Source of the DNA: the human T2T-CHM13v2.0 reference genome, Homo sapiens
Direction: 5' to 3' (one strand)
Length of the DNA: 64,000 nucleotides
NCBI RefSeq assembly: GCF_009914755.1
Contig: NC_060935.1
Shown: one piece after another, positions 1-64,000 of the stretch
How the letters are laid out: every line of letters starts with the position of its first letter
Position numbering within the stretch: position 1 is the stretch's first letter
Made by a program: the position numbers and the translations under genes
Notes under the pieces: generated by a model
What the model saw: the letters and a program-made list of their open reading frames with translations, nothing else
Told to the model about the DNA's origin: nothing
The model's database searches: none

Positions 1-462
1 CATCTCGCTCTGCCCCTTCTCTGTTTTTCATGAAGGACACTAGAATCTTCCCAGTCATCAGGTTCAAGATACTGGAGTCACTCATCCATCCCCTTTCCCT
101 CGACTCCCTTATTCAGCTGGCTGTCAGGTTCTGTCAATTCTTCTTGCCTAGTATTTCTCCTAAATATCCTACCCTCTGTTCCAGAATGATTTGAAACTGA
201 CCTCTAGAGAAAGAGGATCCGTGGAAGAGTTTTCTAGTGATCTAGAAGGCTATCAGATAGAAGAGGGAGGCAGAGATATAGACCAAAGTAGGTGAAAGTA
301 CACATTAGTCCCTCCTCTAGGCCCCAAGAGTTACACCCATTCAGAAGCAGGGATTGTGAAAGAGCCTGCTGGAACAAAGAAGGGGACAGAGGGGGCCACC
401 TCAAGATCCCTGACCACAAATTATTTTTCCTAGGCTGTTAATTGATAATTGATTAATAATAG

Positions 463-569
463 TTATAATTGGGGTATTATAATTAGTAAATTATAATTTT
501 TTATTATAATTTTAAATTTATATATAATTTTAAAATTATAATTTACTAATTGTAATGCCCCAATTATAA
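463..569. repeat. AT-rich inverted repeat, 38-bp arms
   Basis: 463-500 is the reverse complement of 532-569 with 2 mismatches. Confidence 0.85.
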
Positions 570-687
570 TCTGTGGCCAGTTAGAAGAAGAGTATGGGAC
601 TAGTTTGTGCTTGAGCCACAATTCCAGGTCTACTGGGATAAATTGAGGAGCAGAGGCTGGACAAGAGCCATAAATCATCAGTGGTTA

Positions 688-1933
688 TGAAACCACCTTT
701 GCAAATTTATGATGGTGAGAAAATTATGACAGGGAAAGAGATCTGATCCAACTAACATCCATCTTGCTCTTGACCTCCAAACTGCCCTTGATCATTCCTG
801 AGTTTAGGCCAAGCTAACTTTGGGAGACATTTATGTAAAAAGTAAAGTAGAGGTTCCTCTTCAAAGACTTTCCTCCCCATCTAATTAGAAATAAATAGTA
901 ACTTCTCTTAGAAGCAAAATTTATTCAAAGACCTGTGCTAACATTCTTAAATATCTGCTAGCCGTAATAGAGAAATCAATGTACTTTATGTTCTTAGCTC
1001 CCACAATTTAGCCTAAATATTTGCCCTGGCATGCTTATACTGGTCCAAGCAAGCATTAGGTTATAGCCTGTTCCTCTTCCTTATTTGAAGGTATTTTTAC
1101 CTTTCTCAGCATTCCGCAAGTTACTTCCTCCTTCCTTTGTTCTCCTCTGCCTTTGCCTCTCTTAAAAAGCTCTAAGTTGCTAGCCAATCGGGACAACTAC
1201 AGAATATGAGGTCCCGTTCCAGCCAGTGGAAACTGGACACAGCAGTAGGGTGAACACATCAGGTTATAAATGACCCTGTCTCCTTTGTTGAGTGTACTCT
1301 TATGGCAAAACTGCTGGCGAGTGTACCCTTTCTGCAGAAAGTATAAAAATGGCCTTGCTGAGAAAATTAAATTTATTTTCAAGTGCTATTTCATTATGGT
1401 ACTGGGGAACAAACATTTCAAACATTTAGTTTATAGTTTAAATGATAATAGCCCTTCCCTAAAACTAACCCACCTTTGTAAAGCTAATGAAAGGCCACCA
1501 GGTTAGGAGGATGAGAGGAGCCTAGATTCTGCCAAGGTGTAGAGGTAAACAATTACCAGCCATTATTCCAGAGATCATAAGATTTGCAACTCCCCCAATT
1601 ACTCCTGCAGATAATATCATGATTGTAGAACCTCAGATTGACAATTTGAGATGTATTTTCAGGTTTTTGCATTTCTGACAATCAACCGATGGCTCCACCT
1701 GGACCTGCCAACCCCGCCAAGCAGTCGTGGACCCAGAAGCAGACTCCCTGGCCTGCCAAACTATCCTTACAAAACCCTAGCCTCCAACTTTTCAGGAAGA
1801 TTGATTTGAGTAATAACTCCATTTACCACGTGGCACGGCTGGCCTCAATGATTAAACTCTATTGCAATGCTGTGGTCTCAGTGAATTGGTTTTGTCTGTG
1901 CAATGGGCAGGAAGAACCCATGGGGCGGTTACA
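688..1933 (+). mobile_element. ERV1 solo LTR (LTR8-like) interrupted by a second LTR
   Basis: TG...CA ends; TSD GTTA at 684-687 and 1934-1937. Confidence 0.8.
834..1424 (+). mobile_element. ERV1 solo LTR (LTR10C-like), nested
   Basis: TGTAAAAAGTAAAG...AACA, 591 bp; TSD TTTA at 830-833 and 1425-1428. Confidence 0.8.
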
Positions 1934-2323
1934 GTTACATTCATTCATTCCATAAATATATTTGAATACTCACTCTGTGTCAGGCACTTTGCTCAATACT
2001 GAGGGTATAGGAATAAGTCTGCCATCATGAAACATAGTCAGGGAGTACAGCGAATGGGGAGAAAAATTAAACAGTTCTTCAAATATACAACAATGAGTGA
2101 TGGTAGGCATTGTAAGGGAAAAATGGAGTAGGGAGCTGAGCTGGCCGTGGGGATGCACCCCAACCACCTTGCACATGTGTTCTCAGGACCTCCTGAGGGC
2201 TGTCATGGGCCATGGTCACTCATATTTGGCTCAGAATAAATCTCTTCAAATATTTTAGAGTTCGACTCTTTTCATCAACAGGTGGGAATAGATGATCCCC
2301 TGCCAGGTTTGGGGAGAAAGGTG

Positions 2324-3423
<1,100 letters not shown>

Positions 3424-3780
3424 GGTGGGAATAGATGATGCCCTGCCAGTGTCAGGGTCACCCTAGGCCGTTGGCCCCCTGAGGTCACCAGCACTTTCCT
3501 GGATTTCTCTCACAAGTTCTCCCTCATTCTGGCTCAGGAAGAGAGATTGCTTCTCTCACCCCTAAACACTCACAGACACTGAGGCCCTTTCTTATCCTGG
3601 AGCAAGCAGAAGCTCTTGACAAGCCCAATAAAGTCAAAAAGCAGTTACCTAAAAAGAGAAAGGAAATGCACCATCCTCTTCCTGCTGCTGCCTCCCCGGA
3701 ACAGGCCTCATCAGCCCTACCTCTGGCTGTGGCAATAGCCTTGGGGTTTCAGGAAGATAACAGTTACAGCTACTCCACTC

Positions 3781-4120
3781 TTAGGGGCTGAATTGGGTCC
3801 TTTCAAAAAGCCTGTGTTGAAGCCCCAGACCCTTAGAATGTGACTGTATCTGTAGGCAAGGCATTTTAAGAGGTGATTAAGGTAAAATGAAGTCATGTGG
3901 TTGGGCCCTCATCCAATATGACTGGAGTCCTCATAAGATGAGAAGATTAAGACACAAACGCAGAGACCTGGGGAAGGTGGCTATCTGCAAGCCAAAGAGA
4001 GAGGCCTCAGAAGAAACCAAACCCTCTGACATATTGATCTTGGACTTCTGGCCTCCAGAACAGTAAGAAAATAAGTTTCTGTTGTTCAAGCCACCTGGTC
4101 TGTGGGTTTTGTTATGGCAG
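3781..4120 (+). mobile_element. MLT1 (MaLR) LTR; its 3' end resumes after 4874
   Basis: MLT1-like motifs (gtgattaaggtaaaatga, gacttctggcctccagaa). Confidence 0.65.
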
Positions 4121-4874
4121 TGAGGACTAAACTCTGACGTTTTTCTTCTCTTGCCTAAATTCCTATTTAAGGGGCCTGGGGAGTCACAACCTACAAACCA
4201 TAAAATCTCAACAGAGGGGTTTTGTTTAACCTTACATAATGTGGCTCACTTTCCATACTGACTCTGACATAACATCACATGACGGATAAGAAGGAAATCA
4301 AATATTTTACCACCAAATATGTTTCTTTGCCATATTTTAAAATGGCCTGCAGAGCCATTCTCGTGGGGGGGAAATTGCATTTGTAAAAAATCTCTGCTAA
4401 CATAACTAGATCTTTCCCCCTTCCAGGCCCTCCCAAGCCTGAAGAAATTAATTGAGTCTAGCACCTTTTTGGGGTCTGAATAGAAAACATTTGCCATCTA
4501 TTGTCTCTAAGGGTGGCCACCCTTGAGGCTTCATCTACATAATGAGAACCCTGGTCTCCACAACCTCTTATCTTGACCCGGACACTCCCTTCTATTGATT
4601 CCAGGCCTTTAGATAATAACTTAACTCTTTCAACCAATAGCCAATCAGAAAGTCTTGGAGTCCCCCTATGACCTGTAACCCCCACCCCGACTCCCTCTTT
4701 GAGTTATGCCACCTTTCGAACCTGAACCAATCATAAAACCTGGCTGCAGCCCAACCACCTTAGGCACATGTTCTCAGGACCTCTTGGAACTGTGCCTTAG
4801 GCCTTGGTCACTCATATTTGCTTCAGAATAAACGTCTTTAAATATTTTACAGAGTTTGACTTTTTTTATCCACA
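4121..4874 (+). mobile_element. MER4-family solo LTR
   Basis: Similar to 2324-3423; TSD GCAG. Confidence 0.8.
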
Positions 4875-5050
4875 GCAGCCCAAGCAAGCTAACGTATCCT
4901 CCTTCCTCATTTCACCCAGGAAGGAAGTGAGGCTGGATGGGGAAAGCACACCATTGACCTCAAGCCGCAAGATCTGCACTGGTTCCGGGGCTGGGACTAG
5001 GACCCAGATCTGATTCCAGTGCAGCGTCCCATGTCCAGACCCATTCAACT

Positions 5051-5901
5051 TGGAAACCAAAAGTAAAATTCTAGGCCCCACAACCAACTGAACGGACCCC
5101 TCCTCTCAGCCAAAGGCATTCCAAAGTTAACCTGAGAAACAGTTCAGACTGTGATGGGAAGTGGGGGTTGGATATGCCTTATTATGCCCTCTCCCCCTTT
5201 GAAATTCAGGCACAACTGACCAGCATTAACATTAAAACAAAAATCTGAAGACTGACTAAACAGACTCATTGTAGCAATAAGACACCAAGTTCTATCCTGG
5301 CTCTAGTATAGCATCACATGACAGAGGGCCCTGAAAGAAATTAAACCATTTTACCCCAAAATATTAATATACATATTTGACATATTTTGAAATGGCCCTG
5401 CAAACCTCACTCTTGTGGGGAAAATCTGCTCTGCAAAGCATCCCCTTCCCTTTCCAAGTCTTTTCCCTGATCCAGGCATCTTTTTAGGTCTGATAAGAGC
5501 TCTGATGCCTGCTTCCTGGAGGCTTCATCTGCATGATAAAACCTTGGTCTCCACACCCCTTAACTTAACCCAGACACTCCCTTCTACTGAGTCCAGGTCT
5601 GTAGGTACTTACTTAACTCTTTCAACCAATAACCAATCAGGAAGTCTTTGAATCCACCTATGACCTGGAAGCCCACCTCTTCGAGTTGTGCCACCTTTCT
5701 GGACCAAACCAATGTACATATCACATGTATTGCTTGATGTCTCATGTCTCCCTAAAATGTATAAAACCAAAATCTAGCTCAATAACCTTGAGCACACGTT
5801 CTCAGGATCTCCTGGGGCTGTGTCACAGGCCATTGGTCACTCATATTTGGGTCAGAATAAATCTCTTCAACTATTTCAGAATTTGACTCTTTTCTTCAAG
5901 A
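5051..5901 (+). mobile_element. MER4-family solo LTR
   Basis: Shares the 3' part with the neighbouring MER4 LTRs; TSD AACT. Confidence 0.75.
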
Positions 5902-6074
5902 AACTGGCCCCTCCACCCTTAGCTTCCTCTCACTGTGTATACAGAGCACCCTTCCTGAGCACGTCTGATTGAATTTCTCCAAATAAGCACCTTCAGTAAC
6001 CCAGCTCCACCTACTCGGCAACATCTGAACAAACTCAGCTCCGCACCCAAAGCCCTTCTAGTTCCATCCTAAGT

Positions 6075-6264
6075 CAATGCTTCTCAAACTTTAAAGTGCA
6101 TCAGAATCACCTGGAGGGGCTGTTAAAATGCAGATTCCTGGCCCCAGCTTCCAGAGAGTGCTCCTCAGTTGGTCTGGGGTGGGGACCCCAAACTTGCATT
6201 TTTAACAAGTTTCCAGGTGAGGCTGATGCTGGTGGCTTGTGGACCACAGCTTAGGTAGCACTGG
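6075..6264. mobile_element. MER5A hAT DNA transposon
   Basis: cttctcaaactt...catcagaatcacctggag...gcactg pattern. Confidence 0.65.
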
Positions 6265-6894
6265 CTAAGATACCTTATCCCAGGACCCTTCATGCACTCT
6301 CCCTCCATCCAGGGAGCTGCTTACTCTGCCCTCAGCACCCCATGCGCTTGAGCCTTTGCCCAGCCTGGTCCTGGTCCAGGAATTCCCTGCTGCCAAGTCT
6401 GATGCAATGGGTCAGATCCTGGAACCTCCTAACTCAGGATAAAGTTGAGAGGTTGTGCTGCTTTTTAAAGGGAAAGCCTTATTGGGATTTGAACCAGAAC
6501 TGGAAGGACTGTAGTAAAATGCAGATATTTGGGCCCACCCCCAGATACAGGCCTCGCTGTGGGACATGCTGCTATGGTCACTTTCTCCATGTACAGATGA
6601 ACAAAGGGTGGCCCAGAGATAGGAAGTGACTTTCCCAAGGGCACACAGCACATTAGACGAGAGGCTGAAGAGGAAGTCAAGTTTCAAGTCTCCCTCCTGC
6701 GCAGTTCTGTGCTTCTTGTGCTGCCTTTTCCAAGCTTAAGGGGCTCTGCTTTTTCCCCTTCCCTCATTCTACTTTCTTGTGACCCCAGCTGGGCCCCAGC
6801 ATTTCCAGCTGATGCTGAAATGGAGCCTCAGGGGGCTGTAAAACTTGGAAAAGGAAGAAGAGTAGAGGAAGGGGCAAGAAAATGAGAGGAAGAG

Positions 6895-7241
<347 letters not shown>

Positions 7242-7655
7242 TCACCCAAGGCTGTCCAGGGAGCTGGGGGTGGGGCTGTTTCTGGAACCTAAGCACACGT
7301 ACCACCTCCCCTTCCTCTGACCTAATGAGGGCTCGAGTTGGAAACCACAAACCCTCGTTGGCCCCACAGGAGCCAGCCTCTGGCTTCTCTCTGCAATGGC
7401 CATGTGCTGCAGACCCGGAGTGGGTAGTTAGTTGGTTAATGCCAGTCTTCCTCCCCTGGACACTGAGTTCTGCTGACAGCCCCCGCCCAGCCAGAGCTCT
7501 GCTGTATACCACCGGGAGTGGGGCTGGTGTGGAGCCTGGAGGTCGCCCGCTGCCCTCCTAGGGCTGCTCCAGACAGCATTAAAACGCTGCAGGTCGCAGG
7601 TGAGACTAACAGCTGGGAGAGCTGCTCCAGGCATTTAGGACCCTGACTGGGGCAG

Positions 7656-17656
<10,001 letters not shown>

Positions 17657-17980
17657 GGATGGTTCCAGGGAAATACCGCCAGAAAACAAGAAGGTCAGCC
17701 CACTCCCAGGGCCCCACTCTCCTCCCCTCATTAAACCATCCACCTGACACCAGCACATCAGGCCTGGTTCACCTCTGGGGTCACGAGACTGAGTCTACAG
17801 GAGCTTTGGGCCTGAGGGAAGGCACAAGAGTGCAAAGGTTCCTCGAACTCTGCACCTTCCTCCACCAGGAGCCTGGGATATGGCTCCATCTGCCTTCAGG
17901 GCCTGGACTGCACTCACAGAGGCAAGTGTTGTAGACTAACAAAGATACTCCAAAATACAATGGCTTAAAGAATGTGGTCA

Positions 17981-18041
17981 TTTATTCTTTATTATTTATT
18001 TATTTGTGGTCAAATAAATAAATAAGGTTATTTATTTATTT
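17981..18041 (+). terminator. LGALS12 AU-rich element and poly(A) signals
   Basis: Overlapping ATTTA repeats; AATAAA at 18012-18017 and 18016-18021, about 360 nt after the stop. Confidence 0.75.
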
Positions 18042-18862
18042 CGTTCTCATCTAGCAATTCTAGAGACAATGGTCCAGCTTAGCAGGGCAGCTCTGCTCCC
18101 TGGAGACATTCAGGGTCTGTCCTAGCCATTGTTCCACCACCCCCAGGGCATCATCATTGTCTCTGTGGCCCAAGCTCAGCTGCCACCCTATCTTGGCCTC
18201 ACCCACTGAGAAGGCTAGTAGTGGCAGTGGACAAGACCCACCTGATATCATAAGCCCCAGACATGGGTCCGACACACACCAGCTACAGTCACATTTCATC
18301 TGCAGGCACTCAGTCTCGGTCACACTACCTGCAAGGGAGGCTGGAAATGTTCTTCAGTGGGACACATAAGACCAGCCACATGAAATAGAGTAGTCATAAA
18401 ATAACAGAATAGTTTTATTCTATTACTATAAAAAACAGGGAGAATGGATTTTGGTGGATAGCCACAGTCTCTGAGACAAGTAGATGCTGTTAATATCCTC
18501 ATTTTATAACATAAGAAACTGACGCACAGAAAGGCTAATTTGCCAAGATCACACAGTGAGTAAGTCATGGGATTAGAACCCAGGGATTCTGTCTGCAGAG
18601 TTTGCGGCTCTTAACCATAAACCATTATCTAGAGTACACAGGCACACTAGAGCTTCCAGATAAAGATGGACATCGGAGCTGGAGGCTTGAGAGGAATCAA
18701 AGAACCTTGCAAGTCGAAAAGTACAGACAAGACAAACGAAGGACCACCACCAAGGAAAGAGCAAGATTAAATGAGAAATAATTTAAGAATTATATATAAC
18801 TGTATATAATATATACCATATATACATATATATAGCATAGTATACATTATACAGTAATATAT

Positions 18863-19522
<660 letters not shown>

Positions 19523-19529
19523 ACATTTT

Positions 19530-21030
<1,501 letters not shown>

Positions 21031-21509
21031 AAAGAAGATAAACCTCAATTTCCACAAATGTTTTATAGGATATTTTTATTAAAATGTATTCTGTGTATAG
21101 ATTTTTAGGGGCACAGAGGAGCTTGCATCTCTACATTGCTTCTTCCCAATCATATATACAGTATATCCCTCAATTTATTTTGGTCATCCTTTATTTCCTT
21201 CTGTCACTGGGAAACCAAGTTCTTTCCTTACTTTGTATTGATAGCCAAGAAAGAATATCCAATTGGAAAAAAAGGCAAGCAGATTTTATTGCTGGTCAGG
21301 AACGGAGGAGTGAGCTCTTTTTCTAAAGAACCCCTTCCGAAGGTGATGGAATCCAGGGAACTTTAAGGAATTAGATGTGGGGCGGGGAGGTATGTATGTA
21401 AGCATGTACAGGGAGGAACTCCAGATGTGCAGTTACAGATCATAAACATGCTTCTTCATATGAGGTATGTTCAGAAAATGGCAGCAATTTTCTTCTAGGG
21501 GTGGGGATT

Positions 21510-22363
21510 TGATATGGTTTGGCTATGTCCCCACCCAAATCTCATCTTGAATTCCCATGTGTTGTGGGAGGGACGCAGTGGGAGGTAATTGAATCATGGG
21601 GGCAAGCCTTTCCCAGGCTGTTCTCGTGATAATGAATAAGTCTCCTGAGATCTGATGGTTTTAAAAAGAGGAGTCCCCCCCTTTTTTTAAAAAAGTTTTT
21701 AAACTTCTATTTGCATATTTTTGAAAATTTTGCATTCCAATACTTAAAATCATTTGAACAAAAAAAAAATGGCACTCTGATTAAACAGTATTACAGGCTG
21801 CATGACACCTTGGGCCAGCTTGGTTTTACTCTAGATTTCATTGTTGTCCCACCCCACTTTTTCCACCCCACTTCTTCCTTCACCAACATGCACGTTCTTT
21901 CCTTTTCTGCCAGCCAGAAAGTCAGATGGGAGTGGCAGGCTTGGCCTTCATTGTCAGTAGTTCTTTGGTGTGAAAGGGGCAGCAGAGTCATTTAAACTTG
22001 ATCCAACCTCTATGCATCTTACAAAGTTAAACAGCTAAAATAAGTAAAATAAGAAAGCAATGCTTGTGGAATGTACAGTGCATATTGGCAGCACATGCCT
22101 CATTACGATTCACCAGCTTGCTTCTCCTGTTCAATCATTTCTTTGGAAGGCAGTGGATTTTTCTCTTGCACTTCTGTCTTCTTCAGTTTCGACTTATCTC
22201 TTTGCCTCTGCCATCCATGTAAGATGTGACTTGTTCCTCTTTGCCTTCCACCATGATTGTGAGGCTTCCCCAGCCATGTGGAACTATTAGTCCAATTAAA
22301 CCTCTTTATTTTGTAAATTGCCTAGTCTCAGATATGTCTTTATCAGCTGCGTGGCCTAATACA
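21510..22363 (+). mobile_element. THE1 (MaLR) solo LTR interrupted by the TMSB4X retrocopy
   Basis: TGATATGGTTTGGC...CTAATACA; 5-bp TSD GGATT/GGACT. Confidence 0.85.
21682..22198 (-). pseudogene. 5'-truncated processed pseudogene of thymosin beta-4 (TMSB4X)
   Basis: Minus-strand 22198-22103 reads [31 protein letters not shown] (actin-binding LKKTE motif). It is intronless, followed by a TMSB4X-like 3'UTR and a short A tract, and has no start codon. Confidence 0.93.
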
Positions 22364-22870
22364 GGACTTTAGCATTATAATGATACGTTAATGATCTGAA
22401 GGTAACAAGGCATCACCAGCTCAGTTTGCTGGGGTCTTGCTCTGACCTTATCTTCCTCTAGTAATTGCCAAAGAGTCCTGAGGCTCCAGCAGCCTCCTGG
22501 GCCATCTGAAGTTCTCTTAAGCAAACATACCTGTAGGTAAAATGATTTAAAAACCTGTTTAAGGAAGAACAATGAGCTTTCTTAGTTATCTACTGTTTAA
22601 GAAAATAACAAGCTTTCTCAGCTATGTCTCCAGGGTTGCTCTGGTAACATAAGATGTGTGTGTTTGTTTTTACTGGGGCATCGCACAACTTTTGTTAGAT
22701 TTATACTTAGGCACTTTATAGCTTTGTGTGTGATTTGTAAATGCTATCTTTTTAAAAAATTGTACTTACTTGATACTGGTACAAAAATGCACCTGATTTA
22801 TGTATATTAATCTCGTTCCTAGCAAACTTGCTAAAATTATATATATTTTATTAGTTCAAATAGACAATCT

Positions 22871-23175
22871 TGCCCTGGCACAGTGGCTTACACCTGTAAT
22901 CCCAGCGCTTGGGGAGGCCGAGGCAGGTGGATCGCTTGAGGTCAGGAGTTTGAAACCAGCCTTGCCAACATGGCGAAACTCCGTCTCTACTAAAAATACA
23001 AAAAATTAGCTGGGCATGGTGGCACATGCCTGTAATCCTGCCTACTCAGGAAGCTGAGGCACAAAAATCTGTTGAACCCAGGAGGCAGAGGTTGCAGTGA
23101 GCCGAGATCACACCACTGCACTCCAGGCTGGGGGACAGAGCAAGACTCTGTCTCAATAAATAAACAAACAAACAG
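22871..23175 (+). mobile_element. Alu
   Basis: Alu consensus. Confidence 0.9.
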
Positions 23176-24084
23176 ATAGGTAATCTTACCACTTGCAAAA
23201 AATAATGATTTCTGATTTCTTCCTTTCCAATCTCCCTCTCCCTCTCTGTCTCTCACTCTTCCCCCCACTCCCAACCACATTCCCTCGCTTCCTTCCTCTC
23301 TCCCTCATGCTTCCTTTATTATATGACATTGGCCAAGAATTCTTGCACACTGTTGAGTAGCAGTGTGGTTAGCAGGCATCCTTGACCTGTTCCTGACCAC
23401 AGGGAAATGCAATTAAGATTTCACTATTAAATATGATGATTATCATAGGTTGGGAATAGATACTATTTTTAGGGTAAAGAGATTTTCATTTTTTCTTAGT
23501 TTGTTAAGATACACTTTCATTTTTTTCATGAGTGAGTGTCAAGTCTGTCTTCTGCGTTTACTGATATGATCATATTTTTTCTAATCTGTTAATGAGGTAA
23601 ATTACATTAATAGGCTTTCTAATTTCATGCTATAAGTATCTTTAAATTCCTTAAATTCCTGGAGTAAATGAATTTTTAATGAATACATTGCTGCATTTCA
23701 TTTACTGATACTACTGTTCTTGCATTAAGTTCATAAATTAGCTTATAATTTTACTTATCCATCCATCAATACTATCATAGCCTTAGATTCTGGATTGTCT
23801 CTTTTCTGTGCAAGGTCATCAATTGTTTATATGTACTCTAGGTCTTTAATCCATAGATTCCATCTTCCTTTCTTTTTTTCTTACATTTTATTGTTGGGGA
23901 TAAAACTGATAACTTTTCCTTATAGAGCTTCTCAGAGTCTGAATTCTGCTGGTTAATCCCTAGGGCATTGTTTAAAATACTCCACTGTCTCCTGTACTTC
24001 TTTTCATCTAGAGTTTTGATCAGATTCAGTTTCAATTTTTCAGCAAGAAAACCAAAACTACTATCTTATTCCCTAAATGTTTCT

Positions 24085-24403
<319 letters not shown>

Positions 24404-24479
24404 TAAATATTTCTTTTTTTATAGCCTCCTGTTCTTGTTTCCTGAATATATTTTCTCTTCTCTCTTCCATGATATAAAT

Positions 24480-24939
24480 TATAGGGAGCCGAAGACCCGT
24501 GGGATGTGACCAACTCAGCATTCCACTGGAGGCTATATGATCAAACAGCAAACTGTTTATCATAAATGCAGGATGTGAGCAAACTCACGACTGCTCCTGC
24601 CGACACAATGTTTGCTGAGGGCAATCGCTTCCTGGCACCAAGTTCCTTGAGGTTATCTACTGGGAGATCTAGGGAATGCAGTCTTGCAAGCCTACTCTGA
24701 CCCCTTTTTCCACCCCCCTTTTCACTATCTCTTTTGCCTAATAAATATGGAGGGCTGTGTAAAGCTCAGCGCCCTTGTCCACTAGAGGCAAGTTGCCCCC
24801 GACCCCTTCTTCCTAATATACTCTTTTGTCTCTTGTCTTTTATTCCACGTTCGACCCCCCCACCCTTTCTTCAGTCCCCCTAGGTCCATACGGTTTACAT
24901 AGTGGCACCCCGAACAGCAACAGAATCGGGTGCTCAACA
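24480..24939 (+). mobile_element. ERVK-class solo LTR (LTR3-like, HML-6)
   Basis: 6-bp TSD ATAAAT at 24474-24479 and 24940-24945; gtgaccaactcagcattccactggagg motif. Confidence 0.75.
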
Positions 24940-25046
24940 ATAAATGATGCTTTTGTAAATTTTCTTCTGCTTGCCATATTTTCTTTGTTTTCTTGAAGCT
25001 TATTTGTTAGTTATTTGTGTATTTTGCTGTCTATCTTTCAAATTAG

Positions 25047-25434
<388 letters not shown>

Positions 25435-25979
25435 TAATTGGAAGCTTTGTGTACATGGGTTGGGCTTATTGACTTATATGACTCCTCACAGTGAAACAGG
25501 TCAATGGTCAATGGTCTCATTGTCTGAAGTGTTATCTGAGTTCATTGTCTCATGACCAAGAAAATTAAGGAGCATGGCTCCAAAGGGTGAGGTTGAAGTA
25601 AAAGTTTAATAAGCGAAAGAAGAAAGCTCTCCATAGTGAAGAGGGGAGCCAGAGTGGGTTGCCATTTTACAGTTGAATGCAAAAGCTCTTATAAGAAACT
25701 CCTCTCATTTCTCATGTCACCTGGCACATTTGGACCATGCAAGAGGGCTTACAAAAAAAATCAAACTTAATTGATGTAGAACAAATTCCATCCCATACAG
25801 AATATAGGTCTATAGTTTTTAATTTTCACAAAGAAAAGATAACCAGCTCATCAGAACATACTATTGGTACTGGTTTAGCAAAGGTTCATACTTCTAAGGT
25901 CAAGGCTGATATTGAAACAAAAAGATGTGTTCTTACCTGGAGAAGCCACATGAGCCACAAGGGCCATGTGTACTACATG

Positions 25980-28609
<2,630 letters not shown>

Positions 28610-28762
28610 ATTAGCCAAGCATTGTGGCACACGCCTGTAATCCTAGCTACTCAGGAGGCTGAGGCAGGAGAATGGCTTGAACCCAGGAGACAGAGGTTGC
28701 AGTGAGCCGAGATCACACCATTGATGGGACAGAGTGAGACTGTCTCAAAAACAGAAAAAAAA
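28610..28762 (+). mobile_element. Alu right monomer only
   Basis: Begins TTAGCC directly after the L1 tail. Confidence 0.8.
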
Positions 28763-29232
28763 ATGTGCATCCAGTAATGTGATCATACCCTCCCTCTTTC
28801 CCCTCCAACCCACTTACCCTCTTTAAATTTAGGAGCTCTCAAAATCACCTTTGGAAAACAGTATGGACCACAGATTGTTCCTGTGGATTTTATGATCCTT
28901 TTCTCTGTCCATGTCCTTAACTTTGGCAAAAATAAACTTTTAAATTGAGTGAGACCTGTCTCAGATACTTTTTGGTTTACAGTCATGAGTCAATAATAAA
29001 CAGAAGGAAAAACCCAAATGACCTATAAATGTATAAAATAATACGCAGGCCAGGTGCAGTGGCTCATGCCTGTAATCCCAGGCCAGGTGCAGTGGCTCAT
29101 GCCTGTAATCTGGATACACAGGATGGAGCACCCAGAGAGGCCATGGAACCTCTGCACCCCTTCCTGCATGTCTTACCCCATGCATCTCTTTGTTTGTATC
29201 CTTTAAAATAGCCTTTGTAATAAACTGGTAAG

Positions 29233-30200
29233 TGAAGGGGTGGGTTGCCCCTCCACACCTGTGGGTGTTTCTCGTAAGGTGGAATGAGAGACTTAGGAAA
29301 GAAAAAGAAACAGAGACAAAGTATAGAGAAAGAAATAAGGGGGCCCGGGGAACCAGCGTTCAGCATATGGAGGATCCCGCCAGCCTCTGAGTTCCCTTAG
29401 TATTTATTGATCATTCCTGGGTGTTTCTCCGAGAGGGGGATGTGTCAGGGTCACAAGACAATTGTGGGGAGAGGGTCAGCAGACAAACACGTGAACAAAC
29501 GTCTTTGCATCATAGACAAGGTAAAGGATTAAGTGCTGTGCTTTTAGATATGCATACACATAAACATCTCAATGCTTTACAAAGCAGTACTGCTGCCCGC
29601 ATGTCCCACCTCCAGCCCTAAGGCGGTTTTTCCCTATCTCAGTAGATAGAACGTACAATCAGGTTTTATACCGAGACATTCCATTGCCCAGGGACGGGCA
29701 GGAAACAGATGCCTTCCTCTTGTCTCAACTGCAAGAGGCATGCCTTCCTCTTATACTAATCCTCCTCAGCACAGACCCTTTACGGGTGTCGGGCTGGGGG
29801 ACGGTCAGGTCTTTCCCTTCCCACGAGGCCATATTTCAGACTATCACATGGGGAGAAACCTTGGACAATACCTGGCTTTCCTAGGCAGAGGTCCCTGCGG
29901 CCTTCCGCAGTTTTTGTGTCCCTGGGTACTTGAGATTAGGGAGTGGTGATGACTCTTAAGGAGCGTGCTGCCTTCAAGCATCTGTTTAACAAAGCACATC
30001 TTGCACCGCCCTTAATCCATTCAACTCTGAGTTGACACAGCACATGTTTCAGAGAGCACGGGGTTGGGGGTAAGGTTATAGATTAACAGAATCTCAAGGC
30101 AGAAGAATTTTTCTTAGTACAGAACAAAATGGAGTCTCCTATGTCTACTTCTTTCTACACAGACACAGTAACAATCTGATCTCTCTTGCTTTTCCCCACA
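29233..30200 (-). mobile_element. HERV-K(HML-2) LTR5_Hs solo LTR, copy 1
   Basis: Minus strand TGTGGGGAAAAGCAAGAGAGATCAG...CCCCTTCA, 968 bp; TSD GGTAAG. Confidence 0.95.
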
Positions 30201-30578
30201 GGTAAGTGTAAGTAAGTGTTTGCCTGAGTTCTGTGAGCTGCCCTAGCAAATTAACCAAACCCAATGAGGAGGTCCTGGGAACCCCAGTTTATACACAGCT
30301 AATCAGAAACACAAGTAAAACAACCTGAAGCTGGCAATTCACATCAGAAGTTGGGGAGAATCTTGTGCAACTGAGCCCTCAACCTGTGGGATCTGACATT
30401 ATCTCCAATTAGTGTCAAAATTGAACAGAATGAGAGGACACACAGCTGATGTCTGCTGCAGAATTGATGAATGAGTAGTTGGTGGGGACAAATCACACAT
30501 TTCTTGGTGAGCAGAGGTCACAGAAGACGTTTTGTTGATTATTGTTGAATGAGAGAATAGAAAAAGCACGTTGTTTTT

Positions 30579-31030
30579 TTTCATGCGCGTCCGTGTGAAG
30601 AGACCACCAAACAGGTTTTGTGTGAGCAATAAAGCTTTTAATCACCTGGGTGCAGGCGAGCTGAGTCCGAAAAGAGAGTCAGCAAAGGGAGATAGGGGTG
30701 GGGCCGTTTTATAAGATTTGGGTAGGTAAAGGAAAATTACAGTCAAAGGGAGTTTGTTCTCTGGCAGGCAGGAGTGGGGGTTGCAAGGTGCTCAGTTGGG
30801 GAGGTTTTTGAGCCAGGATGAGGCCAGGAAAACGACTTTCACAAGGTAATGTCATCACTTAAGGTAAGGACCGGCCATTTTCACTTCTTTTGTGGTGGAA
30901 TGTCATCAGTTAAGGTGGGGCAGGGCATATTCACTTCTTTTGTGATTCTTCAGTTACTTCAGGCCATCTGGGCATATACGTGCAAGTCAGAGGGGATGCA
31001 ATGCCTTGGCTTGGGCTCAGAGGCCTGACA
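30579..31030 (-). mobile_element. HERV-H LTR7-family solo LTR
   Basis: Minus strand TGTCAGGCCTCTGAGCCCAAGC...CGCGCATGAAA; TSD TTTTT. Confidence 0.92.
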
Positions 31031-31575
31031 TTTTTTATTCCTACAGTCTCAGAGGAATATAGCTAAAAATGTGTTTACAGAGAAGTTTATAGTATTAGCT
31101 TATATTAGAAAAGAAGATATGTCTCAAATCAATGATCTAAGCTTTTACCTCAAGGAAGTAGGGGAGCCAGGTTTTCAGCAATTGGCCAGAAAAGAAAAAA
31201 AAAGAAGGGGGAGGAAGCATATGAAAACCAAAACAAGCAAAGAAAGAAAATGTAATAAAGATAGAAGAAGTAATAAATAAAGTAGAAAAAGAAAAAAATC
31301 AATCAGTCTAAAGCTGGTTCTTTGAGAAGATCAATAAAATTGATAAACCTCTAGCCCAGGGGGTCAGCAGAGACCCAAGTAATAAATATGTTAGGCCTCG
31401 CATGCCAGGAGGCCACACAATCTGCCACTGTAGCACAAAAGCAGCCATAGACAATACAAAAATAAATGAGAATAGCTGTATTCATGGGTCTTGTAAGACA
31501 GGCAGTGGGCCCAGTTTGGACTGGTTTGGATCTGTGTCCCATGCCAAATCTGTGTCCCATGTTTGGGCCCCACAT

Positions 31576-32543
31576 TGTAGGGGTGGGTTGCCCCTACACA
31601 CCTGTGGGTGTTTCTCATAAGGTGGGACGAGAGATTTGGAAAAGAAAAAGACACAGAGACAAAGTATAGAGAAAGAAATAAGGGGGCCCGGGGAACCAGC
31701 GTTTAGCATATGGAGGATCCCCCCAGCCTCTGAGTTCCCTTAGTATTTATTCATCATCTGTGGGTGTTTCTCAAAGAGGGGGATGTGTCAGGGTCACAAG
31801 ACAATTGTGGGGAGAGGGTCAGCAGACAAACACGTGAACAAAGGTCTTTGCATCATAGACAATGTAAAGGATTAAGTGCTGTGCTTTTAGATATGCATAC
31901 ACATAAACATCTCAATGCTTTACAAAGCAGTATTGCTGCCCGCAGGTCCCACCTCCAGCCCTAAGGCGGTTTTTCCCTATCTCAGTAGATGGAGCATACA
32001 ATCGGGTTTTATACCGAGACATTCCATTGCCCAGGGACGGGCAGGAGACAGATGCCTTCCTCTTGTCTCAACTGCAAGAGGCATTCCTTCCTCTTTTACT
32101 AATCCTCCTCAGCACAGACCCTTTACAGGTGTCGGGCTGGGGGACGGTCAGGTCTTTCCCTTCCCACGAGGCCATATTTCAGACTATCACATGGGGAGAA
32201 ACCTTGGACAATACCTGGCTTTCCTAGGCAGAAGTCCCTGCGGCCTTCCGCAGTTTTTGTGTCCCTGGGTACTTGAGATTAGGGAGTGGTGATGACTCTT
32301 AAGGAGCGTGCTGCCTTCAAGCATCTGTTTAACAAAGCACATCTTGCACCGCCCTTAATCCATTCAACTCTGAGTTGACACAGCACATGTTTCAGAGAGC
32401 ACGGGGTTGGGGGTAAGGTTATAGATTAACAGAATCTCAAGGCAGAAGAATTTTTCTTAGTACATAACAAAATGGAGTCTCCTATGTCTACTTCTTCCTA
32501 CACAGACACAGTAACAATCTGATCTCTCTTGCTTTTCCCCACA
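31576..32543 (-). mobile_element. HERV-K(HML-2) LTR5_Hs solo LTR, copy 2
   Basis: 968 bp, ends CCCCTACA; TSD CCACAT. Confidence 0.95.
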
Positions 32544-32549
32544 CCACAT

Positions 32550-33017
32550 TGGAGCTTAGCCCATGAAAGAATTCAAGGATGAGCCTATGGTGAGAGAAGG
32601 CAACTTTTTTGAACCAGTACTGCTCCTTGCAGAGCAGGACTAACCCATAGGCAGCGGGCTGAGTTGGCAACATATGGGCTGTTGGCAGCTGTACTTATAC
32701 CCACTTTTAATTATATGCTAATTAAGAGACGGGTTATTCAGAACTTTCTGGAAAAGGGTGGAGAGTTTCCAGAACCATCTAAGGTAACTTCCAGGCCATT
32801 ACCATGGCCTATTGCAATGGTATTTGTAAACTGTCATGGCACTGGTGGGAGTGTCTTATGCTAATGAGCAGTGAGGGCAAATAGAGGTCACTTCCATCAC
32901 CCTCTGCTAGTTTTGGCTGGCTTCTTCACTGCATACTGTTCTGACCACATCCTGCTCCAATCAACATGATCAACAGGGCTGCAACGAGAAAGCAAGTCCT
33001 GCCAGCCTCCTACCTCG
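32550..33017 (-). mobile_element. MER51-like ERV1 LTR
   Basis: Minus-strand start resembles (T)GAGGTAGGAGG; internal gtaaactgtcatggc..tggtgggagtgtc motif. Confidence 0.6.
32874..32890 (+). promoter_or_regulatory. DR5 retinoic acid response element, about 5.25 kb upstream of the PLAAT4 ATG
   Basis: AGGGCA-aatag-AGGTCA, a direct repeat with 5-nt spacer; PLAAT4 is a known retinoid-induced gene. Confidence 0.7.
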
Positions 33018-33163
33018 CTACTATAGTAGGTTAGTGGAGGGGGAACATTTCCTTGTCCCAAATTCCAGCCAGAGTCTTTCTCAACATCTAAATACTGAAT
33101 GCTGCCATGGCTTCAAATAAATTTGCAATGAAAAAACATATTTTTAAATGGCTTTCTATTTTG

Positions 33164-33836
33164 CTGCAGGAAAGGAAAACAAAATCTCGGGACCCAAACT
33201 CACTAAGCCAAAGGGAAAATTCAAGCTAGGAATTGGGTCACCCAAACCTGCCTCCCATTTTGTTCCTAAATAGATAGCTACAAAAATAAAAAGCTATATA
33301 ACTCCCTAACAATTTGCTCACAATGGAATTCTTTGTGAGCCCCAAGATCTTCACCCTAAAACAGTTCTGCTGAATGACACCCTGATGATGTAAATTGACA
33401 GCTTATCATCACAGGTATGGGAGAAAGGACAGAACTATAAGTCATCCCTCCATTCACCTGAGACAAATGCATATTTGACTGCTTATATAAAAATCCAGAT
33501 TCACTAAGCATGAAATGAATGCATAATTAACTATTCCTCTACCCCCTCCTTTCACATGTAAAATGCAGATTCAGTGAATGCTGATCAAAGACTCAAAGGA
33601 ATGCAACCACTTGCCTCTTTTATCTACCCTCCCTTTTTTTCCCTTTTCTCTTTCCCCTAATGCCCACACTTTTCCCTTTAAATAATGATGTCCCCAGACG
33701 CACTTTGGAAAAAGCACGAATCACAGATGTTTCCTATGGTTTTCTGTTCCTTTTTTCCTGGATGTGTCCTAAACCTTAGCTAAATAAATCTCTAAATTTT
33801 TGACTGAAAGCTGTCTCAAATATTTTTTGGGTTACA
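33164..33836 (+). mobile_element. MER4-group ERV1 LTR
   Basis: gaaaggaaaa..ggacccaaactcactaagccaaaggg start; ends ggttaca. Confidence 0.6.
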
Positions 33837-34430
33837 GCAGCTATTGCATCTAGATATACAATATAAATTAATGTAAAATATCATATGCTTGTAATTTCAT
33901 ACATGCTAGAGATATCATCCCAATCAGGGAAAGCTGCAAGAAGAAAGTGTTGGTGGTAAAGCACAACTTCCTAGATTTTTGCTGTCAGTGGGCTGGTTGG
34001 AATTTAAACTCTTTGAGTATTAAAAACAAATCAGTCTTCATAACTGATTATTTCTGCTATTATTGTTACCTATTGGAGCCTCTAGGAAAAAAAGAGGCAA
34101 TAGAGAAAGAGAGGCAGTCTCCGTTGCTAATGTGCTCTTGTGGGATTAGATGTCTGATCCTTTGGAGCAGACCATCCATCCTGATGTGGGTCAGTTTGGA
34201 CTCCAAGTCTGACAAAGCAGAACAGGCTTCAGAAAGCCTTGTTTGTCACTTGGAATACAGCCGTCACTCCTGCAGCATCTAAGCTTTGGTGCTGCTGAAG
34301 AAAGGCCACTGGCTGTTTTGGAGTCCTGCATTCACAGACCCCAGCTGCCTGGAACTGACTCTAAGCTAAAACCTGACACTATCTACCACAAGCTGTTTCA
34401 ACCTCAGCACAAGCTGCAATGAACTGGAAG

Positions 34431-34934
34431 TGTAAGCAGACAGCAAGGGTTTCCAGGGATTATAGGAATTTAATCAACTCAGCAATCAGCCTTTTACAGC
34501 CTACCATCCTGTAGCCTGTTTCTTCCTAAACCTTGCATAGAATGCAGTCATGTGGTTGGTTAAAACCAGCTCCTAACAGATCCCAGCAACCTACAGATGA
34601 ATCTGAGTGAACTTTCCTCATTACCATGCTAAAGTCTCCACCCCGGAGGAGCTACAGCTTCATTACCATAGCATGCAACCTATGTGTTGGCACGATGACT
34701 CACTGCATCTGTGCAACTGGGACCCCTCCTCTGCATGTGCCGATGCACCCTCTCCCCTCTCCATCACCCATAAAACCCTCCTGTCACTTTTCGTAGGGAA
34801 GACTGCTTTGGAGAATCCTCACAGTGTCCTCCTTACTTGTGCCAAGTAATAAAACTGCTATTGATCCACACCTGTGTTCTCATGAAAAGTTGTTTGTTAC
34901 TAAACGAATGATCCCCGTTTTTTTTCGAGTAACA
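34431..34934 (+). mobile_element. ERV1-class solo LTR (family uncertain)
   Basis: TG...CA ends, TSD GAAG, internal CATAAAA and AATAAA. Confidence 0.7.
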
Positions 34935-35338
34935 GAAGTGGGCATGTATGGTTTCTTCTGATAGCAACCAAATACATGTCATTTGTCCACATCAATCAGT
35001 CCTGCAATTCTCCAACACTGACCGCATGTTCAACAATCCGACTCAATTCCGACGCTAACTATCCAGAGTTAGGCTCAGCCTCCACAGGTAAAGTCTCCAG
35101 GCTCAGCAACAAATGGAGTTCCCTGGCTACTCACATTTCTACCTGGCTGACTACAAATGGTGGAGACCCCCTAAATCCCCTTTAAATTTGATAATTCCCT
35201 AGAACAACTTCCAAAATTTAGAAAACTGCTTTACTTATGATTGTCAGTTTATTATAAAGGATACAACTCAGCAACAGCTACATGGAAGAAACTAAGAAGA
35301 AACTAATATGGGGGGCAGTGATTGTGCACAGCTTCCAT

Positions 35339-35758
35339 TGTTAAAGAAAAAATTATCTAATGATACAAGCTTGATATCCACTGCACTGGGATTTTGCAGC
35401 AAGAGAGAGAGATGGGGCTCAAACTTGAACACAGCACGGGCAAGTGGGAATTCATAGGCAAGGAGAAGCATACAGGTCAGTGGATGCAAAATTACAAAGA
35501 GGAAACCTCAGGGGCAAGAGAGATTCTGGTTAAACCACACTAACAGGATTCTTGCTGAAGACAGGCCGGGGTGATCAGACATCACCTGGAGGACAGTGAG
35601 AAGGATGAACCCGGTCAGATATTGAGGGTGGGAAGTTCCTGCTAAACTGACTTGGCAGGGTCCTTTGCTAAAATTAGATTTTACAAGGAAGTACAGATGT
35701 GCCTAGGAAGAGGTTTGGGAACCTGACTAAAATGTGGTCACACAGAGAATCTTTGCCA
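35339..35758 (-). mobile_element. ERV1-class solo LTR nested in an antisense MER21-like LTR (~34960-36090)
   Basis: TG...CA ends; TSD CCAT. Confidence 0.6.
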
Positions 35759-36621
35759 CCATGCCCTCTCCAGCCAGGCCAGTCTCCCACCACATCTGTG
35801 TTCACCTGCCCCAAAGCTCTCCCAACCCCGTCATGTAGGGGTTTCTACGGAGGCTGCATAATGTAGACATTACTGATTAAATAATGGTGATCAGTCCCCA
35901 ACCTGAAGTTATCCAGCTCTCCCTCCTCAACCAAGAGCCACCTCATTAGCATAAACTCAGATTTGTTTGACAGAGACTCCTTCTGAATAACATGACATCC
36001 TATCACTCAGGAAATTCCAAGGGTCTTAGGACCTCTGTGTCTGGAACTGGGGTCAAAGACCAAAAATATATTTTTTTATCATGCCACATAAGGCATAAAT
36101 AAACTTTTATTATGCTACAAGGCATAAATTTATTTAAAAATAAAAATTTTTATTATGCCACAAGGCAAAAACCCAGACTCTGGGATTGTTGAATGCAGAC
36201 TCTTGTGGGGGCCCCCTTAAAGAGTTTTGTGATCCTAAATATTTCAAAATGGAGTCACTTACGACAAGTGACTCAGCCCACAGTGAAACTGCTGAACCCT
36301 CAAAATGATAAACATAGGTATAAAGGACTGAGGTAATAAGATAACATCTGCTGTGGCCAGACACCCCCAAGACCTGATGAGAAACTGAAACCAAAAGGTG
36401 GCTGAGATAATGACCATGGACACTCCTGCAGAGGGCCATAAAAACAGCAAAGAAACTGACCACGGCAAGACACCTGTAGAAGCTCTGCCCGAGAAAGCTC
36501 TGAGGCTTCCTCATGATATCCACAGCGGTCCCTGGAAGCTCTGCCCAAACACAGCAACATCGTTCAACAGTGTTTTGAGTGAAACCCAGAGGCATGCTAA
36601 CCTAAACAACAGAAATGGGGG

Positions 36622-36886
36622 TTTTTTGTTTTGTTTTGCTTTGAGACATGGTTTCACTCCAGTTGCCCAGGCTAGACTGCAGTGGAGCAATCTCAGCTGA
36701 CTGCAGCCTGACTTCTGGGTTCAGGCGATCCTCCCATCTCCGCCTCCCAAGTAGCTGAGAGTACAGGCACATGCCACCATGCCCGGCTAATTTTTTTTTC
36801 TGTATTTTTAGCAGAGACGGGGTCTCGCCATGTTGGCCAGGCTGGTCTTGAACTCGTGGGCTCAAGTGATCCACCTGTCTAGGCCT
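36622..36886 (-). mobile_element. Alu (partial)
   Basis: Alu consensus. Confidence 0.85.
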
Positions 36887-37507
36887 CTGGTTGGGTGTGA
36901 AAATATGGCCCAGTTCTGGCCAATGGAGAAGGGAACAGGTCATCTGGGGAACTGTGGGAAAGACTTAACTCCCTGAAAAAAAGACAAATGAGAATTATCT
37001 TTCCCTCCATCTTTTGGGCATAGCCAGGTAAAAATGGGCCACTCAAGGCTGCTACAGCCATGGGAGTCCCTGCAGGGCAACAGTGCAGACCCAGGACCAG
37101 TGCAATGGAGACAGCCTGCTGAGTCCTTGGTGACCTTGGTGAGCCACTAAACCCAACCTGAGTCACCCTCTTCCTGCCTTTCTGTTACCGAGACAATGGG
37201 TGTCCAGGCTGTTGAAGCCCTTTTGAGTTTAGTTCTGCTTCTTGCACCCAAATGCATTTTAATGGGGCCATGAGCTCCCAGGCTCCACATGGTCTAAGGT
37301 ACCCCTCACCTCCAGGGCATCCCCATGGAATGAAACACCCCCTCTGGCCTTCTCCCAAGACTTCTGGCCCAATATTTTCTGGGTGTCTTTACAAGACAAT
37401 GTCCTATGGGGTGCACTGGGGATTGACATCTCCCTGCCTCCGAATGCCTCCCCTTCCTGGAGTAGGAAGAGCTGCCCAGGGTTCTTTTTAGAAGAGACCT
37501 TTATTTT

Positions 37508-37843
<336 letters not shown>

Positions 37844-38042
37844 GACCTTTATTTCTCAAGCAAGGGCAGAAATTCAGGGCTCCCCTTCGACTCTGGCTGC
37901 TCCCAAGGTGGCTTTAAAGCACCAATGAGTCCATGGCTTGTGTAAGAAATGATTAGTCCTTCCATCTAGAGAAATAGCTCCTTTTTAAACAGTTGTCTCT
38001 TTTAAACAGTGTTTAGTATTTAAGTGAGGTTGAAACAGTGTC

Positions 38043-38083
38043 AAAAGGAAAGTGAAAGTGAAATTCTCTCCTTCAGCATAAAA
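38043..38083 (+). promoter_or_regulatory. PLAAT4 proximal promoter: IRF-E/ISRE and TATA-like box
   Basis: GGAAAGTGAAAGTGAAA (38047-38063; three GAAA half-sites) and CATAAAA (38077-38083), about 50-85 nt before the ATG. Confidence 0.85.
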
Positions 38084-38130
38084 GCTGATCCACAAACAAG
38101 AGGAGCACCAGACCTCCTCTTGGCTTCGAG

Positions 38131-47518
<9,388 letters not shown>

Positions 47519-47696
47519 AGCAGCCACAAAATCCTGTGTTAGAAGCAGCTGTGGGGGTCCCAGTGGAGATGAGCCTCCCCCATGCCTCCAGCAGCCTGAC
47601 CCTCGTGCCCTGTCTCAGGCGTTCTCTAGATCCTTTCCTCTGTTTCCCTCTCTCGCTGGCAAAAGTATGATCTAATTGAAACAAGACTGAAGGATC

Positions 47697-47702
47697 AATA
47701 AA
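47697..47702 (+). terminator. PLAAT4 poly(A) signal
   Basis: AATAAA about 180 nt after the stop. Confidence 0.8.
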
Positions 47703-49456
47703 CAGCCATCTGCCCCTTCAGAAAGGACTTCTACCATGTTTTTATAGACTTCTGAATCACAAAGGAGGAAGGTAACATTGAGTGAACACTCACTGGGTAG
47801 TTCCAGCAATTTCTAGCCGGGTGACTTTAGAGAAGGCTCTTGATTCTCAGAACCTCAGTTCTTCCATGTCAGGTGATGTCAGGAGGATCACCTACGATAA
47901 TGCATACACGACACCCAGCACTATGTCTGATATGTAACAGATGTTCAAGGAATTGTCTTCATCATTCTACACAGACATAACAGCGACATAATTGCATGTC
48001 ATTAATTTTACTCTCAGGGAGGCGAAAAAAACCTAATTACCTTCCGGTATCGTCTCATGTGGTGCTTAAATCCCCTCACAACACCTACACATCTACCAGC
48101 ATCTTCCCAGTTACCTTCCTCAGTTGGCCCTCTTTTTAGAAAGTTTTTTTTTTTTAGCTCAAAGGTCTGAGTTCTCACCCACCTGTGACTACTAGATGGA
48201 GTAATATTCTTTCCATGCCCAGATTGCCATGGCTCAAGCTGGTCCTGGGTGGAATGCTGAGAATTAGCTACCTCTAAATCTCCCTCCACTACTTCCAGCA
48301 TGCCCTGGGTATGGCTCCAGAAGTGCCCAGGTCCCCATGTTTCTGTGCTTCCTCACTCCAGCCTCTGCCACCAGTGACCCTACTCAGTGGCCACTTCCAT
48401 GGTGGTCACTGTGGCCACCACCACTCTGGCTTCAGGACTGAGGACATCACCCTCCCCTGGGTTGTACTTTTTCATGCATGAGCAAGCTGGTTGGTCCCTT
48501 AATTCCCCAACACAGTGGAGACCAGGCTGTAATGATTAACGACACTCCCCTGGAAGCTCAAGGCTATTGGAAGGTTGAAGAACAAAGAGAATAACTTATC
48601 ATTGCTACAATTAGAGGGGGCTCTGCTCAGATTCCTGGCTGAAATACCAGGCTCCATTTGGGGATTGCAGAAGCATCCATGCCTGCCTTGCTCCAGGGCT
48701 ACCTCCACAGCAGAGGGCCCAGCTGTTCTACCCAGAGTCCAGGCCTAAAAGGCAGAAGGCCCAGCAAGAGAAGAAGGCTTTCTCACTTCTTGTGATCTAA
48801 GGCTCACCTCCCCAGACTTCATTACCTGTCCAGGATCAATTGTTCCAGGGTGCTGGACAATGGGAGCATCCAGGCCCTTCCAAGGTGTGTTTGACCTCCA
48901 TGACTAGGTCAGATCCCCATTAGGAGTCTCAGGTGTCCATGTGTCTGCACTTCATGTGATTCTCACAGTTGCAATGAACACTGATCCATGTGGTTATTTT
49001 ACTAATGTGCCTTTCCCTGCCAGTATTTTGGGGACAGTCCAAGTTTGGTACCATTGGGACTCTAGCATCAAGCACAATGCTTAACTTACTATAACCACTC
49101 GATAGATGATGGATTACAAGCATGCACCTGTAATCCCAGCTACTTGGGAGGCTGTGGCAGGAGGATTACTTGAGCCCAAGAGTTTGAGATCAGCTTGGGC
49201 AACATAGTGAGACCCCATCTCTCAAAAAGGAAAAAAAGATAGTGGTTTACTTAATTAATAAATCTATTAACTGATATGTAGAAAAACAGGGCCAGGCACA
49301 GGGGCACACACCTGTAATCCCAGTACTTTGGGAGACCAAAGGAGGATCTCTTGAGCCCAGGAGTTCAAGACCAGCCTAGGCAACATAGTAAGACCCTGTC
49401 TCTACAAAAAAATAAAAATTAAAAATAAAAAAAGATTAGCCAGGTGTGGTGGTGCA

Positions 49457-49894
49457 TGACAGAGCAGGAGCATCGCCATCTTGGACAAATACCAACATTC
49501 TGTGTTCCTCTTGATTAAAAACTGCCTAAATCCAGCCCCAGAACGTCAGTCCCAGAACATCAGGGCATTTCCCTATGCTGGGAAACCAACTCCCAGCATA
49601 ACCAGAAACATTCCAACCCTAAGATAAAACCCTTTCCAACCAGAAACATGCCAACCCCAAGATAGCCTCCCCTCTGACGAGAGACATTCTAACCCTACAA
49701 TAAACTTTCCCTCACATAGAAACATTCCGAACCTACAATGATCTTCCCACTTCCTAAACTCTTAAATATCCTTAGTCTGTTAGAACACTCCTGACCAAAA
49801 TCAACCAGAAGCCCTTCTCAGGTTTATTCTCTAAATAAACCTGTCTTTGGCTGTTGAGCCCCTTTTTGTGTTTCTTTCCTCTTTAATTCTTACA
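49457..49894 (+). mobile_element. MER66-like ERV1 solo LTR inserted into an AluJ (49290-49976)
   Basis: TGACAGAGCAGGAGCATCGCCATCTTGGAC...CTTACA; the Alu resumes after it. Confidence 0.7.
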
Positions 49895-50198
49895 GCGTGT
49901 GCCTATAGTCCCTGCTACTCAGGAGGCTGAGGCGGGAGGATCATTTGAGCCCAGGATTTCTGCAGTGAGCTATGATCAAAAAGAGTACAAGTAAAAAATA
50001 AAAATATAAAACATGACCACTGTTCTCAAAAAAATAAAAATAAAAAACATGACCACTCTTCTCAAAAAAATGTTGTGGCCACCACAGTAAAGGTTAATGC
50101 CCACCAGAATTGTGTTGCTATGAAGTTGAGAAATACACTGAACCAGTTCCAGACCTCTCTGGACTGACTTCCATGAACTAGATTTCACTAAATATGGA

Positions 50199-50281
50199 AT
50201 ATATATATATGTATATATACACACACACACATACACACACACATATATAATACATATTTTATATATAATTATATATATATG
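50199..50281. repeat. (TA)n/(CA)n microsatellite
   Basis: Read directly from the sequence. Confidence 0.85.
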
Positions 50282-50388
50282 TAACAAAAGCATACTTCAT
50301 TTTTTCATAAGTTCATTAAATGGTTGTACCACCTCTGGACAGTCCTTGGTCTCAGCAAATCTTTTTGCTAAGATTAAAAGTAGCTGAA

Positions 50389-50683
50389 GGCTGGGCACAG
50401 TGGCTCACACCTATAATATCAGCACTTTGGGAGGCCGAGGCAGGGGCATCACCTAAGATCAGGAGTTCGAGACCACCCTGGCCAACGTGGCAAAACCCCA
50501 TCTCTACTAAAAACACAAAAATTAGCCAGACATGGTGGCGGGCGCCTGTAGTCCCAGCTACTCAGGAGGCTGAGATACAATAATTACTTGTACCCAGTGA
50601 CGGAGGTTGCAGTGAGCCAAGATCGTGCCACAGTACTCCAGCCTGGACAACAGAGAGAGACGTTGTCTCAAAAAATAAATAAA
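50389..50683 (+). mobile_element. Alu
   Basis: Alu consensus. Confidence 0.9.
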
Positions 50684-51284
50684 AGTGGCTGAAGAGAGCA
50701 TGCATATATTCCTTCCACAAGCTGTTTTTCAGCTTAAGAAATTTTTAAGAAAACTGATTGGTGCTGGAGAAACAGGAATCCTGGGCTGTGTGTGGTAGTA
50801 CTCGATTGTCCTTTGTCGTTTGTGTCACTCTCGAAGACAGCATCCCTCTCCCCACCCAGGAGTGACGGGACAGCTGGCAGGACACAGAGAAGCCCTAGTG
50901 CTGCCCTCCTGCCTCATGGACAATGAAATGTTTTGCTTATGTGCATCCACCAGAAAGTGCTCTGAAGGTGTTTGGGATCTGAGACAACCAGGACACAGAA
51001 GGAACAGGAGCAGGGGAGCTCTCAGTGCTGCCTGCCCTATTGTCCTCTTTCCTGGGTGGCTTAAAGTCTCCTTTTGGGGTAAGAGAAAATAATTTAAGAC
51101 ATTAGTAGGGAGGGTCTTAGTTCCTGCAAAGATCTACTCAAACCATCAGGAGGTCCCATGGTTGGACCTGGCCCTTCCTGCAGAGCCCTGACCCTTGGCA
51201 CTCAAGACACAGGAGAAGAAGGAAGCCGTCATGATGGGCCAGGGATAGGGCCCTGGGATCTGTCTCTAGCCCATCAAAGAAAGG

Positions 51285-52850
51285 TGAGAGGTGACAGCGT
51301 GCTGGCAGTCCTCACAGCCCTCGCTCGCTCTCGGCGCCTCCTCTGCCTGGGCTCCCACTTTGGTGGCACTTGAGGAGCCCTTCAGCCCACCGCTGCACTG
51401 TGGGAGCCCCTTTCTGGGCTGGCCAAGGCCGGAGCCCACTCCCTCAGCTTGCAGGGAAGTGTGGAGGGAGAGGCACGAGCGGGAACCGGGGCTGCGTGCG
51501 GCACTTGCTGGCCAGCTGGAGTTCCGGGTGGGCGTGGGCTTGGCGGGCCCCGCACTCGGAGCAGCCAGCCGGCCCTGTCGGCCCCGAGCAATGAGGGACT
51601 TAGCACCCGGGCCAGCGGCTGCAGAGGGTGTACTGGGTCCCCCAGCAGTGCCAGCCCACTGGCGCTGCACTCGATTTCTCGCTGGGCCTTAGCTGCCTTC
51701 CCAGGGGGCAGGCCTCGGGACTGCAGCCTGCCATGCCTGAGCCTTCCCCCACCTCCGTGGGCCCCAGTGCACCCCGAGCCTCCCCGACGAGCGCTGCCCC
51801 CTGCTCCACAGCACCCAGTCCCATCAATCACCCAAGGGCTGAGGAGTGTGGGCGCACGCGCGGGACTGGCAGGCAGTTCCACCTGCAGCCCCGGTGCAGG
51901 ATCCACTGGGTGAAGCCAGCTGGGCTCCTGAGTCTGGTGGGGACGTGGAGAACCTTTATGTCTAGCTCAGGGATTGTAAACACACCAATCAGCACCCTGT
52001 GTCTAGCTTAGGGTTTGTGAGTGCACGAATCATCACTCTGTATCTAGCTGCTCTGTTGGGGCCTTGAAGAACCTTTATTTCTAGCTCAGGGATTGTAAAT
52101 ACACCAATCGGCACTCTGTATCTAGCGCAAGGTTTGTAAACACACCAATCAGCGCCCTGTGTTTAGCTCAAGGTTTGTGAATGCACCAATCGACACTCTG
52201 TATCTAGCTGCTCTGGTGGGGCCTTGGAGAACCTTTGTGTCCATACTCTGTATCTAACTAATCTGATGGGGATGTGGAGAACCTTTATATGTAGCTCAGG
52301 GATTGTAAACGCACCAATCAGCACCCTGTCAAAACAGACCACTCTGCTCTACCAATCAGCAGGATGGGGGCGGGAGGGGCGGGAGGGGCGGGGGCCAGAC
52401 AAGAGAATAAAAGGAGGCTGCCCGAGCCAGGAGTGGCAACCTGCTCGGGTCCCCTTCCACATTGTGGAAGCTTTGTTCTTTTACTCTTTGCAATAACTCT
52501 TGCTACTGCGCGCTTTTTGGGTCCACACTGCTTTTATGAGCTGTAACACTCACCGCGAAGATCTGCAGTTTCTCTCTTGAAGCCAGCAAGACCACCAGCC
52601 CACCAGGAGGAAGGAACAACTTCAGACGTGCTGCCTTAAGAGCTGTAACACTCACCGCGAAGGTCTGCAGTTTCACTCCTGAGCCAGCGAGACCACGAAC
52701 CCACCAGAAGGAAGAAACTCCGAACACATCCTAACATCAAAAGGAACAAACTCCAGACGCGCCACCTTAAGAGCTGTAATGCTCACCGCGAGGGTCCGCG
52801 GCTTCATTCTTGAAGTCAGTGAGACCAAGAACCCAGCAATTCCGGACACA
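51285..52850 (+). mobile_element. ERV9 LTR12C solo LTR
   Basis: TGAGAGGTGACAGCGTGCTGGCAG...CCGGACACA, 1566 bp; TSD AAGG; tandem CCAATC repeats. Confidence 0.93.
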
Positions 52851-53489
52851 AAGGGATGTTAAACACAGCTTCTCCTGCCATCTCTGTTTTGGAAAGCGTG
52901 CTCAAATTGACCACAACAGCTGTTCTGTTTACACACTCCGAAGTCAAAATCACTAGCCGCATTCTCAGGCTACATGATCTCCATAGTTCCCGGGAGGTGG
53001 GCAGTTTTAATACTGTGTGGACGGAAACTAGATTCAGAGTCTAAGCCACTGACCCAAGGTCACACAGCCACTAAGCAAAAGCTCTGGATTCCCTTCCAGT
53101 CAATTTGACCTAAAAGTCAGTTTTCTGGGCCAGGCCACTGGAATGTTCTCTGATGAGACTTGCATGGGCAGTCTCACTCGCAGCCTTGCTTGATGTCCCA
53201 GGACAGCTCCTGTCTGCCCACTGCAGATTTCGCAGGCTCAGGCCTTGGAGCAGCATCACTCAGTGCAAGCTTGAAGCTGTGGGCAGAAAGGTCAGGAGCT
53301 GCTCAGCCCCCCATTCTCTCACTTCCTGTGAAGAAATTGGTGGGACCAAAGATGGCGGATGCACCCCGGAAGCATCCTCCAGGGGGAGACCTGTGCTTCC
53401 CTGGGGCGGTGGAGGGAGTAAGTGTTCAGGGCAGCCACTTGTCAGGGTGAGAGCTATGCTGAGAGCACCTGGAGAATCTTCCTGGCTAG

Positions 53490-53931
<442 letters not shown>

Positions 53932-54049
53932 TTACCTCCCAGTGACCCCACCTCCAATACCATCCCACAGGTGGGTTAGAGTTCAACATATGAATTTGGA
54001 GTGTGAGAGAAACACAAGCATTCAGTCCATAGCAGAGCCCAATTGTGTC

Positions 54050-54055
54050 TTTAAT
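54050..54055 (-). terminator. Probable PLAAT2 poly(A) signal ATTAAA
   Basis: Plus-strand TTTAAT about 170 nt past the stop. Confidence 0.55.
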
Positions 54056-54225
54056 AGAATTCATACTAAGCTGCATTTCCAAATACATTTTCCTGTGCTT
54101 TTAACTCCATTAAAATAAAGATTCATGAACACAAAACAGTAAAATCAGTAAACCAAACTCCACTCCTGCTGGCTAAATAATATTCCTCCGTAAGAATTGG
54201 TGGTTGTTGGGACAATTTCTTGGAT

Positions 54226-61455
<7,230 letters not shown>

Positions 61456-62424
61456 CTGCAACAGAAAAACCAGAAACAGGCAGAGGTGAGCCATCTGCAG
61501 GAAACATTCTAGGGCCTGACCTGCAAGGAGCCCCAGCTCAGCCTGCAGATTCCCTGTGCTCATCACCTGCAGGAAACAGGAAGGAGGGAGCACTCCTCAC
61601 ATATGTAGGAAGCACCTTCATTTACTGGGGCTGCAGGACTGAAAAGTTGCTCTTCAGGGGACAAGGAGGAGATGAAGAGAGTATCTTTGAGGGAGATTTT
61701 CATGCATGTGCAGCACAGGAGTGTGATGGAGTGATGTGCCCAGGCTGAGTGTGAGTGCATTTTATGCACAGAGTATGTTTTTGTCAGCTAGTGACTGCAT
61801 GATTCCGAAGGAAGCCTAAAATGCCTCTTTAAGGGCCACCTGCCATGAGCCTGGGCCCAAGTGATTCCTACAAGTTCTAGAGGTCTGACTTGCAACGCCC
61901 AACATGTCAGAGGCAGGCGGACACTTGACCCACATTACACACCACTCCTTTGGGTGAAAACTATCATTACCCCCACTTGACAATGAGCACATGGAGTCTC
62001 AGGAACGTTAGGTAACTTGCCTAATAAGTAGAAGAGCAGGAATGAAGGGTAGGGCTGAATGTTTCCAACATTAATGCCTTTAACCATCCCAGAATGTCCT
62101 AGGCAAGCCCAGGGCAGCTGAAGTCTGAGCTCAGGCTAAAATTAAAGCAAGGGATGGCAGGGTGTGTTTGGAGTTGGTGGTAGGGCAGTGCCCCTCTGGA
62201 GGGTGCATGGGTGCGAGGAATGTTGCCCTGGCCACACCCAGAATGGGAGACAGCCCTTGCCACATAAATTCTGTTTCCGGTATGCTCTGGTGCCAGCCAG
62301 CACCCCTCCTCCCCCTATCTCAGCTGAGCCAAGCCACAAAGGAGTTGAACTGCTGCCGAGGGTGGTGAGAGTGCCAGCCAACTCAAAGTCTGGTGGGGAG
62401 CTATAGTTAAAAGTAAAGCCTTTC

Positions 62425-63064
<640 letters not shown>

Positions 63065-63514
63065 GTAAAGCCTTTGACTAGAGGGGTCAAGAGTCAACTT
63101 GACCAAATAAGGGACAATTTGAGCATCAAAAAAAAATAATAAAAATAACTGTACACAAACTGAAACACATCAAATATGTTAAAACCCACGTGTTCATAAG
63201 GATATTTTTTAAAAACACTAGGCATCTTTGGAGGATGGAAAAGAATCACCCTATTATTCCAAAAGCTGGTAAATAAAGGAAAAGATTCAAGCATTTCCTA
63301 ACTGAATTGTCCTCACGGAATGCAATTTAAAACTACAACAAACCCCAAAGCTACAAACCAATACTTGTAAGGTAGCCATATATGTATGCAAAAACAGAAA
63401 AATATTTGGAAGAATACGCACCAGGTTGTACAGAGGGGAAAGGCTGTACAGATGGGAAGGATGGTCAAAGGGGACATTAGTTTTTATGCTAATAGTTTTG
63501 GTTTTTGGCTTTTG

Positions 63515-63724
63515 GCTTTTTTTGAGACATGATCTCATTTTGTCACCCAGGCTGGAGTGCAGTGGCACTATCACAGCTCACTGCAGGAAGCCTCAGCCTC
63601 CCCAGCTCAAGTGATCCTCCCACCTCAGCCTCCCAAGAAGCTAGGACTATAAGCACATACCATTATCCTTGGCTAATTTTAATATTTTTTGTAGGGATGG
63701 GATCTCACTATGTTGCCCAGGCTA
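63515..63724 (-). mobile_element. Alu (partial)
   Basis: Alu consensus. Confidence 0.8.
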
Positions 63725-64000
63725 GAGTTTCGGTTTTTCAGACAAAGTGAATGTGTTCACGTATTTCTCCTGGAATTAAATACATTCTTTCTTTTTTAAG
63801 TCGAAGCTTTAGAGTCAGAGCCTCCTAAGTTCGAATTCCCTCTCTGACTTTTGGGCAGCCCCCTCTCTATACTTACCAGTATATCATTCCTCCTATCCAT
63901 GAAGTTGGCAGTAATTATGCCTACTTCATAGGATTGCTTATTAACTACCTGGTGTGGATTAAATAAAAGAAGTGTTTAGCATGGTGTCTGGACCCCTGAG

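What the first reader, a model, noticed from the sequence alone, without database searches (positions are those of the whole stretch)
29233..33017. Stacked ERV cassette upstream of PLAAT4: LTR5_Hs + LTR7 + LTR5_Hs + MER51-like LTR, a candidate composite primate enhancer
Seen: four solo LTRs, all on the minus strand, within 3.8 kb and 5.1-8.9 kb upstream of the PLAAT4 ATG. Both LTR5_Hs keep the octamer-like ATGCAAAG (29503-29510 and 31846-31853). The MER51-like LTR adds two ATGCTAAT octamers (32715 and 32858) and a DR5. Established: LTR5_Hs (naive pluripotent/germline) and LTR7 (HERV-H, pluripotent) act as OCT4-bound enhancers. Inference: successive germline integrations built a module that could link an interferon/retinoid-inducible lipid enzyme to early-embryo and germ-cell transcription. 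This is the best candidate for an undescribed system in the window.
Basis: partly seen in the sequence, partly recalled or inferred. Interest (0 to 1): 0.8.

Follow-up and report, generated by a model that had tools for sequence, protein, structure and literature searches.

The report
Known LTR enhancer cluster upstream PLAAT4
Four leftover retroviral control sequences of very different ages lie stacked upstream of the human PLAAT4 gene, and the youngest kind has already been published as a switch that raises this gene's activity in human stem cells, so the finding is real but not new.

Summary
Four solo LTRs lie on the minus strand at 29233-33017. Two are 968-bp HERV-K(HML-2) LTR5_Hs-type LTRs, at 29233-30200 and 31576-32543, each with its own perfect 6-bp target-site duplication. 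One is a 452-bp HERV-H LTR7 at 30579-31030. One is an old LTR of about 467 bp at 32550-33016, whose name "MER51" I could not test. The quoted octamer positions are correct. The "DR5" is a one-mismatch match at chance frequency.

They are separate integrations of very different ages: roughly 30-55 My for the old LTR, about 10-20 My for LTR7, and under about 8 My for each LTR5. The second LTR5 is nested in the old LTR.

The enhancer reading is supported but not new. RefSeq already lists hESC (OCT4-NANOG-H3K27ac) enhancers over the first LTR5 and over the LTR7, and a K562 activating tile over the old LTR. A 2022 paper (PMC9577543) reports a human-specific LTR5_Hs upstream of RARRES3 (=PLAAT4). 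It describes H3K4me3, higher expression in human than chimpanzee iPSCs, loss on LTR5_Hs-CRISPRi, and an alternative start site.

Cooperation between the LTRs as one composite module is untested. Verdict: real, ordinary in kind, already described; low interest.

The parts
29227..29232 (.). Target-site duplication of LTR5 copy A, left copy (GGTAAG)
   Evidence: Read; identical 6 bases at 30201-30206.
29233..30200 (-). Solo LTR, HERV-K(HML-2) LTR5_Hs type, copy A, 968 bp
   Evidence: Gap-free alignment with copy B. 39 other full-length genomic copies at 97-98% identity. Nearest copy differs at 17 of 968 positions. 9 positions agree with fewer than 10% of the other 41 copies; 4 positions are strictly private.
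29503..29521 (-). SOX-like hexamer plus octamer-like 8-mer of copy A (LTR positions 680-698)
   Evidence: The 8-mer is kept. The SOX-like half carries a one-base variant shared by 9 of 42 copies. The site lies inside the POU5F1-SOX2 dual-motif region 652-712 named in PMC9577543.
30201..30206 (.). Target-site duplication of copy A, right copy
30579..31030 (-). Solo LTR, HERV-H LTR7 sensu stricto, 452 bp, with an internal tandem duplication
   Evidence: 39 other copies at 93-95% identity, some in pairs 5.4-8.3 kb apart; 92.7% identity over positions 1-452 to the LTRs at the annotated starts of ESRG and LINC-ROR, and 94.0% over 4-452 to that of LINC00678. Only fragments at 82-84% match the UCA1 LTR. 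Both flanks hold old unrelated repeats, so it is solo. A run of T on both sides makes its target-site duplication uninformative.
31570..31575 (.). Target-site duplication of LTR5 copy B, left copy (CCACAT)
   Evidence: identical 6 bases at 32544-32549.
31576..32543 (-). Solo LTR, HERV-K(HML-2) LTR5_Hs type, copy B, 968 bp, nested near the 3' end of the old LTR
   Evidence: 39 other full-length copies at 98-99% identity. Nearest copies differ at 12 of 968 positions. 6 positions have low share and 3 are strictly private. One copy with 13 differences abuts a RefSeq model named 'endogenous retrovirus group K member 21'.
31846..31864 (-). SOX-like hexamer plus octamer-like 8-mer of copy B (LTR positions 680-698)
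   Evidence: the hexamer form is shared by 31 of 42 copies and the 8-mer by 37 of 42.
32544..32549 (.). Target-site duplication of copy B, right copy
32550..33016 (-).
   Evidence: 40 other matches at 71-83% identity, most starting at one shared position, some in pairs 5.7-13.3 kb apart; relatives run on for about 45 more bases past the point where copy B sits and end in CA; 4.6-6.8% low-share positions in this copy, against a panel median of 7-12%.
33170..33837 (+).
   Evidence: 39 other places with matches at 73-84% identity, most with a shared start; an AATAAA and a terminal ...TTACA. It coincides with the RefSeq hESC enhancer at 33175-33834.

Best explanation
This is a pile of independent solo LTRs left by at least three unrelated endogenous retrovirus families, inserted into the LGALS12-PLAAT4 gap tens of millions of years apart.

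An old LTR came first, roughly 30-55 My ago. An HERV-H LTR7 came about 10-20 My ago. Two HERV-K(HML-2) LTR5_Hs came within about the last 8 My. Each LTR5_Hs was a separate integration followed by LTR-LTR recombination to a solo LTR, and one landed inside the old LTR.

The regulatory effect comes mainly from the LTR5_Hs copies. They carry the family's POU5F1-SOX2 composite site. In pluripotent and embryonal-carcinoma cells they act as an orientation-independent enhancer of PLAAT4 (RARRES3), 5.6-8.8 kb downstream. According to print, they also create an alternative start site.

The LTR7 and the older LTRs are separately annotated reporter-active enhancers.

Shown here: the anatomy, the families, the independence and the relative ages. 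Taken from annotation and print: the enhancer activity and the link to PLAAT4. Inferred: that LTR5_Hs is the main driver.
For: Independent integrations. Each LTR5 copy has its own perfect 6-bp duplication, and the two duplications differ from each other. A and B differ at 32 of 968 positions. Neither appears in the other's top-40 list. They share only 1 rare variant.

Family. Both are 968 bp with no gaps and are 97-99% identical to at least 39 full-length copies each. A 35-base stretch of copy B has 226 genomic sites at up to 2 mismatches, against 0 for the control pattern. A near-identical copy abuts an annotated group K provirus model. PMC9577543 names the LTR upstream of RARRES3 as LTR5_Hs. 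The LTR7 is 92.7-94% identical over its full length to the LTRs at the ESRG, LINC-ROR and LINC00678 starts.

Ages. Low-share positions number 9 of 968 (A), 6 of 968 (B) and 10 of 451 (LTR7); the old LTR has 4.6-6.8%, with its panel at 7-12%.

Function. RefSeq enhancer records lie over A, the LTR7, the old LTR and the fifth repeat. Three of chr11's 95 records with the label OCT4-NANOG-H3K27ac lie in these 4.6 kb. PMC9577543 reports H3K4me3, higher RARRES3 in human than chimpanzee iPSCs, loss on LTR5_Hs-CRISPRi and an alternative start site. Fuentes 2018 (PMC6158008, passages) reports 275 LTR5HS-regulated genes, independent of orientation, including cases 2-17 kb upstream in divergent orientation.
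Against: No RefSeq hESC enhancer record covers copy B, the copy nearer to PLAAT4. I cannot tell whether that reflects inactivity or poor read mapping.

The text of PMC9577543 does not say which of the two copies is human-specific. The figure and supplement that would show it were not visible.

My estimate for copy A (about 3-7 My, with a Poisson range up to about 14 My) could predate the human-chimpanzee split.

Both copies point away from PLAAT4. The published alternative start site spliced to PLAAT4 exons must therefore be antisense to the LTR or lie in its flank, and I could not check this.

The main text of Fuentes 2018 never names RARRES3, and RARRES3 is not among the four genes with chimeric transcripts in NCCIT cells.

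That the RefSeq labels derive from the ChIP-STARR-seq study (PMC6084406) is my recollection plus matching vocabulary, not a tool result.

Reporter activity does not prove that PLAAT4 is the target of the LTR7 or the old LTRs.
Confidence: 0.8

Rival explanations
1. Composite module. The four or five LTRs cooperate as one multi-age enhancer unit, like a small super-enhancer. Its joint action, not that of any one LTR, couples PLAAT4 to early-embryo and germ-cell transcription.
For: Three OCT4-NANOG-H3K27ac hESC enhancer records and one K562 activating tile lie within 4.6 kb. PMC9577543 says that human-specific LTR5 insertions induce H3K4me3 for 2 kb on both sides. The LTR7 lies within 2 kb of both LTR5 copies.
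Against: No data seen address cooperation. Triplets of hESC enhancer records within 4.63 kb are common on chr11 (386). The elements arrived tens of millions of years apart, each by its own integration. Searches for this gene together with naive or primed pluripotency or with LTR terms found nothing beyond PMC9577543. No germ-cell evidence for this locus was found.
Confidence: 0.15
2. Alternative promoter rather than enhancer. Transcription starts in or beside an LTR5_Hs and is spliced to PLAAT4 exon 1 or 2, and this transcript accounts for the human-biased expression.
For: PMC9577543 states this for the insertion upstream of RARRES3 and contrasts it with the other examples, which 'likely served as enhancers'.
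Against: Both LTR5 copies are antisense to PLAAT4, so the canonical LTR promoter points away from the gene. RefSeq lists no PLAAT4 transcript starting upstream of 38070. In NCCIT cells, chimeric transcripts above 1 TPM were seen for only four genes, and RARRES3 is not one of them. The supporting figure is in a supplement I could not see.
Confidence: 0.3
3. The two LTR5 copies are the two ends of one gutted provirus, or products of a local duplication or gene conversion, rather than separate integrations.
For: They have the same orientation, lie 2343 bases apart and are both 968 bp long.
Against: Each copy has its own matching 6-bp duplication, and the two duplications differ. The copies differ at 32 of 968 positions, yet each has closer relatives elsewhere in the genome (12 and 17 differences). 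They share only 1 rare variant. The sequence between them is an old repeat, an LTR7 and short old repeat pieces, not HERV-K internal sequence.
Confidence: 0.02
4. Passive pile-up. The LTRs accumulated in a tolerant, repeat-rich gap and have no effect on any gene in vivo. On this reading the annotation reflects only episomal reporter activity and bulk family-wide CRISPRi effects.
For: The region is a mosaic of nested repeats. About 0.3 chance LTR5_Hs pairs at this spacing are expected genome-wide (hand arithmetic). Barakat 2018 notes that not all transposable elements of one type are active enhancers.
Against: PMC9577543 reports locus-specific H3K4me3 and a human-versus-chimpanzee expression difference for RARRES3.
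Confidence: 0.1

Closest known systems
LTR5_Hs (HERV-K HML-2) solo LTRs acting as distal enhancers in embryonal carcinoma and pluripotent cells (Fuentes et al. 2018, PMC6158008; Hirata et al. 2022, PMC9577543)
   Same: Same family by sequence: 968 bp, 97-99% identical to many copies. Same POU5F1-SOX2 site region. Same kind of placement as published cases, which lie 2-17 kb upstream and are sometimes divergent. This very locus is named in print.
   Different: Two copies from different source lineages lie 2.3 kb apart with an LTR7 between them. Copy A has a variant SOX-like half-site, shared by 9 of 42 copies. Print reports an alternative start site here although the LTRs are antisense to the gene.
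LTR7 / HERV-H promoters and enhancers of human pluripotent cells (Carter et al. 2022, PMC8912925; Barakat et al. 2018, PMC6084406)
   Same: 92.7-94% identical over its full length to the LTRs at the starts of ESRG, LINC-ROR and LINC00678. It has an internal tandem duplication like the block 2a/2b described for the 7up and 7u1 subfamilies. It is annotated as an OCT4-NANOG-H3K27ac hESC enhancer.
   Different: It is solo, with no provirus and no annotated lncRNA. It carries more private changes (10 of 451) than most of its 21 nearest relatives (3-12). The choice between 7up and 7u1 is not resolved.
MER51 LTR family
   Same: It is LTR-like: about 510 bp in relatives, with a TATA-like box followed by an AATAAA-like signal, a terminal CA, and paired copies 5.7-13.3 kb apart.
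   Different: Membership could not be tested.

Membership tests
HERV-K(HML-2) LTR5_Hs | Full-length LTR of about 968 bp with TG...CA ends (length recalled) | tested here: met
   Both copies are 968 bp. They begin with TG and end with CA on the minus strand, and they align without gaps to each other and to most of the 40 panel copies.
HERV-K(HML-2) LTR5_Hs | Short target-site duplication of 5-6 bp flanking a solo LTR (size recalled) | tested here: met
   There are perfect 6-bp duplications, different for A and B.
HERV-K(HML-2) LTR5_Hs | High identity to many young genomic copies, including LTRs of annotated group K proviruses | tested here: met
   A matches at 97-98% and B at 98-99%, each to 39 other full-length copies. 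One of these copies abuts a RefSeq model named 'endogenous retrovirus group K member 21'.
HERV-K(HML-2) LTR5_Hs | POU5F1-SOX2 dual motif at LTR positions 652-712 (PMC9577543) | tested here: met
   The octamer-like 8-mer lies at positions 691-698 in both copies (kept in 37 of 42 copies). The SOX-like hexamer lies at 680-685. It is in the common form in B (31 of 42) and in a one-base variant in A (9 of 42).
HERV-K(HML-2) LTR5_Hs | Distinction from the older LTR5A and LTR5B subfamilies | not testable with these tools
   No LTR5A or LTR5B reference is at hand. Print calls the RARRES3-upstream insertion LTR5_Hs and says that all human-specific LTR5 insertions are LTR5_Hs.
LTR7 (HERV-H) | Full-length similarity to LTRs that drive known HERV-H transcripts | tested here: met
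   It is 92.7% identical to the ESRG and LINC-ROR LTRs (positions 1-452) and 94.0% to the LINC00678 LTR (positions 4-452). Only fragments at 82-84% match the LTR at UCA1, which is called LTR7C in the abstract of PMC10962953.
LTR7 (HERV-H) | Relatives occur as paired LTRs at proviral spacing | tested here: met
   Pairs lie 5.4-8.3 kb apart on C14, C11 and C3. One such pair differs at 17 of 450 positions.
LTR7up / 7u1 subfamily (Carter 2022) | Block 2b arose as a tandem copy of block 2a; an 8-bp insertion carries the SOX2/3 motif | tested here: inconclusive
   An internal tandem duplication is present (positions 87-132 and 137-183, 81-85% cross-matches). I had no subfamily references with which to place the 8-bp insertion or to separate 7up from 7u1.
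MER51 | Sequence match to the family reference | not testable with these tools
   No human repeat library is available. Only LTR-like anatomy and an old age are shown.
Retinoic-acid response element, DR5 type | Two RGKTCA half-sites spaced by 5 bases | tested here: not met
   There is no exact match in the region. One match with a single mismatch lies at 32874-32890. The window holds 7 such matches against 6.35 expected.
Pluripotent-cell enhancer | Transcription-factor or histone ChIP recovery plus reporter activity | not tested
   This is taken from RefSeq functional-element records over A, the LTR7 and the fifth repeat. No such record covers B.

The most novel reading that the evidence does not exclude
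Two LTR5_Hs insertions from different source lineages landed on either side of an older LTR7 and inside a still older LTR. Together they turned a set of weak, ancient LTR enhancers into one human-lineage, pluripotency-specific regulatory block. This block drives PLAAT4 through antisense initiation from an LTR5_Hs. It would be a case of younger retroviral LTRs re-awakening older ones.
Probability: 0.12. Interest if true: 0.45.

Novelty: already known. Interest (0 to 1): 0.22.

Why it matters
PLAAT4 (RARRES3) is an interferon- and retinoid-inducible lipid enzyme. A human-lineage LTR5_Hs that switches it on in pluripotent cells is a neat example of species-specific gene regulation by a young endogenous retrovirus. 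But that point is already in print (PMC9577543), and the enhancers are already in RefSeq.

What this check adds is anatomy:
- There are two LTR5_Hs copies, not one, from different source lineages, both antisense to the gene.
- One of them is nested in an older LTR.
- The LTR7 between them is of the structural type that is active in embryonic stem cells.

The antisense orientation makes the published 'alternative start site' worth a second look in existing RNA data.

Tried and rejected
One gutted provirus or a local duplication as the origin of the two LTR5 copies. Rejected: their target-site duplications differ, they differ at 32 of 968 positions, each has closer relatives elsewhere, and they share only 1 rare variant.

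Gene conversion between A and B. Rejected on the same counts.

DR5. Rejected as chance.

Tail of the old LTR on the far side of copy B. A search with 31480-31575 alone found only itself. The alignment of relatives shows that about 45 bases are expected beyond the insertion point. The window also appears to lack about 20 bases just before it. The tail at about 31550-31569 is too short and too diverged to confirm.

Dating the old LTR from pairwise distances. The window copy is closer to each relative (K2P 0.21-0.27) than the relatives are to each other (median 0.36). The relatives were picked by similarity to the window copy, so I treat this estimate, and the low-share count, as biased towards a younger age.

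Rows dropped. In one search, 2 of the 8 fetched old-LTR copies were dropped, and the same 2 of 28. These are near-duplicates of others, at 0.3% and 2.3% distance.

Parts used. I used 20 of the 39 listed relatives for A, 20 of the 39 full-length relatives for B, 21 of 39 for LTR7 and 28 of 40 for the old LTR.

Literature searches that found nothing further:
- LTR5_Hs + PLAAT4: 0 papers.
- RARRES3 + HERV: 16 papers, only PMC9577543 relevant by title and abstract.
- A six-term search including PLAAT4: none of the 25 listed papers holds PLAAT4.
- RARRES3 + chimpanzee + pluripotent stem cells + human-specific: the same paper only.
- RARRES3 + naive + primed + pluripotent: 0 papers.

Supplements I could not see may settle which copy is human-specific, the size of the CRISPRi effect and the transcript structure. 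These are supplementary fig. S5C and table S2 of PMC9577543, the gene tables of PMC6158008 and the BED files of PMC6084406. I did not ask for them, because the brief says they are closed.

Rates used for ages are recalled, not from a call: about 0.13% per My per lineage for hominoids, and about 2.2e-9 per site per year for older repeats. The Poisson ranges are hand arithmetic.

Papers, and what I saw of each:
- PMC9577543: section 10 and passages of the methods.
- PMC8912925: outline, sections 5 and 6, and passages.
- PMC6084406 and PMC6158008: passages only.
- PMC10962953: search listing and abstract start only.
- Others named: listing only.

Full report
**What is there**

Reading 28800-33500 and aligning the two long direct repeats shows two gap-free 968-base copies on the minus strand.
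- Copy A lies at 29233-30200 and copy B at 31576-32543.
- Each begins with TG and ends with CA.
- Each is flanked by its own perfect 6-base duplication. A has GGTAAG at 29227-29232 and 30201-30206. B has CCACAT at 31570-31575 and 32544-32549.

Between them, at 30579-31030 (minus strand), lies a 452-base element. Its bounds come from the shared ends of 39 genomic relatives and from full-length blastn matches.

To the right of B, at about 32550-33016 (minus strand), lies an old LTR-like element. Its 40 other genomic matches mostly start at one shared position.

The second quoted 8-mer lies on the + strand, antisense to its LTR.

The 'DR5' is a one-mismatch match at 32874-32890. The window holds 7 such matches against 6.35 expected by chance.

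**Families**

*Copies A and B.*
- A is 97-98% identical, and B 98-99% identical, to 39 other full-length copies each. These were scored out of about 2700 first-look candidates.
- A 35-base stretch of B has 226 genomic sites at up to 2 mismatches, against none for the control pattern.
- One near-identical copy (13 differences from B) abuts a RefSeq model named 'endogenous retrovirus group K member 21'.
- PMC9577543 calls the insertion upstream of RARRES3 (the older name of PLAAT4) LTR5_Hs.
- The octamer-like 8-mer sits at LTR positions 691-698, and a SOX-like hexamer sits at 680-685. Both fall inside the POU5F1-SOX2 dual-motif region 652-712 given in that paper.
- The 8-mer is kept in 37 of 42 copies. 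B has the common hexamer form (31 of 42). A has a one-base variant shared by 9 of 42 copies.
- I could not test A and B against LTR5A or LTR5B references.

*The 452-base element.*
- It is 92.7% identical over positions 1-452 to the LTRs at the annotated starts of ESRG and LINC-ROR, and 94.0% over positions 4-452 to that of LINC00678.
- It matches the UCA1 LTR only in fragments at 82-84%. That LTR is called LTR7C in the abstract of PMC10962953.
- Its relatives occur in pairs 5.4-8.3 kb apart.
- It is therefore LTR7 sensu stricto of HERV-H.
- It has an internal tandem duplication, like the block 2a/2b that Carter et al. describe for the 7up and 7u1 subfamilies. I could not separate those two.
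- Both flanks hold old unrelated repeats, so it is solo.

*The fourth element.*
- It is LTR-like. Relatives show a TATA-like box followed by an AATAAA-like signal and a terminal CA. Some occur in pairs 5.7-13.3 kb apart.
No tool here can test it.

**Independence and nesting**

A and B differ at 32 of 968 positions. Each has closer relatives elsewhere in the genome, at 17 and 12 differences. Neither is in the other's top-40 list. They share one rare variant. Together with the different target-site duplications, this rules out a gutted provirus, a local duplication and recent gene conversion.

Relatives of the old LTR run on for about 45 bases past the point where B sits. So B is nested near the 3' end of the old LTR. 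The short tail on the far side could not be confirmed.

A sits inside another old repeat (30207-30575, 71-78% identity to its relatives).

**Ages**

I counted the positions at which a copy agrees with fewer than 10% of its panel.

| Element | Low-share positions | Strictly private | Approximate age |
|---|---|---|---|
| LTR5 copy A | 9 of 968 | 4 | 3-7 My |
| LTR5 copy B | 6 of 968 | 3 | 2-5 My |
| LTR7 | 10 of 451 | not counted | about 17 My |
| Old LTR | 4.6-6.8% (panel median 7-12%) | not counted | roughly 30-55 My |

- The counts come (A and B; LTR7; old LTR).
- The ages for A, B and LTR7 use a recalled rate of about 0.13% per My. The age for the old LTR uses a recalled rate of 2.2e-9 per site per year.
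- Poisson ranges are wide: up to about 14 My for A and 10 My for B, and about 8-31 My for LTR7.
- The LTR7 estimate agrees with the 10-20 My that Carter et al. give for 7up and 7u1.
- The old-LTR counts are biased low, because its panel was picked by similarity to this copy.
- Print calls the RARRES3 insertion human-specific, meaning absent from panTro5 by liftOver. The visible text does not say which copy.

**Function**

RefSeq functional-element records:
- 'OCT4-NANOG-H3K27ac hESC enhancer' at 29205-29866. This covers the part of A that holds the POU5F1-SOX2 site.
- The same label at 30529-31188, covering the whole LTR7.
- The same label at 33175-33834.
- A 'K562 Activating' tile at 32739-33033, in the old LTR.

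The third hESC record coincides with a fifth old LTR-like repeat on the + strand, at 33170-33837.

Three of chr11's 95 records with this exact label lie in these 4.6 kb. However, tight triplets of hESC enhancer records are common on chr11 (386).

No record covers B.

The label vocabulary matches the four ChIP libraries of Barakat et al. (PMC6084406). That study also found LTR7 among the repeat families most enriched at highly active enhancers. The link between the RefSeq label and that paper is my recollection.

PMC9577543 reports the following for the LTR5_Hs upstream of RARRES3:
- human-specific H3K4me3;
- higher expression in human than chimpanzee iPSCs;
- loss of expression on LTR5_Hs-CRISPRi (data of Fuentes et al.);
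- an alternative start site spliced to exon 1 or 2.

Fuentes et al. (PMC6158008, passages) show that LTR5HS elements act as orientation-independent distal enhancers for 275 genes. Their main text does not name RARRES3.

**A point worth noting**

Both LTR5 copies point away from PLAAT4. The published alternative start must therefore be antisense to the LTR or lie in its flank. RefSeq has no PLAAT4 transcript starting upstream of 38070. I could not see the supplementary figure.

**Is the stacking more than chance?**

With 635 LTR5_Hs copies in 3.117 Gb, about 0.3 chance pairs within 2.3 kb are expected genome-wide (hand arithmetic).

Among the 91 exact pattern sites listed, the only pairs closer than 10 kb are four at proviral spacing (8.2-8.5 kb) and one tandem array on chromosome 8. 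Copy A, with two mismatches, is not in that list.

Four of four LTRs on one strand has p = 0.125, and the fifth repeat is on the other strand. The stack is a mild rarity, not a signal.

**Verdict**

The enhancer reading is supported by public annotation and by print. For that same reason it is not an undescribed system. Nothing I could see addresses cooperation of the LTRs as one module, or any germ-cell link at this locus.

Novelty: already known. Interest: low.

Noticed in passing
window 33170-33837 (+): A fifth old LTR-like repeat, 73-84% identical to 39 other genomic places, with an AATAAA and a terminal ...TTACA. It coincides almost exactly with a RefSeq 'OCT4-NANOG-H3K27ac hESC enhancer' at 33175-33834. 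It is on the opposite strand to the four listed LTRs.
   Followed up: partly
window 30207-30575, and probably 29111-29232: LTR5 copy A is inserted into an old interspersed repeat that is 71-78% identical to its relatives (more than 1600 first-look candidates). I could not name its family.
   Followed up: partly
window 28780-28981 (+): This is the 3' end of another old repeat, 78-88% identical to 40 other copies, ending ...GGTTTACA just left of the cluster.
   Followed up: no
window 29046-29110: A 32-base unit that looks like the head of an Alu occurs twice in tandem with 100% identity at a spacing of 33 bases. A third copy, 69% alike, lies at 28611-28642.
   Followed up: no
window 31530-31561: A short direct repeat with an 18-base period lies immediately left of LTR5 copy B, in what may be the diverged tail of the old LTR (read).
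   Followed up: no
window 32550-33016: The old LTR is absent from the list of soft-masked stretches, although at least 40 relatives exist. The LTR7 is masked only in part, at 30577-30785 and 30832-30990. The mask therefore under-reports old repeats.
   Followed up: no
G000 C8, about 91.808-91.811 Mb: A head-to-tail array of LTR5 copies has 847-base spacing between pattern sites. It is the only non-proviral close pairing among the 91 listed sites.
   Followed up: no
L045/L046 (G000 C24 and C23) and L044/L048 (G000 C1): Relatives of the old LTR include an X/Y pair differing by 0.33% and a pair of chromosome 1 copies (at 142.8 and 148.8 Mb) differing by 2.3%. These look like recent segmental duplications carrying the repeat.
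   Followed up: no
window 29205-29866 versus 31576-32543: RefSeq lists an hESC enhancer over LTR5 copy A, which has the variant SOX-like half-site. It lists none over copy B, which has the common form and is nearer to PLAAT4. Poor read mapping or a real difference could explain this.
   Followed up: no
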